IMG/VR virus record: IMGVR_UViG_2609459790_000001
Coordinates: 1 to 38,270 of that record
Strand: one strand, 5' to 3'
Origin: a virus
Lineage: Duplodnaviria > Heunggongvirae > Uroviricota > Caudoviricetes
DNA: 38,270 nucleotides
Part shown: piece by piece, positions 1 through 38,270 of the stretch
Position numbering within the stretch: position 1 is the stretch's first letter
Layout of the letters: each line of letters starts with the position of its first letter
Made by a program: the position numbers and the translations under genes
Notes under the pieces: model-generated
Databases searched by the model: none
Told to the model about the DNA's origin: nothing
What the model saw: the letters and a program-made list of their open reading frames with translations, nothing else

Positions 1-87
1 CTTTTTTATACTAAGTTGGCATTATAAAAAAGCATTGCTTATCAATTTGTTGCAACGAACAGGTCACTATCAGTCAAAATAAAATCA
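1..87. other. attL: Lambda-type attachment site: core (CTTTTTTATACTAA) followed by the P-prime arm; left prophage junction (attL)
   Basis: Window opens with the lambda att core and continues with sequence I recognise as the lambda P-prime arm (GTTGGCATTATAAAAAAGCATTGCTTATCAATTTGTTGCAACGAACAGGTCACTATCAGTCAAAATAA), directly next to the int stop codon. Confidence 0.8.
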
Positions 88-1158
88 TTATTTGATTTCA
101 ATTTTGTCCCACTCCCTGCCTCTGTCATCACGATACTGTGATGCCATGGTGTCCGACTTATGCCCGAGAAGATGTTGAGCAAATTTATCGCTTATCTGCT
201 TCTCATAGAGTCTTGCAGACAAACTGCGCAACTCGTGAAAGGTTGGCGGATCCCCTTCGAAGGAGAGACCTGATGCTTTTCGTGCGCGCATAAAATACCT
301 TGATACTGTGCCGGATGAAAGCGGTTCACGACGAGTAGATGCAATTATGGTTTCTCCGCCAAGAATCTTTTTGCATTTATCAAGTGTTTCCTTCATTGAT
401 ATCCCGAGAGCATCAACATGCAATGTTGTTGGGATGGCAATTTTTACGCCTGTTTTGCTTTGCTCGACATAAAGATATCCATCTACGATATCAGACCACT
501 TCATTTCGCATAAATCACCAACTCGCTGCCCGGTAACAACAGCCAGTTCCATTGCAAGTCTAAGCCAACATGGTGATGATTCTGCTGCTTGATAAATTTT
601 CAGGTATTCGTCAGCCGTAAGTCTTGATCTCCTTACCTCTGATTTTGCAGCGCGAGTGGCTGCGACCGGGTTTGTTGTTATATGGCCTTCAGCTATAGCC
701 TCTCGGAATGCATCGCTCAGTGTTGATCTGATTAACTTGGCTGATGCCGCCTTGCCCTCGTCTATGTATCCATTGAGCATTGCCGCAATTTCTTTTGTGG
801 TGATGTCTTCAAGTGGAGCATCAGGCAGACCCCTCCTTATTGCTTTAATTTTGCTCATGTAATTTATGAGTGTCTTCTGCTTGATTCCTCTGCTGGCCAG
901 GATTTTTTCGTAGCGATCAAGCCATGAATGTAACGTAACGGAATTATCACTGTTGATTCTCGCTGTCAGAGGCTTGTGTTTGTGTCCTGAAAATAACTCA
1001 ATGTTGGCCTGTATAGCTTCAGTGATTGCGATTCGCCTGTCTCGGCCTAATCCAAACTCTTTACCCGTCCTTGGGTCCCTGTAGCAGTAATATCCATTGT
1101 TTCTTATATAAAGGTTAGGGGGTAAATCCCGGCGCTCATGACTTCGCCTTCTTCCCAT
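88..1158 (-). CDS. int: Tyrosine integrase, lambda Int type
   Basis: 356 aa translation matches lambda Int essentially over full length (MGRRRSHERRDLPPNLYIRNNGYYCYRDPRTGKEFGLG ... catalytic region with HELRSLSARLYEKQ and GHKSDTMASQY). Confidence 0.97.
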   Translation of the reverse strand: MGRRRSHERRDLPPNLYIRNNGYYCYRDPRTGKEFGLGRDRRIAITEAIQANIELFSGHKHKPLTARINSDNSVTLHSWLDRYEKILASRGIKQKTLINYMSKIKAIRRGLPDAPLEDITTKEIAAMLNGYIDEGKAASAKLIRSTLSDAFREAIAEGHITTNPVAATRAAKSEVRRSRLTADEYLKIYQAAESSPCWLRLAMELAVVTGQRVGDLCEMKWSDIVDGYLYVEQSKTGVKIAIPTTLHVDALGISMKETLDKCKKILGGETIIASTRREPLSSGTVSRYFMRARKASGLSFEGDPPTFHELRSLSARLYEKQISDKFAQHLLGHKSDTMASQYRDDRGREWDKIEIK

Positions 1159-1354
1159 TTCTGATCCTCTTCAAAAGGCTACCTGTTACTGGTCGATTTA
1201 AGTCAACCTTTACCGCTGATTCGTGGAACAGATACTCTCTTCCATCCTTAACCGGAGGAGGGAATATCCTGCACTCGCGTACCCATCGACGAACTGTTTC
1301 AAGGCTTCTTGGGCGTCGCTGGCGTGCGTTCCACTCCTGAAGTGTCAAGTACAT
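1136..1354 (-). CDS. xis: Excisionase, lambda Xis type
   Basis: 72 aa translation MYLTLQEWNARQRRPRSLETVRRWVRECRIFPPPVKDGREYLFHESAVKVDLNRP matches lambda Xis; overlaps int start as in lambda. Confidence 0.95.
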   Translation of the reverse strand: MYLTLQEWNARQRRPRSLETVRRWVRECRIFPPPVKDGREYLFHESAVKVDLNRPVTGSLLKRIRNGKKAKS

Positions 1355-1381
1355 CGCAAAGTCTCCGCAATTACACGCAAG

Positions 1382-1401
1382 AAAAAACCGCCATCAGGCG
1401 G
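1382..1401 (-). terminator. Candidate intrinsic terminator on minus strand upstream of xis
   Basis: Minus-strand hairpin (stem CCGCC/GGCGG, loop UGAU) followed by a run of six U; plus-strand sequence AAAAAACCGCCATCAGGCGG. Confidence 0.35.
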
Positions 1402-1649
1402 CTTGGTGTTCTTTCAGTTCTTCAATTCGAATATTGGTTACGTCTGCATGTGCTATCTGCGCCCATATCATCCAGTGGTCGTAGCAGTCGTTGATGTTCT
1501 CCGCTTCGATAACTCTGTTGAATGGCTCTCCATTCCATTCTCCTGTGACTCGGAAGTGCATTTATCATCTCCAAAAAACAAACCCCGCCGTAGCGAGTTC
1601 AGATAAAATAAATCCCCGCGAGTGCGAGGATTGTTATGTAATATTGGGT

Positions 1650-1931
1650 TTAATCATCTATATGTTTTGTACAGAGAGGGCAAGTATCGTTTCCACCGTA
1701 CTCGTGATAATAATTTTGCACGGTATCAGTCATTTCTCGCACATTGCAGAATGGGGATTTGTCTTCATTAGACTTATAAACCTTCATGGAATATTTGTAT
1801 GCCGACTCTATATCTATACCTTCATCTACATAAACACCTTCGTGATGTCTGCATGGAGACAAGACACCGGATCTGCACAACATTGATAACGCCCAATCTT
1901 TTTGCTCAGACTCTAACTCATTGATACTCAT
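1650..1931 (-). CDS. ea8.5: Ea8.5-like protein
   Basis: 93 aa, Cys/His-rich, same size and position (after xis) as lambda Ea8.5; translation resembles what I recall of lambda Ea8.5. Confidence 0.8.
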   Translation of the reverse strand: MSINELESEQKDWALSMLCRSGVLSPCRHHEGVYVDEGIDIESAYKYSMKVYKSNEDKSPFCNVREMTDTVQNYYHEYGGNDTCPLCTKHIDD

Positions 1932-2122
1932 TTATAAACTCCTTGCAATGTATGTCGTTTCAGCTAAACGGTATCAGCAATGTTTATGTAAAGAAACAGT
2001 AAGATAATACTCAACCCGATGTTTGAGTACGGTCATCATCTGACACTACAGACTCTGGCATCTCTGTGAAGACGACGCGAAATTCAGCATTTTCACAAGC
2101 GTTATCTTTTACAAAACCGATC

Positions 2123-2812
2123 TCACTCTCCTTTGATGCGAATGCCAGCGTCAGACATCATATGCAGATACTCACCTGCATCCTGAACCCATTGACCTCC
2201 AACCCCGTAATAGCGATGCGTAATGATGTCGATAGTTACTAACGGGTCTTGTTCGATTAACTGCCGCAGAAACTCTTCCAGGTCACCAGTGCAGTGCTTG
2301 ATAACAGGAGTCTTCCCAGGATGGCGAACAACAAGAAACTGGTTTCCGTCTTCACGGACTTCGTTGCTTTCCAGTTTAGCAATACGCTTACTCCCATCCG
2401 AGATAACACCTTCGTAATACTCACGCTGCTCGTTGAGTTTTGATTTTGCTGTTTCAAGCTCAACACGCAGTTTCCCTACTGTTAGCGCAATATCCTCGTT
2501 CTCCTGGTCGCGGCGTTTGATGTATTGCTGGTTTCTTTCCAGCTCATCCAGCAGCGCCAAGACGGTAGCTGGATTGGCTGCGGCGATGAATTCAGCATTG
2601 GCCTGCTGTTCCATTTGGAAATCTTCATCGAAACCGCTTTCAGGATGCGCTCCTTCAATTCTGCAAATGGGAAGATATCCAACAACTTCACGATGAATTA
2701 GCGCATCATCACCATCAAATCGGCTCTCTCCATATTCGAGCGACCACTCACCACACGTTGCTTTCTCTGCCTTTTCACGCAGTGCCTGATAGTCAATTGT
2801 CATTCTCGCCAT
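2123..2812 (-). CDS. ea22: Ea22-like protein, C-terminal two thirds lambda-like with a different N-terminus
   Basis: 229 aa; central and C-terminal region (NQQYIKRRDQENEDIALTVGKLRVELETAKSKLNEQREYYEGVISDG ... ) matches remembered lambda Ea22. Confidence 0.75.
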   Translation of the reverse strand: MARMTIDYQALREKAEKATCGEWSLEYGESRFDGDDALIHREVVGYLPICRIEGAHPESGFDEDFQMEQQANAEFIAAANPATVLALLDELERNQQYIKRRDQENEDIALTVGKLRVELETAKSKLNEQREYYEGVISDGSKRIAKLESNEVREDGNQFLVVRHPGKTPVIKHCTGDLEEFLRQLIEQDPLVTIDIITHRYYGVGGQWVQDAGEYLHMMSDAGIRIKGE

Positions 2813-3465
2813 CCTTCACAGTTGTAATCACTACAGCCTTCAAAATCATATGGGTTGTACTGCCAGGTGATTTTTCCGCAATGCGGACAATTCCAACGCA
2901 CCTTCCCGCTTCGCGACTTCTTTCTTCTGTTCTGCTTTTTCAACCAGTCAGGCATGACCAAACCTGCGCCCTGAACCATTGTTCTGCGGTTAAAGTTATT
3001 GATATTGAACGTCAGGCGCTTTGCTGAATCAGCAATGGAAAATGGCAACCAAACTATTCCTGGTTCGTTTTTGTTGGCGACGCTAAAGATGGTCGCTTTA
3101 CTGAAGTCATCTGTTGGCAATCCACCGTGTTGAAGCCAGTAAACATCGTTGCCGTTCCAGCTACCTTTTTTGTAGGCCACATACGCAGTGCAATCTGGCT
3201 CAATCAGGTTTTCTGTAGGGATGTACTGGCAATCAACGTGCCACACAGCCATTGCATCCACGCTATCAGCGCAAACAGGCTGATCGATATCTCGACCACA
3301 ATTCCAGGCTTTTTGGGCTTCTTCCAGCGTGTAAACATGAGCGCGATCGATATTAGAACTGTAACCATTGCCGTTATGGCAATGGAATGAAGCGTTATTA
3401 CCCACAGTTTCACGCAAGCACATCATGTAAAAGCGGTTATTCACTGGCTGCCTCCTTTGCGCCAC
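2800..3465 (-). CDS. Hypothetical Cys/His-rich protein with C-terminal zinc-ribbon-like motif (CPHCGK ... CSDYNCEGW)
   Basis: 221 aa ORF, non-ATG (GTG) start in the track, overlaps ea22 start by 13 nt suggesting translational coupling; no family recognised. Confidence 0.55.
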
Positions 3466-3604
3466 ATCGCATTCAGATATTTGTTTTGATTCACTGAAGG
3501 AAAAGAATTTCTTTTAAGCAATTCCTCTCTCGATGGCATTGGCTTTACGCGCTGGCGAATAATCATTTCTGCCGGAAGAATGCCGGGATTGTATGCAAGT
3601 CCTC

Positions 3605-3886
3605 TCATGATTTACTCTCCACGAACTGGTCAATAGCCATGCTAAGTGACACACCTAAAGTCTCGATATGCTGCTGAATATCCTGTAGCGTATGCGCCTG
3701 AGATAACAGGATTTCACGGTTGCATAACTCTTTAACCAGATGCTCAAACTTGCTGTAATAACCGATACGACTTAGTGTTTCTTTGCCTGCATTCTCGCCT
3801 TCTTTGATAATTCCTCTTTCGCTAAGAATCAGATCGTGTTTTGTTCCAGTAATAACGTATTTGCCGAGGTCGATGTTTAGCTTCAT
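3605..3886 (-). CDS. Hypothetical protein
   Basis: 93 aa ORF in same orientation and tightly packed in the leftward early operon; no family recognised. Confidence 0.55.
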
Positions 3887-3902
3887 TGTTAATTACTCCA
3901 TG

Positions 3903-4217
3903 TTAATTTATTCGTATGCCTGCTCTTTCTTCATCGAGTTTTTTTAGCTTGTATCGCATAGCTCTTACTGAATAAATTGAGCGGCAGGTTGCAATTGCTA
4001 TTTCTTCTGCGGAGAACTTACCGAAAAGTGATACTTCGGCTCTTGTCCATCGTCTTCCACGAAGTCGGCTAACAATGTCAGCGCCAATCCTTGTTGCTTT
4101 TGCCATTACTGCTTTTTCAGTCCTTTCCAGTTTTTCAGCGATAACTTCAACTGGCATTGTCGCCGCTACTTCGCGCAAGAAATCGACTTCCCATTTCTCC
4201 CATGGAGTCTTTTTCAT
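3903..4217 (-). CDS. Hypothetical protein with two W-x-x-E-V helix-rich repeats (possible DNA-binding)
   Basis: 104 aa ORF; internal duplication of a W..EV..L...IA motif visible in the translation; function not established. Confidence 0.55.
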   Translation of the reverse strand: MKKTPWEKWEVDFLREVAATMPVEVIAEKLERTEKAVMAKATRIGADIVSRLRGRRWTRAEVSLFGKFSAEEIAIATCRSIYSVRAMRYKLKKLDEERAGIRIN

Positions 4218-4228
4218 AGTCGATACCG

Positions 4229-4717
4229 TTATTTGATAAGAAGTGAAGGTTTCCCAACTTTGAGTTGAGCGCCGGGGATATTTATTCCTGCTTTTAGTTG
4301 GTGCTTGATTGCCAACTTGTCGGCTTTAATTGTCGTTTCGAACTCAACGTATTCAGGAGGAAGGGCGCTTGAGTCGATGATTTCTACAATTTCTGACGGT
4401 TTGCGGATTGTTACCTGGTGAATACCTGCTCGAATATTTTTCTTGCCAACCATTTCAAGCGATGACGCTATATATGATTTGATGCTGTCAATCTTATTTT
4501 GAATTACTGCGGCTCGCTCATTCAGTGACTTTGCCTCTTCCTTGAGGCGTTCAGCATAACCAGATTCATTTTTAATGACGGAAAGAAGTTGCTCTATTTT
4601 ATCGGTAAATTCTCCTTCCATGCCTTCTATTGTGTCAGCAATCATCTCTGGTTCTAAATCTGAATCCATCAATTTTGCGTATTCATTGGCAATTTCATAC
4701 AGTTTGCTCACTGGCAA
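4229..4717 (-). CDS. Gp157-like protein (siphovirus Gp157 family), recombinase-associated
   Basis: 162 aa, coiled-coil rich, immediately downstream of the RecT-family gene with overlapping start/stop; pattern matches remembered Sipho_Gp157 family members that accompany RecT/Erf in phages. Confidence 0.55.
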   Translation of the reverse strand: MPVSKLYEIANEYAKLMDSDLEPEMIADTIEGMEGEFTDKIEQLLSVIKNESGYAERLKEEAKSLNERAAVIQNKIDSIKSYIASSLEMVGKKNIRAGIHQVTIRKPSEIVEIIDSSALPPEYVEFETTIKADKLAIKHQLKAGINIPGAQLKVGKPSLLIK

Positions 4718-5606
4718 CCTCCAGTTTCGCTTTGCATTCTATGTAAATGGCTTGTACGTTCTGCTGCAATTCCATTCCAGATGTCAGGCGATATGCTTCT
4801 GCAAAATATCGCTTCAAATCATCCATGTTTTCTGCCTGAGCCATTTCATCGCAAAGAAGTTGTACTTTATCCATTATTTCCTGCTGGCGTTTCCGTTCAT
4901 CTTCGCGGATATCTTCCTCTGATTTGTGCGGCATAACTGGTTCAGTCCACACACCTTCTTCTTCGTTTAGTACGTGAATAGCACTATCAAGACGTGATGC
5001 CTTAGGCCAATACTTGCTTGCACGCTTTACGACCGTCTTTCGCGCCATCTCATTCCAGTGATTTACCCATGGTCCTTTATCGCTGAATGCTGCCTTGCTT
5101 GTTTTCCTTACAGCCTCAATTTCAGCCAGACTCATCTCTTCCGTTAGATAATCACCTGCCGGCGTCTTAACTGTGCAGTAAACGCCAACGATATCACCAC
5201 GATCACCGAAGGCGTTGTATTTATGGGTTGGTGCTTTATCAAGCCCGTTTGACTCATAGGTATCGTTAGCATGAACAAGTTTTGCCTGACCCCATGAGAT
5301 AACACCAGACTCCATTGCAATATGGAGCAATCCCATATAGCTGATATCAAGGCAAACCATGCCGTCGCGAGGAACCAGATAAGCCAGTTTGCTGGCAGGG
5401 TTTAAGGTGATGCCGATCGCCGCAACATTGATGATGGCGTTCTGTGCGCTGGTTGGATTTGCCAGTGCCGTTTTAGCCAGGTAATCATTTTTCTGGAAAT
5501 ACTGAATTGCAAACTGGCTTTCCTTAGCCCATGTCACCGTCTGTTCAGTCAATGCTCCGCAGAATAACTGCTCTTGCTGTTTAACGAATTCAACGATATT
5601 GCTCAT
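4695..5606 (-). CDS. recT: RecT-family single-strand annealing recombinase
   Basis: 303 aa; the segment GPWVNHWNEMARKTVVKRASKYWP aligns to the conserved GPWVTHWEEMAKKTAIRR motif of E. coli RecT. Confidence 0.85.
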   Translation of the reverse strand: MSNIVEFVKQQEQLFCGALTEQTVTWAKESQFAIQYFQKNDYLAKTALANPTSAQNAIINVAAIGITLNPASKLAYLVPRDGMVCLDISYMGLLHIAMESGVISWGQAKLVHANDTYESNGLDKAPTHKYNAFGDRGDIVGVYCTVKTPAGDYLTEEMSLAEIEAVRKTSKAAFSDKGPWVNHWNEMARKTVVKRASKYWPKASRLDSAIHVLNEEEGVWTEPVMPHKSEEDIREDERKRQQEIMDKVQLLCDEMAQAENMDDLKRYFAEAYRLTSGMELQQNVQAIYIECKAKLEVASEQTV

Positions 5607-5914
5607 GCAGCTTCTCCAAAAATGTGTCTGCGTTTGAATATTGCGAAGGCATATTCAGCCTTAACTCTTTCGGTTATTGCATCCCAGAACCATTCAGCGG
5701 CTTTTTCCTGATAGTTACAGTCATCATCTTCCAGCCAGTCGATAGCGTCCTTAGTGTGTTCATCTGGTTTATATGAGCGAAGCATTTCGCTTATTGGGTC
5801 GCAACGTTTGCAGAGACGATCAACTTCACTGTTGATTCGTTCGTAATCTTCATCGGTAAAACTTGCGATGATTTGCGATATTTCACGCTTATCATTCAGA
5901 GTCAGAATCATCAT
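5603..5914 (-). CDS. Hypothetical acidic protein in the position of lambda gam or P22 abc (function unknown)
   Basis: 103 aa ORF translationally coupled (ATGA overlap) to the recombinase gene; no recognisable similarity to Gam. Confidence 0.55.
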   Translation of the reverse strand: MMILTLNDKREISQIIASFTDEDYERINSEVDRLCKRCDPISEMLRSYKPDEHTKDAIDWLEDDDCNYQEKAAEWFWDAITERVKAEYAFAIFKRRHIFGEAA

Positions 5915-5995
5915 CTTTCTCCTGTTCTTTGTGCTGATTGAGCATTTTGTTCATCTGACGAATGAATTCTTCGTCTGACCAGTTATCTGTAAAAC

Positions 5996-6148
5996 TCATT
6001 TCCTGCGATACCACGGAAGGTTGATAGCTGATTTCATCGCTTTATTTGCTTCAAGCCACATTTTTGAATCACCAATAAATCGGGCTATTACTGCTTTGTT
6101 TTGTGCTGCACGAAGCACCTGGTGATTGATGGCTATTTCATTGCGCAT
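5996..6148 (-). CDS. kil: Kil-like small protein (host killing / FtsZ inhibitor family)
   Basis: 50 aa ORF missing from the track (below its length cutoff): MRNEIAINHQVLRAAQNKAVIARFIGDSKMWLEANKAMKSAINLPWYRRK; FIGDSKMW resembles FIGDEKMF of lambda Kil as I recall it. Confidence 0.55.
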   Translation of the reverse strand: MRNEIAINHQVLRAAQNKAVIARFIGDSKMWLEANKAMKSAINLPWYRRK

Positions 6149-6267
6149 AACGCCTCCAGTTGTTTCTTTGCTGCTCTGATTAATTGTTTAACTCGGCGTG
6201 ATAATTCAGATTCGTGCGGGTAGAAAGCGGACATGACGCCGCTACCCGCGAACTGAAAGTGCATCAT
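6133..6267 (-). CDS. cIII: CIII-like small protein (FtsH inhibitor family)
   Basis: 44 aa ORF missing from the track: MMHFQFAGSGVMSAFYPHESELSRRVKQLIRAAKKQLEALCAMK; resembles lambda CIII core (AIAGWPV...PSESLLERITRKLRDGWKRL); strong AAGGAG ribosome-binding site 7 nt upstream. Confidence 0.55.
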   Translation of the reverse strand: MMHFQFAGSGVMSAFYPHESELSRRVKQLIRAAKKQLEALCAMK

Positions 6268-6336
6268 GGGTAACTCCTTATATTTGATTGCATAACGAAA
6301 ACGCCTCGAGTGAAGCGTTATTGGTATGCATATAAA

Positions 6337-6365
6337 AAGGCCCTCACACTGGAGGGCAAAGAAGA
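6337..6365 (-). terminator. Candidate intrinsic terminator in the leftward operon upstream of cIII (tL-like)
   Basis: Minus-strand hairpin GCCCUC-CAGUGU-GAGGGC followed by CUUUUUAUAU. Confidence 0.45.
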
Positions 6366-6452
6366 TTTCAAATAATCAGAACAAGTCGGCTCCTGTTTAG
6401 TTACGAGCGACATTGCTCCGTGTATTCACTCGTTGGAATGAATACACAGTGC

Positions 6453-6665
6453 TTATTTGCGAGCTTTGAGCATGGCATCAGCAATAAAGTAGGCATCATC
6501 TGCTAATTCTTTGTACTGTGGTGAATTCTGTCCACCGCCAAAGGAATGTCCGTCCCATCTGCGCACTATTGCTGCCATAGCCTTAGCAGCGAAGTAATCA
6601 CGTAATGTCGCATCACTTGCCATTTCTGGGCGTTTGATATCTGCTTCATAAAACTCGCACATCAC
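6453..6665 (-). CDS. Hypothetical protein
   Basis: 70 aa ORF in operon orientation, start overlaps the stop of the upstream ORF. Confidence 0.5.
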   Translation of the reverse strand: MMCEFYEADIKRPEMASDATLRDYFAAKAMAAIVRRWDGHSFGGGQNSPQYKELADDAYFIADAMLKARK

Positions 6666-6796
6666 TCACCTCCAAGAGCATTTGCAGCCTCTTTTGCTTT
6701 GTGAATCCATGGCAGAGCCATGTAGTACACAGCCTTTTCATCAGCGCCGGTGATATCATGCTCTGCCACCCATTTCGTAAATTCAACTGCGTTCAT
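6662..6796 (-). CDS. Hypothetical small protein (start uncertain; longest ORF would extend to 6862)
   Basis: ATG at 6796 preceded by GAGGTG ribosome-binding site; the longer track ORF begins at 6862 without an obvious ribosome-binding site. Confidence 0.4.
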   Translation of the reverse strand: MNAVEFTKWVAEHDITGADEKAVYYMALPWIHKAKEAANALGGE

Positions 6797-6851
6797 ATTC
6801 ACCTCTATGCTTGCTGCCAAAACAATGAACCATCCGGAAATTCCAGATAGT

Positions 6852-7076
6852 TCATAATTCACTCTTCAATACTTCCAACTTACTAATCGCCGATAGATAT
6901 CCGCGCTGATAGGGCATCATCATTCCTTCGAGCTTGCCACTTCTTAACTCCTCCCTGAGCAATTGTATTGCTTGATCAATAACCTCTGCCTTAGCGTCCT
7001 TTATGGCTTGCTTGCGGGGCTTTGCTTTCTGCTTTGGCAGATTTCTCAAGCATGATGGAATGTATGTCTGATTCAT
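6852..7076 (-). CDS. Hypothetical lysine-rich protein (not N-like)
   Basis: 74 aa from the ATG at 7076 (track ORF starts one codon earlier at a GTG); no arginine-rich motif typical of N proteins. Confidence 0.5.
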   Translation of the reverse strand: MNQTYIPSCLRNLPKQKAKPRKQAIKDAKAEVIDQAIQLLREELRSGKLEGMMMPYQRGYLSAISKLEVLKSEL

Positions 7077-7209
7077 CACTTACCTCGCTGTCAGTTGTTT
7101 GGATTTCCGGTAGCCTGCTGCGTAAAGAGCTACGTTTGGCAGGCACACAGCACCACCTTCAACTTCCTTCTAACGCGTTCCTGCAAGCGAAATGGCTCTT
7201 GAAACACGT

Positions 7210-7743
7210 TTACTGGCTCCGTCCATGATTTTCATGAAAGCCATATAGTGCATTGGCTTCTTTCCTTGCTTGTTTGGCATCATCTAAAAGTTTGAATGAG
7301 CCTAGGTATTTTCGTTTTCCATCCACAGTTATCGATGCAACATAAAACCCATGCTCTTTTCTTGCTTCAACACCTGTAACTCCAGTTGATGAAGATGATT
7401 TTAAAGGCATGTTTTTCATATTCTCTTTGAAAGAAACGCTTCTTAAATTGGAGATTCTGTTGTCATCCTTAACGCCGTTTATGTGATCAATCACATCAGG
7501 CCAGTAGCCATGCACGTAAAGCCATGCAAGTCTGTGAGACTTAAATTTTTTACCTCCAATATTTATTCTCAGATAACCCTTGTTGTCAGGTGAGCCAGCC
7601 TTTTTACCTGGATACTTCTTGTTCCACGTCAAGGCAGCTCTGTTATCCGCAAACAAATGCTTTGCTCTCGGCTTCCAATAAAAGTCACCACTCACAGGAT
7701 TGTAATGAAGAATCTCCCTTACAGACGCTTGAGTAAGATCCAC
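7210..7743 (-). CDS. HNH endonuclease with AP2-type DNA-binding domain (homing-endonuclease-like), first gene of the PL operon
   Basis: 177 aa; motif YWPDVIDHINGVKDDNRISNLR (HNH_3 type) and a C-terminal AP2-like segment; GTG start with AGGAGG ribosome-binding site. Confidence 0.85.
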   Translation of the reverse strand: MDLTQASVREILHYNPVSGDFYWKPRAKHLFADNRAALTWNKKYPGKKAGSPDNKGYLRINIGGKKFKSHRLAWLYVHGYWPDVIDHINGVKDDNRISNLRSVSFKENMKNMPLKSSSSTGVTGVEARKEHGFYVASITVDGKRKYLGSFKLLDDAKQARKEANALYGFHENHGRSQ

Positions 7744-7759
7744 TTAAACCTCCTAACAA

Positions 7760-7880
7760 AAACACTTCAATAACCCTCCGGTTATGGAAATGTTCTTTTG
7801 TAGTGAGCAGCATTGCCGTTCATCCTGAACCCGCCGCGCTCCCGACGCATGGTTTAATGTCGCGCCGTTCGACATGGCTT
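7760..7880 (-). ncRNA. Candidate put-like cis-acting antitermination RNA element (putL-like), hypothesis only
   Basis: GC-rich structured leader between the PL operators and the first gene; shares CGAACGGC, GUCGGG and UCAGGAUGAAC-like blocks with the element downstream of cro; perfect 6-bp hairpin AUGUCG/CGACAU. Confidence 0.3.
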
Positions 7881-7884
7881 AACT

Positions 7885-7950
7885 ATATCCAAAGCTATTA
7901 TTTCTGTAAATAGCTATAGTTATAAAATAACTACTTTGGTTATTTAGTTG
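7885..7950. promoter_or_regulatory. Left operator/promoter region (OL/PL) with palindromic repressor sites
   Basis: Palindromes AAAGCTATTATTTCTGTAAATAGCTAT and AAATAACTACTTTGGTTATTT between cI and the leftward operon; the AGCTAT half-site recurs at OR. Confidence 0.55.
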
Positions 7951-8006
7951 TTGATATCTAATGTAATTTATTTTTCTTGAGTGTGATGTTTGGTGTGTTT
8001 TGGGCA

Positions 8007-8033
8007 ATAAAAAACCCGCAAAAAGCGGGTTTG
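8007..8033 (-). terminator. Intrinsic terminator downstream of cI (hairpin usable in both directions)
   Basis: AAAAAACCCGCAAAAAGCGGGTTTGTT: stem CCCGC/GCGGG flanked by an A-run and a T-run. Confidence 0.7.
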
Positions 8034-8049
8034 TTGTGGTGTGATGAGG

Positions 8050-8781
8050 TTAGTAATCAACTACAGACCACCAGAAAATTCTTCCGATGATCTCAATGTC
8101 ACTTAGATTCTTTTCTTCTTGTGGGTATTCCAGTGAGTTAAAGCTTCTAATGCTTACCTTGTCAGGCCCTGTTCGAAAGAGAATCTTAATGCGTTTCCAA
8201 CCGTTCTCGTTAATGGCGTAAATCTTTCCGTCAACTATTTTCTTATCGTTGGTGTTAACAGCAACTGTTGTTCCATCAGGAATGTTTGGCTCCATGCTGT
8301 TGCCACGAGCCGGAAAACAAACAACCCCGCTTCCATCACTGTTCGCGCCAACTCTGCGAAGGGTTGATTTGGAAAAGCGCAACATAAAGCCGTTGTGATC
8401 TTCATCAATCACCCGACCATCCCCGCATGCAAACTCAATATCTTTAAGGTAAGGAATTTCAACTTCATCACCTCTTAAAGGCGTTCCTCCATCCCATGGG
8501 TCCAAACACCCCCACGTGCTTTCATGAGGAATAGAAGATTTTGGATCATAAGGTTCAACTCCCTCATCACGCATTGGCCCAGTTCCATCGGAAAGCCATT
8601 CCGTACGAACTCCAAGCACTTTTGATATTTCAAAAAGTTTGCGCGTATTGCGTGTTTTTCCAGACGTAAGTTTCCAGACGCTTGGCTGAGACATGCCAAC
8701 AGCATTGCCAAGAGAAGCCTGAGTAAACCCAGCCTGATCCATCGCGTATGTAAGCCTTTGAGAAAAAGTATCTAGTTTCAT
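8050..8781 (-). CDS. cI: CI-type prophage repressor (HTH domain plus LexA-like S24 autopeptidase domain)
   Basis: 243 aa; N-terminal HTH (QASLGNAVGMSQPSVWKL), C-terminal S24 motifs GNSMEP and downstream Lys; divergent from cro. Confidence 0.9.
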   Translation of the reverse strand: MKLDTFSQRLTYAMDQAGFTQASLGNAVGMSQPSVWKLTSGKTRNTRKLFEISKVLGVRTEWLSDGTGPMRDEGVEPYDPKSSIPHESTWGCLDPWDGGTPLRGDEVEIPYLKDIEFACGDGRVIDEDHNGFMLRFSKSTLRRVGANSDGSGVVCFPARGNSMEPNIPDGTTVAVNTNDKKIVDGKIYAINENGWKRIKILFRTGPDKVSIRSFNSLEYPQEEKNLSDIEIIGRIFWWSVVDY

Positions 8782-8784
8782 TCG

Positions 8785-8860
8785 GACAACCTATAGCTAC
8801 AGCTATTATTAGTCAAATATCTAAAGCTATTTACTTTCTGAATAGCTTTGGCTATTATTC
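8785..8860. promoter_or_regulatory. Right operator/promoter region (OR, PRM/PR)
   Basis: Palindromes ATAGCTACAGCTAT and AAAGCTATT-N9-AATAGCTTT in the cI-cro intergenic region. Confidence 0.6.
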
Positions 8861-8889
8861 TTGTTGTGAATTCAGTAGGAGTTATTTTT

Positions 8890-9120
8890 ATGGTCAACAA
8901 GGCTATTAAAGCGGCTATTGACTCAGTAGGAAGTCAGCAAAAGTTAGCTGATGCCTGCGGTGTTAAGCAGCCGTCTGTATGGGCTTGGTTGCATGGGAAG
9001 AAAAGGGTATCCGCTAAAAATGCCAAGCGCATTGAAATGGCTACCAATGGAAGCATCCCTGCATACCTGATTCGCCCTGATTTATCCGATTTGTTCCCCA
9101 ATCCGAACAAAGCAGCTTAA
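8890..9120 (+). CDS. cro: Cro-like repressor (small HTH protein)
   Basis: 76 aa from the ATG at 8890 preceded by AGGAG; the track ORF begins further upstream at 8848 without a ribosome-binding site; HTH segment QQKLADACGVKQPSVWAW. Confidence 0.8.
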   Translation: MVNKAIKAAIDSVGSQQKLADACGVKQPSVWAWLHGKKRVSAKNAKRIEMATNGSIPAYLIRPDLSDLFPNPNKAA

Positions 9121-9129
9121 TAAAGCAAA

Positions 9130-9200
9130 TTTTTATACCGAACGGCCCGGTATACGGTCGGGTGCCCGGCGTGGTCAAGGATGACTGTCAATGGTGCACG
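9130..9200 (+). ncRNA. Candidate put-like cis-acting antitermination RNA element (putR-like), hypothesis only
   Basis: GC-rich structured segment CCGAACGGCCCGGTATACGGTCGGGTGCCCGGCGTGGTCAAGGATGAC between cro and cII, related to the PL-side element. Confidence 0.3.
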
Positions 9201-9239
9201 ATAAAAACCCAAATTATTTACCTATGGAGATAGTAAGAA

Positions 9240-9536
9240 ATGACACAAACAAGTTACAGCAAGCCAACACAGCGAGAAATTGATCGCGCTGAAACTGATT
9301 TACTCATCAACCTGTCAACGCTTACCCAGCGCGGTCTGGCAAAGATGATTGGCTGTCATGAATCGAAGATAAGCAGAACGGACTGGAGATTTATTGCTTC
9401 GGTCTTGTGTGCTTTCGGAATGGCATCAGACATCAGTCCGATTAGCAGGGCTTTTAAGTATGCGCTTGATGAAATCACAAAGAAAAAATCCCCGGCCGCC
9501 ACCGAGGATTTTAAGCAAATTGATATGCAATTCTGA
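9240..9536 (+). CDS. cII: CII-like transcriptional activator
   Basis: 98 aa; SKISRTDW and C-terminal [18 protein letters not shown] parallel lambda CII SQISRWKRDW and KKRPAATERSEQIQMEF. Confidence 0.85.
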
Positions 9537-9568
9537 GGGAATTACTGGATCAATCCACAGGAGTCATT

Positions 9569-9715
9569 ATGACAAAACAACTCAGTCCTTACCAGGACAA
9601 AATTCACAAACACATACTACGTGATCGCTTCCTGTCCAGCTTCAAGCAGCCTGGTCGATTCCGGGCTGAGTTGGAAAAAGTGAAGCTGATGCAGAAGGAG
9701 AAAGGTCATGAGTAA
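9569..9715 (+). CDS. Hypothetical small protein between cII and O
   Basis: 48 aa ORF not in the track ([21 protein letters not shown]...); AGGAG ribosome-binding site; stop overlaps the O start (ATGA). Confidence 0.45.
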
Positions 9716-10607
9716 CATATCTAATCTAGCCGAAGCCAGAGAGGCCAGAAGGCTACAACAACCGCATCAAAGCAGCGGTAAGGGGTATGCCTTGCTGCAC
9801 CGTAAAATTATGGATGTGCCGTTTTACAAGGACGCAGAAGCAGCGCATCTGTGGGTTCACTTAATCCTCAAAGCAAAGCATACGCCTGAGTATGTAATGA
9901 CTGACGCAGGAGAAATTCTGGTAGGCAGAGGGAAGCTACTTGGCGGTAGAAACTCTCTGGCGTTTGAAACAGGACTCAAACCAGATCGCGTTCAGTACCT
10001 GCTTAGAAAGTTCAAAAAACTCGGCATGATTGACTGGGTTTCACACGGTAAATTCTCAGTTTTCTCGGTAGAGAAATATGACGATTATCAGTCAAATTTT
10101 GTACCAGCAGATTACCAGCAAATTACCACCTCAAAGCCAGCAATACCAATGCCTGCAAGCAATACTGTACCAGCAGATTACCAGCAAATTACCACAGATA
10201 AAGAATATAATAATATTATCTCTAATACTGACGTATTAGAGAGTACCGCAGCAGACAAAAAGTCTGACAAGAAAAAACCTTCCGTTAGCTGTCAGGATGT
10301 TGTCGATGCTTACCACGAAATCCTTCCTGAAGCGCCAAGAATCCGCGCACTGAATGACAAGCGTAAAAACCAGATCCGAACGTTCTGGCGCAAAGCCGGA
10401 GTGATAACCCGCCAGCTTGACGGGCATGGGTTCACGATGCAGGACTGGAGAAATTATTTGAGCTACGTAGGCGAAAATTGCCGATGGATGTTCGAAGAGC
10501 GCCCAAACCATCAGCGCGGAACCGTCTGGCACAAAAAGGGATTTGATTTCCTGCTTAACGACAATACCTACCTGAAAGTTCGTGAGGGTGAACACGATGA
10601 CCGATAA
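9708..10607 (+). CDS. O: Replication initiator O (P22 gene 18-like), contains ori
   Basis: 299 aa; position after cII, internal iteron repeats encoded as duplicated [10 protein letters not shown], followed by an overlapping DnaB-type helicase gene. Confidence 0.85.
10101..10240. repeat. ori: Replication origin: direct iterons plus AT-rich segment inside O
   Basis: GTACCAGCAGATTACCAGCAAATTACCAC repeated at about 10101 and 10166, followed by AAAGAATATAATAATATTATCTCTAATACTGAC. Confidence 0.7.
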
Positions 10608-12033
10608 TTTTTATGCGCCGCCCCATAGCATCGAGGCAGAGCAGGCGGTGATTGGTGGATTGCTTCTGGATGATGACAGCAGTGAGCGCGTCCAGAAAGC
10701 TCTGGCGATGCTGAAGCCTGATTCATTTTACAGCCGACCACACAAAATCCTTTTCGAAGAAATAACCAGAATGCACCGGGAGCAAAAGCCAGTAGATGGC
10801 CTGACGCTTTTCGATGAACTGGAGCGTAAATCGTTAACTGCGTCTGTTGGCGGTTTTGCTTATATCGCTGAGATCGCAAAGAACACGCCAAGCGCAGCAA
10901 ACATCGTTGCCTATGCAATGCAGGTTCGTGAAACCGCAATGGAACGCTACGCCATCAACCGCATGACTGAAGCGACGGAATTGCTCTATTCCCGCAACGG
11001 AATGACTGCAACGCAGAAGTACGAAGCTATTCAGGCGATTTTCACGCAACTGACAGACCATGCAAAAACCGGATCGCGTCGCGGCCTTCGCTCATTTGGT
11101 GAGGTCATGGAAGACTGGGTTAGCGACCTTGAGAAGCGATTTGACCCGTCAGGCGAACAACGAGGAATGAGCACAGGGATCCCATCGCTGGACAGGATGC
11201 TGTCACCGAAAGGTCTGGTGAAAGGCTCTCTGTTTGTCATTGGCGCTCGCCCTAAGATGGGGAAAACGACGCTATACAGCCAGATGGCAATCAACTGCGC
11301 AGTGCATGAGAAAAAGCCCGCTCTGATGTTCAGCCTTGAAATGCCCGGTGACCAGATACTGGAAAAACTGGTAGGACAGAAGTCAGGTGTTAACCCGAAT
11401 ATTTTTTACCTTCCGGCGACAAATGACGCTGATGACGGCTATCAGGGTGATTACGATGGTGACTTCAACAGGGCGATCGAAACAGCTAATCGCTTGAGTG
11501 AAATCGACATGCTTTACATCGACGACACGCCGGGATTATCTCTGGCTCAAATCGTCAGCGAAAGCCGTCGAATCAAGCGAGAAAAAGGATGTGTTGGCAT
11601 GATTCTGGTCGATTACCTGACACTAATGACCGCTGAGAAGGCCGATCGCAACGACCTTGCTTACGGCATGATCACCAAAGGACTGAAGAACCTTGCCAAA
11701 GAGCTTGATTGCGTTGTTGTGCTTCTGACGCAGCTTAACCGCGCACTGGAAAGCAGAACCAATAAACGCCCATTACCAAGTGACTCACGAGATACAGGGC
11801 AGATTGAACAGGATTGCGATTATTGGGTCGGGATCCATCGTGAAGGCGCTTTTGATGACAGTGTTCCACCTGGTGAAACTGAACTAATCCTTCGTCTCAA
11901 TCGTCATGGCAATACCGGCACGGTGTATTGCATTCAGGCAAATGGCGCTATTTATGACACAGACCAACAGTCTGCTGAAATGCGCCGACGTGAACGCGAG
12001 GAACCGCAGTCCAAGAAGAAAGGAGGATTCTGA
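10597..12033 (+). CDS. Replicative DNA helicase, DnaB family (P22 gene 12-like)
   Basis: Walker A GARPKMGKTT, Walker B MILVDYLTLM, N-terminal DnaB-like domain HSIEAEQAVIGGLL; ATG at 10597 overlaps the O stop. Confidence 0.92.
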   Translation: MTDNFYAPPHSIEAEQAVIGGLLLDDDSSERVQKALAMLKPDSFYSRPHKILFEEITRMHREQKPVDGLTLFDELERKSLTASVGGFAYIAEIAKNTPSAANIVAYAMQVRETAMERYAINRMTEATELLYSRNGMTATQKYEAIQAIFTQLTDHAKTGSRRGLRSFGEVMEDWVSDLEKRFDPSGEQRGMSTGIPSLDRMLSPKGLVKGSLFVIGARPKMGKTTLYSQMAINCAVHEKKPALMFSLEMPGDQILEKLVGQKSGVNPNIFYLPATNDADDGYQGDYDGDFNRAIETANRLSEIDMLYIDDTPGLSLAQIVSESRRIKREKGCVGMILVDYLTLMTAEKADRNDLAYGMITKGLKNLAKELDCVVVLLTQLNRALESRTNKRPLPSDSRDTGQIEQDCDYWVGIHREGAFDDSVPPGETELILRLNRHGNTGTVYCIQANGAIYDTDQQSAEMRRREREEPQSKKKGGF

Positions 12034-12061
12034 TGACCATCTACATCACTGAGCTAATAAC

Positions 12062-12091
12062 AGGCCTGCTGGTAATCGCAGGCCTTTTTAT
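12062..12091 (+). terminator. Intrinsic terminator before the nin region (tR2-like)
   Basis: AGGCCTGC-TGGTAATC-GCAGGCCT followed by TTTTTATTT. Confidence 0.7.
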
Positions 12092-12109
12092 TTGGGGGAG
12101 AGGGAAGTC

Positions 12110-12550
12110 ATGAAAAAACTAACCTTTGAAATTCGATCTCCAGCACATCAGCAAAACGCTATTCACGCAGTACAGCAAATTCTTCCAGACCCAACCAAAC
12201 CAATCGTAGTGATCATTCAGGAGCGCAACCGCAGCTTAGACCAGAATCGGAAGCTTTGGGCTTGCCTTGGTGACGTCTCTCGTCAGGTTGAATGGCATGG
12301 TCGCTGGCTGGATGCAGAAAGCTGGAAGTGTGTGTTTACCGCAGCATTAAAGCAGCAGGACGTTGTTCCTAACCTTGCCGGGAATGGCTTTGTGGTAATA
12401 GGCCAGTCAACCAGCAGGATGCGTGTAAGCGAATTTGCGGAGCTATTAGAGCTTATACAGGCATTCGGTACAGAGCGTGGCGTTAAGTGGTCAGACGAAG
12501 CGCGACTGGCTCTGGAGTGGAAAGCAAGATGGGGAGACAGGGCGGCATGA
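12110..12550 (+). CDS. ninB: NinB (Orf-family recombination mediator)
   Basis: Translation from [31 protein letters not shown] matches lambda NinB nearly throughout. Confidence 0.92.
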
Positions 12551-12729
12551 GACGACAGCGACGAAGTATCACCGACATCATCTGCGAAAACTGCAAATAC
12601 CTTCCAACGAAGCGCTCCAGAAATAAACGCAAGCCAATCCCAAAAGAATCTGACGTAAAAACCTTCAACTACACGGCTCACCTGTGGGATATCCGGTGGC
12701 TTAGAGAACGTGCGAGGAAAACAAGGTGA
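12547..12729 (+). CDS. ninD: NinD-like small zinc-binding protein
   Basis: [32 protein letters not shown]... matches remembered lambda NinD; start overlaps the ninB stop. Confidence 0.85.
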
Positions 12730-12896
12730 TTGACCAAAATCGAAGTTACGAACAAGGAAGTGTCGAGCGAGCTTTAACGTGCGCTAACTGCGGTCAGAAG
12801 CTGCATGTGCTGGAAGTTCACGTGTGTGAGCACTGCTGCGCAGAACTGATGAGCGATCCGAATAGCTCAATGTACGAGGAAGAAGATGATGGCTAA
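12726..12896 (+). CDS. ninE: NinE-like small protein
   Basis: 56 aa ORF from a GTG start ([55 protein letters not shown]) matches remembered lambda nin small protein. Confidence 0.75.
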
Positions 12897-13455
12897 ACCA
12901 GCGCGAAGACGATGTAACCGTAAAAGAGAAGATTTAACTGTTAAAAGGATATTTGAGTTACTAAGTTTCGATAAATCTACCGGGGTATTTAGATGGAAAG
13001 TTCCCACTCAGGGAAGGATAGCATTAAATAGTGTTGCTGGAACTTTTGATTCCAACGGTTATTCAATGATCATGATAGATGGGCGTAGATATAAAACTCA
13101 CGTCTTAGTTTTTTACATAACTCATAATCGTTGGCCTGCTGGTCAAATTGACCACGTTAATGGAATTAGGACCGACAATAGGCCAGAAAATTTAAGAGAA
13201 TGCCTGCCAATAGAAAATTCAAGAAATATAAGGATCCGAAAGAATAGCAAATCAGGTTGCAGAGGAGTTACTTGGCACAAACGACAGAAAAAATGGAATG
13301 TTAGGCTAGGTTTCCATGGCAAGAGTAAACACTTCGGATGCTTTGATGATCTGGAGTTAGCGGTACTAGTTGCTGAAGAAGCCCGAGATAAGTATTACGG
13401 TGATTTTTCCGGCAACGAAAGGAGCACTTATGCGAATCTATCGAAGGAAATGTAA
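12886..13455 (+). CDS. HNH endonuclease with AP2-type domain, inserted between ninE and ninG
   Basis: 189 aa; HNH motif [22 protein letters not shown]; paralogous to the ORFs at 7210..7743 and 23913..24434; its first codons (MAKPARRRC) resemble the lambda NinG N-terminus. Confidence 0.85.
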
Positions 13456-14032
13456 ATGTTGCAATGAATGGTTTATACCAAAATATCAAAATCAATATTG
13501 GTGTAATGAGATTTGTGGAACCAAGATAGCACTCGAACGACGAAGTAAAGAACGCGAAAAAGCGGAAAAAGCAGCAGAGAAGAAACGACGACGAGAGGAG
13601 CAGAAACAGAAAGATAAACTTAAGATTCGAAAACTCGCCTTAAAGCCCCGCAGTTACTGGATTAAACAAGCCCAACAAGCCGTAAACGCCTTCATCAGAG
13701 AAAGAGACCGCGACTTACCATGTATTTCATGCGGAACGATCACGTCTGCTCAGTGGGATGCCGGACATTACCGGACAACTGCTGCGGCACCTCAACTCCG
13801 ATTTGATGAACGCAATATTCACAAGCAATGCGTGGTGTGCAACCAGCACAAAAGCGGAAATCTCGTTCCGTATCGCGTCGAACTGATTAATCGCATCGGG
13901 CAGGAAGCAGTAGACGAAATCGAATCAAACCATAACCGCCATCGCTGGACTGTCGAAGAGTGCAAGGCGATCAAGGCAGAGTACCAACAGAAACTCAAAG
14001 ACCTGCGAAATAGCAGAAGTGAGGCCGCATGA
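13430..14032 (+). CDS. ninG: NinG (Rap recombination-associated structure-specific endonuclease family)
   Basis: From [15 protein letters not shown] with AAAGGAG ribosome-binding site; downstream sequence [73 protein letters not shown] matches lambda NinG. Confidence 0.88.
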
Positions 14033-14235
14033 CGTTCTCAGTAAAAACCATTCCAGACATGCTCGTTGAAGCATACGGAAACCAGACAGAAGTAGCACGC
14101 AGACTGAAATGTAGTCGCGGTACGGTCAGAAAATACGTTGATGATAAAGACGGGAAAATGCACGCCATCGTCAACGACGTTCTCATGGTTCATCGCGGAT
14201 GGAGTGAAAGAGATGCGCTATTACGAAAAAATTGA
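14029..14235 (+). CDS. ninH: NinH
   Basis: 68 aa [39 protein letters not shown]... matches lambda NinH. Confidence 0.85.
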
Positions 14236-14884
14236 TGGCAGCAAATACCGAAATATTTGGGTAGTTGGCGATCTGCACGGATGCTACACGAACCTGATGA
14301 AAAAACTGGAGACGATAGGATTCGACACCAAAAAAGACCTGCTTATCTCGGTTGGCGATTTGGTCGATCGCGGTACAGAGAACGTCGAATGCCTGGAATT
14401 AATCACATTCCCCTGGTTCAGAGCTGTACGTGGAAACCATGAGCAAATGATGATTGATGGCTTATCAGAGCGCGGAAACGTCAATCACTGGATGCTTAAT
14501 GGCGGTGGCTGGTTCTTTAATCTCGATTACGACAAAGAAATTCTGGCCAAAGCTCTTGCCCATAAAGCAGATGAACTTCCGTTAATCATCGAACTGGTGA
14601 GTAAAGGTAAAAAATATGTCATCTGCCACGCCGATTATCCTTGTGACGAATACGAGTTTGGAAAGCCAGTTGATCATCAGCAGGTAATCTGGAACCGCGA
14701 ACGAATCAGCAACTCACAAGACGGGATCGTGAAAGAAATCAAAGGAGCGGACACGTTCATCTTTGGTCATACGCCAGCAGTGAAACCACTCAAGTTTGCC
14801 AACCAGATGTATATCGATACCGGCGCAGTGTTCTGCGGAAACCTCACATTGATTCAGGTACAGGGAGAAGGCGCGTGGGCATAA
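14213..14884 (+). CDS. ninI: Ser/Thr protein phosphatase (lambda NinI / lambda PPase)
   Basis: From [29 protein letters not shown] with metallophosphatase motifs GDLHG, GDLVDRG, GNHE; matches lambda phosphatase. Confidence 0.92.
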
Positions 14885-15393
14885 GAGAACTAAACCTCAC
14901 CAAAGAACAGCATGAGTGGCTGAATGGCTGGCTTGAACTGTGGGGCGCATGGGTTTATTCAGGTCGTCTGGAAAAGCGCATGAGCAGCGTAATAGCGAAG
15001 TTCATGGAGAGCGTAGAGCCGGGAAGAGTTATGACAAGGCCAATGTGTAATGATGATGATGGAATGTTGATTTCTCAGGTCGTCGATTCCGTCATGTACA
15101 TTGACAAGAAAGCCTTTGGCATCCTCCTCAGCTACTACGCTCATGGTTCATCTAAGCGAGCAATTGCATCCTACTATCACGCGACTGCAAAGCCACGCAA
15201 GATGTGTGGACGTGGTGGCGAGGGATGGAGAAAACCTTCACTGGCAACCTGTAGAAACGAAATTGACGACATCCTGAAAGCGTCGTTATTTGTTTTGTAC
15301 CAGCCAATGCAAAATGCTTTCAAAATGCGTAAACGTGTTGAGAAAGTTAAGCATGTTGCTGTTAAAAGCCTTGACATGCAATTATCCATTTAG
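14875..15393 (+). CDS. Q: Late-gene antiterminator Q, non-lambda (phage 21/82-like) type
   Basis: 172 aa; position directly before PR' and the lysis cassette; WGAW ... [11 protein letters not shown] pattern of the alternative Q family; GTG start overlapping the ninI stop. Confidence 0.8.
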
Positions 15394-15400
15394 CCATAAT
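15371..15400 (+). promoter_or_regulatory. Late promoter PR' (with qut region)
   Basis: TTGACA at 15371..15376 and CATAAT at 15395..15400 (18-nt spacer), at the 3' end of Q. Confidence 0.5.
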
Positions 15401-15410
15401 TAGAAGGTAA

Positions 15411-15451
15411 GCTGCCGTTAGTGACTCTTAAGTTGCAACGGTGGCTTTTTT
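15411..15451 (+). terminator. tR'-like intrinsic terminator downstream of PR'
   Basis: Imperfect hairpin GCTGCCGTT ... AACGGTGGC followed by TTTTTTT. Confidence 0.5.
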
Positions 15452-15881
15452 TGTTTGCACAACAGGTAAGAGCATTGAACCCGCAGACCTCGCGGAATTG
15501 GTGAAAGGTGCCGCGCAGTGCTCTTATCGTTGTGGTGAAGCTCAATGGCGAGCTAGCAGATAGGCGACAGTGAAAATACTAGTCATGTAGCTGACCGCCG
15601 CGCGTACTGCAATCGGCAGCGCACCGATGGAAGCCTGTTCGATTCCGGCCGCCACAACCCAAACTGAGCCGTAGCCACTGGCTATCCTGAATTCATCAGT
15701 GATAGTTACGCTGCGGCCTTCTACACATGACCTTCGTGAAAGCGGTGGCAGGAGGTTGCGCTAACAACCTCCTGCCGTTTTGCCCGTGCATATCGGTCAC
15801 GAACAAATCTGATTACTAAACACAGTAGCCTGGATTTGTTCTATCAGTAATCGACCTTATTCCTAATTAAATAGAGCAAAT

Positions 15882-15895
15882 CCCCTTATTGGGGG
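15882..15895 (+). promoter_or_regulatory. sdi-like stem-loop upstream of S controlling dual-start choice
   Basis: CCCC-TTATT-GGGG hairpin 7 nt before the MKM dual start, as in lambda S. Confidence 0.5.
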
Positions 15896-15901
15896 TAAGA
15901 C

Positions 15902-16225
15902 ATGAAGATGCCAGAAAAACATGACCTGTTAGCTGCCATTCTCGCGGCAAAGGAACAAGGCATCGGGGCAATCCTTGCGTTTGCAATGGCGTACCTTCGC
16001 GGCAGATATAATGGCGGTGCGTTTACAAAAACAGTAATCGACGCAACGATGTGCGCCATTATCGCCTGGTTCATTCGTGACCTTCTCGACCTCGCCGGAC
16101 TAAGTAGCAATCTCGCTTATATAACGAGCGTGTTCATCGGCTACATCGGTACTGACTCGATTGGTTCGCTTATCAAACGCTTCGCTGCTAAAAAAGCCGG
16201 AGTAGAAGATGGTGGAAATCAATAA
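15902..16225 (+). CDS. S: Holin/antiholin S (dual start S107/S105)
   Basis: 107 aa translation matches lambda S almost residue for residue ([44 protein letters not shown]...). Confidence 0.95.
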
Positions 16226-16685
16226 TCAACGTAAGGCGTTCCTCGATATGCTGGCGTGGTCGGAGGGAACTGATAACGGACGTCAGAAAACCAGAAATCA
16301 TGGTTATGACGTCATTGTAGGCGGAGAGCTATTCACTGATTACTCCGATCACCCTCGCAAACTTGTCACGCTAAACCCAAAACTCAAATCAACAGCAGCA
16401 GGACGTTACCAGCTTCTTTCCCGTTGGTGGGATGCCTATCGTAAGCAGCTTGGCCTGAAAGACTTCTCTCCGAAAAGCCAGGACGCTGTGGCACTGCAAC
16501 AGATTAAAGAGCGTGGCGCTTTGCCGATGATTGATCGCGGTGATATCCGTCAGGCAATCGACCGTTGCAGCAATATCTGGGCTTCACTGCCGGGGGCTGG
16601 TTATGGCCAGTTCGAGCATAAGGCTGACAGCCTGATTGCAAAATTCAAAGAGGCTGGCGGAACGGTCAGAGAGATTGATGTATGA
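16209..16685 (+). CDS. R: Endolysin R (lytic transglycosylase)
   Basis: 158 aa translation matches lambda R ([51 protein letters not shown]...). Confidence 0.95.
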
Positions 16686-17149
16686 GCAGAGTCACCGCGA
16701 TTATCTCCGCTCTGGTTATTTGCATCATCGTCTGCCTGTCATGGGCTGTTAATCATTACCGTGATAACGCCATTACCTACAAAGAGCAGCGCGATAAAAA
16801 AGTCAGTGAGCTGAAGCTGGCGAACGCCACCATTACTGACATGCAACAGCGCCAGCGTGATGCTGATGCACTCGATGCTAAATACACGAAGGAGTTAGCT
16901 GATGCGAAAGCTGAAAATGATGCTCTTCGGCGCAAGCTTGATAATGGTGGCAGGGTGCTCGTCAAAGGAAAATGCCCTATGCCATCCTCAGCCGAAACCT
17001 CCAGCGCCTCCGGCATGGGCAATGATGCCACCGTCGAACTCTCTCCAGTTGCTGGACGAAACGTTCTCGGTATCCGGGACGGAATCATCAGCGACCAAAC
17101 AGCACTGAGAACGCTTCAGGAATACATCAGGACGCAATGCCTTCGGTGA
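16682..17149 (+). CDS. Rz: i-spanin Rz, N-terminal half lambda-like with divergent C-terminal half
   Basis: N-terminal [34 protein letters not shown] matches lambda Rz; C-terminal region differs from remembered lambda Rz. Confidence 0.88.
16902..17108 (+). CDS. Rz1: o-spanin Rz1 (lipoprotein) embedded in the +1 frame of Rz
   Basis: [21 protein letters not shown]... with lipobox and proline-rich PPAPPAW segment, fully inside Rz as in lambda. Confidence 0.8.
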
Positions 17150-17324
17150 TAGCGATAATTTTACTCATCATCCTTCACATCTGGCTCTGTAGACAGGGTG
17201 ATGATCACTTCTGGAGTGAATCCAGATTAAACATCTCATTGCTGATGCTTGATATTGAGCATCTGGCGCGCAGTAAGGGGCTGCGTTGAGATAAGAGCCA
17301 GTCATTACAAACACCAGGATTTAG

Positions 17325-17348
17325 CCTCGCATTCGCGGGGTTTTTTAT
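17325..17348 (+). terminator. Intrinsic terminator after the lysis cassette
   Basis: CCTCGC-ATTC-GCGGGG followed by TTTTTTATT. Confidence 0.6.
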
Positions 17349-17370
17349 TCCCAACTCCATAGGTAATTTT

Positions 17371-17850
17371 ATGACCCAGCATATTGGCGTAAAACTGATT
17401 AACGCCTTTCCGATGACGAGACAGGCATATAACGATTTTCGTGGCTGGCAGCTTCCTGCCGGAGAAAACGGCGAGGACGAAGGCTATCTGGTTGAATATC
17501 TGGATGGCGGAAAACCTAACACCGATCGCTTTGATGGCTACGTTAGCTGGAGTCCAAAAGAAGTATTCGAAAAGGCTTATCGTCCGGTATCAGGACTAAG
17601 TTTCGGCCTTGCCATGGAAGCGTTAAAACAGGGCAAAAGTTTGCAGCGGGCAGGATGGAATGGGAAAGACCAGTTTGTTTATCTCGTGAAAGGGGAAAAA
17701 TTAGCGTCTGCGTTGGGTTATGGCTTTGGCGAATATGTTGGCGAGCCAACTTTCAATGACACGCTTGTATTGAAAAACTCACAGAACCGCCTTGCTACAT
17801 GGGTTCCATCCATTGGCGACCTGATGGCTGAAGACTGGCAAATCATTTAA
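17371..17850 (+). CDS. DUF2829-domain protein (Tad2-like; candidate anti-Thoeris signalling-molecule sponge)
   Basis: 159 aa; C-terminal half LSFGLAMEALKQGKSLQRAGWNGKDQFVYLV ... WVPSIGDLMAEDWQI fits the DUF2829 signature (F-x-x-A-x-x-A-L-K-x-G-K ... R-x-G-W-N-G-K ... L-x-x-E-D-W) as I recall it. Confidence 0.6.
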   Translation: MTQHIGVKLINAFPMTRQAYNDFRGWQLPAGENGEDEGYLVEYLDGGKPNTDRFDGYVSWSPKEVFEKAYRPVSGLSFGLAMEALKQGKSLQRAGWNGKDQFVYLVKGEKLASALGYGFGEYVGEPTFNDTLVLKNSQNRLATWVPSIGDLMAEDWQII

Positions 17851-18144
17851 CCATGTAGGCATTACAAAGCCTATCTACGGGTGGGCTTGATAATGAAACC
17901 GGAATTTATTCTGGGTAACCAGTTACGGCAGTACAGCGAAACAACCCAAGCCAGTAAGTGGGGAAATAACACTGGCAGCCACTGAAAGATGAACCTCCAG
18001 CCTTATGGCAAAAAAGATTCTTTGTGGTGGCGGACTGATGGAAAGACATCGGATAGAATCAAGCAGTGGCTAGGGTAGCTCCCGAAAAGCGGAATCGTCA
18101 CCGCCAGCCACTGAATCTATGACGAACAACTAGACGAGGTTGAT

Positions 18145-18387
18145 ATGAGTGAAATTGATAAAATAATAAATGGTACATGTAACTTTCAATCAATGCCGCC
18201 AGGTAGTTATGTAAAACAATGTAGTGAAATAGTTAATGGTCAGCTTGTAATGTCAAATGCAGGACGCGGAGTTTCTGCGGATGAAAAAAAATCAATAAAT
18301 GAAGCCCTGTTAAGCATCAATGTTTTTGACTTGTTTCGCCCATCTTGGGTTATCTTGCAAAATAGTAACCAATTCCCACATTATTGA
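18145..18387 (+). CDS. Hypothetical protein in an AT-rich moron-like island
   Basis: 80 aa ORF, visibly AT-rich codon usage compared with neighbours, followed by a hairpin and T-run. Confidence 0.55.
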   Translation: MSEIDKIINGTCNFQSMPPGSYVKQCSEIVNGQLVMSNAGRGVSADEKKSINEALLSINVFDLFRPSWVILQNSNQFPHY

Positions 18388-18533
18388 TAATTAATTATTA
18401 AATTGGTCGCTAAGTCGGCCTTTTTTATTGCCATCACAAAAGCCATTACCTACAGAGTGGCTTTGATAATGGCTTATACCCTACACGGGATAACTTAACT
18501 GATATCCCTTTTAACGGATAAACGGAGCCAACA

Positions 18534-18776
18534 ATGGCAGAGATTATTCCCATGACTGAAGAACAGAAATTCCAGTTAGAGATATATAAACTGGTCATGA
18601 ACCAGAACGCAGCCGCAGAGGAAGCATTTCAATTCATTGGCACTGACGAGCTGAAGCTTGAGCTATTCAAAATTCACTTCCAGTCAGGCGGCGCTAATTC
18701 GGATATCACGACCCGCACTATCGAAGCGGTGCGTAAATCGAAGGAAGCGTTAGACCTGTTCACTACCGGAGCATAA
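18534..18776 (+). CDS. Hypothetical protein upstream of the small terminase gene
   Basis: 80 aa ORF with GGAG ribosome-binding site, conserved-looking position immediately before the terminase genes. Confidence 0.6.
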   Translation: MAEIIPMTEEQKFQLEIYKLVMNQNAAAEEAFQFIGTDELKLELFKIHFQSGGANSDITTRTIEAVRKSKEALDLFTTGA

Positions 18777-18855
18777 ACATGGCAACTCAAGGTTTCGACA
18801 ACCCATCCAAATTCCGCGATGAATGGGATAAGCAAGCAGAAGGGAAATAATCAAT

Positions 18856-19344
18856 ATGGCAGCACCAAAGGGCAACCGATTTTGGGAGGCCCGCAGTAGT
18901 CATGGGCGAAACCCTAAATTCGAATCGCCTGAGGCGCTGTGGGCTGCTTGTTGTGAATACTTCGAGTGGGCTGATGATAACCCGCTATGGGAGGGTAAGG
19001 TATTTTCATATCAGGGAGAAATAATTAAGGCTAATGTCCCTAAGATGCGAGCCATGACTATTTCAGGATTGTGTACCTTCCTTGATATCACCAGGCAAAC
19101 ATGGGGAACCTTCCGGTCAATGGAAGGTTTTTCTGACGTCACATCACGAGCGGAAGACATCATCTACGACCAGAAATTCTCTGGCGCAGCCGCTGACCTT
19201 CTCAACGCTAACATCATCGCCCGTGATTTGGGCCTCAAAGAGCAGTCGCAAGTTGAAGACGTGACACCTGATAAGGGAGATCGCGATAAGCGGCGCTCTC
19301 GTATCAAGGAGCTATTCAACCGTGGAACTGGACGCGATTCTTGA
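18856..19344 (+). CDS. 3: Terminase small subunit (P22 gp3-like)
   Basis: 162 aa, same length as P22 gp3, N-terminal [29 protein letters not shown] matches what I recall of P22 gp3; directly upstream of the large subunit. Confidence 0.88.
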
Positions 19345-20821
19345 TAACCTGAGCGACGAAGAGCAAATCGAGTTGCTCGAGCTACTCGAAGAAGAAGAGA
19401 ACTACCGGAACACACACCTGCTATATGAATTTACGCCATACAGCAAACAGCGTGAGTTCATCGATGCCGGGCATGACTATCCAGAGCGCTGTTTTATGGC
19501 TGGTAACCAGCTTGGTAAGTCATTTACTGGGGCTGCTGAAGTCGCGTTTCACCTTACAGGGCGTTATCCGGGCACAAAAGGCTATCCTGCTGATGGTAAA
19601 TATGGCGGTGAGTGGAAAGGTAAGCGTTTCTATGAGCCTGTTGTCTTCTGGATTGGCGGCGAGACAAACGAGACGGTAACCAAAACGACTCAACGCATCC
19701 TGTGCGGTCGTATCGAAGAGAATGACGAGCCAGGCTACGGTTCCATACCGAAAGAAGACATCATTAGCTGGAAGAAGTCTCCTTTCTTTCCGAACCTTGT
19801 TGATCATCTTCTGGTTAAGCATCACACGGCTGATGGCGTTGAAGATGGCATTTCAATCTGCTACTTCAAACCATACTCGCAAGGCCGTGCTCGCTGGCAG
19901 GGTGACACAATCCACGGCGTGTGGTTTGACGAAGAGCCACCATACAGCATTTATGGCGAAGGTCTTACCCGTACCAACAAATACGGGCAATTCTCAATTC
20001 TGACGTTTACCCCGCTGATGGGGATGTCTGACGTTGTTACCAAGTTCCTGAAGAATCCCAGCAAGTCGCAGAAAGTGGTCAACATGACCATCTATGACGC
20101 AGAGCACTACACCGACGAGCAGAAAGAGCAAATCATCGCATCCTATCCCGAGCATGAGAGAGAGGCGCGTGCTCGCGGTATTCCTACGATGGGTAGCGGG
20201 CGAATCTTCCAGATACCGGAAGAGACGATTAAGTGTCAGCCGTTCGAGTGTCCTGATCACTTCTACGTAATTGGCGGGATGGATTTCGGATGGGATCACC
20301 CGCAGGCGCAGGTTCAGCTTTGGTGGGATAAGGACGCAGACACAATCTACGTTTCACGCGTGTGGAAGGCGAAAGAAAAAACAGCCGTTCAGGCATGGGG
20401 AGCTGTTAAATCATGGGCGCATAAAGTGCCAACAGCATGGCCTCATGACGGAAACCAGCACGAGAAGGGCGGCGGTGAGCAGCTCAAAGGGCAGTATGCA
20501 GATGCTGGTTTTATGATGTTGCAGGAGCATGCGACATGGCCTGATGGCGGTAATGCTGTTGAGCCTGGCATCACTGAATTGCGAGACATGATGCTCGATG
20601 GTCGCTTCAAAGTATTCAACACCTGTGAGCCATTCTTTGAGGAGTTCCGCCTCTATCACCGTGATGAAAACGGGAAAATCGTCAAGCTTAACGACGACGT
20701 GCTATCCGCCGTTCGCTATGCATACATGATGCGGCGCTTCGCAAAAATGATGCGCGACATCAAAAAACCAAAAGAGAAAAAGATACCAGCCCCAATCAGG
20801 CCCATCGCACGGAGAACTTAA
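19322..20821 (+). CDS. 2: Terminase large subunit (P22 gp2-like)
   Basis: 499 aa; ATPase and nuclease domains; length and order as P22 gp2. Confidence 0.95.
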
Positions 20822-22987
20822 ATGGCCGACGAAAACAGACTCAATTCCATTCTGTGTAAGTTTGACGCGGACTGGATGGCGAGCGATGAAGCCAGAACCG
20901 AGGCGACAAATGACCTGTATTTTAGCCGAGTGTCGCAATGGGATGACTGGCTATCAAACTACACCACCCTGCAATATCGCGGACAATTCGATGTTGTCCG
21001 CCCGGTGGTCAGGAAGCTGGTCGCAGAGATGCGCCGGAACCCTATCGACGTTCTCTTCCGACCAAAAGACGGTGCTAATCCTGATGCAGCCGATGTATTG
21101 ATGGGTATGTATCGTACTGATATGCGCCATAACACGGCAAAGATTGCCGTTAACGTTGGCGTTCGTGAGCAGATAGAGTCCGGCGTTGGTGCATGGCGTC
21201 TGGTCACACAGTACGAAGACAACGACCCAACAAGCAACAATCAGGTAATCAGGCGCCTACCAATCCATGAAGCCTGCTCACACGTCATATGGGACGCCAA
21301 TAGCAAGCAGATGGATAAGAGCGACGCTAAGCACTGCACGGTGATTAACGCCTTGTCGCGCAATGGCTGGAAAGAGTTCGCAGAGGATTACGGTATTGAT
21401 CCGGACACCTTGCCATCTTTCCAGAATCCGAACGATACATGGCTGTTTCCGTGGGTATCGAATGATGTCGTCTACGTCGCTGAGTATTACGAGGTCGAAG
21501 AGAAGAAAGAAAAAGTCTTCATCTACCGCGACCCGCTGACAGGTGAGCCGGTCAGCTATTACCAGCAGGATATCAAAGACGTCATCGACGACCTGGCTAA
21601 TCGTGGATTCATTAAGGTAGCAGAGCGCAAGGTGAAGCGTCGGCGTGTGTATAAGTCGATCATCACCTGCACGCAGATACTGAAAGACCGCGAGAAGATA
21701 GCCGGAGAGCATATTCCAATCGTTCCAGTGTATGGCGAATGGTCATTCGCTGGTGACAAGGAGTGCTACGAAGGAGTGGTAAGGCTGACGAAAGACGGTC
21801 AACGCCTTCGTAACATGATCATGTCGTTCAACGCCGATATTGTTGCTCGTTCACCGAAGAAGAAACCGACATTCTTCCCTGAGCAAATCGAAGGCTACGA
21901 ATACATGTACGGTGGAAATGATGACTATCCGTACTATCTGCAGAACAGGACCGATGAAAACGGTAGCGACCTGCCGATTGGTCCAATCTCCTACATGGAA
22001 AACCCTGAAGTGCCGCAAGCCAACGCTTACATGCTTGAGGCTGCCACCAACGCAGTGAAAGAAGTGGCTAGTCTTGGCGTGGATGCGCAGGCGGCAAATG
22101 GTCAGGTCGCTTTTGATACCGTCAATCAACTGAACATGCGGGCAGACCTTGAGACGTACGTGTTTCAGGATAACCTGGCTACCGCAATGCGACGTGATGG
22201 CGAGATTTATGCCTCAATGGTCAACGATATTTATGACGTTCCTCGTCATGTAACGCTGACACTTGAAGATGGAAGCGAGAAAGACGTTCAACTCTATGCG
22301 CAAGTTGTCGATTACCAGTCCGGCAACGTGGTCACACTCAACGACATTCGTGGTCGCTATGAGTGCTATACGGACGTTGGGCCATCCTTCCAGAGCATGA
22401 AGGAACAGAACCGCGCAGAGATTCAGGAGTTACTCACCAAGGTTCCGCAAGGTACTCCAGAGTTCCAGATGCTGATGCTGCAATACTTCACGCTGCTTGA
22501 CGGTAAAGGCGTCGAGATGATGCGAGAGTACGCGAACAAGCAACTGGTGATGATGGGGCTGAAGAAACCAGAAACACCTGAAGAAATGGAGATGGTACAG
22601 CAGGCTCAACAGCAGCCGCAGCAGCCATCAGCAGAGCAAATTCAGGCGCAGGGTATCCTTCTGCAAGGTCAGGCTGAATTGCTCAAGGCAGAGAACCAAC
22701 AGGCGCAGATTCAGGTTGAAGCCGCCAAGGTTGAAGCCCAAAACCAACTCAACGCCGCGAAGATTGCAGAAATCTTCAACAATATGGACCTCGACAAGCA
22801 GGCAGAACTGCGTGAGTACCTCAAGCTCGTAGGTCAATTCCAGCAACAGCGCAGCAAAGATGCTCGCGCTAACGCTGAGCTGCTTCTTAAAGATGCAGAC
22901 CAGACTCATTCACAACGCATGGATTTCGCGAATCTTATGCGTCAAGTTCAAATCCCCTCCGGCGGAGTAGCCGAGACACCTCAATAA
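20822..22987 (+). CDS. 1: Portal protein (P22 gp1-like)
   Basis: 721 aa, Gln-rich C-terminal barrel segment ([39 protein letters not shown]), order after terminase as in P22. Confidence 0.93.
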
Positions 22988-23000
22988 GAGAGAGTTAATC

Positions 23001-23912
23001 ATGGACCAAACCACCGACATTCAGGCTTCTGAAGAATTAACCCTGCCCGGCAATCATGCAGCGGCATCTGCTGATGGCTTAGTTGTCGATAATGCCAACG
23101 ACAACGCAGGTCAGGAAGAAGGCTTCGAGATTGTCCTGAAAGACGATGAGAAACCAAAACAAGACCCGGCAACTAATGCTGAATTTGCCCGTCGCCGCAT
23201 CGAACGCAAACGCCAGCGTGAGCTTGAGCAGCAGATGGAAGCGGTTAAGCGTGGAGAGTTGCCGGAGCACCTGCGGGTGAACCCTGAGTTACCAAAACAA
23301 CCAGACCCTAACGATTATCTTTCCGAAGATGCACTGGCTAAGTACGACTATGACCAGAGCCGCGCACTGGCTGCCTTCCAGCAGGCAAACAGTGAATGGC
23401 AGATCAAGGCTATGGACGCACGAAGCCAGGCTGTCGCCGAGCAGGGTCGCAAAACTCAGGAGTTCACCCAGCAATCAGCGCAATACGTCGAGGCAGCCCG
23501 TAAGCACTACGACGCAGCGGAAAAGCTCAATATCCCTGACTATCAGGAGAAAGAGGATGCATTCATGCAACTGGTGCCGCCAGCAGTCGGTGCCGACATC
23601 ATGCGCCTCTTCCCGGAGAAATCCGCCGCTCTCATGTATCACCTTGGTGCTAATCCTGAGAAAACACGCCAGTTGCTGGCGATGGACGGGCAATCCGCGT
23701 TGATTGAACTCACTCGACTGTCAGAACGTTTAACTCTCAAGCCTCGAGCCAAGCCTGTTTCAGAAGCCCCGTTACCTGATGAACCCATTCAGGGACACGC
23801 TGTTGCTGCAAATATCTCTGCGATTGAAAAGCAGATGGAAGCGGCAGCAAACAAAGGGGATGTAGAGACATACCGCAAGCTCAAGGCGCAACTGAATAAA
23901 GGAATTCGATAA
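23001..23912 (+). CDS. 8: Scaffolding protein (P22 gp8-like)
   Basis: 303 aa, same length as P22 gp8, highly charged helical protein between portal and coat. Confidence 0.9.
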
Positions 23913-24434
23913 TTATTTCGATATCGTGATGTTGTTTTCCTCGTCAAACTTTCTGATTACTTCTTTCGCCTCTTCGAATGAAGAACATACTTTTTGCACT
24001 CTTGCATTAAGCAGTCGCTTATGAGCGATCCATCTTTTCCGCGTGTTGCAAAAGTAAACTCCAGATATTCCGCTGGAGTTATTTTTAGATAGTTTGATTC
24101 TATTCCTTTGGTTTGCTGATTTTTTCACAAGACGAAGATTTTCAATTCTGTTGTCGTGGCGAATCCCATTTATATGGTCAATTTCCATGCCTTCTGGAAT
24201 ATCTCCGTTAAACATTACCCATACGATGCGGTGTGCTAGCCACTTAATGCCGTTAATTCTTATGCGGATATATCCATTGCTTTCTAAAAGACCAGCAACT
24301 TTCCCAGCGTGTTTTGCATTCCAAACGTTGTGATAGTTGCGATTCTTTTTGTTGTTGAAAAATTCAGAGCTTCTGGCTTTCCAAACCAAAGAGCCATCGC
24401 GGTATTCGAAGTATTCATTCAGTTCCATGCTCAT
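23913..24434 (-). CDS. HNH endonuclease with AP2-type domain, antisense insertion between scaffold and coat genes
   Basis: 173 aa; motif EIDHINGIRHDNRIENLR; paralogous to the ORFs at 7210..7743 and 12886..13455; AT-rich; stop codon abuts the scaffold stop. Confidence 0.85.
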   Translation of the reverse strand: MSMELNEYFEYRDGSLVWKARSSEFFNNKKNRNYHNVWNAKHAGKVAGLLESNGYIRIRINGIKWLAHRIVWVMFNGDIPEGMEIDHINGIRHDNRIENLRLVKKSANQRNRIKLSKNNSSGISGVYFCNTRKRWIAHKRLLNARVQKVCSSFEEAKEVIRKFDEENNITISK

Positions 24435-24501
24435 AACCCTAATGCGCTATATGTTGATATAACAATAGTATAGCACATAAAGAAAGTAAGGTATTCAATA
24501 T

Positions 24502-25797
24502 ATGACTCTCAAAGAAGGGCAGTTAGTTACTTACGCTATCGATGAAATCATCGAAACCGTCCAGAACCTGACGCCAATGGCGTCAAAAGTGACAAAATAC
24601 ACCCCTCCGGCAGAATCCATGCAGCGTTCAAGCAACACCGTGTGGATGCCTGTTGAGCAGGAAGCGCCAACCCAGACTGGCTGGGATTTAACTGGCAACG
24701 CAACCGGGATTCTGGAACTCTCCGTGAAATGCAACATGGGCGATCCGGATAACGATTTCTTCGAGCTTCGTGCAGATGACCTGCGTGATGAGCGTTCTTA
24801 CCGTCGCCGCATCCAGGCATCCGCCAAAAAACTGGCGAATAACATTGAGTCAGCGATTGCCAAACAGGCAACTGAAATGGGCTCGCTTGTTGTTCACGAT
24901 ACCCGCGCAATTGGTCCATCTACTGGCCTGTCTGGCTGGGATTTTGTGTCTGATGCAGAGCGCCTGATGTTCTCCCGTGAGCTAAACCGCGATATGGGCA
25001 TCAGTTACTTCCTGAACCCTGACGATTACCGTAAAGCAGGCCGCAACCTGGTAGATGGTGACATCTTCGGGCGCGTTCCTGAAGAAGCGTATCGCAACGG
25101 TACTATTCAGCGTCAGATTGCTGGCTTTGATGAAATTCTTCGCTCACCGAAACTTCCGGCAGTTACCAAGTCAACCGCTACTGGTGTAACTGTGTCTGGT
25201 GCGCAGAAGTTTAAGCCGCAGGCATACACCCTTGATACCGATGGTAACAAAGAGAACGTCGACAACCGTGTTGCAACGGTGACCGTATCCTCCACCACCG
25301 GATTTAAGCGCGGCGACAAAATCAGCTTCACTGGTGTGAAATTCCTGTCTCAGATGGCGAAGAACGTGCTGACTGATGATGCAACTTTCTCAATCACCCG
25401 TGTGATCGATAGTACTCACATCGAAATCACGCCGAAACCGATTGCACTGGATGACGCGTCACTGACAAAAGAAGAGAAGGCTTACGCTAACGTAAACACT
25501 TCTCTTGCTGATACCACTCCGGTAAACGTTCTGAACGTGGCAACAACCACCGCTAACGTGTTCTGGGCTGATGACTCAATCCGTCTGCTGTCTCAGCCGA
25601 TCCCGGTAACCCATGAACTGTTTGCTGGCATGAAAACGTCTTCCTTCAGCATTCCTGGTATTGGTGTTAACGGCATCTTCGCAACGCAGGGTGATATCAA
25701 CACTCTGTCTGGTAAGTGCCGTATTGCTGTGTGGTATTCAGCATGTGCTGTACGACCAGAGGCAATTGGTGTTGGTCTGCCTAACCAGACTGCGTGA
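24502..25797 (+). CDS. 5: Major coat protein (P22 gp5-like)
   Basis: 431 aa (P22 coat is 430 aa), strong ribosome-binding site, followed by a strong terminator. Confidence 0.93.
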
Positions 25798-25803
25798 TAA
25801 CCA

Positions 25804-25828
25804 GAGGGAGCTTCGGCTCCCTTTTTTA
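25804..25828 (+). terminator. Intrinsic terminator after the coat gene
   Basis: GGGAGC-TTCG-GCTCCC followed by TTTTTT. Confidence 0.75.
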
Positions 25829-25841
25829 TCTGGAGACAAGC

Positions 25842-26090
25842 ATGACACACATGATCTTTCGTCATGGCGACATGAAGAAGTGGAAAGGAGTTGGCTACGA
25901 CTTTGAAATCGTGAAAGCCGAAGAGCTTCAGGAATATCTGGATGCTGGTTGGTTTTCACATCCTGATGACCTTTTGAAGGATGTTGCAGAGCCGGAGCCA
26001 GATCCGGAGCAAGAGCCAGAAGAAAAACAGCGTAAAAAGCCTGGTCGAAAACCTAAGGCGGCAGCAGATGAACCTGACAACGAAGGGTGA
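25842..26090 (+). CDS. Hypothetical acidic, proline-rich small protein between coat and gene 4
   Basis: 82 aa from the ATG at 25842 with GGAG ribosome-binding site; C-terminus [23 protein letters not shown]. Confidence 0.55.
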
Positions 26091-26568
26091 TTTAGTTCTT
26101 GCGGCATTACGTAAGCTCGGTGTGGCATCAAATGCCACGTTAACCGATGTCGAACCGCAGTCTATGGAAGACGGCGTCAACGACCTTGAAATGATGATGG
26201 CGGAATGGCTTGGCGGTGATGTGTCACCTGGTATCAACGTTGGCTACATTTTCGCTGATGCAGATGTCGCTCCAGATCCGGGCGATGAGCACGGTTTATC
26301 AAATAACGCTATCAATACTGTCATTTTCAACCTTGCCTGCCGCATTGCACCGGATTATGCGCTGGAAGCGCCTGCAAAACTTATAACCACTGCCAGATAC
26401 GGGAAAGAGCGACTCGTCAAACTGTCTGCAATGGACAGAGCAAAAGCCGCTAAATGTAAGTCCGGTTATCCAAACCGTATGCCTGTTGGTAGCGGTAACC
26501 AGTTGGCGAAGTGGAACGGTTGGAATTACTTCCACCGAAAGGAACCTTGCGATAACGGGAGCGAATAA
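26068..26568 (+). CDS. 4: Head completion / tail accessory protein (P22 gp4-like)
   Basis: 166 aa from [19 protein letters not shown], same length as P22 gp4 and same position. Confidence 0.85.
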
Positions 26569-27986
26569 TGCCGATTCAGCAACTTCCGCTCATGAAAGGT
26601 GTCGGCAAAGACTTCCGAAATGCCGACTATATCGACTATCTACCAGTGAATATGTTGGCTACACCCAAAGAAATCCTTAACAGCAGCGGATATCTTCGCT
26701 CATTCCCGGGCATTGCCAAACGTTCTGATGTGAACGGTATATCTCGAGGCGTCGAGTACAACATGGCGCAGAGTGCTGTTTATCGCGTGTGTGGCGGCAA
26801 GCTCTACAAAGGCGAAAGCGAAGTCGGTGACGTCGCCGGAAGTGGTCGCGTATCAATGGCACATGGTCGGACATCACAAGCGGTAGGCGTTAATGGTCAA
26901 CTGGTCGAGTATCGCTATGATGGTACGGTTAAAACCGTCTCAAACTGGCCTGCAGATAGCGGATTCACTCAGTATGAGTTAGGTTCGGTTCGTGACATTA
27001 CGCGCTTGCGTGGGCGTTATGCGTGGTCAAAAGACGGCACTGATTCATGGTTTATCACTGACCTTGAAGACGAATCGCATCCTGACCGTTACAGCGCACA
27101 ATATCGTGCCGAGTCGCAGCCGGACGGCATCATCGGTATCGGCACATGGCGAGACTTCATCGTCTGCTTTGGTTCATCGACGATTGAATATTTCTCCCTG
27201 ACTGGCGCAACCACCGTTGGTGCTGCTTTGTATGTCGCACAGCCATCACTGATGGTGCAAAAAGGCATCGCCGGAACTTACTGCAAAACGCCGTTTGCTG
27301 ATTCCTATGCGTTTATCAGCAATCCGGCAACGGGTGCGCCGTCTGTATACATTATCGGCTCCGGTCAGGTATCACCAATCGCCAGCGCGAGCATTGAGAA
27401 AATACTACGCTCCTACACTGCTGATGAACTGGCTGATGGCGTGATGGAATCGTTGCGATTTGATGCGCATGAGTTGCTGATTATCCACCTTCCGCGCCAT
27501 GTTCTAGTATACGACGCATCTTCAAGTGCCAATGGTCCGCAATGGTGTGTGCTGAAAACAGGCCTGTATGACGATGTGTACCGCGCTATCGACTTCATTT
27601 ACGAAGGCAATCAGATAACGTGCGGCGATAAGCTGGAATCGGTGACCGGGAAATTGCAATTCGACATCAGCAGCCAGTACGACAAGCAACAGGAACACCT
27701 GCTGTTTACTCCGTTGTTCAAAGCGGATAACGCCAGAGTTTTCGACCTTGAGGTTGAATCGTCAACTGGCGTTGCGCAGTACGCCGACCGCCTGTTCCTC
27801 TCTGCAACCACTGACGGCATAAATTACGGTCGTGAGCAGATGATTGAGCAGAATGAACCGTTCGTTTATGACAAACGTGTTTTGTGGAAGCGAGTCGGGC
27901 GCATCAGGAAAAATGTCGGCTTCAAATTGCGCGTTATCACGAAGTCACCTGTCACTCTGTCAGGCTGCCAGATAAGGATTGAGTAA
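26568..27986 (+). CDS. 10: Tail accessory protein (P22 gp10-like)
   Basis: 472 aa, identical length and position to P22 gp10. Confidence 0.88.
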
Positions 27987-28687
27987 TGGCTGATTCGAAT
28001 CTCAACACCCCTGTTATTGTGCAGGCGACGCGGCTCGATACATCAATCCTTCCACGCAATATATTCAGCCAGTCTTACCTGCTTTACGTTATCGCACAGG
28101 GTACTGATGTTGGTAACGTGGCGAACAAGGCCAACGAGGCCGGACAGGGCGCTTATGACGCACAAGTCAGGAACGATGAGCAGGATGTGATTCTGGTCGA
28201 TCACGAAGAAAGAATTCGTCAGCTCCGCATCGACGTAGACGACCATGAAATCCGTATTACTGCAAATACCAATGCAATCGCGTCGCTGGATGTCAGACTA
28301 ACCACGGCTGAAGGTGAAATAGTCACCTTGCAGGCTGATGTCAGTGCTCTCGATGGTAGAGTGACGGAGGCTGAAGGAAATATTTCTGCATTGCAGGACG
28401 ATTACGTATCGAAAACAGCCACAGCAACACAATCGCTGGCATCCCCCCTCAACGTAACAACATCCTATTCAGTCGGCGGCACCAAGGTTATCGGTGCTCG
28501 CCAGACTGGATGGACCGCGGCAACAGGTACGGCGAATAAAGGCGTATTCAATGCTGACCTGACATTCACCGTTAGCGATACTTACACGCAATCTGAAATC
28601 CAGGCTATAGCCAATGCTCTAATTGCTGAGCGTCGGCGCACTAAGGCTTTGGAAGACGCCTTGCGTGCACATGGGTTGATTGACTGA
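27986..28687 (+). CDS. 26: Tail needle protein (P22 gp26-like)
   Basis: 233 aa, heptad-repeat trimeric coiled-coil pattern, same length as P22 gp26. Confidence 0.9.
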
Positions 28688-29142
28688 TGATTACATTCAA
28701 ACCAACGCGAAACATCGACCTGATCGAAGCAGTCGGAAATCACCCTGACATTATCGCCGGGAGCAACAACGGTGATGGATACGACTATAAACATGATTGC
28801 CGTTACTTTGAGGTGAACGTGCACGGGCAGTTCGGCGGCATTGTTTACTATCAGGAGATTCAGCCGCTGACATTCGATTGCCACGCCATGTACCTGCCAG
28901 AGGTTCGTGGATTCAGCAAGGAAATCGGGCTGGCGTTCTGGCGATACATTCTGACTAACACCACCGTTCAGTGCGTCACATCGTTCGCCGCACGCAAATT
29001 CCGCCACGGGCAGATTTACTGCGCAATGATTGGCCTTAAGCGTGTAGGAACCATCAAGAAATACTTCAAAGGCGTGGATGACGTGACTTTTTACAGCGCC
29101 ACACGCGAAGAACTAATCGACTTCCTGAATCACGGGAGATAG
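28687..29142 (+). CDS. 14: P22 gp14-like protein
   Basis: 151 aa ORF in the conserved position between gene 26 and gene 7. Confidence 0.75.
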   Translation: MITFKPTRNIDLIEAVGNHPDIIAGSNNGDGYDYKHDCRYFEVNVHGQFGGIVYYQEIQPLTFDCHAMYLPEVRGFSKEIGLAFWRYILTNTTVQCVTSFAARKFRHGQIYCAMIGLKRVGTIKKYFKGVDDVTFYSATREELIDFLNHGR

Positions 29143-29144
29143 CC

Positions 29145-29837
29145 ATGTTATATGCATTTAAGCTGGGCAGAAAACTGCGCGGCGAGGAACCTTGGTGCCC
29201 TGAAAAAGGCGGGAAAGGTGGTAGCTCTGATAAAAGCGCAAAGTATGCAGCAGAAGCTCAGAAGTATGCCGCAGACCTGCAAAATCAGCAGTTCAACACC
29301 ATCATGAACAACCTGAAGCCGTTTACTCCTCTGGCTGAGAAGTATGTCGGCAGCCTCGAGAACTTATCGTCTCTGGAGGGGCAAGGTCAGGCACTTAACC
29401 AGTATTACAACTCTCAGCAGTACAAAGACCTTGCAGGTCAGGCTCGCTATCAGAGTCTGGCGGCAGCGGAAGCAACAGGTGGATTGGGTTCCACTGCAAC
29501 CAGTAATCAGTTAGCAACAATCGCACCAACGCTTGGTCAGCAATGGCTATCTGGACAAATGAACAATTACAACAACCTGGCAAATATCGGTCTTGGCGCT
29601 CTTCAGGGGCAGGCAAACGCCGGGCAAACATATGCCAACAACATGAGTCAGATTTCACAGCAAAGCGCGGCGCTGGCTGCGGCAAACGCCAACCGACCGT
29701 CAGCATTGCAGCAGGGGGTTAGTGGTGCTGCATCCGGTGCGCTTTTGGGTGGTGGCATAGCCAGTGCTCTCGAGCTATCAACTCCGTGGGGTGCTGGTAT
29801 CGGTGCTGGTCTTGGTCTGCTTGGCTCGTTGTTTTAA
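29145..29837 (+). CDS. 7: Ejection protein (P22 gp7-like)
   Basis: 230 aa, Gly/Ala/Gln-rich low-complexity protein in the gene 7 position. Confidence 0.82.
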   Translation: MLYAFKLGRKLRGEEPWCPEKGGKGGSSDKSAKYAAEAQKYAADLQNQQFNTIMNNLKPFTPLAEKYVGSLENLSSLEGQGQALNQYYNSQQYKDLAGQARYQSLAAAEATGGLGSTATSNQLATIAPTLGQQWLSGQMNNYNNLANIGLGALQGQANAGQTYANNMSQISQQSAALAAANANRPSALQQGVSGAASGALLGGGIASALELSTPWGAGIGAGLGLLGSLF

Positions 29838-29847
29838 GGGGTAATCA

Positions 29848-31212
29848 ATGGCTACGTGGCAACAGGGTATTAATTCTGGTGGTTTTCTGGCTGGCATCGG
29901 TACGCAAAATGAGAATGCGCCAAAGGCAAGCGACATTAACGCAACGCTTGGTCTGATCCGCGAAAACAATGAACTGGCTCGCTCAGGTGCAAATAACGTT
30001 GGTCTGACCGCGTTACGTGGTCTGGCTGGAGTTGCTGATATTTATAAGCAGGAACAGCAACAGAAAGCGATTAATGCGTTCAATAAGGTTCATGCTGATG
30101 CATGGGCTTCTGGTGATCCATCGGGACTATTTAAGTTTGCCAAGGAAAATCCAGCGTTTGTTGCGCAGGCACAACAGGCGTTTTCCGGTCTTAATGAGCA
30201 GCAACGCAACGATATGGGCGATTTAGCCATGAGGGCTAACGTCGCTCTTTCTCAGGGACCGGAAGCCTACAGTAAATTCATTACTGACAACAAGGACAGG
30301 TTAAATCGTGTGGGTGCGAATGCTGACTGGATGATTCAGACAGGTATCCAGAATCCAGAGCAGCTATCACACATGCTGACTACTATGTCTCTCGGTGCGC
30401 TTGGACCAGAAAAGGCGTTTGCTGTTCAGGACAAGATGGCTGGTCGTGAAATTGACCGAGGCAGACTGGCAGAGACAATCCGCAGCAATCAGGCTGGCGA
30501 GGCGCTAACAGCGCGTGGTCAGAATATCACGATGCGCGGTCAGGATTTATCGATGCAGAGAGCATCAATGAAAGGGTCGGTTGGGAATAATGAGCGTACA
30601 GTTCAGTTAGCAGATGGCAGAACTGTAACGGTAGGCGGGAAGCTTCACGGCGCTGGGGCTAATGCGTTCTACGAAGGTATCGACAACGAGGGGAATATGG
30701 TTCGCGTCCCTGCTGGCTCTATTGCCGCTCCGGCTACATCGGCAGCAAGCGCGCAGAATTACGCAATGAAGAAAGATCTTGATGCAATTTCTGGTGCATC
30801 AATTGACGATCTTGGCTTCATGACTGGCATTACAGGCTCTTCAGGTTCTCCTGCTCTTGGTGCAGATATTCGTAGCCGTGCATCTGGTGGTGATCAGAGG
30901 AAACTATACAACGCTGCACAGCGAATCCAAGGAAAGATGCAGAATCAGGGCATTGCAGCAGCCAGAGACATGGGGGCATCCGGTATCAACACCGTTGCAG
31001 AAGCAAAGATGTATTTTCAAGGTATGCCACAGGTTGATTTCTCAAGCCCTGAAGCACTGCAACAATCAATGCGCGACATTCAGCAATATACCGACAATTA
31101 CAACCAACAATATAACGTTAATGTTGGTAAATCTCAGCGGCAGCAATCTCAACCTACACAGGTATCACAGCCAGCAGCCAGCAGTAACTTTTCTTCACTA
31201 TGGGGTGATTAA
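29848..31212 (+). CDS. 20: Ejection protein (P22 gp20-like)
   Basis: 454 aa in the gene 20 position. Confidence 0.82.
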
Positions 31213-33077
31213 TGGCTAAAGCATGGAAAGATGTTATCGCCTCTCCACAGTATCAGGCGTTAACTGAAGAACAGAAAGCACAGGCTCAAGCGCAATATTT
31301 TGATGAGGTTGTTGCCCCTAAGGCTGGTGACAAATGGGCTGAAGCAAGAGATCAGTTTTATGCAGCATACCCTCCGCCTCAGCAGCAGAAAGAAGAACCA
31401 TCATTGATGCAACAAGCTGGTGATTGGCTCACAGGTGGTCAAAGTGCAGGGCAAATTGCAGAGCAGGCTGGTCGTGGTCTGGTAAACATACCATTCGACG
31501 TATTACAGGGCGGCGCAAGCCTGATTAATGCAATCAGCCAGGGGCTTGGTGGCCCCAAGGTTTTGGATGATGTTTATCGTCCAGTCGATCGACCGACAGA
31601 CCCTTACGCGCAAGCTGGTGAAACAATTGGCGGGTATTTAGTTCCAGGAGTTGGAACGGCAGGAAGCATGGCTATTGGATCACTGGCAGAGGCCGCAAAT
31701 CAGAAAGGCGATTTCGCACAAAATGCAACTAAAAATGCCGGAGTTAACCTTGCCGCTCAGGGGGTTCTTTCCGCAGCAGCAAAGGGAATAGGGCGTGGAA
31801 TTACTGCTGTTCGTGGCGAAATATCACCAGCAGATCAGCAATTGCTCAAGCGTGCCGCTGCGGCAGATGTACCAGTTATGACATCGGATGTAGTTCCTCC
31901 AAAAACAAAACTTGGCAATCAACTGCAGGGTTACTCAGAAGGAGTCATAGCTGGGACTGGACCAATGAGAGCCGCACAGCAGGATGCTAGAACCAAGCTT
32001 GTTAATCGCTTCACCGAAAAATACGGCGACTACGATCCATCTGTAGTCGTTGATAGTCTAAAGTCAGGCGTTGCAAGGGAAAAATCGTTAGCCAAGTCAA
32101 AACTAAACAACCTGTCAGGAAGAATGGTTGGAAAGCCAGTTGATACAAGTGGCGCCATAAGAGCTATCGACGGAGCAGTAAACGAACTTGGGAAACTTAA
32201 AGGTGTTTCTGACACCCAGACCATTTCTGCGCTTAATGATTATAAGAATGCCATTCAGGAGATAACAAATGGAGATGATGCCTTTGAGTTACTTGATAAG
32301 CTGAGAACTCAGTTCCGCATTGACGTAAAAGGCGATCGTACAGTTCTGCCATCAATGTCGCAAACAATGGTCGACAGGGTCTACAACTCGCTAACCAATA
32401 GCCTTAGTAAATCTATAGCGAAAGGACTTAGCCCAAAAGATGCTTCAGCATGGAGAGCGGGAAAAGCTGATTATGCAAAAATGGCAACACATGCAACTCA
32501 AACGCGCCTTAAAAACGTTCTAAACAAAGGAGATTTAACTCCCGAGGCTGTAAATACCATTGTGTATGGACAATATGGGTCAGATATAGCTCGATTGTAC
32601 GGGAAACTCGATCAAAAAGGTAAAGACATGCTAAGGGCGGCATATATCAGCAAAATAGCTGACAAGGTAGGTGACAGCCCTCAGAAAATGATGACCGAGC
32701 TTGGCAAGCTGCAAAAACAAGCAAATGGTCAGGTGTTTAAAACTGTATTTGGTGGGAAGAACGGAAAAGAGATAGAGGGGATGTTATCTATTCTCGATGC
32801 TACCAAAAGAGCATCTGAGGCTAATGTTGTGACGAAGACTGGCATGACACTCGCGCCTTTGGTAAGGGTTATTGGTAACCTAAAAACCGGAGGCGCGCTA
32901 TTGGCTGGGGAAACAGGGATTGGCCTTATGTCGAGGGTTTATGAAAGCCCTATGGCCAGGAATGCGCTCTTACGTCTGGCAAACACCAAAGCAGGAACAC
33001 CAGCCTATGAAAGAGCGCTAAATAACGCTGCGAATGCCATCAGACCGCTGTTTGCCACTGAGGCAACACAGCAGTGA
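31212..33077 (+). CDS. 16: Ejection protein (P22 gp16-like)
   Basis: 621 aa in the gene 16 position, last gene of the rightward morphogenesis block. Confidence 0.82.
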   Translation: MAKAWKDVIASPQYQALTEEQKAQAQAQYFDEVVAPKAGDKWAEARDQFYAAYPPPQQQKEEPSLMQQAGDWLTGGQSAGQIAEQAGRGLVNIPFDVLQGGASLINAISQGLGGPKVLDDVYRPVDRPTDPYAQAGETIGGYLVPGVGTAGSMAIGSLAEAANQKGDFAQNATKNAGVNLAAQGVLSAAAKGIGRGITAVRGEISPADQQLLKRAAAADVPVMTSDVVPPKTKLGNQLQGYSEGVIAGTGPMRAAQQDARTKLVNRFTEKYGDYDPSVVVDSLKSGVAREKSLAKSKLNNLSGRMVGKPVDTSGAIRAIDGAVNELGKLKGVSDTQTISALNDYKNAIQEITNGDDAFELLDKLRTQFRIDVKGDRTVLPSMSQTMVDRVYNSLTNSLSKSIAKGLSPKDASAWRAGKADYAKMATHATQTRLKNVLNKGDLTPEAVNTIVYGQYGSDIARLYGKLDQKGKDMLRAAYISKIADKVGDSPQKMMTELGKLQKQANGQVFKTVFGGKNGKEIEGMLSILDATKRASEANVVTKTGMTLAPLVRVIGNLKTGGALLAGETGIGLMSRVYESPMARNALLRLANTKAGTPAYERALNNAANAIRPLFATEATQQ

Positions 33078-33094
33078 CTAAATGCCATGGATGG

Positions 33095-33307
33095 TTATTT
33101 CCCTAGCACATGAAACAATGTTTGCTTTAATTCCACCCATACAATTATGACCACTATAGACAGACAAAAGAAACTGAATGCATTGGCATCACGATCGAAA
33201 CCTTCTCCGGCACTAAATCCGTAAAAGGTCATAAAAAATATAAAAATTGCGCACTTTGCAACGTTTACAAATTTTTTCTTCACACCAACCTCCTTAGTTT
33301 TGAGCAT
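33095..33307 (-). CDS. Hypothetical small membrane protein (weak call)
   Basis: 70 aa ORF with two hydrophobic segments; no clear ribosome-binding site. Confidence 0.3.
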   Translation of the reverse strand: MLKTKEVGVKKKFVNVAKCAIFIFFMTFYGFSAGEGFDRDANAFSFFCLSIVVIIVWVELKQTLFHVLGK

Positions 33308-33336
33308 GACGAAATTAACCAGCCATCAGGCTGGTA

Positions 33337-33519
33337 TTAGTCACATTCTATTTCTTTTGTCGAGGTCCATACATAAGGGTCTGAGCAAACAACCTCACCA
33401 TTTATCATGACGTCATAGCCCATTAGATATGAGTTACCACCAACAATCTGAGCGGCTATGACGCTAATGCTGGCGGCGCAGGCTGCACCAAAAACGAAAC
33501 CAATTAATATATTTTTCAT
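33337..33519 (-). CDS. Hypothetical small exported/membrane protein
   Basis: 60 aa ORF with N-terminal hydrophobic signal-like segment [23 protein letters not shown] and two Cys. Confidence 0.45.
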
Positions 33520-33541
33520 TTTAATTCCAAATAGTTATAGG

Positions 33542-33736
33542 ATGAAAGTTATGACCATAGAAGAACGTCTGAACAACATTGAGTTAAACCAAACCCTGCT
33601 TGACCAGCGCCTTTCAGATCTTGAGCTTAAAGATCTTGATGCGCAAATATCAGAAGCAGAAGCCAAGCTCTCCAGCTTAAACCACCGTAAGAAGCAAATC
33701 CGCAATAGAATTACTCAGGGACGCGGAAGTTGTTGA
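33542..33736 (+). CDS. Hypothetical small coiled-coil protein
   Basis: 64 aa from the ATG at 33542 (MKVMTIEERLNNIELNQTLLDQRLSDLELKDLDAQISEAEAKL...). Confidence 0.45.
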   Translation: MKVMTIEERLNNIELNQTLLDQRLSDLELKDLDAQISEAEAKLSSLNHRKKQIRNRITQGRGSC

Positions 33737-33745
33737 AATCATAGT

Positions 33746-34063
33746 CTATTTTTTCTCAGAGCTCATATTGTAATAGGTGGTATAAATAGAGATTGATTTC
33801 TGACATGCTTCAAGAAATTGCTGCGGAGTCATCCCAAGCCTTGCTTGCTCTGTAGTAAGGAATCTCTGTAAGAATTCATTCCCACCCGGCATGTTTGTAG
33901 ATTCTTGGAATATTGCCATTTGTTTGATTGCACCACACATACCAGCCATTTTCGAAGCTATCATGAGGCCTTGTATTTCATCAAAACTGCTATCGTCTGA
34001 TTTTGTTTCTGCGTTAGCTATGCTCGAGAGACACAGGAGCAATAGGATAGCGATACGTTTCAT
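33746..34063 (-). CDS. Hypothetical secreted protein co-transcribed downstream of mnt
   Basis: 105 aa with classical signal peptide MKRIAILLLLCLSSIANA; start overlaps the mnt stop (ATGA). Confidence 0.65.
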   Translation of the reverse strand: MKRIAILLLLCLSSIANAETKSDDSSFDEIQGLMIASKMAGMCGAIKQMAIFQESTNMPGGNEFLQRFLTTEQARLGMTPQQFLEACQKSISIYTTYYNMSSEKK

Positions 34064-34311
34064 TTTTCACCATTGCCATGCATACATTTTAACTTCTCAA
34101 CATCATGCTCAAGCTCTATCAGTCGCGATGCTATAGTTGCAAGATCTAGTGCTTGAATGTGTTTGTTTTTTTCGGTCCATGCTTCAAGTGCTGCGACCAT
34201 CTCAGCATTTAATGAACGAGAATTAGCCTCAGCCAGTTCAATAAGACGTTCCTTTATCTCTACAGGAAGCCTCAGATTCACTTGAGGGTTTTTGTACTTA
34301 CGATCAGACAT
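34060..34311 (-). CDS. mnt: Mnt-like ribbon-helix-helix repressor (immI region)
   Basis: 83 aa, same length as P22 Mnt, N-terminal RHH motif VNLRLPVEIKERLIELAEANSRSLNAEMVAALE; divergent from arc-ant. Confidence 0.8.
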   Translation of the reverse strand: MSDRKYKNPQVNLRLPVEIKERLIELAEANSRSLNAEMVAALEAWTEKNKHIQALDLATIASRLIELEHDVEKLKCMHGNGEK

Positions 34312-34340
34312 CGGCGCATCCTGAATAATTTTTTACCACA

Positions 34341-34404
34341 GGATATGTAGGTATCTATTGACTATCAATGCGTACCTAAATACTATGTATGCGTACCACA
34401 TACA
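34341..34404. promoter_or_regulatory. immI control region: Pant promoter with Arc/Mnt-type operators
   Basis: TTGACT (34358..34363), 17-nt spacer, TACTAT (34381..34386); palindromes AGGTA...TACCT around the -35 and TGTATG...CATACA over the -10/+1. Confidence 0.6.
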
Positions 34405-34415
34405 AAGGAGCAAAA

Positions 34416-34562
34416 ATGAAAGTTAAGACATTAAGGATGCCAGAATGGCTGGAAAAGGCTTTGGAGCAGTCCGCGAAAAAGGATGATCGGTCGTTCAGTA
34501 ATGAGGTATTGAGGAGACTAAAGGAGTCAGTAGCTAAGGATGGAATTGTTTGTCCAGAATGA
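34416..34562 (+). CDS. arc: Arc-like ribbon-helix-helix repressor
   Basis: 48 aa ORF not in the track (MKVKTLRMPEWLEKALEQSAKKDDRSFSNEVLRRLKESVAKDGIVCPE) with AAGGAG ribosome-binding site, between mnt and ant. Confidence 0.7.
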   Translation: MKVKTLRMPEWLEKALEQSAKKDDRSFSNEVLRRLKESVAKDGIVCPE

Positions 34563-34628
34563 GTAAAGCCCAAGCTATTGCGAGTAGCTCGGGCTTAAAT
34601 CGCCAGTAAATTTTGAGGAAAAACTGAC

Positions 34629-35558
34629 ATGAAAAGTATAGCAACAGCAGTATCTACTATCAACGTGCCATTCCACGGCGAAGAGCTTTATGTCGTCAAT
34701 CACAACGGTGAGCCGTACACCCCAATGAAACCTATCGTTGAAGGTATGGGTATGGATTGGGCTTCACAGTTTACGAAAATAAAGCAACGGTTTAAAACCT
34801 CCATTGTGAAAATCACAATGCAGCTTCCTGGTGATGAACAGTGCCGTGAGATTATTTGTTTGGCACTTCGCAAACTTGCTGGCTGGCTGCAAACCATCAG
34901 CCCTAACAAAGTCCGCCCTGAAATCCGCGACAAGGTAATCCAGTATCAGGAAGAGTGTGACGATGTGCTCTACGAGTACTGGACTAAAGGCCATGTAGTT
35001 AACCCACGCAAAGCTAAAAAGGCGTTGCTGGGTAAAATCACCACTGAACAGCAGGAAGCCATTAAACAACTCGTCATGAGTCGCGGTCAGTCTCTGCCAA
35101 AAGAAAAACAGGCGAAGGCGATGATCACCATGTGGTCGTCACTGAAATCCCATTTTGGATGTTCGTACAAAGAAATCAGTGAGGAGCAGTTTACCGAAGC
35201 ACTGTCACTTGCAGCTCGAGTTCCACTTGAAGGTGAGTTCATTGGCAAACAAGAGAAGAAGACCAACGATCTTTCTGCAAAAGAAGCAAACAGTCTTGTA
35301 TGGTTATGGGATTATGCCAACCGCTCACAGGCATTATTCCGCGAACTGTATCCGGCGCTAAAACAAATTCAATCGAACTATTCCGGCAGATGCTACGACT
35401 ACGGTCATGAGTTCTCGTATGTTGTCGGAATGGCGAGAGACGTTTTAATCAATCACACACGAGATGTTGATATTAATGAGCCAGACGGACCAACGAATCT
35501 TTCCGCATGGATGAGACTTAAGAATAAAGAATTACCTCCTTCAGTACATAACTACTGA
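34629..35558 (+). CDS. ant: Antirepressor Ant
   Basis: 309 aa ORF in the position of P22 ant (300 aa) immediately downstream of arc; called from gene order and size, not from recalled sequence identity. Confidence 0.88.
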
Positions 35559-35574
35559 CAGATAACCAACGCAA

Positions 35575-35600
35575 CGACCCAGCTTCGGCTGGGTTTTTTT
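35575..35600 (+). terminator. Intrinsic terminator after ant
   Basis: CCCAGC-TTCG-GCTGGG followed by TTTTTTT. Confidence 0.75.
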
Positions 35601-35658
35601 ATGCCCAAAATTCACCGTAGCAACGCTGCGGCGATTCCTTGCATCTGGAGCAAATTAA

Positions 35659-37725
35659 ATGACAGACATTACAGCCAATGTGATTGTATCGATGCCTTCG
35701 CAACTCTTCACTATGGCGCGTTCTTTTAAAGCCGTAGCCAATGGCAAAATTTATATCGGTAAAATTGACACTGACCCGGTAAATCCTGAAAACCAGATTC
35801 AGGTTTATGTAGAGAGTGAAGATGGTTCTCACGTTCCTGTTTCGCAACCAATCATCATTAACGCTGCTGGTTACCCTGTATATAACGGACAGATTGCCAA
35901 ATTCGTTACCGTGCAAGGCCATTCTCTGGCTGTTTATGATGCGTATGGTGCTCAGCAGTTCTATTTTCCTAATGTGCTTAAGTATGACCCTGACCAGCTA
36001 AGACAGAAGTTAGATGGTGTTGGTGGGGTTAATTTAGTAAATGGGGCATTACATGGTGCCATGGATTCAGATCCAAATGTTGGTTTTAAAATCACCACAT
36101 CCTCAGGTGAGATTTACGAATATGCTCCGGGAATTACAGGTCTTGCCGATGGGTTTTCGGTATCAGCATCACAGTTATATTTAACAAGGAATGGCCTATC
36201 TTATAAATACTCTTCACCTCATAACACACTGGTTTGGCCATCTCAGTATATCGATACGAGTGCTGATGCGAAATATTCAATTGAATCTATTATGGCGCAC
36301 GGATTGAATGTGGACCTTAACGGAACTACAGTAAAAGCCAGCACCATTAATATTACGAAAGATTTGATTAATGGTGAAATTGTTGCTATCGGAGATGAAG
36401 GATCATTTATAACAGTAAACTCATGCATGCTTAACAATATTAAAGTTAACTGCAATATGATGGCAATTAGAAGGCCTGTTCATATCAAAACAGGGGCTGT
36501 TAATCCAGTAGTTAAGAATGTTGATGTTTTTGATAGTAATGGTTCTCAACTAACTTATGGTATTTTCATAGATGCAAATTCTGTATTGAATTTTGTCGTT
36601 GATAACATATCAATACATAATATTACCACCATTGGAAATGGTATTCAGATTGATGTAATTGGGCCATGTCGAGGGGTTATTGTAGGAACGGCACTTGATC
36701 CAGTACCATCAAATGATGATGAGGTATCAAGTGGAGTTATAAGTAACGTAAGGGTTTACAAGCTAAACCCTTGGGAAGATGCTGATGGTGTTGTTATTCA
36801 GATTTACAACTCATCATCAAATATGCTCAGCGGGAAGAAAATAAAGGTTGATGGCGTTTATACTTACAATGCACTTAAGCGAGCAGTTAAAGTTCAGGCC
36901 AATGATGTTACAGTAACAAATGTATTTGCGGTTTGTGATGACGCCTCAGCAACTAACCCTATGTATAGTTGTGTTAGTGTTTATGGTAGTTCCTGTGTTG
37001 TTCGTGGTGTTAGTGGGCGAGGAAGGATTGGCAATGGTGTTGATTCATCTGATGGGTTCAATACTATCAGTGATGTTTATCTTAAGACGACAGCAACCTA
37101 TGAGCTAAGCGCAGGTCTACAGATAACTTCCGGGCAGGTAAACGCGAATAACATTCACTCTGAAGGATCAAGATACATAGTCGCAATTCGGGCAGTTAAT
37201 AACACAACACCGTATGTAAATATTAATGGCATATATGGGCAAGGTTATGACGGGGCGATTTTGTTAGAAATCAGATACGGATTTAATATTGGTAATGTTT
37301 ACTTAAGTGATATTTCAGTATCAAGTTCAAATCCCACAAGGTCTTCATTCTTCTTTGATATATTATCAGGTGGAATGATATCTCTTATCAGCGTGTCAGA
37401 CGTCAAGAGAATCAGTCAGGCATATAACGGACCAGATATAAACATTTCTGGTGGGGTTAAAAAAGCTATTGTTAAAAATTCAGTTTTTGAGAGTGGTTCG
37501 TCAAGCATTGGTGTATCAATGGCAACTGGTACTTTAGTTGCATCAAATATATCAGCACAAAGTAAATCTTATGCTGTCAGCGCTACACAAACCACAAATT
37601 CACTTATAAATAACATTGATGGAATCGTTAGGGTTGATAGCACAACCAACAGTAATGTCGGCCTTTACAGAGGGATTACCCCTGTTGGGACTAACACAGG
37701 ACTGAAAACTGTTTTCTATATATAA
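35659..37725 (+). CDS. 9: Tailspike protein: HK620/P22-type N-terminal head-binding domain fused to a divergent beta-helix receptor-binding domain
   Basis: N-terminal ~115 aa ([52 protein letters not shown]...NVLKYDPDQ) matches remembered HK620/P22 tailspike; the remainder is AT-rich and differs from both. Confidence 0.92.
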
Positions 37726-37921
37726 TTATATATAACCTTTTGATGTTTTATATGATGTTATCTTGGCAGGGACGCCAGCAATAGTGCAATTTCCATCTTT
37801 AAAATCTTTGTTAACGACTGCATTCGCGCCTATTGCACAATTGTCACCTATAACTATCTTCCCGTAAATTTTTGCTCCAGGACCAATGTAGCAATTATCA
37901 CCAATTACAGGGGATTCAAGT
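37726..37921 (-). pseudogene. 3' fragment of a hexapeptide-repeat acetyltransferase gene, truncated at a junction with IS3
   Basis: Minus-strand frame reads ...[64 protein letters not shown]-stop (left-handed beta-helix acetyltransferase C-terminus); the reading frame ends at the IS3 junction with no start. Confidence 0.6.
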
Positions 37922-38234
37922 CCTGCTCCAACAGATTTTCTGACACAGGCAGGCCGTGTGCGCGGTAGCTGACCGGGCTGAACTTCCGGGAGGCCTTTGC
38001 CCTCAGTCCCTGACGGCGCAGGCTTGCCGCCACGGTTTTTACGTTAAAGGGGTAACCCTGAGCACGCAGTTCATCCGTCAGGCGTGGGGCACCGTAACGC
38101 TGTTTTGACCGGGTAAAAGCCGCGAGGACAACGCTGTCGCAGTGTTGGCGGAACTGCTGACGCGTGCTTATCCTTGTCCGCCGCTGACACCACGTATACC
38201 AGCCGCTGCGGGCCACCCGGAGCACGCGGCACAT
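37922..38234 (-). pseudogene. insF: IS3 transposase orfB (InsF) N-terminal fragment
   Basis: First ~104 codons of IS3 orfB in frame, then divergence and a stop at the junction (track ORF 37905..38234 reads through the junction for 5 unrelated codons). Confidence 0.85.
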
Positions 38235-38270
38235 TGCTTTGATGCTGAACTCAGCCTGATGTTTTTCAAT
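37922..38270 (-). mobile_element. Partial IS3 (internal segment, reverse orientation), truncated at 37922 and running off the window end
   Basis: Reverse complement matches remembered IS3 sequence from within the orfA/orfB overlap through the N-terminal part of orfB (InsF: [67 protein letters not shown]...); homology stops abruptly after codons LLEQD. Confidence 0.85.

What the first reader, a model, noticed from the sequence alone, without database searches (positions are those of the whole stretch)
4229..5914. RecT-type recombination module without a recognisable exonuclease partner
RecT-family annealases usually pair with a RecE or YqaJ-type exonuclease. Here RecT is flanked by a Gp157-like protein downstream and an unknown 103-aa acidic protein upstream, in the slot where lambda has gam and P22 has abc1/abc2. 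The 103-aa protein could be a host nuclease (RecBCD) inhibitor, and the exonuclease may be supplied by the host.
Basis: inference. Interest (0 to 1): 0.45.

Follow-up and report, generated by a model that had tools for sequence, protein, structure and literature searches.

The report
Exonuclease-free RecT/Gp157 phage recombination module
This is the recombination module of a P22/lambda-like E. coli prophage, a type already described in phage HK140: a RecT annealing protein is paired with a DNA-end-binding-type protein (Gp157) instead of an exonuclease, and it follows a small acidic protein of unknown function that sits where other phages carry a RecBCD inhibitor.

Summary
On the minus strand, three translationally coupled genes encode a 103-aa acidic protein (5603-5914), RecT (4695-5606) and a Sipho_Gp157 protein (4229-4711). 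No exonuclease domain was found in the early-left operon or in the other window ORFs that were scanned.

It is not new. The same block, about 98% identical, is in phages HK140, mEpX1, Kapi1 and Gally. Zheng et al. 2025 describe the HK140 type as "RecT-type annealase + MuGam-type anti-RecBCD, no nuclease", and 84 of their 246 lambdoid Rec modules lack a nuclease.

Two things are added here.
- The 103-aa family (PHROG 3486, no Pfam) always opens a Rec module. In otherwise near-identical modules its slot holds lambda Gam or phi80 GamL instead. A 95%-identical copy in phage SEN22 precedes a completely different recombinase set. This is good positional support for an anti-RecBCD role, but no homology to Gam or GamL was detectable.
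- RecT's C-terminal domain co-varies with the downstream gene. A lambda-Bet-type, Exo-binding domain goes with a YqaJ/Exo nuclease (72/72 loci). A different domain goes with Gp157 (159/159 loci). So Gp157 probably replaces the exonuclease as RecT's physical partner.

Which enzyme resects the DNA ends remains inferred. Interest is moderate to low.

The parts
5603..5914 (-). 103-aa acidic, all-helical protein of the PHROG 3486 family. It is the first gene of the Rec module, in the 'Gam slot', and is a candidate RecBCD inhibitor.
   Evidence: ORF. PHROG 3486 at 3.7e-59. No Pfam, NCBIfam or PDB hit. pI 4.65; family median 4.65. The family has 54 representatives at 50% clustering, most about 100 aa. 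It always lies immediately upstream of a recombinase gene. It is swapped for lambda Gam or GamL in sister modules.
5892..6014 (-). 40-aa acidic small ORF overlapping the end of kil and the start of the 103-aa gene. It travels with the 103-aa gene as one mosaic unit.
   Evidence: PHROG 17766 at 7.6e-16 and PHROG 2123 at 5e-10. It has only a weak N-terminal resemblance to P22 Arf, and P22 Arf belongs to a different PHROG, 2445. It is replaced together with the 103-aa gene in phage Dewey and kept together with it in SEN22. It is adjacent to the 103-aa gene in most of the 160 sampled loci.
4947..5606 (-). RecT N-terminal annealing domain (residues 1-220).
   Evidence: PF03837 at 3.2e-32 over residues 31-211. 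PHROG 148 at 8e-92. 59% identical to phi80 rec over residues 4-219, and 50-98% identical to most of the other RecTs compared, whether Gp157- or Exo-partnered.
4695..4946 (-). RecT C-terminal domain of 'type A' (residues 221-303). It is found only with a downstream Gp157 and is the inferred Gp157-interaction domain.
   Evidence: It is 49-95% identical among Gp157-partnered RecTs but only 7-19% identical to the C-termini of Exo/YqaJ-partnered RecTs. Type A is followed by Gp157 in 159 of 159 informative loci. Type B is followed by a nuclease in all 72 loci where a downstream gene was detected. Type B is the lambda Bet CTD (PDB 8TFU at 6e-32, 6M9K at 2e-25). Type A has no PDB match.
4229..4711 (-). 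Sipho_Gp157 protein of 160 aa, starting at the GTG at 4711 (an upstream TTG at 4717 is also in frame). It occupies the slot of the exonuclease and is classed as a Mu Gam-like DNA-end protection protein.
   Evidence: PF05565 at 2.4e-37. PHROG 253, 'Mu Gam-like end protection', at 5e-54. The AF2 model has pLDDT 80, with a 68-residue helix followed by a small beta domain. Sub-threshold matches to PF07352 (Mu Gam) occur in 6 of 23 close relatives, and a near-full-length one in HK639 Gp157 at E = 0.0038. Zheng et al. 2025 class the HK140 protein as MuGam type. My own hhalign and fold searches did not confirm the link.
3903..4217 (-). 104-aa basic protein (pI 10.0) with two HTH-like repeats. It is an Abc1-like accessory gene of the Rec module.
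   Evidence: PHROG 323 at 2.8e-20 and PHROG 11492. P22 Abc1 matches PHROG 323 at 1.3e-23, and Mu gp9, the gene next to Mu gam, matches it at 5.2e-29. BLASTP against Mu gp9 gives E = 5e-05. The gene is annotated 'similar to P22 Abc1' in phage Gally. A PHROG 323/11492 gene follows the third module gene in L007, L012, L005 and SEN22.
3605..3886 (-). 93-aa DUF5405 protein. It is a variable passenger, present in about half of sister modules.
   Evidence: PF17399 at 2.3e-05 and PHROG 154. It is present in 42 of the 80 loci.
3441..3608 (-). 55-aa homologue of P22 orf56 (DUF2737). It marks the downstream border of the Rec module.
   Evidence: The sequence resembles P22 orf56. The equivalent gene is annotated DUF2737 in HK140 and SEN22.
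5996..6267 (-). kil (5996-6148) and cIII (6133-6267). They form the upstream border, as in lambda (cIII-kil-gam-bet-exo).
   Evidence: PF06301 at 6.4e-20 and PF08134 at 1.5e-29.
12092..14032 (+). Other phage recombination functions in the nin region: NinB/Orf mediator (12092-12550) and NinG/Rap junction endonuclease (13370-14032).
   Evidence: PHROG 72 at 2.4e-58 and PHROG 171 at 1.9e-120.

Best explanation
This is a complete, functional, exonuclease-free 'HK140-type' recombination (Rec) module of a P22-like lambdoid prophage. It is transcribed from pL after cIII and kil. It is built from three independently exchangeable units.

1. The 40-aa and 103-aa genes occupy the Gam slot. The 103-aa acidic helical protein most likely acts on the host, and the best guess is that it neutralises RecBCD as lambda Gam and phi80 GamL do.
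2. RecT and Gp157 form one unit. RecT's N-terminal domain anneals ssDNA. Its type-A C-terminal domain replaces the lambda-Bet-type, Exo-binding domain and most likely tethers RecT to Gp157. Gp157 is a Mu Gam/Ku-like dimeric dsDNA-end binder that shields phage ends from RecBCD and brings the annealase to them.
3. An Abc1-like basic HTH protein is an accessory.

The single-stranded DNA that RecT needs would come from host activities, such as RecJ with a helicase, or from replication-fork ssDNA, rather than from a phage exonuclease.

Shown: gene identities, coupling, absence of a nuclease, slot-sharing, domain/partner co-variation, and mosaic junctions at gene borders.
Inferred: RecBCD inhibition by the 103-aa protein, end binding by Gp157, the RecT-CTD/Gp157 contact, and the source of resection.

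The confidence of 0.6 is for the whole statement. Classification as an HK140-type nuclease-free Rec module is about 0.9. The 103-aa protein as a RecBCD inhibitor is about 0.5. A RecT-CTD/Gp157 contact is about 0.55.
For: Identity and absence of a nuclease.

The block is common and occurs in viable phages.
- It is about 98% identical in HK140, mEpX1, Kapi1, Gally, Louie and 683R2.
- 202 IMG/VR stretches encode the 103-aa protein. Of the 80 best loci, 79 show 103aa > RecT > Gp157; one locus shows only 103aa > RecT. None carries a nuclease.

Published classification: HK140 is SAP-4 + MuGam with no nuclease and no SSB; 84 of 246 lambdoid Rec modules lack a nuclease (PMC12315714).

Slot-sharing upstream of RecT.
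- Among loci near-identical to the window: 103-aa family in 75 of 80, lambda Gam in 2.
- Among HK639-type loci: GamL 61, lambda Gam 9, 103-aa family 6.
- Among Exo-type loci: GamL 78, 103-aa family 1.
- In phage Dewey the junctions fall exactly at the recT start and the kil end.

The 103-aa protein is independent of the recombinase.
- A 95%-identical allele in SEN22 precedes ExoVIII/DUF3799 plus a 189-aa protein.
- Distant family members precede RecT+YqaJ in 5 contexts, RecT+Gp157 in 4, and DUF3799 in 2.
- Its size and charge match the known inhibitors: 103 aa and pI 4.65, against 98 aa and 4.63 (Gam) and 93 aa and 4.70 (GamL).

RecT CTD and partner co-vary. Type B is the lambda Bet CTD, and that domain binds lambda Exo in a crystal structure (PMC6393309).

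Gp157 and Mu Gam.
- PHROG 253 label.
- Sub-threshold, near-full-length PF07352 matches.
- Helix-plus-beta topology in the model.
- Mu gam also has a PHROG 323 neighbour.
- Gp157/Mu-gam-like genes flank erf and sak4 in Firmicutes phages (PMC8093625).

No Chi site in 38 kb, which fits phages that block rather than exploit RecBCD (PMC12315714).
Against: - No experiment exists on any member of the 103-aa family.
- It has no detectable homology to lambda Gam: Pfam gives nothing, and hhalign gives 16% probability over 28 columns, although that score exceeds all 30 column-shuffled controls.
- It has none to GamL (0.6%) or Abc2. It also lacks the N-terminal 'MNAYxxxDRIE' helix shared by Gam and GamL, whose hhalign control scores 95%.
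- Its AF2 model (best pLDDT 77, the other four about 46-50) has no PDB fold match, including lambda Gam structures.
- The window's own Gp157 does not reach PF07352 even at E = 1.
- hhalign of Gp157 against Mu Gam gives about 1% probability.
- Co-variation of the RecT CTD with Gp157 could reflect common inheritance of one mosaic block rather than physical contact. Many sampled loci are closely related and are not independent.
- Zero Chi sites is not statistically different from the 0.9 expected by chance.
Confidence: 0.6

Rival explanations
1. The 103-aa protein is a recombinase cofactor that acts on the annealase or on phage DNA, as P22 Arf does for Erf or lambda Orf does. It is not an inhibitor of a host nuclease.
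For: It is always immediately upstream of a recombination gene and translationally coupled to it. P22 has a small acidic accessory gene, arf, upstream of erf.
Against: The same allele (95% identical) serves RecT+Gp157 in the window and ExoVIII+189aa in SEN22. Family members sit before RecTs that share only 18-24% N-terminal identity. The nearly identical RecT+Gp157 unit works with lambda Gam or GamL in its place. It does not co-vary with either RecT domain.
Confidence: 0.15
2. The 103-aa protein is an unrelated host-takeover or counter-defence gene that merely rides in the variable region next to the Rec module. It might, for example, block a defence system that senses recombinases or RecBCD inhibition.
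For: The family has no homology to anything known. Lambdoid early-left operons are rich in small accessory genes. End-binding proteins and recombinases are known to license Gabija (PMC12407980), which would create a need for counter-measures.
Against: Its position is strict: it is the first gene of a Rec module in all 13 distinct contexts and in all 80 loci retrieved with it. The only alternative occupants found in that slot are two established RecBCD inhibitors.
Confidence: 0.2
3. The module is a decayed remnant: an ancestral exonuclease gene was lost, and RecT is left non-functional or able to act only on ssDNA.
For: Distant relatives of the 103-aa/RecT pair carry YqaJ in the third position. 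Zheng et al. caution that Rec modules with few genes are 'somewhat suspect'.
Against: The block is intact, translationally coupled and about 98% conserved in several independently isolated plaque-forming phages and in hundreds of prophage contigs. The swap is a clean replacement that also exchanges the RecT CTD. It is not a deletion.
Confidence: 0.05
4. Gp157 is itself the missing nuclease or resection factor of a novel fold, so the module is a disguised two-component recombinase.
For: It sits exactly in the exonuclease slot and co-varies with the RecT CTD, as Exo does. Its C-terminal beta domain carries invariant D, E, H and K residues.
Against: It has no match to any nuclease family in Pfam, PHROG, NCBIfam or PDB. 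Its only recurrent remote match is Mu Gam, a non-catalytic end binder. Its architecture is dominated by a coiled coil.
Confidence: 0.07

Closest known systems
HK140-type lambdoid Rec module (SAP-4 RecT-type annealase + MuGam-type anti-RecBCD, no nuclease, no SSB), Zheng, Casjens et al., Genome Res 2025 (PMC12315714)
   Same: The gene block is the same and about 98% identical in nucleotide sequence: 103aa-RecT-Gp157-104aa-(93aa)-DUF2737. It lies in the same place, between cIII/kil and the ea genes.
   Different: Nothing substantial differs. The paper's main text does not count the 103-aa gene (HK140 gp42) as a Rec or anti-RecBCD gene, and it explicitly leaves partner-domain shuffling unanalysed.
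Lambda Red (gam-bet-exo) and the phi80/Lula gamL-rec-exo module
   Same: The operon position and order are the same: a small acidic protein, then the annealase, then a third gene. The RecT N-domain is 59% identical to phi80 rec. The 103-aa protein matches Gam and GamL in size and pI.
   Different: The third gene is Gp157, not a YqaJ/lambda-Exo nuclease. The RecT CTD is not the Bet/Exo-binding domain. The 103-aa protein is not homologous to Gam or GamL.
HK639 Rec module (GamL + RecT + MuGam-type Gp157)
   Same: The RecT(type-A CTD)-Gp157 unit is the same: N-domain 75% and CTD 49% identical. There is no nuclease.
   Different: The upstream slot holds GamL (PHROG 1050) rather than the 103-aa family.
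P22 Erf-Abc1-Abc2(-Arf) module
   Same: This is a nuclease-free Rec module of a P22-like headful-packaging phage. It includes an Abc1-family (PHROG 323) accessory gene and a small acidic ORF upstream of the annealase.
   Different: The annealase is RecT, not Erf. There is no Abc2, which in P22 redirects RecBCD to act as the resection enzyme (PMC9836394 and PMC12315714). A Gp157 is present that P22 lacks (noted as 'absent in P22' in the Gally record).
Phage Mu Gam (Ku-like dsDNA-end binder) with its neighbour gp9
   Same: A Gam-like protein lies next to a PHROG 323 small HTH protein. The PHROG label and the published classification call Gp157 MuGam-like.
   Different: Sequence similarity is only sub-threshold. 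Mu has no adjacent annealase.

Membership tests
RecT family (PF03837 / TIGR00616) | Match to the family profile above the curated cut-off | tested here: met
   PF03837 scores 112 bits against a cut-off of 24. TIGR00616 scores 82.4 bits against a cut-off of 52.65.
Two-component recombinase (SSAP + cognate 5'-3' exonuclease: Red-alpha/beta, RecET, YqaJK) | An adjacent gene with a YqaJ, lambda-Exo, RecE or DUF3799 PD-(D/E)XK domain | tested here: not met
   No such domain was found in any early-left ORF or in the other window ORFs scanned. tblastn with YqaJ and Exo queries found nothing in 160 sister loci.
Two-component recombinase (SSAP + cognate 5'-3' exonuclease: Red-alpha/beta, RecET, YqaJK) | An SSAP C-terminal domain of the Exo-binding (lambda Bet CTD) type | tested here: not met
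   The window RecT CTD has no PDB match and is 7-19% identical to the Bet-type CTDs. phi80 rec matches the Bet CTD at 6e-32.
HK140-type Rec module (Zheng et al. 2025) | [quoted passage not shown] | tested here: met
   98% nucleotide identity to HK140 over 89% of window 3500-6300, with the same gene order. No SSB or nuclease was found.
Sipho_Gp157 (PF05565) | Full-length match above the curated cut-off | tested here: met
   128.9 bits against a cut-off of 28.6, covering profile positions 1-162 of 162.
Mu Gam / Ku-like end-binding proteins (PF07352) | Sequence match to the Mu Gam profile | tested here: inconclusive
   The window protein has no hit at E <= 1. Six of 23 close relatives hit (best E = 0.0011), and HK639 Gp157 hits at 0.0038 over profile positions 13-147 of 149. 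All are below the 28.3-bit cut-off. hhalign against a Mu Gam alignment gives about 1% probability.
Mu Gam / Ku-like end-binding proteins (PF07352) | Ku-like fold and dimeric binding of dsDNA ends | tested here: inconclusive
Lambda Gam (PF06064 / PHROG 259) | Profile match, including the N-terminal helix that plugs the RecB ssDNA channel | tested here: not met
   None of the 32 family members hits PF06064. hhalign gives 16% probability, limited to a 28-column C-terminal motif. The N-terminal MNAY..DRIE motif is absent. Foldseek did not retrieve Gam structures.
GamL of phi80/Lula (PHROG 1050) | Profile match | tested here: not met
   hhalign gives 0.6-3% probability and BLASTP gives E = 3.2. As a control, GamL against lambda Gam gives 95%.
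P22 Abc2 (PHROG 656) | A homologue anywhere in the module | tested here: not met
   BLASTP of all the module ORFs tested against P22 Abc2 gave only noise. tblastn in sister loci was negative.
P22 Abc1 / PHROG 323 ('D5-like regulator') | Membership of the same profile family as P22 Abc1 | tested here: met
   The 104-aa protein matches PHROG 323 at 2.8e-20 and P22 Abc1 matches it at 1.3e-23. Direct BLASTP between the two is not significant, so the relationship is remote.
Functional RecBCD inhibitor (any type) | Binding to or inhibition of RecBCD, or protection of DNA ends | not testable with these tools
   The only evidence is positional: slot-sharing with Gam and GamL.

The most novel reading that the evidence does not exclude
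The PHROG 3486 family (the 103-aa protein) is a third, structurally unrelated class of Gam-slot RecBCD inhibitor. Gp157 is a RecT-tethered DNA-end-binding partner, recognised through a dedicated RecT C-terminal domain, that functionally replaces the exonuclease. Together they would define an 'end-protection-coupled' annealing pathway that needs no phage nuclease.
Probability: 0.3. Interest if true: 0.6.

Novelty: already known. Interest (0 to 1): 0.35.

Why it matters
The headline, a RecT with no exonuclease, is ordinary. About a third of lambdoid Rec modules lack a nuclease, and this exact module is in sequenced phages and was classified in 2025.

Two loose ends give some value. First, the 103-aa protein belongs to a widespread but uncharacterised family, found in 202 IMG/VR stretches and in 54 clusters at 50% identity. 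It alternates with lambda Gam and GamL in the same slot, which makes it a cheap and well-motivated candidate for a new RecBCD inhibitor. Such inhibitors are useful in recombineering, as quinolone potentiators, and as triggers or licensers of defence systems such as Gabija, which responds to proteins that keep RecBCD off phage DNA ends.

Second, the clean swap of RecT's C-terminal domain together with Exo or Gp157 gives a testable model of how annealases are matched to partners. It also suggests RecT+Gp157 as a nuclease-free recombineering pair.

Tried and rejected
1. Homology of the 103-aa protein to lambda Gam. A BLAST hit to the Gam of phage Dewey (48% over 23 aa) was followed up with family alignments. 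hhalign gave only 16% probability over 28 columns, above all 30 shuffled controls but far from the 95% GamL/Gam control. It was rejected as evidence of membership.
2. Homology of the 103-aa protein to GamL, Abc1, Abc2 or Arf: none found.
3. Pfam, NCBIfam and PDB sequence searches on the 103-aa protein and on 32 family members found nothing consistent.
4. The AF2 model of the 103-aa protein (pLDDT 77 for one model, about 46-50 for the others) gave no match in a Foldseek search of the PDB.
6. Calling the 40-aa ORF an Arf homologue was rejected. P22 Arf is PHROG 2445 and the ORF is PHROG 17766/2123.
7. A scan of genome contigs with the 103-aa family gave only one locus. The diverse alignment A4 was too variable to seed a scan.
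8. The supplementary tables of Zheng et al. are not held, so I could not check how HK140 gp42 was scored.
9. RecBCD/Chi as the host resection route: there is no Chi in the window, but that is not statistically distinguishable from chance.
Full report
**1. What is in the window**

The window is a P22-like lambdoid prophage. Integrase (88-1158) and excisionase lie at the left end. A cI-type repressor is at 8050-8781. A minus-strand early-left operon runs from about 7750 down to about 1400. Replication, nin, lysis and P22-type packaging and head genes are on the plus strand.

In transcription order the early-left genes are:
- an HNH_3 endonuclease (7210-7743);
- three small ORFs;
- cIII (6133-6267) and kil (5996-6148);
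- a 40-aa acidic ORF (5892-6014);
- the 103-aa protein (5603-5914);
- RecT (4695-5606);
- Sipho_Gp157 (4229-4711);
- a 104-aa basic protein (3903-4217);
- a 93-aa DUF5405 protein (3605-3886);
- a DUF2737-type 55-aa ORF (3441-3608);
- ea-type genes.

**2.

RecT matches PF03837 at 3.2e-32. Gp157 matches PF05565 at 2.4e-37 over the full profile. The 103-aa protein has no Pfam or NCBIfam match and falls in PHROG 3486, "unknown function". It is acidic, with pI 4.65.

The three genes are translationally coupled. The 103-aa stop and the RecT start overlap in ATGA. Gp157 starts at a GTG 17 nt inside the end of recT, behind a GGAG.

No YqaJ, lambda Exo, RecE/DUF3799 or other exonuclease domain was found in any early-left ORF of at least 40 aa, or in the nin-region and other ORFs scanned.

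**3. The module is already known**

The 2.8-kb region is about 98% identical to phages vB_EcoP-683R2, Louie, Kapi1, HK140, Gally and mEpX1. Their records label the genes RecT, "Mu Gam-like end protection" and, in Gally, "Anti-RecBCD protein 1, similar to P22 Abc1" for the 104-aa gene.

Zheng, Casjens, Davidson, Amundsen and Smith (Genome Res 2025, PMC12315714) analysed 246 lambdoid Rec modules. [quoted passage not shown] They also report that 84 of the 246 modules lack a nuclease gene. A RecT without an exonuclease is therefore neither rare nor undescribed.

**4. The 103-aa protein**

An exhaustive HMMER search found 54 cluster representatives at E <= 0.001. Most of the full-length ones are about 100 aa. 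Features conserved across the family include an NP motif, "D.D.Q", "WD....RV..EYA" and a C-terminal "E(A/V)A". All 32 aligned members are acidic, with pI 4.4-5.5.

In every genomic context examined, the gene is the first gene of a recombination module, just after cIII/kil where these are present, and it abuts or overlaps the next gene. The contexts are:
- RecT then YqaJ exonuclease: L006, L007, L010, L011, L179;
- RecT then Gp157: the window, L012/13, L178, L005;
- DUF3799/ExoVIII-type nuclease: L177, L180, phage SEN22;
- RecT at a contig end: L009.

Two natural swap experiments are informative.
- Phage Dewey is 97% identical to the window across the 104-aa gene, Gp157 and RecT, and 94% identical across kil and cIII. 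Between them it has replaced exactly the 40-aa and 103-aa genes with an 80-aa ORF plus a lambda-type Gam. The junctions lie at the recT start codon and the kil end.
- Phage SEN22 keeps a 95%-identical 103-aa protein (97% at the nucleotide level, with the 40-aa ORF) and an 84%-identical 104-aa gene. It has replaced RecT+Gp157 with ExoVIII plus a 189-aa protein.

Surveys of 240 IMG/VR loci show what fills the slot upstream of this RecT type:
- the 103-aa family in 75 of 80 loci near-identical to the window, 6 of 80 HK639-type loci and 1 of 80 Exo-type loci;
- GamL in 61 of 80 HK639-type loci and 78 of 80 Exo-type loci;
- lambda Gam in 2 of 80 loci near-identical to the window and 9 of 80 HK639-type loci.

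The protein is thus interchangeable with two established RecBCD inhibitors and independent of which recombinase follows. That favours a host-directed, Gam-like role over a RecT cofactor role.

Homology, however, is not demonstrable:
- no member hits the Gam Pfam family;
- hhalign against a lambda Gam alignment gives 16% probability, confined to a "DDD.(E/D)(F/Y)QE..AE" stretch (better than 30 of 30 shuffled controls, but weak);
- hhalign against GamL gives 0.6%, whereas GamL against lambda Gam gives 95% through their shared N-terminal helix, which the 103-aa family lacks;
- the AF2 model is five helices, with pLDDT 77 in one model and about 46-50 in the others, and has no PDB fold match.

**5. 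Gp157 and the RecT C-terminal domain**

Gp157 sits exactly where relatives carry the YqaJ/Exo nuclease. Thirteen RecTs were aligned.
- In most of them the N-terminal annealing domain stays 50-98% identical whatever the partner. Three shorter YqaJ-partnered RecTs share only 18-24%.
- The last 83 residues fall into two unrelated types.
- Type A (49-95% identical to the window) is found in the window, L012, L178, L005, HK639 and Dewey, all followed by Gp157.
- Type B (7-19% identical to the window) is found in phi80, L007, L006 and L179, all followed by a nuclease, and in L009, where the contig ends.

In the surveys, type A was followed by Gp157 in 159 of 159 informative loci. Type B was followed by a YqaJ/Exo nuclease in all 72 loci where a downstream gene was detected.

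Type B is the lambda Bet C-terminal domain: phi80 rec residues 232-304 match PDB 8TFU and 6M9K at 6e-32 and 2e-25. That domain is the one crystallised bound to lambda Exo (PMC6393309). Type A matches nothing in the PDB.

The simplest reading is that the C-terminal domain specifies the partner, and that type A binds Gp157. Zheng et al. raised "shuffling of partner interaction domains" as a likely explanation but did not analyse it. One caveat applies. RecT CTD and Gp157 form a single mosaic block, and many sampled loci are close relatives, so co-inheritance alone could produce the pattern.

**6. Is Gp157 Mu Gam-like?**

Evidence for:
- PHROG 253 is labelled "Mu Gam-like end protection".
- Zheng et al. 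class the HK140 and HK639 proteins as MuGam type.
- HK639 Gp157 gives a near-full-length sub-threshold hit to PF07352 (E = 0.0038), and 6 of 23 close relatives of the window protein do likewise (best 0.0011).
- The AF2 model (pLDDT 80) is a 68-residue helix followed by a small beta domain.
- Mu gam has a PHROG 323 neighbour (gp9), just as Gp157 has the 104-aa PHROG 323 gene.

Evidence against or neutral:
- The window protein itself does not hit PF07352 at E <= 1.
- My hhalign runs give about 1% probability.

I treat "Mu Gam-like end binder" as the best available functional label, not as established membership.

**7. The 104-aa protein**

It belongs to PHROG 323/11492, together with P22 Abc1 (1.3e-23) and Mu gp9 (5.2e-29). 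A member of this family follows the third module gene in the L007 (YqaJ), L012 and L005 (Gp157) and SEN22 (ExoVIII) contexts. P22 Abc1 aids recombination but is not essential for it, and its molecular function is unknown (PMC12315714).

**8. Mechanism**

Shown:
- a coupled operon of a Gam-slot protein, RecT with a non-Bet C-terminal domain, Gp157 and an Abc1-like protein;
- no phage exonuclease;
- NinB/Orf and NinG/Rap elsewhere in the window;
- no Chi site in 38 kb, in line with the reported tendency of phages that carry anti-RecBCD functions to lack Chi, although 0 against 0.9 expected is not significant on its own.

Inferred:
- After injection of the terminally redundant, headful-packaged genome, and during rolling-circle replication, Gp157 dimers cap dsDNA ends and the 103-aa protein disables RecBCD.
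- RecT is recruited to ends through its type-A C-terminal domain.
- 3' single strands are produced by host activities other than RecBCD, such as RecJ with RecQ or another helicase, or are available at replication forks.
- RecT anneals them to circularise the genome or to form concatemers.

The source of resection is the weakest step, and nothing here tests it.

**9. Verdict**

The module is already known as the HK140 type and is present nearly identically in several sequenced phages.

Residual novelty lies in two things. The uncharacterised 103-aa family is a candidate third kind of Gam-slot RecBCD inhibitor. The RecT C-terminal-domain swap points to Gp157 as a physical partner that stands in for the exonuclease. 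Both can be tested cheaply.

Noticed in passing
window 7210-7743 (-), 12886-13455 (+), 23913-24434 (-): The prophage carries three HNH_3 (PHROG 99, homing-endonuclease-type) genes. One lies antisense between the scaffold (23001-23912) and coat (24502-25797) genes, an unusual place for an insertion in a P22-type head operon.
   Followed up: no
window 17371-17850 (+): A 159-aa ORF after the lysis genes carries a Tad2-like (Thoeris anti-defence 2) domain, PF11195 at E = 6.4e-22. It may be a counter-defence gene.
   Followed up: no
window 1-38270: There is no Chi site (GCTGGTGG) on either strand. That fits the reported anticorrelation between anti-RecBCD Rec modules and Chi sites, but only 0.9 sites are expected by chance.
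   Followed up: partly
L014 (phage Mu) 5482-6325; window 3903-4711: Mu gp9, a PHROG 323 'D5-like regulator' in the same family as P22 Abc1, sits directly next to Mu gam. The PHROG 323 104-aa gene likewise sits next to Gp157. The pairing of an Abc1-like protein with a Gam-like end binder may be functionally meaningful.
   Followed up: partly
window 37905-38234 (-): An IS3-type transposase fragment (HTH_21, E = 4.4e-13) lies at the right end of the window, beyond the tailspike region.
   Followed up: no
window 2800-3465 (-): A 221-aa protein of PHROG 2457 (unknown function, E = 6.9e-118) has a C-terminal CxxC...C..C zinc-ribbon-like motif and no Pfam match.
   Followed up: no
protein P0025 (E. 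coli); window 5603-6014: A 69-aa database protein fuses the N-terminus of the 40-aa ORF to the C-terminal 43 residues of the 103-aa protein. It is a deletion variant, and it shows that the two ORFs are contiguous in other prophages.
   Followed up: no
L421 (phage SEN22) 1827-2396; L177 4627-5196: A 189-aa protein (PHROG 11517, unknown function, no Pfam or PDB hit) follows the ExoVIII/DUF3799 nuclease where an annealase would be expected. It may be an unrecognised SSAP type.
   Followed up: partly

What the first reader, a model, noticed from the sequence alone, without database searches (positions are those of the whole stretch)
7744..7884. No N antiterminator gene; structured GC-rich leader after PL may be a put-type antitermination RNA
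In lambda-like phages the first gene after PL is N, or nun in HK022. Here the first gene is an HNH endonuclease and no ORF in the leftward operon has an arginine-rich N-like motif. The 140 nt between the OL operators and that gene are GC-rich and predicted to fold (for example the perfect hairpin ATGTCG-N7-CGACAT on the transcribed strand), and share sequence blocks (CGAACGGC, GTCGGG, TCAGGATGAAC) with the segment downstream of cro. Two related cis-acting RNA elements, one after PL and one after PR, in a phage that lacks N is the arrangement known for HK022 put sites. If real, early antitermination here is RNA-mediated rather than protein-mediated.
Basis: partly seen in the sequence, partly recalled or inferred. 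Interest (0 to 1): 0.62.

Follow-up and report, generated by a model that had tools for sequence, protein, structure and literature searches.

The report
HK022-type put antitermination RNA sites
The stretch after the leftward early promoter and its partner after cro are near-identical copies of phage HK022's putL and putR, RNAs that make RNA polymerase read through terminators without an N protein; the mechanism is well known, and here it simply sits unannotated in a P22-like prophage.

Summary
Window 7876..7804 (minus strand) is a putL and 9134..9200 (plus strand) is a putR. putR is 100% identical to the tested HK022 putR. putL differs from HK022 putL inside the element only at two base pairs (3:19 and 5:17), both flipped A-U to U-A, so pairing is kept. 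All residues shown to be essential (A9, U28, G35, G45, A64) are retained. putL starts at the predicted PL transcription start and putR lies about 270 nt after the PR start, as in HK022. Twenty-seven distinct put sequences covary in support of the published cryo-EM pairing.

Some details need correcting:
- Only the 73-nt core is GC-rich (60%).
- The significant fold signal of the 140-nt leader comes from a separate AU-rich hairpin belonging to the HNH gene cassette.
- The operon is not entirely free of N. A Pfam N_peptide hit (56.5 bits) marks a stump of P22 gene 24 right after the HNH gene. It lacks the arginine-rich motif and carries an in-frame stop.

The element is already known (HK022, HK639, HK75), and Rfam has no put family. 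In related contigs, HNH endonuclease genes cluster beside putL, and in ten contigs one sits inside it.

The parts
7882..7910 (-). PL promoter candidate: -35 TTTACA (7910-7905), 17-nt spacer, -10 TATAGT (7887-7882). The predicted start is near A7875, which is put position 2.
   Evidence: (10 of 12 consensus matches). HK022 PL has the same -35 hexamer and the same start-to-put geometry.
7884..7943 (.). OL operator-like repeats. The motif (T/A)ATATC(C/T)AAAGCTATT is shared with the OR region at 8816-8856.
   Evidence: Inverted repeats in both regions; pattern enrichment of 11 matches against 2.5 expected.
7804..7876 (-). putL antiterminator RNA. Put position n corresponds to window coordinate 7877-n. 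Pairing: duplex 3-7:15-19, stem I 10-14:30-34, stem II 36-72.
   Evidence: It is 100% identical to putL of Wanchaivirus PDP110P2 and 97% to HK022.
7756..7797 (-). AU-rich hairpin with a U-run (about -18 kcal/mol) between putL and the HNH start. It belongs to the HNH cassette, not to put.
   Evidence: It is absent from HK022, APC_JM3.2 and PDP110P2 and present in UPF_BP1. Unrelated HNH genes at the same site carry analogous hairpins.
7210..7743 (-). Free-standing HNH endonuclease gene (177 aa), the first gene of the PL operon.
   Evidence: Pfam HNH_3 E=2.7e-15 and PHROG 99 E=1.8e-66; 97% identical to the Salmonella phage UPF_BP1 protein.
7083..7235 (-). Stump of an N-family antiterminator gene (P22 gene 24, residues about 50-100). 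It has no arginine-rich motif and carries an in-frame TAG at 7172..7170.
   Evidence: tblastn 81% identity to gp24 residues 59-100; Pfam PF25694 56.5 bits, profile 50-100 of 100; translation. The same TAG is present in two E. coli prophages, and PGAP marks the equivalent as an incomplete N peptide in NZ_LT599830.
6300..6357 (-). Two tandem intrinsic terminators (6357-6340 and 6319-6300) upstream of cIII and kil. These are the tL-type barriers that putL-modified polymerase must pass.
   Evidence: The window segment 6441-6330 is 95.5% identical to the O276 segment annotated 'terminator tL2a'. cIII and Kil are identified by Pfam.
8050..8781 (-). CI-type repressor (HTH plus S24 peptidase). The immunity type differs from HK022.
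8830..8858 (+). PR promoter candidate: TTTACT, 17-nt spacer, TATTAT.
8890..9120 (+). cro
   Evidence: Pfam P22_Cro / YdaS.
9134..9200 (+). putR antiterminator RNA, about 270 nt downstream of the predicted PR start.
   Evidence: 100% identical to HK022 putR over 70 nt; covariance model 61.8 bits.
9240..9536 (+). cII
   Evidence: Pfam Phage_CII E=5e-33.
12062..12085 (+). Strong intrinsic terminator after the DnaB-like helicase gene. This is the rightward barrier that must be passed before the nin region and Q (14875-15393).

Best explanation
The window is a P22-like temperate phage or prophage that uses HK022-type put RNAs instead of an N protein for early antitermination.

Proposed sequence of events:
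1. Transcription from PL produces putL as the very first 73 nt of the transcript. Transcription from PR produces putR about 270 nt in, between cro and cII.
2. Each nascent RNA folds into the V-shaped two-stem structure, with the 3-7:15-19 duplex.
3. The folded RNA binds the zinc-binding domain of the beta' subunit of the polymerase that made it and stays bound.
4. That polymerase becomes resistant to pausing and to terminators. Leftward it can pass the tandem terminators at 6357-6300 and reach cIII, kil, the recombination genes and int. Rightward it can pass the terminator at 12062-12085 and reach the nin region and Q.

Shown here: homology, conserved pairing and essential residues, position, the downstream terminators, and the absence of a functional N or Nun. 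Inferred from work on HK022: RNA folding, binding to polymerase, and readthrough.
For: - Sequence. putR is identical to HK022 putR. putL is identical to HK022 at positions 4-73 except A5U and its partner U17A, plus A3U and its partner U19A. Both fall under features annotated putL or putR in the O276 and HK75 records.
- Structure. Across 27 distinct put sequences, 89.9% of cells are paired, against 22-50% when partners are slid. Eleven of 22 pairs show changes on both sides, and the covariation score is 0.357 against 0.117 in shuffles (0 of 500 reach it). U5-A17, as in the window, is the commonest state in the family.
- Essential residues. A9, U28, G35, G45 and A64 (PMC9378689) are all retained.
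- Geometry. The PL -10 element ends 7 nt before put position 2, and putR starts about 271 nt after the predicted PR start. This matches PMC9378689.
- Need for antitermination. Terminators lie downstream in both operons.
- No alternative factor. There is no Nun and no N with an arginine-rich motif; only a gene 24 stump remains.
- No nut sites. No boxA sequence lies in either leader.
Against: - No experiment was done on this phage.
- The pause site 21 nt downstream of HK022 putL is not conserved here, because the sequence diverges straight after position 73. Any anti-pausing role at that site cannot be transferred.
- Free-energy folding alone does not single out the put cores. This is expected for a pseudoknotted, protein-bound RNA.
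- Rho-dependent terminators cannot be predicted with these tools.
Confidence: 0.92

Rival explanations
1. The put copies are inert passengers brought in by mosaic recombination at the edges of the immunity region, and early readthrough depends on something else, such as weak terminators or an unrecognised protein.
For: The put elements sit exactly at mosaic junctions. Homology to APC_JM3.2 and PDP110P2 ends at 7801, and homology to UPF_BP1 spans 7880-7157. The same put sequences flank at least four different immunity regions.
Against: The sequences are intact at every tested essential residue. The only differences from HK022 are compensatory. The family shows purifying selection on its pairs. 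The N gene is destroyed, so no other early antiterminator is recognisable. Strong terminators are present.
Confidence: 0.04
2. The leader mainly controls the HNH endonuclease gene, as an attenuator or translational hairpin, rather than acting as a processive antiterminator.
For: A separate hairpin with a U-run lies at 7797..7756, just before the HNH ribosome-binding site. Unrelated HNH genes at this site carry comparable hairpins.
Against: This accounts only for 7756-7797. The put core is also present in phages with no HNH gene, namely HK022, HK75, APC_JM3.2 and PDP110P2. A second copy sits after cro, where there is no HNH gene.
Confidence: 0.03
3. The leaders are nut-type sites served by an N protein supplied in trans, or by the gene 24 stump.
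For: An N-family remnant is present.
Against: There is no boxA or boxB in either leader. The stump lacks profile positions 1-49, which include the arginine-rich RNA-binding motif, and it has an in-frame stop. The leaders match put, not the P22 nut sites, which were not found by BLAST against the P22 locus.
Confidence: 0.01

Closest known systems
Phage HK022 putL and putR (King et al. 1996, cited from my own knowledge; cryo-EM structure in Hwang et al. 2022, PMC9378689)
   Same: The sequence is 97% (putL) and 100% (putR) identical. The two-stem fold, the essential residues, and the placement after PL and after cro all match, and there is no functional N.
   Different: The host phage is P22-like rather than HK97-like in its structural genes. 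The repressor, cro and operators differ. There is no nun gene; an HNH endonuclease gene and a gene 24 stump follow putL instead. The sequence downstream of putL, including the HK022 pause site, is replaced.
put-like RNAs of HK639, HK75 and prophages (King et al. 2011, J Bacteriol 193:5784; cited in PMC9378689, not readable here)
   Same: Same family. HK75 is nearly identical. HK639 shares the 5' half and the apical part of stem II, with a covarying lower stem II.
   Different: No putR-like copy of HK639 or CobraSix was found by BLAST with the window's putR. The window has the HK022-type pair of elements.
Lambda N / nut and P22 gp24 / nut antitermination
   Same: Same task, making early transcription terminator-resistant, and the same genomic slots after PL and after cro.
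   Different: Those systems need a protein with an arginine-rich motif that binds boxB RNA, plus Nus factors. Here the RNA acts alone and the gene 24 homologue is reduced to a dead 3' stump.
HK022 Nun
   Same: It occupies the first-gene slot after putL in HK022 and HK75.
   Different: It is absent from the window; tblastn finds nothing with E below 1.

Membership tests
put (polymerase-utilisation) antiterminator RNA, HK022 type | Sequence homology to the experimentally defined HK022 putL and putR | tested here: met
   putL 97% over 68 nt (E=3e-24) and putR 100% over 70 nt (E=6e-34).
put (polymerase-utilisation) antiterminator RNA, HK022 type | Two-stem V-shaped fold with the 3-7:15-19 duplex, stem I 10-14:30-34 and stem II 36-72 (PMC9378689) | tested here: met
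   89.9% of cells are paired across 27 distinct sequences, 11 of 22 pairs change on both sides, and slid controls give 22-50%. The window's own differences from HK022 are two compensatory pair flips.
put (polymerase-utilisation) antiterminator RNA, HK022 type | Residues whose mutation inactivates put (A9, U28, G35, G45, A64; positions 43-47) | tested here: met
   with the mutational data read.
put (polymerase-utilisation) antiterminator RNA, HK022 type | One copy at the start of the PL transcript and one about 270 nt into the PR transcript, between cro and cII | tested here: met
   The promoters are consensus predictions only.
put (polymerase-utilisation) antiterminator RNA, HK022 type | The phage lacks a functional N-type antiterminator protein | tested here: met
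   only a truncated, stop-interrupted gene 24 remnant is present.
put (polymerase-utilisation) antiterminator RNA, HK022 type | Terminator readthrough in cis, abolished by mutations in the RNA polymerase beta' zinc-binding domain | not testable with these tools
   This needs reporter fusions or in vitro transcription.
N-family antiterminator protein (Pfam PF25694 N_peptide; P22 gp24) | Full-length protein with an N-terminal arginine-rich motif that binds boxB | tested here: not met
   only profile positions 50-100 of 100 match; in-frame TAG; gp24 residues 1-58 are absent.
Nun transcription-termination protein (HK022) | Homology to HK022 Nun downstream of putL | tested here: not met
   no window hit with E below 1.
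Rfam-curated RNA family | A match to any Rfam 15 covariance model over the put cores | tested here: not met
   nothing overlaps 7804-7876 or 9134-9200, even at E up to 10. Since putR is identical to HK022 putR, Rfam 15 evidently holds no put family.

The most novel reading that the evidence does not exclude
putL travels as a unit with free-standing HNH homing endonuclease genes. Cleavage of an N-type rival phage near nutL or the 5' end of N, followed by repair from the put phage, would copy putL plus the HNH gene into the rival. This would delete nutL and the arginine-rich end of N, converting an N-dependent P22-like phage into a put-dependent one. The gene 24 stump in the window would be the scar.

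A related reading from other contigs: put tolerates a 0.5-kb HNH gene inserted at its stem I / stem II hinge, so the two stems can assemble on polymerase when far apart.
Probability: 0.2. Interest if true: 0.55.

Novelty: already known. Interest (0 to 1): 0.25.

Why it matters
For this genome, the result corrects the annotation. Early gene expression is controlled by two cis-acting RNAs that no automatic pipeline reports, because Rfam has no put model and the closest phage and prophage records do not annotate them.

More generally:
- put is not a curiosity confined to HK022. The core pattern occurs in at least 120 IMG/VR contigs, and this PL-putL occurs in 40 of 5426 complete E. coli genomes.
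- It has moved into P22-like phages. There, N-gene stumps show that it displaced an N/nut system.

The mechanism itself is textbook knowledge, so the finding would not surprise a specialist.

Tried and rejected
- Rfam at gathering threshold and at E up to 10 gave only chance hits in the region (mir-7927 on the AU-rich hairpin; Yfr1 and Trp_leader on the cI terminator).
- Single-sequence minimum-free-energy folding did not recover the put fold and gave non-significant z-scores. I rejected it as a test because the real structure is pseudoknotted and protein-bound.
- King et al. 2011 (PMC3187212) is not held. The ten known put sequences appear only as an image in the supplement of PMC9378689.
- A paper search for any link between put and HNH or homing endonucleases found nothing relevant.
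- One search used the wrong coordinates for L055 and should be ignored. Searches failed or returned nothing because of faulty search patterns and were redone.
- I considered a group I intron as the explanation for the split putL in related contigs. I rejected it because there is no Rfam intron match and the insert is almost entirely open reading frame.
- I considered boxA/boxB nut sites. None lies in either leader.
- The covariance-model hits in the window are partly circular, because the window's sequences were in the model. I therefore rely on BLAST against HK022 for significance.

Full report
**Layout of the region.** The window carries a lambdoid immunity region. It has a CI-type repressor (8050..8781, minus strand; HTH plus S24 peptidase), cro (8890..9120) and cII (9240..9536). 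Elsewhere it has an integrase, a Q antiterminator (14875..15393), and P22-type portal, coat and tailspike head-binding domains. It is therefore a P22-like temperate phage or prophage. A consensus scan places PL at 7910..7882 (TTTACA, 17-nt spacer, TATAGT; 10 of 12 matches) and PR at 8830..8858. Both promoters are embedded in repeats of a shared operator-like motif, ATATC(C/T)AAAGCTATT. The first gene after PL is an HNH endonuclease (7743..7210; Pfam HNH_3 E=2.7e-15, PHROG 99 E=1.8e-66).

**Checking the observation.**
- The hairpin ATGTCG-N7-CGACAT is at 7875..7857.
- CGAACGGC and GTCGGG occur in both leaders.

Four details are off.
- The 141-nt segment is 48% GC against a window mean of 46.6%. 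Only the 73-nt core (7804-7876) is GC-rich at 60%, and the rest is 35%.
- The third 'shared block' is only approximately shared.
- Free-energy folding of the two cores is no better than shuffled sequence (z = +0.27 and +0.62). The significant z of -3.19 for the full leader comes from a separate AU-rich hairpin at 7797..7756.
- An N-family remnant is present, described below.

**What the elements are.** Megablast of 7600-9300 against GenBank phages hit HK022, HK75 and the lambda-HK022 hybrid O276. The hits lay exactly under features annotated putL and putR.
- Alignment shows the right element is identical to HK022 putR from stem I to the cII start.
- The left element is identical to HK022 putL at positions 4-73 except A5 to U and U17 to A. 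Positions 3 and 19 are also flipped, A to U and U to A.
- In the numbering of the cryo-EM study (PMC9378689), A3-G7 pairs with C15-U19. Both differences therefore flip a base pair and keep the duplex.
- Short-query BLAST gives E=3e-24 (putL) and 6e-34 (putR) against HK022 in a 2.3-Gb database.
- The residues whose mutation inactivates HK022 put (A9, U28, G35, G45, A64) are all present.
- Rfam 15 has no match over either element, even at E up to 10. It evidently lacks a put family, which explains why no pipeline reports these elements.

**Structure across the family.**
These yielded 44 distinct putL variants.
- I aligned 27 distinct full-length putL and putR sequences and counted pairs for the cryo-EM-based structure, including the crossing 3-7:15-19 duplex.
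- 89.9% of cells are paired, against 22-50% when the 3' partners are slid by 1-3 columns. Eleven of 22 pairs change on both sides. The covariation score is 0.357 against 0.117 in shuffles, and 0 of 500 shuffles reach it.
- U5-A17, the window's state, is the commonest in the family, and HK022's A5-U17 is the minority.
- A covariance model built from this alignment finds exactly two copies in the window: 7876..7804(-) at 99.1 bits and 9134..9200(+) at 61.8 bits. The next hit scores 10 bits. The window's sequences were in the model, so this result mainly shows that there is no third copy.

**Position and need.**
- The PL -10 hexamer ends at 7882, which predicts a transcription start near A7875, put position 2. 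HK022 putL likewise begins at the start of the PL transcript.
- putR begins about 271 nt after the predicted PR start, matching the 'about 270 nt' reported for HK022.
- Leftward, two tandem intrinsic terminators (6357-6340 and 6319-6300) precede cIII and kil. The window segment 6441-6330, which contains the first terminator, is 95.5% identical to the O276 segment annotated 'terminator tL2a'.
- Rightward, a strong terminator (12062-12085) follows the helicase gene and lies ahead of the nin region and Q.

Both operons therefore have barriers that require an antitermination device.

**Is N really absent?**
- Pfam and PHROGs on ten minus-strand ORFs of 37 aa or more between 5603 and 7743 found cIII, Kil, HNH and unknowns, but no N or Nun.
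- tblastn with HK022 Nun and lambda N found nothing convincing. P22 gp24, the N analogue, matched window 7208..7083 at 81% identity over residues 59-100.
- Scanning the three minus-strand frames of 5900-7900 against Pfam gave PF25694 'N_peptide' at 56.5 bits, covering only profile positions 50-100 of 100.
- The reading frame carries TAG (7172..7170) where P22 and UPF_BP1 have Gln. Two E. coli prophages share this stop. PGAP annotates the equivalent in NZ_LT599830 as 'transcriptional antitermination N peptide, incomplete, missing N-terminus'.

However, the hit is a dead 3' stump lacking the arginine-rich RNA-binding motif. No boxA lies in either leader. The stump shows that an N/nut system once occupied this slot and was displaced.

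**Mosaic context.**
- 8100-7801 matches APC_JM3.2 and PDP110P2 at 94-95%. These share the same immunity type, the same PL and putL.
- 7880-7157 matches Salmonella phage UPF_BP1 at 98.6%, covering putL, the hairpin, the HNH gene and the start of the stump.
- 7162-6811 matches APC_JM3.2 again.
- 7208-7079 matches the 3' end of P22 gene 24.

The same put sequences flank at least four different immunity regions. This PL-putL segment is present in 40 of 5426 complete E. coli genomes, and 8 of them also carry the HNH junction.

**Mechanism.** The homology, pairing, essential residues, position, terminators and lack of a functional N are shown here. The following steps are inferred from HK022 work (PMC9378689).
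1. The nascent put RNA folds.
2. [quoted passage not shown]
3. It counteracts swivelling and hairpin formation.
4. It stays bound for many kilobases, giving readthrough of both intrinsic and Rho-dependent terminators.

The HK022 pause site 21 nt downstream of putL is not conserved here, because the sequence diverges at position 74.

**Novelty.** put RNAs have been known since the 1990s. According to PMC9378689, put-like RNAs from ten sources were described in 2011. The window's copies are 97-100% identical to the type examples.

**Side observations in related contigs (not in the window).**
- The site just 3' of putL often holds a free-standing HNH gene. It holds the window's type in at least ten loci and divergent types (33-59% identical) in six more. 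Each of the six representative genes examined is preceded by an unrelated long AU-rich hairpin, and most are followed by an N-family stump.
- N stumps also follow putL where there is no HNH gene.
- In ten IMG/VR contigs a 0.5-kb insert carrying another HNH ORF (Pfam HNH_3) sits exactly between put G35 and position 36, the hinge of the two stems. The two insert lineages are only 73% identical to each other, yet the 36 nt of putL sequence upstream of the insert are identical in nine of the ten contigs. There is no intron signature, and no isolated phage record has this arrangement.
- One contig (L029) has an HK639-type putL followed by an intact lambda-like N.

These observations suggest that the conserved put DNA is a homing target and that put and HNH genes spread together. 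That idea is untested.

Noticed in passing
window 7083-7235 (-): Stump of P22 gene 24 (N-family antiterminator), residues about 50-100, lacking the arginine-rich motif and carrying an in-frame TAG at 7172..7170. The same stop is present in two E. coli prophages. This looks like a scar from replacement of an N/nut system by put.
   Followed up: yes
window 7756-7797 (-): A 17-bp AU-rich hairpin with a GGAG loop and a U-run (about -18 kcal/mol) between putL and the HNH start. Unrelated HNH genes at the same site in other contigs have hairpins of different sequence but similar shape. It could be a terminator or a translational control.
   Followed up: partly
L018, L020, L044, L067, L122, L123 and the window-type loci L005, L026, L087, L094, L100, L130, L134, L135: The 70-90 nt just downstream of putL is a recurrent insertion site for free-standing HNH endonuclease genes of diverse sequence (33-100% identical to the window's). 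These are usually followed by an N-family gene stump.
   Followed up: partly
L055 9330-9915 (-); also L053, L048, L104, L130, L136-L140: Split putL. A 497-500-nt insert that is almost entirely an HNH ORF sits exactly between put G35 and position 36, the stem I / stem II hinge. There are two insert lineages, 73% identical to each other, while the 36 nt of putL sequence upstream of the insert are identical in nine of the ten contigs. There is no intron signature, and the arrangement is absent from isolated phage records. Either put tolerates separated stems or it is dead in these contigs.
   Followed up: partly
L029 2705-3761 (+): An HK639-type putL followed by a 115-aa ORF and an intact lambda-like N gene with the lambda arginine-rich motif (MDAQTRRRERRAEKQAQWKAAN). 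This contig appears to carry both antitermination systems in one PL operon.
   Followed up: no
L055 9280-9326 (-): A 47-nt stretch downstream of a CobraSix-type putL matches bacterial 16S rRNA positions 237-283 (Rfam SSU model, 32 bits, E=1.6e-7). Unexplained.
   Followed up: no
window 18063-18125 (+): The only Rfam hit at gathering threshold in the window: int-alpA RNA (RF02996), 41.8 bits.
   Followed up: no
window 7804-7876 and 9134-9200: Rfam 15 has no family that matches put, although putR here is identical to the experimentally characterised HK022 putR. The 27-sequence alignment (A3) and the covariance model (R1) could seed such a family.
   Followed up: partly

What the first reader, a model, noticed from the sequence alone, without database searches (positions are those of the whole stretch)
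9121..9239. Second copy of the GC-rich structured element between cro and cII (putR-like position)
The cro-cII spacer contains CCGAACGGCCCGGTATACGGTCGGGTGCCCGGCGTGGTCAAGGATGAC, related to the PL-side element, where lambda would carry nutR/tR1. It could alternatively be an unusual nutR/tR1 region for a divergent N protein, but no such protein is evident.
Basis: partly seen in the sequence, partly recalled or inferred. Interest (0 to 1): 0.5.

Follow-up and report, generated by a model that had tools for sequence, protein, structure and literature searches.

The report
HK022-type putR antiterminator RNA site

Summary
The quoted sequence lies at 9138-9185 in the cro (8890-9120) / cII (9240-9536) spacer. 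From about 9138 to the cII start the spacer is base-for-base identical to HK022, O276 and APC_JM3.2. O276 and HK75 annotate this stretch as "putR antiterminator RNA".

The partner element at 7874-7805 (- strand), directly after PL, is HK022 putL with compensatory flips in its 5' duplex. A put pattern and a covariance model each find these two copies and no third.

Forty distinct put sequences from phages and viral contigs fit the published cryo-EM putL structure: 93% of cells paired, against 25-52% in slid controls, and 11 pairs changed on both sides. All 23 scored pairs form in both window elements.

There is no boxA/boxB, no Nun, no hairpin plus U-run in the spacer, and only a stop-interrupted 3' relic of a P22-type N gene.

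Most likely function: RNA made about 271 nt after the PR start folds, binds the RNA polymerase beta' zinc-binding domain, and carries the polymerase through downstream terminators such as 12062-12085. Function in this phage is inferred, not shown.

Verdict: already known, an HK022-type put pair in a P22-like mosaic phage. Low interest.

The parts
9136..9199 (+). putR antiterminator RNA site. Mapped onto the cryo-EM putL model: 5' duplex UACCG 9136-9140 with CGGUA 9148-9152; AA 9141-9142; stem I lower helix CGGCC 9143-9147 with GGUCG 9156-9160; 3-nt linker UAC 9153-9155; junction G 9161 (equivalent to G35); stem II 9162-9199.
   Evidence: 100% identical to HK022 and O276 putR. O276 and HK75 annotate the equivalent of 9143-9199 and 9139-9200 as putR. 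Covariance model hit of 72.2 bits, E 8e-14. All 23 model pairs are standard pairs.
7805..7874 (-). putL antiterminator RNA site, the partner copy, starting within about 1-2 nt of the predicted PL transcription start.
   Evidence: Near-identical to HK022, O276 and HK75 putL. A3-U19 and A5-U17 are both flipped to U-A. 96.9 bits.
8830..8858 (+). PR promoter-like site (TTTACT-17-TATTAT) within the OR operators (8793-8806, 8817-8830, 8842-8855). The predicted start near 8865 places putR about 271 nt downstream.
   Evidence: The published distance for HK022 putR is about 270 nt (PMC9378689).
7882..7910 (-). PL promoter-like site (TTTACA-17-TATAGT) overlapping the OL operators (7885-7898, 7910-7923).
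8890..9120 (+). cro-type repressor gene upstream of putR. Its immunity type differs from HK022.
   Evidence: Pfam P22_Cro / YdaS / HTH_3. HK022 homology begins only at about 9131-9138.
9200..9239 (+). Rest of the spacer, including the cII ribosome-binding site GGAG at 9226-9229. By homology to the HK75 annotation, the leftward cII-dependent promoter pE (pRE) lies at about 9230-9258 on the - strand, so its transcript would read antisense through putR.
   Evidence: Identical to HK022 and HK75. HK75 pE feature. The coordinate transfer is my inference.
9240..9536 (+). cII gene, the first gene downstream of putR.
   Evidence: Pfam Phage_CII, E 5e-33. 99.6% identical to HK022.
12062..12095 (+). Strong intrinsic terminator after the DnaB-like replication gene. 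It is the likely first major target of putR-modified polymerase.
   Evidence: 8-bp stem with 6 GC pairs followed by TTTTTATTT. Identical to the terminator annotated in HK75.
6300..6357 (-). Two tandem intrinsic terminators in the PL operon upstream of cIII and kil. They are the likely targets of putL-modified polymerase.
   Evidence: Homologous to the two terminators annotated in HK75. cIII and kil identified.
7080..7226 (-). Relic of the 3' half of a P22-type N (gene 24) antiterminator gene. It has no N-terminal arginine-rich motif and an in-frame TAG at 7172-7170, so no functional N is encoded.
   Evidence: Translation. The UPF_BP1 homologue matches phrog_271 'anti-termination protein N-like' at positions 113-170 of 176. 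The DNA matches the 3' end of P22 gene 24 and other N genes.

Best explanation
Window 9136-9199 is the putR (polymerase-utilisation, right) site of an HK022-type RNA-based antitermination system.

Proposed mechanism: transcription from PR passes through cro and, about 271 nt from the start, produces a roughly 64-nt RNA. This RNA folds co-transcriptionally into a V-shaped two-stem structure. Stem I consists of a short 5' duplex interleaved with a CGGCC/GGUCG helix. Stem II is a long, irregular helix with G.U, G.A and C.A pairs and a bulged U.

[quoted passage not shown] It stays bound, holds the enzyme in the non-swivelled active state and hinders hairpin formation. The polymerase therefore reads through downstream intrinsic and Rho-dependent terminators, for example 12062-12085, into the replication, nin and late-regulator genes, with no phage protein needed. 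putL (7874-7805) does the same for the PL operon, whose terminators lie at 6357-6300.

Shown here: sequence identity to HK022 putR, the shared covarying structure, the position, the paired arrangement with putL, and the absence of N, nut and Nun. Taken from the literature on HK022: RNA polymerase binding and the mechanism of antitermination. Inferred: that the element works the same way in this phage.
For: (1) The window is identical to HK022 and O276 from about 9138 to the cII ATG, and 99.6% identical over 9131-9600. O276 and HK75 annotate this stretch as putR.

(2) The partner putL sits directly after PL, with compensatory A-U to U-A flips in the 5' duplex that cryo-EM revealed (PMC9378689).

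(3) On 40 distinct put sequences, the cryo-EM-derived structure gives 93.3% paired cells, against 24.6-52.4% when the 3' partners are slid. Eleven pairs change on both sides (138 cells), and 0 of 500 shuffles reach the observed covariation score. RNAalifold independently recovers stem I and stem II.

(4) Every one of the 23 pairs is a standard pair in both window elements. The residues whose mutation inactivates putL are present in putR: A9 as A9142, G35 as G9161, G45 as G9171 and A64 as A9191.

(5) The geometry matches the literature. putL starts at the PL start and putR lies about 270 nt after the PR start.

(6) No Nun. No N apart from a truncated relic carrying a stop codon. No terminator-like site in the spacer.

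(7) The downstream terminators are identical or homologous to those annotated in HK75.
Against: No functional assay exists for this phage.

Thermodynamic folding alone gives no signal. The minimum-free-energy z-scores are +0.28 for putR and +0.52 for putL, and the minimum-free-energy stem I of putR differs from the model.

The solved structure is of putL, not putR. putR has only a 3-nt linker where putL has the 10-nt strand that forms the triplex and carries U28, so stem I of putR cannot be identical in detail.

Within putR-type sequences, the two outer pairs of the 5' duplex vary without compensation (A.A, C.A, U.U).

The covariation set was gathered with a pattern that fixes 20 positions, the sequences are related to one another, and the window's own elements are in the model.
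Confidence: 0.94

Rival explanations
1. It is a divergent nutR site (boxA plus boxB hairpin), perhaps combined with tR1, that recruits a phage N-type protein and host Nus factors.
For: The position between cro and cII is the position of lambda nutR/tR1. A sequence related to P22-type N genes exists in the PL operon at 7226-7080.
Against: The N-like sequence is only the 3' half of the gene. It lacks the arginine-rich RNA-binding N-terminus and has an in-frame TAG.

No boxA-like sequence with up to 1 mismatch lies in 7750-9300 on the transcribed strands.

The element is identical to HK022 putR. According to the literature read here (PMC9378689), HK022 uses no dedicated trans-acting protein factor for antitermination.
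Confidence: 0.02
2. It is simply a transcription terminator or attenuator (tR1) between cro and cII.
For: It has GC-rich stems, and lambda has the Rho-dependent tR1 in this interval.
Against: Stem II is followed by GAUAAAAACCC, so there is no U-run. The terminator scan finds nothing on the + strand in 9121-9239.

The conserved non-canonical features and the covariation match put, not a plain hairpin.

A Rho-dependent site downstream of putR cannot be excluded with these tools, but it would be a target of putR rather than an alternative to it.
Confidence: 0.02
3. It acts at the DNA level, for example as an extra repressor operator like HK022 O_FR or as part of the pRE promoter, and the similarity to the PL-side element reflects shared protein-binding sites.
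For: In HK022 and HK75 an operator (O_FR) abuts the 5' edge of putR, and pE overlaps the cII start.
Against: The window's operator motif ATAGC-N4-GCTAT occurs at OL and OR only, and not in 9121-9239 with up to 2 mismatches. The O_FR sequence lies in the part of the spacer that is not shared with HK022. Compensatory changes across the family point to selection on RNA pairing.
Confidence: 0.02

Closest known systems
HK022 putR (King et al. 1996 and Banik-Maiti et al. 1997, as cited in PMC9378689; annotated in O276 MH547045 and HK75 HM173637)
   Same: Identical sequence across the whole element and on to the cII start. Same position (between cro and cII, about 270 nt after the PR start), same partner putL, and same downstream cII, replication genes and terminator.
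   Different: The flanking immunity region (cI, cro, operators) is of another specificity, and there is no O_FR operator at its 5' edge. The phage has a P22-like virion module and no nun gene.
HK022 putL (cryo-EM structure PDB 7XUE, PMC9378689)
   Same: Same architecture: 5' duplex, GAACGGC core, CGGCN/NGUCG helix, junction G, and an irregular stem II with GGCG...CAAU. Identity is 73% over aligned positions.
   Different: putR has a 3-nt linker in place of the 10-nt strand U20-G29, which forms the minor-groove triplex and carries U28. It has one extra base in the stem II apical region. It lies 270 nt from its promoter rather than at the transcription start.
HK639-type single putL-like RNAs and other put relatives (HK639 HM208537 annotation; King et al. 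2011, as cited in PMC9378689)
   Same: Same family. The core is conserved and stem II covaries (ACCAUA/UAUGG, ACGCCC/GGUGCGU and others).
   Different: In those phages only a left-operon put element was found here. The window has the two-site HK022 arrangement.
Lambda / P22 N-nut antitermination
   Same: Same genomic positions and the same biological role: processive antitermination of the PL and PR operons.
   Different: N-nut needs an N protein, boxA/boxB and Nus factors. Here there is no functional N and no nut site.
RfaH/ops and other processive antiterminators that resist RNA polymerase swivelling
   Same: According to PMC9378689, put RNA, like RfaH, suppresses backtrack and hairpin pauses by holding the polymerase non-swivelled.
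   Different: RfaH is a protein recruited by a DNA element. put is a cis-acting nascent RNA.

Membership tests
HK022-type put antiterminator RNA | Sequence homology to an experimentally defined put site | tested here: met
   100% identity to HK022 and O276 putR across 9138-9245. Annotated as putR in O276 and HK75.
HK022-type put antiterminator RNA | Two-stem (V-shaped) secondary structure of about 65-70 nt, with stem I, a junction G and an irregular stem II | tested here: met
   All 23 pairs of the cryo-EM-based model form in the window's putR and putL. Family-wide, 93.3% of cells are paired and 11 pairs change on both sides, well above the slid controls. RNAalifold recovers both stems.
HK022-type put antiterminator RNA | Residues whose mutation inactivates putL (A9, G35, G45, A64; U28) | tested here: met
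   A9142, G9161, G9171 and A9191 are present. The equivalent of U28 is uncertain, because putR has only the 3-nt linker UAC, exactly as in HK022 putR.
HK022-type put antiterminator RNA | Location in the early operons: putL at the PL start, putR about 270 nt after the PR start, upstream of terminators | tested here: met
   Promoter-like sites and distances. Terminators at 12062-12085 and 6357-6300 are shared with HK75.
HK022-type put antiterminator RNA | No phage-encoded antitermination protein for the early operons | tested here: met
   No Pfam or PHROG N family among the PL-operon ORFs. Only a stop-interrupted N 3' relic.
HK022-type put antiterminator RNA | Terminator read-through in cis that depends on the RNA polymerase beta' zinc-binding domain | not testable with these tools
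   Needs a reporter or in vitro transcription assay. Known for HK022 from the literature (PMC9378689).
Lambda-type nut site | boxA (CGCTCTTA-like) followed by a boxB hairpin, plus a phage N protein with an arginine-rich motif | tested here: not met
   No boxA-like match in the early leader regions. N is truncated and interrupted.
Intrinsic terminator (tR1-like) | GC-rich hairpin immediately followed by a U-run | tested here: not met
   No such site on the + strand in 9121-9239. The sequence after stem II is GAUAAAAACCC.
Any Rfam 15 family | Covariance-model match | tested here: not met
   No hit over 9136-9199 or 7805-7874, even at E up to 10. Put RNAs appear not to be represented in Rfam 15.

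The most novel reading that the evidence does not exclude
The window records how an RNA-only antitermination system displaced a protein-based one. A putL + HNH-endonuclease cassette sits exactly where the nutL site and the 5' half of a P22-type N gene would be, and leaves a decaying 3' N relic (7226-7080). The same junction occurs in Salmonella phage UPF_BP1. The HNH (homing-type) endonuclease may have driven the spread of the putL cassette into N-type phages. putR would have arrived separately, with the HK022-type cII-replication segment whose left junction lies within about 5 nt of putR.
Probability: 0.2. Interest if true: 0.35.

Novelty: already known. Interest (0 to 1): 0.1.

Why it matters
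The element itself adds nothing new. putR of HK022 has been studied genetically and biochemically since the 1990s, and its partner putL was solved by cryo-EM in 2022.

The practical value lies in annotation. Put sites are left unannotated in most phage and prophage records, including the HK022 reference genome, and they have no match in Rfam 15. Phages like this one therefore look as if they lack early antitermination. In the collections searched here, put elements occur in P22-like and lambda-like phages and prophages of several Enterobacterales genera, and putR occurs in 42 of 5426 complete E. coli genomes. A curated covariance model would fill that gap.

Tried and rejected
- Single-sequence minimum-free-energy folding of putR, putL, the whole spacer and the antisense strand: no z-score differed from shuffles, and the minimum-free-energy stem I was not the published one. 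I did not use this as evidence either way.
- Rfam at gathering threshold and at E up to 10: nothing over the elements.
- boxA search, Nun tblastn and Pfam/PHROG scans for N: negative apart from the N relic.
- Operator motif search for an O_FR-like site in the spacer: none.
Most of the rows were chance matches in GC-rich Actinomycetota and similar genomes. Of the first 100 loci, only 8 contained a model-confirmed put element (10 elements in all), and the six of these whose organism I saw are Enterobacterales (Kluyvera, Siccibacter, Enterobacter x2, Winslowiella, Pantoea). The pattern alone is not specific there.
- King et al. 2011 and Komissarova et al. 2008 could not be read, because they are not held.

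Full report
**Context**

The window is a lambdoid early region inside a P22-like phage genome; its best overall matches are IME10, Dewey and Louie. A cI-type repressor gene (8050-8781, -; Peptidase_S24 + HTH) faces a cro-type gene (8890-9120, +). These are followed by cII (9240-9536; Phage_CII, E 5e-33), a DUF2740 ORF, an O-like gene and a DnaB-like gene. The finding covers the whole cro-cII spacer, 9121-9239.

**Observation**

- The quoted string is at 9138-9185.
- A structurally consistent alignment with the PL-side element (7874-7805, - strand) gives 46 identities in 63 aligned positions.
- A put-specific pattern matches the window exactly twice, at these two places, with none in 100 shuffles.
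- A covariance model built from 40 distinct family members scores them at 96.9 and 72.2 bits. Both sequences were in the training alignment, so these scores are expected. The next hit is 9.2 bits, so there are two copies and no third.

**Identity**

- Megablast of 8800-9600 shows that 9131-9600 is 99.6% identical to HK022.
- Aligning the spacers shows that every base from about 9138 to the cII ATG is the same in the window, HK022 and O276. HK75 differs at two positions upstream of the cII ATG.
- O276 annotates the equivalent of 9143-9199 as "putR antiterminator RNA; HK022 putR". HK75 annotates the equivalent of 9139-9200 as the "putR site".
- The left-hand element aligns with the annotated putL of HK022, O276 and HK75. 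It differs by two flips, A3-U19 to U-A and A5-U17 to U-A. Both lie in the 5' duplex A3-G7/C15-U19, which the 2022 cryo-EM structure first revealed (PMC9378689).
- Homology to HK022 stops just 5' of putR. The cro, cI and operator sequences are of a different immunity type.

**Structure**

I transferred the published putL numbering onto the alignment and scored this structure on 40 distinct put sequences. They came from 11 phage records and about 120 viral contigs. The structure consists of:

- the 5' duplex 3-7/15-19;
- the helix 10-14/30-34, which is interleaved with the 5' duplex and so is topologically a pseudoknot;
- stem II, 36-72, with U68 bulged.

Results:

- 93.3% of cells form standard pairs, against 24.6-52.4% when the 3' partners are slid by 1-3 columns.
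- 11 of 23 pairs change on both sides (138 cells).
- No shuffle out of 500 reaches the observed covariation score.

The covarying columns (5' duplex, pair 14-30, lower stem II, pair 48-58) were not fixed by the search pattern. RNAalifold, without prior knowledge, recovers stem I (10-14/30-34) and stem II. In the window, all 23 pairs are standard pairs in both putR and putL.

Caveats:

- The sequences are related to one another, and 20 positions were fixed by the collecting pattern.
- Single-sequence minimum-free-energy folding shows no unusual stability, with z-scores of +0.28 and +0.52.
- Within the putR type, the two outer pairs of the 5' duplex vary without compensation.
- putR has only a 3-nt linker where putL has the 10-nt triplex/U28 strand, so its stem I must differ in detail from the solved putL structure.

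**Position and targets**

- Promoter-like sites coincide with clusters of the operator motif ATAGC-N4-GCTAT: PR at 8830-8858 and PL at 7910-7882.
- This puts putL within 1-2 nt of the PL start and putR about 271 nt after the PR start. The literature gives the same layout: putL just downstream of PL, putR about 270 nt downstream of the PR start.
- Downstream of putR, the first strong intrinsic terminator is 12062-12085, identical to one annotated in HK75.
- Downstream of putL, two tandem terminators at 6357-6340 and 6319-6300 precede cIII and kil. They are homologous to those annotated in HK75.

**Rivals**

- nut/N: there is no boxA-like sequence in the leaders and no Nun. PL-operon ORFs match no N family. 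The only N-like sequence, 7226-7080, is the 3' half of a P22-type gene 24. It has an in-frame TAG and no arginine-rich N-terminus.
- Plain terminator: no hairpin plus U-run in the spacer.
- DNA-level operator: no operator motif in the spacer.
- Rfam: no match at all, even at E up to 10. Put RNAs seem to be absent from that library, which explains why automatic annotation misses them.

**Mechanism**

This part comes from the literature on HK022 and is inferred for this phage. The nascent put RNA folds on the polymerase that made it. It binds the beta' zinc-binding domain and the beta flap-tip at the RNA exit channel and remains associated. It counteracts swivelling and hairpin formation, so the polymerase ignores pauses and both intrinsic and Rho-dependent terminators for many kilobases, without any phage protein (PMC9378689; PMC8632103). 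The sequence is identical to HK022 putR and the host is E. coli, so I take the same function as very likely (0.94).

**Distribution**

- putR-like sequences at 96% identity or more occur in 16 phage records from Escherichia, Salmonella and Erwinia.
- putL-like sequences occur in 21 phage records, which also include Enterobacter and Pantoea phages.
- putR occurs in 42 of 5426 complete E. coli genomes.
- Model-confirmed copies in species-representative genomes were all in Enterobacterales where I saw the organism name (six of eight loci).
- P22-like phages with put sites already exist in GenBank (UPF_BP1, S9-5, APC_JM3.2), so even the mosaic context is not new.

**Verdict**

The element is the known HK022 putR, so novelty is "already known" and interest is low. 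The most interesting by-product is the putL-HNH-N-relic junction. It hints at how an RNA-based antiterminator replaced an N-type system.

Noticed in passing
window 7226-7080 (- strand): Relic of the 3' half of a P22-type N (gene 24) antiterminator gene: MDGASKRVSRAISLAGTR*KEVEGGAVCLPNVALYAAGYRKSKQLTAR*. It has an in-frame TAG at 7172-7170 and no arginine-rich N-terminus. Its start overlaps the end of the HNH ORF.
   Followed up: partly
window 7743-7210 (- strand): An HNH endonuclease gene (Pfam HNH_3; phrog_99, E 2e-66) occupies the slot directly downstream of putL, where HK022 has nun. Salmonella phage UPF_BP1 has the same putL-HNH-N-relic arrangement, but APC_JM3.2 does not.
   Followed up: partly
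window 18063-18125 (+ strand): The only Rfam hit above gathering score in the window is int-alpA RNA (RF02996; 41.8 bits against a threshold of 35.8). It is unrelated to the finding.
   Followed up: no
window 9136-9199 and 7805-7874: Neither put element matches any Rfam 15 family, even at E up to 10. The HK022 reference records carry no put annotation. Put RNAs are therefore a known but poorly catalogued family.
   Followed up: yes
window 9136-9160; alignment A4 columns 1-32: By the published numbering, stem I of put is topologically an H-type pseudoknot (3-7/15-19 interleaved with 10-14/30-34). In putR-type sequences the crossing loop is only 3 nt, and the two outer pairs of the 5' duplex vary without compensation. 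This suggests a shorter duplex and no triplex in putR.
   Followed up: partly
window about 6440-6360 (- strand): A conserved inverted repeat, GTGTATTCA-N10-TGAATACAC, and the sequence around it just upstream of the two tL terminators are nearly identical to the nun-cIII intergenic region of HK75. Function not examined.
   Followed up: no
window 9121-9239 compared with NZ_CP063485.1: The exact 119-bp spacer occurs in three complete E. coli genomes. One copy lies on a 39,096-bp record that RefSeq files as a plasmid of strain EM03-18-08. That record is about the size of this window, so it may be the phage genome assembled as a separate replicon.
   Followed up: no
window 9230-9258 (- strand), by homology to HK75: The cII-dependent leftward promoter pE/pRE overlaps the cII start, so establishment transcripts would run antisense through putR and cro. 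The antisense strand shows no notable fold (z = -0.15).
   Followed up: partly

Follow-up and report, generated by a model that had tools for sequence, protein, structure and literature searches.

The stretch of DNA analysed here, 38,270 nt in length and referred to as the window, was identified as the complete genome of a temperate lambdoid phage or prophage whose late genes are P22-like. Its PHROG matches include an integrase (88-1158, minus strand), an O-like initiator, a DnaB-like helicase, NinI and Q and, on the late side, the large terminase, portal, coat and tailspike. An Rfam scan of the window gave an int-alpA RNA (RF02996) as its sole match, located at 18063-18125 on the plus strand upstream of the small terminase ORF (41.8 bits vs a gathering score of 35.8), and no tRNA genes were found in the window.

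Organization of the nin region

The genes of the nin region follow one another in the order NinB, NinE, NinF, an HNH ORF, NinG, NinH and NinI (Table 1). We used the annotated lambda genome (NC_001416), in which ninG extends from 42429 to 43043, as the reference. Two genes that lambda has between ninB and ninE, namely ninC and ninD, are not present in the window. The initial annotation had listed ninC and ninF as absent; ninC is indeed missing, and ninD with it, but ninF is present and clearly recognizable by its Pfam match. NinB, NinE and NinF are directly joined (window 12092-12896), the ninB stop and the ninE start overlapping in an ATGA at 12547-12550. The ninF stop codon and the nuclease start overlap in just the way that ninF and ninG do in lambda. 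A role of the HNH protein in packaging was considered and rejected, as the terminase genes are located about 6 kb away (18856-20821); we read packaging as putatively of the P22-like headful type.

Table 1. Features of the nin region and of the HNH-ninG' locus (positions in the window).
Feature	Position	Strand	Description
NinB	12110-12550	+	nin region
NinE	12547-12729	+	Pfam NinE match
ninF	12726-12896	+	Pfam NinF 1.7e-12; lambda-like, lambda counterpart at 42269-42439
Captured ninG translation-initiation region	12873-12917	+	GAGGAAGAAG, ATGATGG and codons 1-10; identical to lambda up to 12917
Chimeric HNH endonuclease ORF	12886-13455	+	189 aa; Pfam HNH_3, PHROG 99
Foreign AT-rich block	12918-13513	+	596 bp, GC 0.374; junction mapping and composition profile
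AGGAG Shine-Dalgarno of ninG'	13420-13424	+	within the 3' end of the nuclease ORF; ATG 13430 follows after 5 nt
ninG' (re-started ninG)	13430-14032	+	200 aa; PF05766 2.6e-85; PHROG 171
CGAAGGAAATGTAA (RRKCK)	13442-13455	+	ninG' counterpart of CGAAGACGATGTAA (RRRCK) at 12904-12917
NinH	14029-14235	+	nin region, followed by NinI

An AT-rich block takes the place of 64 bp of ninG

To position the junctions, the window was aligned with lambda. The left junction maps at 12917|12918 and the right junction at 13513|13514. The two sequences keep their collinearity across ninF and do not differ at any base between the ATGATGG start and 12917 (...CGAAGACGATGTAA). The last lambda-identical bases before the left junction end ...GCGCGAAGACGATGTAA; past this point, the window continues CCGTAAAAGAG... 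and lambda continues AAACGATGAATG.... Identity with lambda is back without break from 13514 (TGTGGAACCAAG, encoding CGTKIA...), the sequence at the resumption point being TGTGGAACCAAGATAGC, and the remaining 519 nt of ninG contain 7 mismatches. The block comprised between the two junctions takes the place of 64 bp of lambda ninG (lambda 42461-42524, GC 0.516). The GC content is about 0.49-0.51 in the flanks, 0.389 in the nuclease body and 0.286 in the 5' part of ninG' (the re-started ninG). The block carries a nuclease gene of the HNH_3 + AP2-like type followed by a divergent NinG zinc-ribbon N-terminus preceded by its own AGGAG. The replaced 64 bp and the segment of the block that substitutes for them are about 50% identical at the DNA level. 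No promoter or terminator was found on the plus strand of the block.

The initial annotation had stated that lambda NinG begins MAKPARRRC and had proposed that the HNH ORF carries the first codons of ninG. The annotated translation of lambda ninG (NC_001416) bears out the first statement, and the second follows from the alignment: the ten residues that open lambda NinG also open the HNH ORF, since the window follows lambda ninF-ninG without interruption as far as 12917, a collinearity extending through the start that does not fit a generic basic N-terminus. The captured segment now heads the nuclease ORF and represents the sole left-hand homology common to all contexts of the cassette.

The chimeric HNH nuclease

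The product of the HNH ORF can be divided into three parts: residues 1-10 derive from ninG, residues from about 17 to 178 correspond to the HNH_3 and AP2-like regions, and residues 179-189 form a tail. The nuclease body is encoded by 12918-13429. The tail results from reading, in another frame, over the RBS and start of ninG', and it ends at a TAA present in the Cys8-Lys9 codons.

HNH_3 (PF13392) was detected at residues 69-108 (42.7 bits vs a cut-off of 24.8, E 4.2e-11) and PHROG 99 over residues 4-188 (E 1e-71). The sequence match to AP2 (PF00847) stayed below the cut-off (22.1 bits vs 33.3, 1.8e-4); some relatives of the nuclease carry a precomputed PF00847 match. The AlphaFold model has a mean pLDDT of 81, with values below 50 only at residues 1-12 and 179-189. 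In Foldseek searches, the best PDB match was I-HmuI (1u3e) with a probability of 1.00 and an E value of 6e-3 over 107 columns, at a TM of only 0.36-0.39. The C-terminal half matched plant and apicomplexan AP2 domains, including AtERF1 (1gcc; TMt 0.67, rmsd 1.4 over 51 columns), WRI1 and TEM1, with E values of 0.05-0.2. Based on the model, an HNH nuclease fold is predicted for the product with moderate confidence. When 16 relatives were aligned, residues D89, H90, E101, N102, N111 and N114 fell in columns conserved at 90% or more; the conserved His and Asn residues are those to which we presume catalytic roles in the beta-beta-alpha-metal motif.

The relatives, at most 46% identical, bear homing endonuclease annotations; they come from phages of the T5-like, Jersey-like and other types, and a single genome often has several. 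Homologues of the family align from residues 13-17 onward and stop near residue 178. As the relatives begin to align at residues 13-17 and the head of the model is disordered, the head corresponds to ninG codons 1-10 plus about six residues, and these six are probably the native N-terminus of the nuclease. After the start region derived from ninG, the sequence has no further in-frame start codon until Met61; the nuclease would therefore rely on the RBS and start of ninG itself, coupled to the ninF stop. The ORF was intact in 57 of 58 copies, in which 11 synonymous and 12 non-synonymous variable sites were counted; a rough estimate puts its dN/dS at about 0.3. The start codon is doubled (ATGATGG, 12886-12891) in the window and in lambda, and most copies of the cassette have a single ATG (GACGATGG or GGCGATGG), so that in most genomes the nuclease is probably a protein of 188 aa starting MAKPARRRC.

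The re-started ninG gene

NinG was also proposed in the initial annotation to have here a different N-terminus and its own RBS. This agrees with the position of ATG 13430, five bases after an AGGAG, and with the return of lambda identity only at 13514. The same start is used for ninG of phage AU6Stx1 in RefSeq. The nuclease ORF shares its last 26 nt with ninG', which is read in a different frame.

Codons 1-28 of ninG' (13430-13513) constitute a surrogate AT-rich zinc-ribbon segment, and the gene is of lambda type from 13514. The surrogate codons have their homologues in lambda codons 1-32: they preserve the EWF and NQ.WC motifs and the four cysteines, C8/C11...C25/C29 of ninG' aligning with C10/C15...C29/C33 of lambda NinG, with a deletion of two codons. 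By residue count, the surrogate N-terminus is about 56% identical to that of lambda NinG. At the DNA level, CGAAGGAAATGTAA matches CGAAGACGATGTAA at 11 of 14 positions, and the TAA stop of the nuclease ORF lies within it. The PF05766 match covers residues 4-194 of ninG' (positions 5-192 of the 193 of the model). Because the first 28 codons are homologous and the Pfam NinG match begins at residue 4 and runs to residue 194, the start of ninG' belongs, as judged from the sequence, to a duplicate of the ninG 5' end that has diverged, and it did not require de novo creation. The surrogate codons rejoin lambda-type ninG in frame, and a full-length NinG/Rap should therefore still be made.

The initial annotation described the locus as an insertion that kept the original start for the nuclease and created a new start for ninG. 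This description stands in that the nuclease has taken the RBS region, start and 10 first codons of ninG, and in that ninG re-starts within the 3' end of the nuclease gene. It has to be amended on two points: 596 bp replace 64 bp, and the start of ninG is a homologous, divergent copy. A 9-bp in-frame insertion (GAAAAGGCA) was also observed at window position about 13564, in a Lys/Glu-rich stretch of ninG, in 7 of the 53 nuclease-carrying and 0 of the 81 nuclease-free alleles sampled.

Distribution of the cassette

The cassette is present in 531-537 of 5,426 complete E. coli genomes (531 for the HNH-ninG' arrangement, 537 for the ninG' 5' end), including O157:H7 and O111 lineages, and the uninterrupted lambda-type ninF-ninG junction is present in 926; together with the 56 IMG/VR loci that carry the nuclease at 99% identity or more, these genomes are not independent samples, many being O157 or O111 clones. 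The 14 full-coverage matches listed in E. coli all carry the annotations HNH endonuclease and NinG. The block is 99.5% identical in the Stx1 phages AU6Stx1 and SH2026Stx1, where its genes are annotated "HNH endonuclease" and "NinG". The cluster to which the nuclease protein belongs contains 464 member sequences, with a representative named from Salmonella Infantis. Among phage genomes, the N-terminal 34 aa of ninG' were found at 100% identity only beside the HNH gene, and elsewhere at 60% or less. In essentially all cases, the nuclease and the surrogate N-terminus occur as a pair.

Several collections were searched for a donor. No HNH relative between 46% and 99% identity was found among 5.8 billion proteins. 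No NinG N-terminus closer than 67% was found among 1.84 billion representatives, the best matches being ordinary lambda-type NinG fragments, and none closer than 60% was found in phage genomes away from the HNH gene. A query with the 40-aa NinG N-terminus gave seven candidates, which were only fragments of the same allele. No copy of the cassette was detected in a scan of the GTDB species-representative genomes, which gave only one relative, of 39% identity, in a Planctomycetota MAG. The GC contents of ninG' 5' and of the nuclease (0.286 and 0.389, vs about 0.50 in the flanks) argue that nuclease and surrogate came jointly from a putative AT-rich donor, in which the nuclease gene would have sat directly before the donor's own ninG.

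Related genes were observed at other positions. Contig IMGVR_UViG_3300045988_066558 has a nuclease-free lambda-type ninG and, about 1.5 kb downstream, an HNH_3 relative of 39% identity; the early-right or late regulatory regions of lambdoid phages may have HNH genes of the same family at further sites. In phage DUEC01, a relative of 40% identity (843-1358 of the locus examined) is located between the holin-like and endolysin genes and overlaps both by a few codons. In this virulent phage, the gene appears to have been inserted in a similarly compact, promoter-less manner. A MAKPARRRC-like head that a tblastn search extended to DUEC01 corresponds to a read-through upstream of the annotated GTG start into the holin-like gene, and it was judged to be due to chance.

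Low diversity of the block on diverse backgrounds

The left junction was identical in the 58 copies read (56 of 56 IMG/VR loci, with the same junction in AU6Stx1). Two upstream contexts exist among the 56 IMG/VR loci: either ninF or an unrelated region. In the unrelated, AU6Stx1-type context, homology to the ninF-type starts 13 nt before the ATG, at window position 12873. The backgrounds fall into at least 6 sequence clusters within 700 bp upstream and at least 13 further upstream, and at least 8 ninH variants are found downstream. In AU6Stx1 (L001), a hypothetical gene of 1,773 bp on the minus strand (688-2460) and about seven TTTCTA repeats (2770-2820) lie ahead of the cassette; this type of upstream module was found only in nuclease-carrying phages within the phage collection.

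Firstly, nucleotide diversity (pi) was 0.0040 across the block compared to 0.0375 across the 3' part of ninG, a difference of about tenfold, and it steps from 0.0020 to 0.0418 exactly at 13513/13514. Secondly, polymorphisms common to HNH+ alleles and to HNH- alleles (the 80 closest to lambda) start at 13522, followed by 13546 and 13570. At 13522, 9 bp from the right edge, all four combinations of cassette state and allele are present. On the left flank, three ninF-3' haplotypes are common to HNH+ and HNH-. The 3' parts of ninG in some HNH+ alleles differ by 0-0.8% from HNH- alleles, and HNH+ alleles are several per cent apart from each other. A comparison restricted to the window and AU6Stx1 revealed no sharp identity cliff at the cassette edge, the two being about 98% identical for about 450 bp beyond the block; the valid form of the edge argument is the population-level step in diversity and not this pair. 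One IMG/VR copy (L009) has kept the cassette and diverges fully (about 40% distance) about 170 bp past the right edge, which suggests a rearrangement or an insertion truncating NinG.

Combined, the sequence comparisons indicate a young block of single origin, repeatedly placed on diverse older backgrounds through exchange points that hug its edges, with the reading frame kept. The tenfold lower diversity and the closeness of the exchange points are compatible with, but not decisive for, biased inheritance of the cassette.

A probable homing-endonuclease cassette

We consider it probable that the block is a promoter-less, free-standing HNH (I-HmuI-like + AP2-like) homing-endonuclease cassette with a single recent origin, which would have spread via recombination as in intronless homing. 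The single origin would be an AT-rich donor that already carried the nuclease gene just upstream of its own ninG. Its left end would have been joined illegitimately inside ninG codon 11 and its right end crossed over by homology within ninG. The nuclease, whose body is fused in frame behind codon 10 of ninG, would be translated from the ninG start region and expressed from the early-right operon. Lambda-type ninG alleles devoid of the nuclease would then be cut or nicked by it within or close to the replaced 64 bp. The block would be copied into these alleles during repair templated by a genome that carries the cassette, as in gene conversion initiated by a double-strand break or a nick, with about 45 bp of homology on the left and the ninG body on the right; a homology of about 45 bp is within reach of Red-type recombination. 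The divergent surrogate segment, about 50% identical to the 64 bp that it replaces, would both render the carrier allele immune and keep NinG functional. As free-standing endonucleases often cut hundreds of bp from their own gene (PMC2988022), the target need not be in the replaced 64 bp.

A stronger version of this scenario can be put forward only tentatively. The locus might exemplify a third way for a homing endonuclease to reside inside a protein-coding gene, without intron or intein, by combining a hijacked RBS, start and first codons with a recoded, cleavage-immune 5' copy that has a fresh RBS. Each homing event would insert the nuclease and at the same time rebuild the host gene, the recognition site would lie in the replaced 64 bp, and the cassette would be in active drive through the lambdoid prophages of E. 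coli and Salmonella, including Stx1 phages.

The main alternative is that the block is a passive module of the lambdoid mosaic. It would have entered once, by illegitimate and homologous recombination, and would since then have been shuffled only by general Red/RecA recombination, the nuclease being inert or serving another role such as interference with co-infecting phages. Lambdoid phages recombine freely and their nin regions are highly mosaic, as illustrated here by the missing ninC and ninD and by the many backgrounds on both sides of the cassette; ordinary recombination with hitch-hiking could place a young block on many of them, and the absence of an identity cliff between the window and AU6Stx1 is in line with such a process. 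However, the block occupies about a third of E. coli lambda-type ninG 5' ends (531-537 vs 926 genomes, many clonal) with a diversity tenfold below that of the adjacent DNA, and exchange points come within 9 bp of its edge. Furthermore, the catalytic residues are kept together with the ORF in 57 of the 58 copies, and non-synonymous changes are below the neutral expectation. We regard passive shuffling as a serious contender that is nonetheless rather unlikely.

Much less plausible is a plain insertion behind codon 10 of ninG, followed by the rescue of ninG by a fortuitous ATG and RBS. This would account for the presence of ninG codons 1-10 in the nuclease ORF and for the new RBS and ATG of ninG. 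It does not account for the 64 bp missing from ninG, nor for their replacement by a homologous AT-rich segment (GC 0.286) that encodes the same zinc ribbon (CxxC...CxxxC, EWF, NQ.WC) with its own M..RRKC head and that, in the phage and E. coli searches, was found only beside the nuclease.

An intron, an intein or an IS-like transposable element, which would also explain an interrupted coding region carrying an endonuclease, is scarcely credible: of the 596 bp, 512 are taken up by the nuclease ORF and the other 84 encode the 5' end of ninG', which leaves no space for a ribozyme, and no Rfam family reaches its gathering score in 12800-13600; the different frames and 26-nt overlap of the two genes speak against an intein, as do the domains found, HNH_3 and AP2 with no in-frame Hint domain; and neither terminal inverted repeats, target duplication nor transposase were found, the 11/14 direct repeat being a homologous stretch of ninG codons and not a duplication made by insertion.

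Implications

If the nuclease is active, lambda-type phages, which offer the best genetics available, would gain a simple and testable homing system in which both the empty site (lambda ninG codons 11-32) and the occupied site are defined. The cassette would illustrate how a selfish nuclease gene can settle within a coding sequence without cost to the gene invaded, by means of a substitute 5' end, and some of the mosaicism seen near ninG in prophages, Stx-converting ones among them, may be explained by it. For annotation, the HNH protein starting "MAKPARRRC" should be treated as a chimera, and NinG proteins beginning MRIYRRKC as products of the same event. Hundreds of genomes already carry the gene-by-gene annotation ("HNH endonuclease"); what appears to be undescribed is the start captured from ninG, together with the surrogate N-terminus. 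In the literature outside subscription journals, no description of an HNH gene in ninG or in the nin region was found. No established concept is changed by these results, and the locus is a tidy but fairly ordinary case of a cassette that is common in E. coli prophages.

Comparison with known systems

Homing-endonuclease genes are usually located between genes or inside introns or inteins, and the in-frame capture of the 5' end of a host gene is uncommon. The initial view of the locus as a typical footprint of homing-endonuclease invasion is therefore not retained, even if a precedent for the capture exists in gene 31 of phage epsilon34. The free-standing homing endonucleases of T-even phages were reportedly found by Belle et al. 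in 2002 to spread by intronless homing. Such enzymes include SegF beside gene 56, SegG beside gene 32 and MobE beside nrdB, and the endonuclease cassettes of this kind in T4 are promoter-less (PMC2988022). The present cassette resembles SegF, SegG and MobE as a promoter-less nuclease gene placed in an existing operon beside a conserved gene, with a presence/absence polymorphism among related phages and a carrier allele that differs beside the nuclease gene. As with SegG, signals of the downstream gene are contained within the nuclease ORF: the gene 32 promoters in segG, the RBS and start of ninG' here. In contrast, the Seg and Mob genes lie between genes and have their own start codons, whereas the nuclease described here is fused to the first 10 codons of the host gene and the cassette brings a replacement for the coding segment that it displaces. 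The activity and homing of the Seg and Mob enzymes have been demonstrated, whereas this cassette is known from its sequence and its hosts are temperate lambdoid phages and prophages.

Genes split by an endonuclease provide another point of comparison. They include nrdA of Aeromonas phage Aeh1, with mobE, and T4 gene 60/39, with mobA (PMC2988022); a homing endonuclease is also present in nrdD of FelixO1-like phages (PMC4837284). As in these three cases, the endonuclease gene is within a coding region without intron or intein and the host function is retained, which is a prediction in the case of ninG. In those systems, two polypeptides reassemble; here, NinG would be made as a single chain by means of a duplicated, divergent 5' segment, and only 10 codons of ninG are left upstream, now as part of the nuclease.

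At the level of the protein, I-HmuI (the intron-encoded HNH nicking enzyme of SPO1, PDB 1U3E) is the best structural match, but it is 19% identical in sequence and has a different DNA-binding tail. The HNH-AP2 endonucleases of T5-like and Jersey-like phages (PHROG 99) are closer, at 40-46% identity, and they are devoid of the 16-residue head and of the 11-residue tail seen here.

In epsilon34 gene 31, an eaE-like N-terminus is fused in frame to an HNH homing endonuclease (PMC2629481). Both cases thus involve a lambdoid (P22-like) phage and an HNH homing-type nuclease with the N-terminus of a resident gene. Gene 31 differs in belonging to the early left operon and in using another resident gene; its HNH lineage is related to enzymes of Gram-positive phages and is different from that of the cassette, and no surrogate 5' end restoring the invaded gene was described for it (PMC2629481). 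In conclusion, the closest functional analogues of the cassette are SegF, SegG and MobE of T4, and the closest structural precedent for the capture of a start is epsilon34 gene 31.

Follow-up and report, generated by a model that had tools for sequence, protein, structure and literature searches.

What lies between the late antiterminator gene and the lysis genes of this phage, and how did it come to be there? The window analysed is the whole 38,270-nucleotide stretch of IMG/VR virus record IMGVR_UViG_2609459790_000001 (Caudoviricetes), and all coordinates refer to it. A preliminary description, made from the sequence alone, had read the locus as a module swap, in which a Q cassette unlike that of lambda was joined to a lambda-like spacer with a small diverged patch, followed by lambda lysis genes. 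Our results retain a 21-family cassette between lambda-like flanks, but the swap is not peculiar to the present genome, and the spacer is mostly non-lambda, with two discrete structured-RNA modules.

Late control cassette and mosaic structure

Here a P22-like/lambdoid mosaic phage has the control cassette of its late operon: a 21-family unit (Q, a promoter with Q-binding repeats, a pause element and tR') lies between a lambda-like ninI gene and lambda-like lysis genes. The late antiterminator gene Q (14875-15393, + strand, as are all features below) is of the phage 21 type. It matched PF06530 (E 1e-25) and the Q21 structures PDB 6JNX and 6P18 (E 1e-92), being almost identical to the latter over residues 1-102 and diverged in the C-terminal 60 residues. 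This agrees with the 21/82-like family proposed earlier. The promoter and terminator region does differ from lambda, as had been stated: alignment to lambda found no similarity in Q, PR' or the terminator. The late promoter PR' (15371-15400) has a -35 TTGACA (15371-76) and a -10 CATAAT (15395-15400), with 11 of 12 consensus positions, and corresponds in the alignment to the PR' annotated in phage 21, Sf6 and HK75. Direct repeats resembling a Q-binding element (QBE) were found at 15380-15395 (AATTATCC / ATTTAGCC). They occupy the same aligned place as the annotated QBE of phage 21 (ATTGAGCA / AATGAGCA), differ from it in sequence, and are putatively of the same function. The transcription start (15407) and the sigma-dependent pause element TAAGCTG (15408-15414) are predicted from alignment to the annotated start and pause of phage 21, in which the pause-element sequence is identical. 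The intrinsic terminator tR' (15409-15452) consists of a hairpin (15409-15447) and a T run (15446-15452), folds with -21.3 kcal/mol (z -3.4), and its hairpin is identical to the annotated terminator of phage 21. A second terminator-like hairpin, conserved with lambda, is present further along the leader (15746-15781; -29.1 kcal/mol, z -3.96). Both hairpins were missed by a consensus terminator scan, owing to its loop and T-run rules, and folding was used instead. Besides the homology of its Q to Q21, the cassette shows, in a column-by-column alignment to the annotated phage 21 features, the 21-type layout: repeats that lie between the -35 and the -10, a pause element at +1 to +8 and a terminator directly downstream.

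The left flank is the 3' part of a ninI-like phosphatase gene (14489-14877, Pfam Metallophos), with 96.9% identity to lambda 43500-43888. The lambda-like ninI ends at 14877, and a recombination point is marked at 43884/43885 in the lambda record. The 21-type Q, PR', pause element and tR' occupy 14878-15445. The noncoding sequence had been thought to become lambda-like at about 15465 and to continue so into the lysis genes, but similarity past the terminator is limited to 33 bp (15446-15478, 91%), after which there is none until 15653. The string quoted for that point was also misread: the window has TTGCACAACAGG... and not CTGCACAACAGG..., starting at 15456. The divergent patch placed at 15580-15660 is really a non-lambda stretch of 15479-15652, except for an 18-nt piece (15517-15534) that forms the 3' strand of a hairpin also present in lambda. 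From 15653 the DNA is lambda-like again (96%), through the lysis genes S (15902-16225), R (16209-16685) and half of Rz (16682-17149), which match Pfam holin and Rz families; identity to lambda runs to 16929. Lambda-type S, R and Rz had been announced correctly, with Rz so in its first half only. Similarity to phage 21 is 85.5% over 14862-15457 and 98% over 15662-15722. These alignments to lambda and phage 21 mapped the junctions and upheld a mosaic relative to lambda.

An unbroken match to one known phage, running through both Q and the spacer, had been named in advance as the observation that would refute a swap, and it was found. For each of HK75, vB_EcoP-611R6 and vB_EcoP-683R2, a single uninterrupted alignment covers bases 2-1027 of the 1027-bp region (1026 bp, 98.5-98.6%). 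Because these phages carry the region in one piece, the joint is an old and widespread arrangement and not a swap private to the present genome. The module swap is thus not new, being textbook lambdoid mosaicism already in sequenced phages.

The leader slot and hairpin hp1

Between tR' and S, the leader offers a slot whose cargo varies from phage to phage. Its conserved right flank (15662-15722) is common to lambda (96%), phage 21 (98%), Sf6 and CUS-3, where it is annotated as bsq3; in the CUS-3 depositors' own annotation the flanks are the 'boundary sequences' bsq3 and bsq4. The slot is filled by true tRNAs in Sf6 and phage 21 (tRNA-Asn and tRNA-Thr), and an HNH endonuclease gene is present in HK629, in keeping with the earlier view of the Q-S interval as a cargo site. 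Stx phages have tRNA genes in this interval. Homologous recombination, acting in the conserved flanks, probably carries the cassette and its cargo from one phage to another.

In the window, the slot contains a hairpin, hp1, and a 130-nt tRNA-like element (TLE). The non-lambda part of the spacer is not drift. Hairpin hp1 (15458-15534) has a conserved basal stem, CACAAC-AGG-TAAGAGCA ... TGCTCTTA-TC-GTTGTG, and a variable top. The basal stem is also found with other apical sequences in lambda, Skate and LPST49, and the lambda version folds with z -2.65. Hairpin hp1 and the TLE closing stem overlap by 6 nt, at the end of the former and the start of the latter. Compensatory changes in hp1 were searched by eye and were too few to claim covariation. 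The predicted fold of hp1 pairs the bases of a boxA-like TGCTCTT, and no claim is made for this motif.

A five-arm tRNA-like element

The TLE (15529-15658) is a five-arm cloverleaf, recognised by a covariance model (143.6 bits), RNAalifold and pair counts, and this copy is the sole one that the model detects in the window. It is composed of a 9-bp closing stem, a D arm, a 55-nt extra arm, an anticodon-like arm and a T arm. The extra arm (15556-15610), which follows the D arm and precedes the anticodon-like arm, has two helices, with both partners changed in 11 of 13 pairs, and a conserved internal loop (AUA / GCGCGUA) whose bases are invariant or nearly so. Its apical loop carries the self-complementary hexamer ACTAGT (15578-15583). 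Other copies have TCTAGA, TCGCGA, GCTAGC, TCCGGA, ACCGGT or, with G-U pairs, TCTGGA, and self-complementarity is kept in 29/29 representatives and in all 140 copies. The anticodon-like arm ATCGG-CAGCGCA-CCGAT (15612-15628) has the compensatory variants ATCAG/CTGAT, ATTGG/CCAAT and ATAGG/CCTAT. Its loop is NNNCGCA in the family and CAGCGCA in the window, where positions 33 and 37 are A and C. The T arm GCCTG-TTCGATT-CCGGC (15633-15649) covaries in 3 of its 5 pairs and contains a U-C mismatch at 15636, where the window alone among 57 distinct copies has T.

The fold rests on comparison of copies. Among 29 copies of less than 96.5% identity, 95.1% of cells are paired, against 31-45% when the partners are slid, and 23 of 40 pairs have changed on both sides, where slid controls give 4-8. 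A covariation score of 0.351 was obtained, compared with at most 0.089 for the slid controls, and none of 500 shuffles reached it. All five arms were recovered independently by RNAalifold, and the anticodon-like arm also showed covariation among copies that an independent pattern had retrieved. Copies range down to about 72% identity and occur in unrelated genomic settings, with invariant loop and junction sequences. The five-arm tRNA-like fold is kept by compensatory substitutions in the viral-contig and phage copies extracted. The + strand is the RNA, since many of the G-U pairs would be A-C on the opposite strand. Coding of a small protein was rejected, as 1-nt indels occur between copies and the substitutions track base pairs, not codons. 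The 140 extracted copies come almost all from about 135 IMG/VR viral contigs, many being near-identical; they were gathered by sequence patterns, which fixes some columns by construction, and represent a narrow sample, phages and prophages of Enterobacteriaceae.

Single-sequence folds were not significant (15455-15665, z -1.64; TLE alone, z -1.16; minus strand, z -0.30). The T at 15636 alters the single-sequence fold, and the minimum-energy fold of the window TLE is not the consensus fold. The window copy may be impaired, because of the U-C mismatch in its T stem and a minimum-energy fold that departs from the consensus at a z of only -1.16.

The TLE has all four tRNA arms, the D-loop GG and the T-loop motif TTCRAxY, present and covarying, in addition to its 55-nt fifth arm. 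It departs from canonical tRNA at U33 and purine 37, which are A33 and C37 in the window and in most copies, and in its acceptor, the closing stem having 9 bp in the window and up to 15 bp in N leaders. Pairs beyond the 7-bp acceptor stem covary (GTT/AAC, GGT/ACC, GAT/ATC, ATT/AAT), and there is no conserved CCA. Because pairing runs past the 7-bp acceptor stem, the discriminator position is base-paired. ARAGORN with default settings found no tRNA genes in the window, and called tRNA-Arg(GCG) once the extra arm was deleted in silico. The TLE was detected at 80% of the ARAGORN threshold; lowered thresholds gave five mutually inconsistent calls in 541 nt, which serve as a lead only. Our covariance model matches real tRNAs weakly. 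Rfam searches gave chance-level matches and nothing credible, whether at E <=1 on 3.5 kb, at E <=10 on 241 nt (without a match to the Rfam tRNA model) or on the corresponding loci of lambda, CUS-3, HK629 and E. coli C1.

Distribution and genomic settings

The TLE was detected on the chromosome in 175 of 5426 E. coli genomes, and 174 of these 175 complete genomes have no annotation of it. A single checked record annotates it, an E. coli copy that the NCBI annotation pipeline PGAP labels as a 127-nt tRNA-Arg; the HK75 record has a promoter and a terminator and nothing over the TLE. Lambda-type late leaders hold about 59 of the 140 extracted copies, and the remaining 81 are in other settings. About 21 have a terminator on each side and another Q-like gene upstream; they had suggested a class of stand-alone TLE genes with a terminator of their own, which was discarded, the location being in reality a late leader. 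About 31 are on a long CTTTGG/CCAAAG stem, and in the cases inspected the TLE comes after nutL and ahead of N, the N genes being of several different types. In an E. coli C1 prophage the N leader is that of lambda, but the TLE replaces the top of the hairpin. In Skate, the TLE adjoins tRNA-Ile, on the strand opposite to the neighbouring genes. True tRNAs fill the same slots as the TLE in Sf6, phage 21 and Hafnia phage Pocitis76, and a tRNA-Gly-like copy from Hafnia lacks the extra arm. Distribution mostly in leaders of antiterminated operons would fit a purely cis role equally well. The covariance model did not find the TLE in lambda, Sf6, CUS-3, HK629 or LPST49, and the inserts of these phages are different elements, not diverged TLEs. 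No published description of the TLE was found in the literature, with sequence-based searches included.

Possible role of the element

Only polymerase modified by Q would pass tR', and the TLE would then be made late, within the leader. It might next be excised by host enzymes of tRNA or rRNA processing, such as RNase P, RNase E, or RNase III acting on the flanking stems. The product would be a stable RNA working in trans as a tRNA mimic; one possibility is that it ties up or diverts a host factor which reads the tRNA elbow and an Arg-like anticodon loop. The self-complementarity of the loop hexamer suggests that it may work as a dimer. The TLE is probably a processed, stable tRNA mimic, and with moderate confidence we favour the full account, that is, a late cassette and a slot with hp1 and a conserved TLE, the latter expressed late, processed and acting as a mimic in trans. 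A broader proposal is more tentative and, taken jointly, possible rather than probable. It holds that the TLE represents a class of phage RNA not described so far, namely tRNA mimics with five arms in antiterminated-operon leaders of enterobacterial temperate phages, which are host-processed, dimerise by a covarying kissing loop and act in trans on a host factor that recognises tRNA. Candidates for this factor would be a target to be decoyed, such as a tRNA-directed defence nuclease, or ArgRS, or a modification enzyme. Hairpin hp1 and the other elements in stem 'sockets' of CUS-3, HK629 and lambda would be further members of one cargo-RNA system, unnoticed even in the leaders of lambda.

A cis role is the alternative that we take most seriously, and we judge it unlikely. 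The TLE would act on the leader RNA as a folded processing or stability module, or aid the modified polymerase, with no role as a free RNA. In most copies the TLE does directly follow the site where an antiterminator loads (qut/tR' or nutL) and precede the first gene, the N-leader copies are on the same basal stem that closes the N-leader hairpin of lambda, and the GTTGTG common to hp1 and the TLE closing stem makes alternative pairings possible. In the literature, the N-leader hairpin of lambda is an RNase III site, and such cleavage is established for the N leader of lambda only. A cut by RNase P or RNase III would, on a cis role, uncouple the leader bearing the terminator or nut site from the downstream mRNA, in the way that RNase III works in the N leader of lambda. 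However, a processing signal in cis would have no need for a conserved D-/T-loop elbow, an invariant internal loop or a self-complementary hexamer; the copy beside a tRNA gene in the Skate-type phage, on the strand opposite to its neighbours, does not fit it, and lambda is without a TLE in both leaders. That the TLE is a working tRNA-Arg gene, its 55-nt insert kept or spliced out, which adds to decoding capacity as tRNA-Asn and tRNA-Thr do in Sf6 and phage 21, we consider improbable. The PGAP label, the ARAGORN call after removal of the arm, an intact D-loop GG and T-loop TTCGAxT, invariant C35 and G36, and the true tRNAs in the slot of related phages point that way. Against it are A33 and C37 in most copies, the paired and covarying discriminator position, the lack of an encoded CCA, rejection by default ARAGORN and by the Rfam tRNA model, and an insert that is itself under structural selection. 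We know of no bacterial splicing system for such an insert, and GCG is, to our knowledge, not a normal bacterial Arg anticodon.

On another explanation, the non-lambda stretch would be neutral filler, a decayed tRNA pseudogene or a recombination leftover in a tolerant spacer, and the highly mosaic spacer, the stem mismatch of the window copy and its non-significant single-sequence fold are compatible with this. It is already disfavoured and very improbable, given 23 compensatory pairs and 95% pairing across copies that differ down to about 72% identity in unrelated settings, with invariant loop and junction sequences. Least probable of all is a signal in DNA, such as a recombination boundary, an att-site-like tRNA fragment or a palindromic protein-binding site. 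The CUS-3 flanks annotated as boundary sequences, loop hexamers that are palindromes coinciding with restriction sites, and the CACAAC and GTTGTG repeats that flank the modules could be so explained; but G-U pairs are tolerated on one strand only, and a protein site would not preserve symmetry alone while its sequence changes. The restriction to 175 of the 5426 E. coli genomes also speaks against it. An attachment-site remnant was rejected, as the entire cloverleaf and not just the tRNA 3' half is retained, and neither of the two E. coli copies inspected is at a core tRNA gene, both being in prophage regions.

The value of the locus is in the content of its spacer, a strongly covarying structured RNA that is unannotated in late or N leaders of many prophages and takes up places that in relatives are filled by tRNAs or toxin genes. 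If the TLE is a trans-acting tRNA mimic, it would be an RNA-based addition to the accessory functions of phages, and would suggest that the conserved stems in the N and late leaders of lambda itself serve as docking sites for exchangeable RNA cargo. For annotation, tRNA finders overlook the TLE or, in one record, name it tRNA-Arg.

Comparison with known systems

HK75 (HM173637), vB_EcoP-611R6 and vB_EcoP-683R2 share Q, PR', tR', hp1, the TLE and the lambda-like leader with the window, apart from a few point differences, including in HK75 a G instead of T at 15636 in the T stem. The late region of phage 21 has the same Q family, the same layout, and identical TAAGCTG and terminator hairpin; it differs in DNA identity (85.5%), in the Q-binding repeats and in the C-terminal 60 residues of Q, and has tRNA-Asn, tRNA-Thr and its own pinholin in place of hp1, the TLE and the lambda S of the window. 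The late leader of lambda shares the hp1 basal stem, a similar 9-bp closing stem (GTTGTGCTG/CAGCACAAC) and all from 15653 on, but has other, shorter sequences inside both stems and no match to the TLE covariance model. In relatives, N-leader copies of the TLE have a long basal stem homologous to the N leader of lambda, whereas the window copy has the 9-bp stem and the adjacent hp1.

The tRNA genes of Q-S intervals, present also in phage L (PMC8022706), and canonical tRNA-Arg resemble the TLE in slot, in elbow-forming D and T loops, in arm order and in stem lengths. The TLE differs from them in its 55-nt fifth arm, A33/C37, a closing stem of 9-15 bp and the absence of CCA, and it goes unseen by standard tRNA finders. 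Searches with Y RNA-like and other Rfam families gave no match to the TLE even at E <=10. The YrlA-type Y RNAs are alike in idea, as non-decoding RNAs that copy the tRNA elbow, and differ in topology, as the ends of YrlA form a protein-binding stem, not an acceptor stem. Kissing loops of the HIV-1 DIS type have a 6-nt self-complementary loop sequence flanked by purines, like that of the TLE, through which its putative dimer would form.

Junctions of the Q-to-S region

The window is a P22-like/lambdoid mosaic phage or prophage, according to its ORF layout (integrase, immunity region, replication genes, nin region, Q, lysis genes, P22-type head and tailspike genes) and to similarity searches, with IME10, Dewey and Louie as its best overall relatives. 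The stretch under study begins with Q and ends where S starts, and its junctions were placed by blastn. The ninI stretch (14489-14877) matches lambda at 96.9%. The Q cassette (14878-15445) has no similarity to lambda and matches phage 21 at 85.5% (match spanning 14862-15457) and Sf6 at 98.8% (14138-15451). It is followed by a short lambda piece (15446-15478; lambda 44775-44807, 91% over 33 bp), a stretch without BLAST similarity to lambda (15479-15652) and a lambda-like right part (15653-16929; lambda 44936-46213, 96%) that stops inside Rz. A preliminary description of this DNA had a non-lambda Q cassette adjoining lambda-like DNA, which is correct in outline, Q being of the phage 21 type. The spacer that it took as lambda-like from about 15465, with a diverged patch at 15580-15660, instead matches lambda only in the 33-bp piece and then not until 15653. 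S, R and Rz are lambda-type by blastn and Pfam, as had been proposed, up to a mosaic joint within Rz (16682-17149) at 16929/16930, where the lambda similarity ends in mid-gene. Phage 21 matches 16682-16929 at 90%, Sf6 runs on to 17200 at 88%, and the joint is close to the boundary sequence bsq7 annotated in Sf6.

For the module swap, continuous similarity to a single known phage across Q and the spacer had been named as the refuting result. This is what the full 1027 bp give, in one unbroken match to HK75, vB_EcoP-611R6 and vB_EcoP-683R2 (98.5-98.6%), and at least 80% of the region is covered by 14 phage records. The swap itself is ordinary, since public phage genomes already contain it. The real content of the finding lies in the known cargo slot, which holds a tRNA-like RNA that has a fifth arm, is conserved and is essentially unannotated.

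Q, late promoter and terminator

Q (14875-15393) encodes a 172-residue product that matches Pfam PF06530 and the phage 21 Q structures 6JNX and 6P18 (E 1e-92). Q ends within a near-consensus late promoter, TTGACA-18-CATAAT (15371-15400), and a strong tR' hairpin with a seven-T run lies at 15409-15452 (folding z -3.4). Aligned to the fully annotated phage 21, this stretch agrees in the positions of the -35, of the repeats that stand where phage 21 has its Q-binding element (QBE), of the start site (about 15407), of the pause element and of the terminator. In sequence, the two phages have the same sigma-dependent pause element (TAAGCTG) and the same terminator hairpin, whereas the two 8-nt direct repeats at the QBE place (15380-15395) differ, being AATTATCC/ATTTAGCC in the window and ATTGAGCA/AATGAGCA in phage 21. 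The Q proteins are almost identical over residues 1-102 and diverged in the last 60, and both the repeats and the C-terminal third of Q (residues 103-172) depart from phage 21. Diverged repeats paired with a diverged C-terminal part of Q are the pattern described for phage L (PMC8022706). This combination, with pause element and terminator unchanged, suggests a distinct specificity subtype of Q/QBE. The first repeat of Sf6 is one base off that of the window (ATTAGCC vs ATTATCC). The late leader holds another strong terminator-like hairpin about 120 nt upstream of S (15746-15781; z -3.96), which has 13 perfect pairs followed by GUUUUG and is conserved with lambda.

Anatomy and conservation of the tRNA-like element

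The leader between tR' and S contains a hairpin, hp1 (15458-15534), whose basal stem is CACAAC-AGG-TAAGAGCA ... TGCTCTTA-TC-GTTGTG. This stem is common to lambda (locus L004, own numbering, 1289-1366), Skate and LPST49 and is also found in several viral contigs, while the apical part varies in each; 15458-15536 recurs on its own in other Salmonella phages. The 3' strand of hp1 holds a boxA-like TGCTCTT(A/T), and its last six bases, GTTGTG, could pair with either CACAAC (15458-15463) or the 3' end of the tRNA-like element (TLE).

The TLE (15529-15658) has a tRNA-like fold. Its closing stem of 9 bp (GTTGTGGTG/CGCCACAAC) encloses a D arm (AGCTC-AATGGC-GAGCT), an extra arm of 55 nt whose internal loop is conserved, the anticodon-like arm (ATCGG-CAGCGCA-CCGAT), a four-base linker (GGAA) and a T arm whose loop reads TTCGATT. 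With 15440-15700 as query, a sensitive search found 15516-15658 at 94-95% in unannotated DNA of the Salmonella siphophages Skate, seszw, Akira and INT59, at 78% in Pantoea phage PdC23 and at 72% in the P22-like phage BIS08P22. Scanning IMG/VR with two patterns gave at least about 135 viral contigs, and 140 copies, mostly close relatives gathered with sequence patterns, were extracted from these and other loci. RNAalifold recovered all five arms unaided from 57 distinct copies. Among 29 representatives below 96.5% identity, standard pairs occupy 95.1% of cells (31-45% with partners slid by 1-3 columns), and 23 of 40 pairs changed on both sides (4-8 in the slid controls). Covariation scores 0.351, a value that none of 500 shuffles attains, while the slid controls score 0.089 at most; these pair-count controls correct for phylogeny only in part. 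The first search pattern fixed the anticodon-like arm; in copies found with the alternative D-arm pattern this arm covaries as well (ATCAG/CTGAT, ATTGG/CCAAT, ATAGG/CCTAT). Judged by this covariation, the TLE is a structure under selection. With a covariance model, the window yields a single copy (143.6 bits) and lambda, Sf6, CUS-3 and HK629 yield none.

The apical loop of the extra arm contains the hexamer ACTAGT (15578-15583). Its sequence varies, yet it is self-complementary in all 140 extracted copies: ACTAGT in 76, TCTAGA in 23, TCGCGA in 15, GCTAGC in 4, TCCGGA in 2, ACCGGT in 1, and TCTGGA, which self-pairs through G-U, in 19. Since one such sequence is unable to pair with itself inside a single hairpin loop, the simplest reading would be a loop-loop contact between two molecules.

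Distribution of the element

About 59 of the 140 copies are in lambda-type late leaders like that of the window, and about 22 follow an hp1 in other settings. The latter include Skate, where a tRNA-Ile lies 100 nt downstream and the adjoining genes are on the opposite strand. About 21 have a terminator on either side; a Q-like gene of a different kind and an HNH gene precede them, and a holin-like gene follows. The long stem CTTTGGGGTGTGGTG...CACCACACCACCAAAG carries about 31; in those inspected, nutL (boxA plus boxB) comes before the stem and the N ribosome-binding site after it, and both boxB and N are of several unrelated types. The leader of an E. coli C1 prophage is that of lambda base for base through PL, nutL and the basal stem, has the TLE instead of about 95 nt of other lambda sequence, and regains the lambda match at CACACCACCAAAG. 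Species-representative genomes with the TLE pattern belong to Klebsiella, Enterobacter, Superficieibacter and one further Enterobacteriaceae. An E. coli-type TLE (149 bits) was also detected in a Cellvibrionaceae MAG contig (JAUVQU010000080.1), which is probably a mis-binned enterobacterial phage contig.

Possible role of the element

We found no experimental work on the TLE in the literature. Without Q, the PR' transcript would end at tR' after about 46 nt; with Q, the polymerase would pass hp1, the TLE and the hairpin at 15746-15781 into S. Host enzymes of tRNA and rRNA precursor processing may free the TLE, giving a stable tRNA mimic, possibly a dimer. The main rival to such a freed mimic is a purely cis role in leader processing. 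The lambda N-leader hairpin at the basal stem that bears the TLE in other phages is the RNase III site of that leader in lambda.

A genuine decoding tRNA-Arg is less likely. ARAGORN by default calls tRNA-Arg(GCG) once the extra arm is deleted in silico, the TLE model matches genuine tRNAs weakly, and PGAP annotates the copy in E. coli Eco_70239 (NZ_CM160040.1; locus L151, 1511-1637) as a 127-nt tRNA-Arg. Among the E. coli genomes that carry a TLE, the remaining 174 have no RNA annotation there, a few listed rows showing only 'hypothetical protein'; default ARAGORN reports no tRNA at the TLE of the intact window, and the Rfam tRNA model, run at E up to 10, does not match it either. Features that speak against decoding are A33, C37, the lack of an encoded CCA and a closing stem whose covarying pairs run on past the seventh (up to 15 bp in N leaders). 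A pseudogene is also less likely in view of the covariation, although a U-C mismatch interrupts the T stem of the window copy, which carries T instead of the consensus G at 15636 (paired with 15646); among the 57 distinct copies it is alone in having a mismatch at that pair. Folded as a single sequence, the version with G reaches its minimum energy (-49.7 kcal/mol) as the full five-arm cloverleaf. The version with T misfolds in the T arm and the anticodon-like arm, and its minimum lies 7 kcal/mol below the consensus structure. The window copy may be weakened, or the T a sequencing error. A DNA-level signal is less likely too, the frequent G-U pairs assigning the RNA to the + strand.

Comparison with known phages

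The preliminary description regarded the Q-to-S interval as a cargo site, and relatives bear this out. Sf6 and phage 21 have tRNA-Asn and tRNA-Thr in place of 15452-15661, with similarity resuming at 15662, while in HK629 an HNH endonuclease gene and a terminator belonging to it (locus L005, 1526-2229) are inserted directly after the PR' -10, ahead of the 21-type terminator. CUS-3 is common to the window over 14876-15539 and then has a different 193-bp insert; its flanks are already annotated as 'boundary sequences'. The 9-bp closing stem GTTGTGNNG...CNNCACAAC also wraps unrelated inserts of about 65-190 nt in CUS-3 (locus L003, 2150-2370), HK629 (L005, 2355-2470) and lambda (L004, 1361-1445), those of CUS-3 and HK629 having D-arm-like and T-arm-like hairpins at their two ends. 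These inserts may be further RNA cargo families. In the Hafnia phage Pocitis76 an annotated 80-nt tRNA-Gly (locus L159, 851-930; 29.6 bits with the TLE model) occupies the same long-stem socket between nutL and N. The placements compared here indicate that the TLE has repeatedly come to lie in leader slots which in related phages are occupied by tRNAs.

What the first reader, a model, noticed from the sequence alone, without database searches (positions are those of the whole stretch)
17853..18480. AT-rich moron (80-aa ORF) bracketed by a repeated about 22-bp motif
The 80-aa gene at 18145..18387 is noticeably AT-rich and has its own hairpin/T-run terminator. The motif CTACGGGTGGGCTTGATAATG (17875..17895) recurs as CTACAGAGTGGCTTTGATAATG (18450..18471), flanking the island. 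Direct repeats around an AT-rich single gene suggest acquisition by site-directed or illegitimate recombination; the gene itself has no recognisable family. The repeat was aligned by eye and is imperfect.
Basis: seen in the sequence. Interest (0 to 1): 0.4.

Follow-up and report, generated by a model that had tools for sequence, protein, structure and literature searches.

The report
Swappable accessory-gene cassette in P22-like prophage

Summary
The sequence features are real, but the island is not bracketed by the motif. The window is a P22-like prophage. Compared with HK620, HZ41, Sf6 and IME10, the island runs from 18053 to about 18424-18468. Its left edge lies about 155 nt downstream of motif copy 1, and a block conserved in phages lacking the island separates them.

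The island has four parts:
- an int-alpA-class leader RNA (Rfam RF02996, 41.8 bits against a cut-off of 35.8; 18063-18125), extended by a hairpin presenting the ribosome-binding site;
- an 80-aa orphan ORF under purifying selection (dN/dS 0.17-0.25);
- a conserved terminator;
- a conserved hairpin.

The "22-bp repeat" is about 40 nt of that hairpin: lower stem CAUUA/UAAUG, an invariant CA/GA internal loop, and a covarying 9-10-bp upper stem with + strand-specific G·U pairs. It occurs at 17858-17897 and 18430-18473, with a 9-nt remnant at 17303-17311.

Both full copies persist in relatives without the island. Two relatives carry a single hybrid copy with everything between missing. The neighbouring Tad2-like cassette is the one flanked by a 9-bp direct repeat of the motif.

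The same leader, terminator and hairpin flank at least 27 unrelated ORF families in many phages. I read it as a moron exchanged by homologous recombination in shared flanks. The protein's function is unknown.

The parts
17303..17311 (+). Partial third copy of the motif (CATTACAAA), the left member of a 9-bp direct repeat around the Tad2-like cassette
   Evidence: Sf6 L003 1501-1509 aligns both to window 17303-17311 and to 17860-17868. Sf6 has one copy and no cassette.
17312..17859 (+). Neighbouring cassette: terminator-like hairpin 17323-17349 plus a 159-aa Tad2-like gene at 17371-17850
   Evidence: Terminator scan. Pfam PF11195 Tad2-like, E 6.4e-22. Replaced by hkbK/hkbL in HK620, Rha or KilA-N genes elsewhere, and nothing in Sf6.
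17858..17897 (+).
   Evidence: CM R2 59 bits, E 1.4e-14. RNA fold -18.1 kcal/mol, z -5.8, against -9.4 on the minus strand. It always starts 0-3 nt after the stop codon of whichever variable gene precedes it.
17918..18052 (+). Conserved non-coding block present in most P22-like phages whether or not the island is present; separates hairpin 1 from the island
   Evidence: 93-100% identical (mostly 96% or more) in about 70 of 80 loci and in Sf6, HK620, IME10, HZ41 and P22. No significant fold (z -1.4).
18053..18424 (+). The island proper (leader, ORF, terminator stem and T-run) relative to the empty site of HK620/HZ41. The right junction falls in the shared TTATTGC (18425-18431), or after the hairpin (about 18468) if the type-a hairpin is counted as part of the cassette
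18063..18125 (+). int-alpA RNA motif: P1 18064-18070/18107-18113, P1a, P1b 18089-18092/18101-18104; P1b loop UCGUCA 18095-18100 is complementary to UGACGA 18120-18125 (pseudoknot)
   Evidence: Rfam RF02996 41.8 bits, above the gathering score of 35.8. Consensus fold with covariation in P1. Loop/tail complementarity covaries in other phages.
18127..18142 (+). Small hairpin CAAC/GUUG presenting the Shine-Dalgarno GAGG (18136-18139), 5 nt upstream of the ATG; part of the conserved 90-nt leader 18061-18150
   Evidence: Alignment and consensus fold. CM R1 107.6 bits.
18145..18387 (+). 80-aa orphan ORF (cargo gene), GC 0.346
   Evidence: dN/dS 0.17-0.25 against 73-75%-identical alleles. Only 6 clusters among 5.8e9 protein clusters, and no real remote homologue among 1.84e9 representatives.
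18405..18426 (+). Intrinsic terminator GGTCGC-TAAG-TCGGCC plus T6; a member of a widely conserved cassette terminator (AGGTCGC-N4-GCGGCC-T6-ATTG)
   Evidence: Conserved copies after unrelated ORFs in many phages. 46 of 60 occurrences in 1.1 Mb directly follow an int-alpA-led ORF.
18430..18473 (+).
   Evidence: CM R2 53.5 bits, E 5.7e-13. Fold -18.1 kcal/mol, z -4.75. Association of hairpin type with slot occupancy.
18534..18776 (+). DUF2560 gene (HK620 hkbM / P22 orf80 homologue), the conserved right-hand neighbour; followed by gp3-type small terminase at 18856-19344
   Evidence: Pfam PF10834, E 1e-43, and PF16677.

Best explanation
The locus is one unit in a short tandem array of accessory-gene cassettes (morons). 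The array sits in the late operon of a P22-like prophage, between the lysis genes (R, Rz) and the DNA-packaging genes.

The unit has four parts:
1. A roughly 90-nt structured leader: an int-alpA-class three-way-junction RNA with a pseudoknot, followed by a small hairpin that presents the Shine-Dalgarno sequence just before the ATG.
2. A cargo ORF, here an 80-aa alpha-helical orphan protein.
3. A conserved intrinsic terminator.
4. A conserved hairpin of about 40 nt.

It appears twice because the neighbouring Tad2-like cassette ends with the same element.

Shown:
- The island is polymorphic among relatives.
- The cargo alone can be swapped precisely between leader and terminator: a DUF551 gene replaces ORF80 in other prophages.
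- The whole leader-ORF-terminator unit also occurs in a second late-operon slot, between the Q-like antiterminator and the holin.
- The same flanks surround at least 27 unrelated ORF families in diverse phages.
- The hairpin's pairing is conserved through compensatory and + strand-specific G·U changes.
- Recombination joints fall inside the shared flanks.

Inferred:
- Cassettes spread by homologous or short-homology recombination in these shared flanks, not by site-specific insertion.
- The gene is transcribed as part of the antiterminated late transcript, possibly also from a weak promoter whose -10-like TAGAAT lies at 18054-18059.
- The hairpin acts at the RNA level as an intercistronic processing or stability element. 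An RNase III-type site is my best guess, because the internal loop lies 9-10 bp below the terminal loop.
- The 80-aa protein is a dispensable host- or defence-directed accessory factor.
For: Context:
- R, Rz, Tad2-like, DUF2560, gp3 small terminase and large terminase.
- Best DNA matches are Lederbergvirus phages.

Borders:
- HZ41 and HK620 replace window 18053-18454 with 18 bp.
- Sf6 and IME10 carry other inserts in the same slot.

Leader:
- Rfam int-alpA above its gathering score.
- The same 85-nt leader, 76-87% identical, sits immediately upstream of unrelated ORFs in Enterobacter, Edwardsiella, Pantoea, Klebsiella, Vibrio and Pseudomonas phages.

Cargo swap:
- In L015, window 17860-18142 (97%) and 18405-18600 (96%) flank a DUF551 ORF.
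- The same arrangement is seen in about 25 complete E. coli genomes, against 15 of 5426 with ORF80.

Unit mobility:
- Window 18083-18431 is 78% identical to a cassette between the gene-23-type antiterminator and the holin.

Coding:
- dN/dS is 0.17-0.25, and a one-codon indel keeps the reading frame.

Hairpin:
- 96.7% of cells are paired and 7 of 15 pairs show double changes; slid controls pair 47% or less.
- z is -4.8 to -7.1 on the + strand and much weaker on the minus strand for two of the three types.
- Divergent copies with entirely different upper stems keep CAUUA-CA/GA-UAAUG.
- It is present in P22 itself.

Cassette generality:
- The hairpin starts 30-50 nt after the cargo stop, or ends at P1 of the next leader, also in non-P22-like lambdoid phages upstream of various terminase types.
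- 43 of 85 small int-alpA-led ORFs are followed, at a median of 18 nt, by the conserved terminator.
- Cargo ORFs fall into 27 unrelated clusters.

Recombination joints:
- L055 and L089 have a single hybrid hairpin.
- A 9-bp repeat surrounds the Tad2 cassette.
- L016 has a joint inside the 5' arm.
Against: - No promoter was found by the consensus scan upstream of the leader, so independent expression, part of the classical moron definition, is unproven.
- No expression, processing or recombination data were available. The RNA-level role of the hairpin rests only on strand-specific wobble pairs and position.
- G·T pairs would also be tolerated in + strand single-stranded DNA.
- The covariation comes from a few hairpin lineages (about 6 clearly distinct stems), so the number of independent events is small.
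- The protein model is of low confidence (pLDDT 65) and gives no clue to function.
- The cassette survey started from one exact-match pattern for the int-alpA core, so its percentages are not an unbiased census.
Confidence: 0.7

Rival explanations
1. One reading: the single gene was inserted by site-directed or illegitimate recombination, and the two motif copies are the direct repeats (duplicated target or attachment-like sites) that bracket the insertion.
For: - The two copies are truly similar.
- Loci with a single hybrid copy, and nothing between, exist (L055, L089).
- The adjacent Tad2-like cassette is flanked by a 9-bp direct repeat of the motif's first nine bases.
Against: - The island's left border (18052|18053) lies about 155 nt downstream of the end of copy 1.
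- The intervening block 17918-18052 and both motif copies are present in phages without the island: HK620, HZ41, P22 and about 40 IMG/VR loci.
- The copies are hairpins maintained by compensatory changes, not simple duplications.
- The same ORF occurs in another slot without this pair of motifs.
Confidence: 0.08
2. The hairpins are DNA-level recombination sites, folded single-stranded structures comparable to integron attC sites. A dedicated recombinase would use them to capture and excise cassettes, and the RNA hairpin would be incidental.
For: - The position at the 3' end of each cassette, the imperfect inverted repeat with an invariant 2x2 mismatch, and the sequence-conserved base (CATTACA...GATAATG) resemble attC logic.
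- Joints fall inside the 5' arm.
- G·T wobble is compatible with single-stranded DNA.
Against: - There is no integron-type core sequence (RYYYAAC/GTTRRRY) in the arms, by direct reading of the sequences.
- No candidate recombinase travels with the cassettes in the loci inspected.
- Joints occur at several different places (leader, terminator, 5' arm, downstream of the hairpin), as expected for homology-driven exchange.
- The hairpin-favouring strand is the sense strand of a highly transcribed operon.
Confidence: 0.1
3. The shared flanks are only passive linkers. The leader, terminator and hairpin are conserved because they hitch-hike with recently exchanged DNA, and the hairpin has no function of its own.
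For: Most copies within P22-like phages are 93-100% identical, so much of the conservation could be recent common descent.
Against: - Upper-stem sequences differ completely between lineages while pairing, the CA/GA loop and the CAUUA/UAAUG base are kept.
- The leader is kept at 76-87% identity across phages of different host genera, with covarying stems and pseudoknot.
- The ORFs between the flanks are unrelated.
Confidence: 0.1
4. The 80-codon ORF is not a gene. The island would be a non-coding RNA locus (int-alpA as an sRNA with a long 3' tail), and the ORF would be fortuitous.
For: - Rfam classifies int-alpA as an sRNA gene.
- The ORF has no homologues outside a few E. coli prophages.
- AT-rich sequence readily yields spurious ORFs.
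Against: - dS is 0.7-0.9 with dN about 0.15 between alleles (dN/dS 0.17-0.25), and an in-frame single-codon indel preserves the frame.
- A GAGG Shine-Dalgarno sequence lies 5 nt from the ATG, within a leader that ends at the start codon of an ORF in 109 of 120 other loci.
Confidence: 0.03

Closest known systems
Morons of lambdoid phages (concept of Juhala/Hendrix et al. 2000; used for P22-like phages in PMC2629481)
   Same: - A single extra gene lies between conserved genes of a late operon.
- It is present or absent among close relatives.
- It has atypical (AT-rich) composition and its own terminator.
   Different: - No recognisable sigma-70 promoter was found.
- The gene sits in standardised, portable flanks (structured leader, conserved terminator, conserved hairpin) shared with unrelated cargo genes.
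- The epsilon34 paper describes only the 'ant moron' and states that no morons are present at other locations in the morphogenetic gene clusters.
PeSL cassettes of T4-type phages (Arbiol et al. 2010, PMC2839356; Comeau et al. 2014, PMC4122927)
   Same: Repeated composite regulatory motifs that include a stem-loop terminator flank orphan genes in plastic regions. They mediate modular shuffling by recombination between copies.
   Different: - The sequences are unrelated.
- PeSLs are early promoter plus terminator in virulent myoviruses.
- Here the 5' module is a pseudoknotted leader RNA without an evident promoter, the 3' module is a terminator plus a second non-terminator hairpin, and the hosts are temperate lambdoid and P22-like phages.
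- No mini-circles have been shown.
Boundary sequences of lambdoid phages (Clark et al. 2001 for HK620; 'bsq' features in the Sf6 record NC_005344; idea summarised in PMC3029335)
   Same: Short conserved sequences at the junctions of mosaic modules, proposed to support homologous recombination.
   Different: - The bsq feature annotated in the Sf6 stretch examined (bsq7, inside Rz) is not this element. This hairpin carries no annotation in the Sf6, HK620 or P22 stretches examined.
- Here the boundary element has a conserved secondary structure with compensatory changes.
int-alpA RNA motif (Rfam RF02996; from the 224-motif survey, PMC5737381)
   Same: The window's 18063-18125 scores above the family's gathering threshold and has all three helices.
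   Different: - Rfam files the family as an sRNA named after neighbouring int and alpA genes.
- Here, and in 109 of 120 other viral loci, it is a 5' leader ending at the start codon of an ORF, often inside late or structural operons.
- The paper's main text does not describe the motif, and its supplement was not available.
Phage intercistronic RNase III sites and the lambda sib/tI retroregulator (from my own knowledge of T7 R1.1-type sites and lambda int regulation; not tested)
   Same: - A hairpin of about 20 bp interrupted by an internal loop sits between cistrons of a long antiterminated transcript, next to a terminator.
- The geometry would suit single-strand cleavage and differential fate of terminated and read-through transcripts.
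   Different: There is no sequence relationship and no cleavage data. In lambda the terminator is itself part of the RNase III hairpin, whereas here the terminator and hairpin are separate, adjacent elements.
Integron gene cassettes (attC)
   Same: A promoter-less ORF followed by an imperfect inverted repeat; arrays of cassettes with unrelated cargo.
   Different: - No IntI-type integrase or attI platform.
- No attC core sequences.
- Joints fall at several positions.
- There is also a conserved 5' leader.

Membership tests
Moron (lambdoid phage accessory insertion) | Present in some and absent from other closely related phages, between conserved neighbouring genes | tested here: met
   - Absent from HK620 and HZ41, where 18 bp take its place.
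- Other genes occupy the slot in Sf6 and IME10.
- 0 of 80 IMG/VR loci have it, and 15 of 5426 complete E. coli genomes do.
Moron (lambdoid phage accessory insertion) | Own promoter allowing expression independent of the operon | tested here: inconclusive
   The consensus scan found no + strand promoter upstream of the leader. By eye there is only a -10-like TAGAAT at 18054-18059 with a poor -35.
Moron (lambdoid phage accessory insertion) | Own terminator and atypical base composition | tested here: met
   Terminator at 18405-18426. GC 0.346 against 0.466 for the window.
int-alpA RNA (Rfam RF02996) | Covariance-model score at or above the curated gathering score | tested here: met
   41.8 bits against 35.8, E 1.8e-5 over the whole window.
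int-alpA RNA (Rfam RF02996) | P1 enclosing two hairpins, with conserved CUAG, CGAAAAG and CUG joining strands | tested here: met
   Alignment to the model. Consensus fold of 11 leaders with compensatory changes in P1, P1a and P1b.
int-alpA RNA (Rfam RF02996) | Neighbourhood of integrase or alpA genes (the source of the name; not a structural criterion) | tested here: not met
   Here it lies between Rz and the packaging genes, upstream of an orphan ORF.
   - The left border is 18052|18053, not 17875-17895.
- Empty sites (HK620, HZ41, P22) keep both hairpins.
- The criterion is met instead for the neighbouring Tad2-like cassette, which has a 9-bp repeat.
Integron cassette / attC | attC inverse-core and core sequences (RYYYAAC ... 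GTTRRRY) and an IntI integrase with attI nearby | tested here: not met
   The arms read CATTACA...GATAATG. No such integrase is among the genes called around the cassettes.
PeSL (T4-type promoter-early stem-loop) | A strong sigma-70-like early promoter joined to a terminator stem-loop, repeated in hyperplastic regions | tested here: not met
   A terminator is present but no promoter consensus, and the phage type is different. The resemblance is functional only.
RNase III processing site | Cleavage by RNase III in vivo or in vitro | not testable with these tools
   Only the geometry is known: lower stem of 5-7 bp, a 2x2 loop, and an upper stem of 9-10 bp.

The most novel reading that the evidence does not exclude
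The int-alpA leader, the GGTCGC...GCGGCC terminator and the CAUUACA...GAUAAUG hairpin together define a previously undescribed, widely distributed portable gene-cassette format in phages of Gammaproteobacteria.

In this reading, int-alpA is not a free-standing sRNA. It is a cis-acting leader that controls or insulates expression of whatever small accessory ORF is plugged in behind it. The hairpin is a new intercistronic RNA processing or stability element. It also serves as the homology that lets phages trade accessory (probably anti-defence) genes.
Probability: 0.3. Interest if true: 0.75.

Novelty: new variant of a known kind. Interest (0 to 1): 0.5.

Why it matters
As a single AT-rich moron, the finding is ordinary. 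Three things go beyond that.

- **A context for an orphan RNA family.** Rfam lists int-alpA with no known role. Here it is a leader that ends at the start codon of unrelated small ORFs inside phage late operons.
- **A second structured element.** A covarying hairpin marks cassette ends. It has no Rfam match, and it is unannotated in the P22, Sf6 and HK620 stretches I examined.
- **Recombination joints in the flanks.** Joints lie inside the conserved flanks. This supports the long-debated idea that short conserved boundary sequences, not only illegitimate recombination, drive part of lambdoid mosaicism.

These slots also hold a Tad2-like anti-Thoeris gene. In related phages they hold genes annotated as anti-CRISPR. 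The standard flanks could therefore be used as a search handle for new small counter-defence or host-takeover genes, and the 80-aa protein is one such candidate.

Tried and rejected
**Function of the 80-aa protein**
- No hit in Pfam, PHROGs, NCBIfam or PADLOC.
- No PDB sequence hit.
- The 5.8e9-cluster search found only 6 near-identical or 73-75%-identical clusters.
- An exhaustive HMMER profile search of 1.84e9 representatives returned only its own family plus long repetitive proteins, which I regard as compositional noise.
- The AlphaFold model has pLDDT 65 (four helices). Foldseek against BFVD gave nothing below E = 1. I ran no further fold searches because the model is too uncertain.

**Other negative results**
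- Rfam has no family for the hairpin. The only nearby hit is a spurious mir-458 match on the minus strand (E 0.64).
- The promoter scan found no + strand site upstream of the leader.
- I considered a sigma-70 promoter inside the hairpin, using GATAAT as the -10, and rejected it by eye because there is no usable -35.
- I considered and rejected an integron attC and a target-site duplication at the island borders (see the membership tests).
- The conserved block 17918-18052 has no significant fold and is not detected by the leader model.
- The supplement of the paper that defined int-alpA is not held, and the main text does not describe the motif.
- A per-sequence shuffle test for the pseudoknot was weak, because the helices are short and my loop parsing was crude. 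The argument rests on the many different complementary loop/tail pairs seen.
- None of 50,697 phage records holds the ORF.
Full report
**What the window is.** The genes around the finding are a lambda-R-type endolysin (16209-16685), Rz (16682-17149), a 50-aa Sf6-gene-65-like ORF, a 159-aa Tad2-like protein (17371-17850), the 80-aa ORF (18145-18387), a DUF2560 protein (18534-18776), a gp3-type small terminase (18856-19344) and a large terminase. The best DNA matches are Lederbergvirus (P22-like) phages such as HZ41, IME10, Sf6, HK620 and CUS-3, and every match is patchy. The finding therefore lies in the late operon of a P22-like prophage, in the variable stretch between the lysis genes and the packaging genes.

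**Checking the observation.**
- The similarity between the motif copies extends further 5' than noted, to about 40 nt from 17860 and from 18432.
- The pairwise alignment score (19) was reached by none of 2000 shuffles of the two segments. As the best direct repeat anywhere in a 951-nt region, 7 of 100 shuffles reach it. On in-window statistics alone the repeat is only suggestive.
- Comparative data settle it. A covariance model built from related phages finds exactly these two sites in the 38-kb window (E 1.4e-14 and 5.7e-13; the next hit has E 0.5).

**Where the island really is.**
- Alignment to four relatives (sequences) shows that HZ41 and HK620 match the window continuously up to 18052-18055 and again from 18455, with 18 bp in between.
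- Sf6 and IME10 match up to 18050 and again from 18433, with unrelated inserts of about 415 bp (Sf6 gene 66).
- Reading the junctions, the island is 18053 to 18424. A short TTATTGC (18425-18431) is shared with the empty site.
- The hairpin that follows comes in two forms. A 'type b' form always directly follows the conserved block in empty sites (41 loci). A 'type a' form, as in the window, always accompanies an occupied slot. The cassette as exchanged probably extends to about 18468.
- Motif copy 1 (17858-17897) is not at the left border. A conserved non-coding block (17918-18052) lies between, present in most P22-like phages, including P22 itself, whether or not anything is inserted.
- Among 80 IMG/VR loci that encode an identical DUF2560 protein, none has the 80-aa ORF. 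About 40 have the empty arrangement, about 25 the gene-66 type, and three have another int-alpA-led cassette.
- In complete E. coli genomes the full island occurs in 15 of 5426, and in none of 50,697 phage records.

**What the repeated motif is.**
- Each copy is an imperfect inverted repeat. As + strand RNA it folds into a lower stem (CAUUA/UAAUG, often extended), an invariant 2x2 internal loop (5' CA, 3' GA), an upper stem of 9-10 bp and a small loop. Free energies are -18 to -24 kcal/mol with z-scores of -4.8 to -7.1.
- The minus strand folds much less well for two of the three types.
- I collected 46 distinct variants from about 110 loci and aligned 36 of them. In that alignment 96.7% of cells form standard pairs and 7 of 15 pairs show changes on both sides. 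Sliding the 3' partner by 1-3 columns drops pairing to 33-47%.
- The three main types differ by A-U to G-C exchanges at three stem positions.
- One upper-stem pair is U·G in 32 of 36 variants and would be a C·A mismatch on the other strand.
- More distant copies (L043, L083, L014) have completely different upper stems but the same base (L043 and L083 also keep the CA/GA loop).
- P22 itself has a copy at NC_002371 40309-40349, overlapped by a doubtful 'orf25' annotation.
- Rfam has no family for it.
- Caveat: the variants fall into a handful of lineages, so the number of independent compensatory events is small.

**The motif and recombination.**
- Copy 1 always begins 0-3 nt after the stop codon of whichever variable gene precedes it. 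At least eight different upstream contexts are seen. It is therefore the right-hand boundary of a first variable slot.
- In the window that slot holds a terminator plus the Tad2-like gene (17312-17859). This cassette is flanked by a 9-bp direct repeat, CATTACAAA, at 17303-17311 and 17860-17868. Sf6 has one copy and no cassette.
- In L016 another cassette joint lies inside the 5' arm of the hairpin.
- In L055 and L089 a single hybrid hairpin, with the copy-1 body and the copy-2 right flank, replaces both copies, and everything between them is absent.
But the two copies are standing features of the phage family rather than scars of this insertion, and the ORF80 island is not the DNA they delimit.

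**The island's own anatomy.**
- Rfam places an int-alpA RNA (RF02996) at 18063-18125, 41.8 bits against a gathering score of 35.8. It sits immediately upstream of the ORF.
- The same roughly 85-nt stretch, 76-87% identical and running up to the start codon, lies immediately upstream of unrelated ORFs inside structural or late operons of Enterobacter phage Tyrion, Edwardsiella GF-2, Pantoea PA-1, Klebsiella prophages, a Vibrio phage and two Pseudomonas phages.
- An alignment of 11 leaders gives P1 (with compensatory changes), P1a and P1b, plus a further small hairpin that holds the GAGG Shine-Dalgarno sequence in or at its loop, 3-5 nt before the ATG.
- The P1b loop (UCGUCA, 18095-18100) is complementary to UGACGA at 18120-18125. 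In other phages the loop and tail change together, for example GUCCUA/UAGGAC, AUCCAG/CUGGAU, UCGCUA/UAGCGA and UUGAACCA/UGGUUCGA. This indicates a pseudoknot.
- A model of the whole leader scores 107.6 bits in the window and finds no second copy there.

**The cassette format is general.**
- In L015, and in about 25 complete E. coli genomes, the same slot holds the same leader (window 17860-18142, 97%) and the same terminator and hairpin (18405-18600, 96%). A DUF551 ORF replaces ORF80. The cargo has been exchanged exactly between leader and terminator.
- A 73%-identical allele of ORF80 occurs with a covarying version of the leader and the same terminator in a different slot, between the gene-23-type antiterminator and the holin. 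The leader-ORF-terminator unit therefore moves as a whole.
- In 109 of these the motif is followed at the expected distance by a complete ORF. The 75 ORFs from the first 80 loci fall into 27 unrelated clusters, with Pfam hits only for DUF551, DUF1376 and ANT/Bro-N.
- Of 85 small cargo ORFs, 43 are followed, at a median of 18 nt, by a nearly invariant terminator (AGGTCGC-N4-GCGGCC-T6-ATTG), and 29 by the hairpin.
- 46 of the 60 occurrences of that terminator in 1.1 Mb directly follow an int-alpA-led ORF.
- The hairpin model hits 50 places in 80 of these loci, including lambdoid phages that are not P22-like. There the cassette sits between Rz and terminase genes of several types. The hairpin starts 30-50 nt after the cargo stop or ends at P1 of the next leader.

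**The cargo.**
- ORF80 is a real gene. Against the 73-75%-identical alleles, dS is 0.68-0.93 and dN 0.14-0.18 (dN/dS 0.17-0.25), and the only length difference is one codon.
- It has no family in any library and no detectable remote homologue.
- The structure model is a low-confidence four-helix bundle without fold matches.
- Its function cannot be read from sequence. My guess of a dispensable host- or defence-directed factor rests only on its rarity and on its neighbours. Those are a Tad2-like gene in the adjacent slot and genes labelled anti-CRISPR by the annotators of phage Huey in the same two slots.

**Mechanism, and what is inferred.**
- Shown: polymorphism of the island, standard flanks shared by unrelated cargo, structure conservation of the leader and hairpin, and joints inside the flanks.
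- Inferred: exchange by homologous or short-homology recombination in those flanks, the 'boundary sequence' idea. It is functionally parallel to the PeSL cassettes of T4-type phages.
- Inferred: transcription mainly as part of the antiterminated late transcript. No promoter passed the scan, although a -10-like TAnnnT hexamer lies 4-7 nt upstream of P1 in most leaders (TAGAAT at 18054-18059 here, read by eye).
- Inferred: an RNA-level role for the hairpin. Its geometry, with an internal loop 9-10 bp below the terminal loop and about 20 bp overall, and its position next to a terminator recall phage RNase III sites and the lambda sib retroregulator. That comparison comes from my own knowledge and is untested.

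**Verdict.**
- The sequence features are real.
- The interpretation as an acquired single-gene island with an orphan protein is right.
- The idea that the two motif copies bracket it is wrong.
- The motif turns out to be a conserved, apparently undescribed hairpin that marks cassette ends.
- Taken alone the island is an ordinary moron. The standard leader/terminator/hairpin format, and the context it gives to the int-alpA RNA, are the parts worth following up.

Noticed in passing
window 17312-17859 (gene 17371-17850): A 159-aa protein with a Tad2-like (anti-Thoeris) domain (PF11195, E 6e-22; PHROG 872), preceded by a terminator-like hairpin at 17323-17349. The 548-bp cassette is flanked by a 9-bp direct repeat, CATTACAAA (17303-17311 and 17860-17868). 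Sf6 has the single-copy empty site.
   Followed up: partly
window 17918-18052: - A non-coding block kept at 93-100% identity (mostly 96% or more) in most P22-like phages, including P22.
- It contains an ATG (17989) whose short ORF ends differently in each phage.
- The epsilon34 record annotates this stretch as similar to the N-terminus of ST64T orf118, so it may be the stump of an older gene.
- No significant RNA fold (z -1.4).
   Followed up: partly
window 17970-17986 and 18099-18115: A 17-nt direct repeat (CACTGGCAGCCACTGAA / CACCGCCAGCCACTGAA, 15 of 17). The second copy is the 3' half of the int-alpA motif, so the conserved block may contain a decayed int-alpA copy. The leader model does not detect one.
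   Followed up: no
window 17908-17918: The window, like HZ41 and several prophages, lacks about 58 bp that Sf6, HK620 and IME10 have between hairpin 1 and the conserved block.
   Followed up: no
window 18095-18100 with 18120-18125; loci L110-L189: The loop of the second int-alpA hairpin is complementary to a stretch 6-15 nt after P1. Many different complementary loop/tail pairs occur in other phages, which indicates a pseudoknot. I could not check whether this is already in the Rfam description.
   Followed up: partly
window 18054-18059; the same position in L021-L029, L111, L114, L126, L128: A -10-like hexamer (TAGAAT, TAAAAT, TACAAT or GATAAT) lies 4-7 nt upstream of P1 in most leaders. In some loci it is supplied by the 3' arm of the preceding hairpin. 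No matching -35 was seen.
   Followed up: no
window 18405-18431; many loci: A nearly invariant terminator (AGGTCGC-N4-GCGGCC-T6-ATTG) recurs after unrelated small ORFs in many phage types. That is unusual sequence conservation for a terminator.
   Followed up: partly
window 18474-18533: The leader of the DUF2560 gene, downstream of hairpin 2, is highly conserved and contains another inverted repeat (18474-18492 / 18503-18521, 74% complementary).
   Followed up: no
L230 (P22, NC_002371 40400-40710): In P22, the stretch between hairpin 2 and orf80 holds about 650 bp with what looks like an unannotated minus-strand ORF and its terminator. The annotated 'orf25' overlaps the hairpin.
   Followed up: no
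L013 1323-1401; L011 1916-2068: Related prophages carry an isrJ-like sRNA hit, or two tRNA genes, in the antiterminator-holin slot. This is the slot that holds the ORF80 paralogue in other phages.
   Followed up: no

What the first reader, a model, noticed from the sequence alone, without database searches (positions are those of the whole stretch)
23913..24434. Antisense HNH endonuclease gene between scaffold and coat genes of the late operon
The ORF is on the opposite strand to the heavily transcribed morphogenesis operon, abuts the scaffold stop codon and is AT-rich relative to its flanks. P22-type phages normally have scaffold directly followed by coat. Its expression must come from its own promoter in the 67-bp spacer before the coat gene, and its presence may affect the scaffold-to-coat expression ratio.
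Basis: partly seen in the sequence, partly recalled or inferred. Interest (0 to 1): 0.5.

Follow-up and report, generated by a model that had tools for sequence, protein, structure and literature searches.

The report
Homing endonuclease cassette before P22-type coat gene
A small selfish gene for a DNA-cutting enzyme sits backwards between the scaffold and coat genes of this P22-like prophage; about 9 in 10 close relatives lack it, and it is an ordinary member of a known class of mobile phage genes, though it comes with natural filled, empty and hybrid versions of the site.

Summary
ORF 23913..24434 (minus strand, 173 aa) is an intact HNH endonuclease gene, antisense between the scaffold (23001..23912) and coat (24502..25797) genes, with 37-40% GC against 50-55% in the flanks.

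It is best read as a free-standing HNH-AP2 homing-endonuclease cassette.
- The variable unit is 23913..24540. It holds the gene, a 67-bp spacer, and a coat 5' end with 14 substitutions in 36 bp.
- Of 218 complete E. coli genomes with this junction, 20 are filled. Eight more are "hybrid": no nuclease gene, but 10 of the 14 coat changes.
- P22 and the empty relatives have an overlapping scaffold-stop/coat-start (TAATG).
- Orthologues at 82%, 74% and 59% identity sit at the same site and orientation in diverged P22-like phages.
- Selection on the gene is strongly purifying (dN/dS about 0.06).
- The insert is 3-5 times less diverse than its flanks.
- Coat codons 4-7 read AAY GAA GGT CAA in nearly all gene-less lineages. 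They read NNN GAA GGG CAG in all gene-bearing ones, which points to the likely target and immunity site.
- A conserved extended -10 element in the spacer supports the gene having its own promoter.

No cleavage, homing or transcription was tested. Novelty: new member of a known kind. Interest is modest.

The parts
23001..23912 (+). Scaffolding protein gene (gp8 type). Its TAA stop at 23910-23912 is the left edge of the insertion.
   Evidence: PF09306 at E=1.7e-179. The left junction is identical in filled and empty alleles up to the TAA.
23913..24434 (-). Free-standing HNH-AP2 endonuclease gene, 173 aa. A second ATG at 24428 has better spacing from the AGGG Shine-Dalgarno sequence and could be the real start.
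   Evidence: HNH_3 at E=3.9e-22 and phrog_99 at E=1.3e-50. Intact in 17-18 distinct haplotypes. dN/dS is 0.06 against the L212 orthologue.
24105..24239 (-). HNH catalytic core (residues 66-110), with invariant D86, H87, N95, N99 and N108.
   Evidence: Pfam match to residues 66-110. Invariant columns in a 49-sequence alignment. Sequence and fold match to I-HmuI, 1u3e.
23937..24074 (-). C-terminal AP2-like DNA-binding module (residues about 121-166): a three-stranded sheet plus a helix.
   Evidence: AF2 model with E126-129, E134-140, E145-150 and H153-166. Foldseek hit to AP2 domain 3igm, prob 0.95. Sub-threshold Pfam AP2 match at E=0.005. Many homologues carry PF00847.
24435..24501 (.). 67-bp spacer brought in with the gene. 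It holds the putative HNH promoter (minus strand) and a new coat ribosome-binding site, AAGG at 24488-24491 (+ strand).
   Evidence: Absent from empty alleles. Its 3' end AAAGAAAGTAAGGTATTCAAT is nearly identical to that of the 82% orthologue locus L212.
24467..24475 (-). Putative extended -10 promoter element TGCTATACT for the HNH gene. A -35-like TTGAAT lies at 24493-24498, with 20-nt spacing.
   Evidence: TGnTATACT or TATAAT is conserved in all four diverged lineages. L213 has TTGCAT-17-TATAAT. Not detected by the simple scan. No transcript data.
24442..24478 (.). Inverted repeat (stem-loop) that overlaps the -10 element.
   Evidence: A hairpin is present at the same place in all four lineages, with unrelated arm sequences. 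Z-scores are -2.6 to -4.2 on the HNH strand. Function unknown.
24505..24540 (+). Replaced ('recoded') 5' end of the coat gene: 14 substitutions in 36 bp against empty alleles. Three change the protein (A2T, N4K, L13I).
   Evidence: fixed in every filled allele and absent from the 83 full-flank empty alleles compared; background divergence is 1-2%. The patch is about 85% identical to L212's coat start and 64% identical to the empty allele.
24511..24522 (+). Predicted core of the endonuclease target and immunity determinant (coat codons 4-7). The window reads AAA GAA GGG CAG; the sensitive form would be AAY GAA GGT CAA.
   Evidence: Comparative inference only. E. coli empties, P22 and 13 of 14 diverged empty lineages read AAY GAA GGT CAA. 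All four gene-bearing lineages read NNN GAA GGG CAG. In IMG/VR the GGGCAG form occurs only in filled and hybrid alleles.
24502..25797 (+). Coat protein gene (gp5 type). It is translationally uncoupled from scaffold in this allele.
   Evidence: PF11651 at E=6.4e-164. Empty alleles and P22 have a TAATG overlap.

Best explanation
The region 23913..24540 is a free-standing homing-endonuclease cassette of the HNH-AP2 type, resident at the scaffold/coat junction of P22-like phages.

What the cassette contains:
- an I-HmuI-like HNH nuclease gene with a C-terminal AP2-like DNA-binding module, read antisense to the late operon;
- a 67-bp spacer that carries the gene's own sigma-70-type promoter and a replacement ribosome-binding site for coat;
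- about 39 bp of a donor phage's coat 5' end.

Proposed mechanism (inferred, not shown). The enzyme recognises the gene-less junction of related phages, most likely around coat codons 4-7 (AAY GAA GGT CAA), about 10-21 bp from the insertion point. It nicks or cuts there. Recombinational repair from a cassette-bearing genome then copies the cassette and the adjacent coat 5' end into the cut genome.

Carriers would be immune for two reasons. The insertion splits the junction, and the linked coat 5' end carries GGG CAG and a non-Asn codon 4.

The promoter is independent of the late operon and points against it. Expression is therefore most plausible in the lysogen or early in infection, and should be damped once late transcription runs through.

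A side effect is shown by sequence: the ancestral TAATG scaffold-stop/coat-start overlap is lost, so coat translation must start on its own.
For: Identity:
- HNH_3 and phrog_99 matches.
- The best solved relative by sequence and by fold is the homing endonuclease I-HmuI, with an AP2 domain at the C-terminus.
- PADLOC matches only its 'homing endonuclease' models.
- HNH-AP2 is a recognised class of homing endonuclease genes in phages (PMC10448857; PMC2993671, Table 5).

Presence/absence at one exact site:
- Dewey and Louie are filled. IME10, APC_JM3.2, CurroJimenez and HZ41 are empty at 97.6-98.1% flank identity.
- 20 of 218 E. coli genomes are filled.
- IMG/VR holds 11 filled contigs and more than 120 empty ones.
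- Near-isogenic pair: L006 (filled) and CurroJimenez (empty) differ at 0 of 1500 and 3 of 1257 flank positions.

Recent spread across existing haplotypes:
- Flank diversity among filled alleles (1.05% and 2.03%) equals that among empty alleles.
- Insert diversity is 0.37%. None of 116 equal-length flank windows is as low.

Donor DNA carried along:
- 14 fixed changes in coat nt 4-39 match the coat start of the 82% orthologue's host, L212.

Long-term site fidelity and function:
- Orthologues at 82%, 74% and 59% identity occupy the same site and orientation in phages whose scaffold and coat are only 61-81% identical.
- dN/dS is about 0.06. In the other pairs pN is 0.17-0.26 against saturated pS.

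Target inference:
- Coat nt 18 and nt 21 are T and A in nearly all gene-less lineages. They are G and G in all four gene-bearing lineages, while the other synonymous sites of the patch have drifted.
- The GGGCAG context occurs in IMG/VR only in filled and hybrid alleles.

Promoter:
- A conserved extended -10 is present in four lineages.

Viability of carriers:
- Dewey and Louie are plaque-forming temperate phages (PMC11990801).
Against: - No cleavage, homing or transcription data exist for this protein, so every mechanistic step is inference.
- Linkage disequilibrium in these phages decays to r2 of about 0.04 within 50-100 bp everywhere. The lack of linkage between the insert and its flanks is therefore not evidence of break-induced exchange. 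Ordinary recombination could spread the block.
- The element is at only about 9% frequency, and gain cannot be told from loss.
- The GGG CAG association could be pure hitch-hiking, because those bases lie 18-21 bp from the insert. The four gene-bearing lineages may have inherited them from one ancestor.
- In the one other lineage with sampled empties, the excess of substitutions at the coat 5' end is only about 2-fold (9 of 40 against 16 of 160), because the nearest empty is 12% diverged.
- The promoter has a poor -35 element or poor spacing in three of the four lineages. The consensus scan did not call it.
- I-HmuI is a nicking enzyme (my own knowledge, not checked here), so a double-strand break cannot be assumed.
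Confidence: 0.78

Rival explanations
1. The nuclease is mainly a competition or exclusion weapon kept for the prophage's benefit. It is expressed from the lysogen and cuts the coat-gene start of superinfecting gene-less relatives. Homing would then be secondary or absent. This overlaps with the best explanation and differs mainly in what selection maintains.
For: - The gene has an independent, outward-facing promoter in a block that is otherwise silent in lysogens.
- It is AT-rich and moron-like.
- Strong purifying selection has persisted over deep divergence, which is unusual for a purely selfish element that should decay after fixation.
- The hybrid allele looks like an escape variant.
- Homing endonucleases in phages are documented to cause marker exclusion (PMC2988022, PMC2790892).
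Against: - The only matches in the defence database are its 'homing endonuclease' models.
- The frequency is only about 9%.
- No expression data exist.
- Co-transfer of donor coat DNA shows that the cassette does move between genomes.
Confidence: 0.25
2. The cassette is a passive passenger. It entered once by recombination with a diverged P22-like phage and has since been shuffled among haplotypes by the very high background recombination of these phages. The nuclease does not drive its spread. It may be inactive on this site or act on something else.
For: - Background linkage decays within tens of bp, so recombination alone can place a 628-bp block on many haplotypes.
- The frequency is modest.
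- One frameshifted copy exists.
Against: - dN/dS of about 0.06 and invariant catalytic residues argue for an active protein.
- The same gene occupies the same site in four deeply diverged lineages.
- The insert is much younger than its flanks yet is already on at least 17 haplotypes.
- Heterologous insertions are normally lost rather than spread by neutral exchange.
Confidence: 0.12
3. The HNH protein is a packaging accessory that works with terminase, as HK97 gp74 does in cos phages. (That role of gp74 is from my own knowledge.)
For: It lies in the morphogenesis block, about 3 kb downstream of the large terminase gene.
Against: - It is absent from about 90% of near-identical relatives and from P22 itself, all of which package DNA.
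- It is antisense to the late operon.
- It belongs to the HNH_3 / I-HmuI / AP2 type and is not adjacent to terminase.
- P22-like phages package by the headful mechanism (my own knowledge).
Confidence: 0.02

Closest known systems
I-HmuI (Bacillus phage SPO1, intron-encoded HNH homing endonuclease; PDB 1u3e)
   Same: It is the best solved relative by sequence (E=8e-4, residues 35-120) and by fold (Foldseek prob 0.99). It has the same N-terminal beta-hairpin region plus HNH core with the DH...N...N motif.
   Different: I-HmuI sits inside a group I intron of a DNA polymerase gene and has a C-terminal helix-turn-helix. This protein is free-standing and intergenic, and its C-terminal module is AP2-like. 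Identity is only about 23%.
HNH-AP2 free-standing homing endonuclease genes of phages (for example in RB49, RB43, RB16 and JSE; the 'IPA-HNH' genes of ICP1)
   Same: The architecture is the same: an N-terminal HNH and a C-terminal AP2 DNA-binding domain. The genes are free-standing, sporadic among close relatives, and often sit beside essential or structural genes (PMC10448857; PMC2993671, Table 5).
   Different: Those examples are in virulent T4-like or ICP1 phages. This one is in a temperate P22-like prophage and is antisense within the late operon. Its AP2 module is below the Pfam threshold (17.5 bits against 33.3). The IPA-HNH genes are said to be too divergent for the HNH_3 profile, whereas this protein matches HNH_3 well.
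T4 free-standing homing endonucleases (Seg and Mob families, for example SegB, SegG, MobE)
   Same: The genetic signature is the same. An intergenic gene is present or absent between close relatives, flanking donor DNA is co-converted, and carriers have a variant target sequence near the insertion (PMC2988022, PMC2790892, PMC2330249).
   Different: The nuclease family differs (GIY-YIG for Seg) or the DNA-binding module differs (zinc finger for Mob). T4 genes are usually co-oriented with their neighbours and regulated by T4 middle or late promoters. Homing of the T4 genes is shown by experiment, while here it is not.
Moron-type insertions in lambdoid late operons
   Same: It is an AT-rich extra gene with its own promoter, inserted between two conserved late genes, and dispensable.
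   Different: Morons typically encode lysogen-benefit functions and carry a terminator. This gene encodes a homing-type nuclease, it brought in a piece of the neighbouring coat gene, and its only terminator-like hairpin is not conserved.

Membership tests
HNH endonuclease superfamily (Pfam HNH_3, PF13392) | A profile match above the curated threshold. | tested here: met
   78 bits against a cut-off of 24.8, E=3.9e-22, covering residues 66-110 and 45 of the profile's 46 positions.
HNH endonuclease superfamily (Pfam HNH_3, PF13392) | Catalytic beta-beta-alpha-metal core with the conserved His general base and Asn residues. | tested here: met
   D86, H87, N95, N99 and N108 are invariant in 49 homologues. 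The model shows E83-87, E100-104 and H105-110. The core aligns to I-HmuI's DH...N motif.
HNH-AP2 homing endonucleases | A C-terminal AP2-type DNA-binding domain (three-stranded sheet packed on a helix). | tested here: met
   The model has three strands and a helix at residues 126-166 with pLDDT of about 87-96. Foldseek finds AP2 domain 3igm at prob 0.95. By sequence the match is only sub-threshold (Pfam AP2 at E=0.005, 17.5 bits against 33.3). Membership therefore rests on fold and on homologues that carry PF00847.
Free-standing homing endonuclease gene (functional definition) | Presence/absence polymorphism at one precise site between otherwise near-identical genomes. | tested here: met
   There are 20 filled sites among 218 E. 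coli prophage junctions. One near-isogenic pair differs at 3 of 2757 flank positions.
Free-standing homing endonuclease gene (functional definition) | Carrier genomes have an altered or disrupted target, and flanking donor sequence is co-transferred. | tested here: met
   A donor-type coat 5' end of 14 changes in 36 bp is completely linked to the gene and matches the L212 lineage. That these changes confer immunity is inferred.
Free-standing homing endonuclease gene (functional definition) | Site-specific cleavage of the gene-less allele. | not testable with these tools
   This needs an in-vitro cleavage assay on empty, filled and hybrid junction fragments.
Free-standing homing endonuclease gene (functional definition) | Super-Mendelian, nuclease-dependent inheritance in mixed infection. 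| not testable with these tools
   This needs crosses such as Dewey x CurroJimenez with a catalytic mutant as control. The population data (a young insert on many haplotypes) are consistent but not decisive, given the high background recombination.
Terminase-associated HNH (HK97 gp74 type) | Conserved and required in all members of the phage group, next to the terminase genes. | tested here: not met
   It is absent from P22 and about 90% of close relatives. It lies between scaffold and coat, antisense.
Known anti-phage defence system component (PADLOC) | A match to a defence-system protein model other than the generic homing-endonuclease models. | tested here: not met
   Only two 'HEase' (homing endonuclease) models match, at E=1e-11 and E=2e-7.

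The most novel reading that the evidence does not exclude
The cassette may be a prophage-expressed weapon whose expression is set by its antisense position. A promoter embedded in a lineage-variable hairpin would fire in the lysogen and early in infection, and would be shut off by late-operon read-through. The enzyme would then attack the coat-gene start of incoming gene-less P22-like phages. It would either convert them or kill them. The hybrid allele, which has no nuclease gene but the GGG CAG coat start, would be a naturally selected escape variant. Its recombination junction at coat nt 9-12 could mark the cleavage position. Loss of the TAATG coupling would also make this a natural experiment on scaffold:coat stoichiometry in a model assembly system.
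Probability: 0.2. Interest if true: 0.55.

Novelty: new member of a known kind. Interest (0 to 1): 0.35.

Why it matters
Free-standing homing endonucleases are well studied in virulent phages such as T4, but hardly at all in temperate lambdoid or P22-like phages, where prophage and incoming phage meet routinely.

This element comes with a complete natural allele series:
- filled sites;
- near-isogenic empty sites;
- a hybrid 'resistant-looking' empty site;
- three diverged orthologues at the same site.

It also comes with cultivable phages on E. coli K-12: Dewey and Louie are filled and CurroJimenez is empty. The target prediction (coat codons 4-7) and the homing or exclusion hypothesis can therefore be tested directly with simple cleavage assays and crosses.

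The element also breaks the conserved scaffold-stop/coat-start overlap of a classic assembly model. This gives a natural test of whether translational coupling matters for the scaffold:coat ratio.

None of this is surprising in kind. Its value is as a clean, tractable example.

Tried and rejected
1. Linkage decay as evidence of a break-induced recombination hotspot: rejected. The insert shows r2 of about 0 with SNPs 31-84 bp away, but ordinary SNP pairs in the same flanks also fall to r2 of 0.04 by 51-100 bp.

2. A scan of viral contigs with a coat-protein alignment, to sample diverse lineages: it returned only the 99-100% lineage and was not informative.

3. A 17-mer for the empty junction of the diverged lineages: mostly unrelated hits. 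Only 14 of 120 proved to be real scaffold-coat junctions after screening.

4. A localized recoded patch in an independent lineage (L208 against its nearest empties): only about 2-fold enrichment, because the nearest empty is 12% diverged. Inconclusive.

5. Species-representative genomes (GTDB): no close relative of the nuclease. The donor lineage therefore remains unsampled.

6. The + strand terminator-like hairpin inside the ORF (24057-24080 plus a T-tract) as a device for attenuating coat transcription: rejected as a conserved feature, because it is absent or weak in the orthologues.

7. The idea that the 3' end of the spacer is a diverged duplicate of the scaffold 3' end: not pursued. The resemblance is confined to the ribosome-binding site and A/T-rich spacer, and could be convergent.

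8. My first ORF-integrity script had an off-by-one slice and produced false stop codons. It was corrected.

9. NCBIfam gave no hit. No paper in the searchable library describes the element.

Full report
**1. Observation**

The ORF reported at 23913..24434 on the minus strand exists and encodes 173 aa. It lies between a P22-type scaffolding gene (23001..23912, PF09306, E=1.7e-179) and a P22-type coat gene (24502..25797, PF11651, E=6.4e-164). Both are on the + strand, downstream of terminase and portal.

The HNH stop codon directly abuts the scaffold TAA, and the spacer to the coat ATG is 67 bp. GC is 0.37-0.40 over the ORF and spacer, against 0.50-0.57 in the flanks.

The protein matches Pfam HNH_3 (78 bits, E=3.9e-22) and phrog_99 'HNH endonuclease' (E=1.3e-50).

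The window as a whole is a P22-like (Lederbergvirus) prophage, running from integrase to tailspike.

**2. It is an insertion, and it is larger than the ORF**

In the phage collection, Dewey and Louie carry the whole region at 98.9% identity. IME10, APC_JM3.2, CurroJimenez (Bas106) and HZ41 match the flanks at 97.6-98.1% but lack about 590 bp.

In these empty alleles, and in P22 itself, the scaffold stop and coat start share a base (TAATG).

The alignment puts the left edge exactly after the scaffold TAA. On the right the change continues into coat. There are 14 substitutions in 24505-24540 (36 bp, about 39%), against a background of 1-2% on both sides. All empty alleles share these differences and no filled allele has them.

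The variable unit is therefore 23913..24540. It consists of the nuclease gene, the spacer with a new coat ribosome-binding site (AAGG at 24488-24491), and a replaced coat 5' end. The coat protein starts [13 protein letters not shown] in place of [13 protein letters not shown].

**3. Distribution**

Among 5,426 complete E. coli genomes, 218 carry this junction. Of these, 20 are filled.

IMG/VR gave 11 filled contigs with a nuclease 99-100% identical and more than 120 empty ones. Metagenomes added 5-6 more filled contigs.

No species-representative genome outside this group has a close relative.

All 17-18 distinct filled haplotypes encode an intact 173-aa protein with at most one substitution. 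One E. coli genome (EEC_W5) has a 1-nt deletion that frameshifts the gene. This may be decay or a sequencing error.

**4. Population signature**

Flank diversity among filled alleles is 1.05% on the left and 2.03% on the right. This equals the diversity among empty alleles. The insert plus patch has 0.37%, and none of 116 equal-length flank windows is that uniform. The drop is abrupt, from 2.15% to 0.18% across the left junction.

Filled alleles often have an empty allele as their nearest flank neighbour. L006 (filled) and CurroJimenez (empty) differ at 0 of 1500 and 3 of 1257 flank positions.

The block is therefore younger than the surrounding polymorphism, yet it already sits on many haplotypes.

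I checked whether the absence of linkage to nearby SNPs signals a break-induced hotspot. It does not. Linkage in these genes decays to r2 of about 0.04 within 51-100 bp everywhere.

**5. A third allele**

Eight E. coli genomes and three IMG/VR contigs have no nuclease gene and keep the TAATG overlap and coat codons 2-3 of the empty type. From codon 4 on they carry the filled-type sequence, AAA GAA GGG CAG TTA GTT ACT TAC GCT ATC. That is 10 of the 14 changes, with the same right boundary.

These hybrids form one coat sub-lineage that shares a 3-nt insertion at coat nt 416. They probably arose once.

They could be products of partial conversion or of gene loss. The data cannot distinguish the two. 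Either way they need an exchange point at coat nt 9-12.

**6. Orthologues at the same site**

The large protein database holds relatives at 82%, 74% and 59% identity. All three are encoded antisense between the scaffold and coat genes of P22-like contigs. The scaffold and coat genes of those contigs are only 61-81% identical in nucleotides to the window's.

Selection on the nuclease is strongly purifying. dN/dS is 0.06 against the 82% orthologue. In the other pairs pN is 0.17-0.26 with pS saturated. This is similar to the coat gene.

The 82% orthologue's host (L212) starts its coat gene with ATGACTCTTCGCGAAGGGCAGTTAGTTACATACGCAATC ([13 protein letters not shown]), and its spacer ends AAAGAAAGTAAGGTATTGAAT. 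The window's spacer and 'recoded' coat 5' end are therefore donor DNA from an L212-like, so far unsampled, phage.

**7. Likely target and immunity site (inference)**

Fourteen diverged gene-less junctions recovered from IMG/VR, together with P22 and the E. coli empties, read AAY GAA GGT CAA at coat codons 4-7. There is one exception, AAA GAA GGC CAA.

All four gene-bearing lineages read (AAA, CGC, TCC or TCG) GAA GGG CAG.

Other synonymous sites of the patch differ among the gene-bearing lineages. These two third positions are fixed, but in opposite states in the two classes. In IMG/VR the GGGCAG context occurs only in filled and hybrid alleles.

This is what one expects if the enzyme recognises the conserved AAY GAA GGT CAA and carriers must keep a resistant variant. 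Tight linkage (18-21 bp) and shared ancestry could also produce the pattern.

In the one other lineage with sampled empties, the excess of change at the coat 5' end is only about 2-fold.

**8. The protein**

AlphaFold2 with a 49-sequence alignment gave mean pLDDT 88. Foldseek against the PDB puts I-HmuI (1u3e) first, at prob 0.99, and an AP2 DNA-binding domain (3igm) second, at prob 0.95.

Sequence search agrees: I-HmuI at E=8e-4 and weak AP2 hits. Many homologues carry PF00847. D86, H87, N95, N99 and N108 are invariant.

This is the HNH-AP2 architecture, already recognised as a class of homing endonuclease genes in phages (PMC10448857; PMC2993671, Table 5). PADLOC matches only its 'homing endonuclease' models.

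**9. Expression**

On the HNH strand the spacer has TGCTATACT at 24475-24467. The equivalent element (TGCTATAAT, TGCTATACT, TGTATAAT) is kept in all four lineages, although their spacers are only 70-79% identical.

A -35-like TTGAAT or TTGCAT overlaps the coat ribosome-binding region. Its spacing is good in L213 (17 nt) and long in the others (20 nt). The simple consensus scan missed it.

Each lineage also has an inverted repeat that overlaps the -10 element, with unrelated arm sequences. Its role is unknown.

The + strand hairpin plus T-tract inside the ORF is not conserved.

The loss of the TAATG overlap is a fact of sequence. Its effect on the scaffold:coat ratio is untested. Dewey and Louie are viable temperate phages (PMC11990801).

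**10. Comparison and verdict**

The element behaves like the free-standing homing endonuclease genes of T4-type phages: sporadic, intergenic, with co-converted flanks and a variant target in carriers (PMC2988022, PMC2790892, PMC2330249). By fold and domains it belongs to the HNH-AP2 group.

It meets every membership feature that could be tested here. Cleavage and super-Mendelian inheritance cannot be tested with these tools.

It is not a terminase-associated HNH, because it is dispensable and wrongly placed. It matches no defence-system model other than the homing-endonuclease ones.

The gene is already annotated as 'HNH endonuclease' in GenBank and RefSeq. I found no paper that describes it.

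I rate it a new member of a known kind, of modest interest. Its main value is a clean natural allele series in cultivable E. coli phages.

Noticed in passing
window 7210..7743 (-) and 12886..13455 (+): The prophage carries two more HNH_3 endonuclease genes. One (177 aa) lies between the N-antiterminator and the repressor region. The other (189 aa, with an AP2 match at E=2e-4) lies just upstream of ninG. Both are sporadic among E. coli prophages: only 2 and 29 genomes respectively cover at least 80% of a 1.6-kb query around them. This phage therefore holds three homing-type nuclease genes.
   Followed up: partly
loci L199-L204 (E. coli ECONIH6, NMBU_W05E18, PEC301 and three IMG/VR contigs); corresponds to window 24502-24540: A 'hybrid' allele has no nuclease gene and keeps the TAATG overlap, but has the filled-type coat sequence from codon 4 onward. 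All copies share a 3-nt insertion at coat nt 416 and private SNPs, so they form one sub-lineage. It may be a resistant escape allele or a remnant of gene loss.
   Followed up: partly
window 24442-24478, and the equivalent spacer positions in L212, L207 and L213: Every lineage has a stem-loop or inverted repeat that overlaps the putative -10 element, with completely different arm sequences. On the HNH strand an outer helix can pair the HNH Shine-Dalgarno sequence with the complement of the coat Shine-Dalgarno sequence. It could be an operator, a translational gate as in T4 endonuclease genes, or a structure in the late mRNA.
   Followed up: partly
window 24057-24080 (+ strand), followed by ATTTTT: A terminator-like hairpin on the late-operon strand lies inside the antisense ORF, between scaffold and coat. 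It is strong only in this lineage, weaker in L212, and absent in L207 and L213. It is probably incidental.
   Followed up: yes
L495 (E. coli EEC_W5, CM130020), equivalent to window about 24209: One filled prophage has a single-base deletion at nt 226 of the nuclease gene, which splits it into 85-aa and 102-aa ORFs. This is either the start of decay or a sequencing error.
   Followed up: partly
window 22413-23912 and 24541-25797, compared across 92 haplotypes: Linkage disequilibrium between common SNPs in the portal-end, scaffold and coat genes falls from r2 of 0.26 (within 25 bp) to 0.04 (51-100 bp). Recombination among these prophages is therefore extremely fine-grained.
   Followed up: yes
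locus L410 (IMG/VR contig 2924943408_000006): One gene-less diverged lineage reads AAA GAA GGC CAA at coat codons 4-7 (MSLKEGQ...), unlike all other empties. It is the empty lineage closest to the L212 and window coat genes, at 76-79% identity. It could be a naturally variant target.
   Followed up: no
window 25794-26090 and the equivalent regions of L001-L004: The short region between coat and the gp4-type gene differs in gene content among otherwise near-identical relatives. The window has a 98-aa ORF. Dewey has a 45-aa hypothetical ORF (locus 4370-4507). APC_JM3.2 has a different hypothetical ORF plus an annotated repeat region. This is a second variable spot in the late operon.
   Followed up: no
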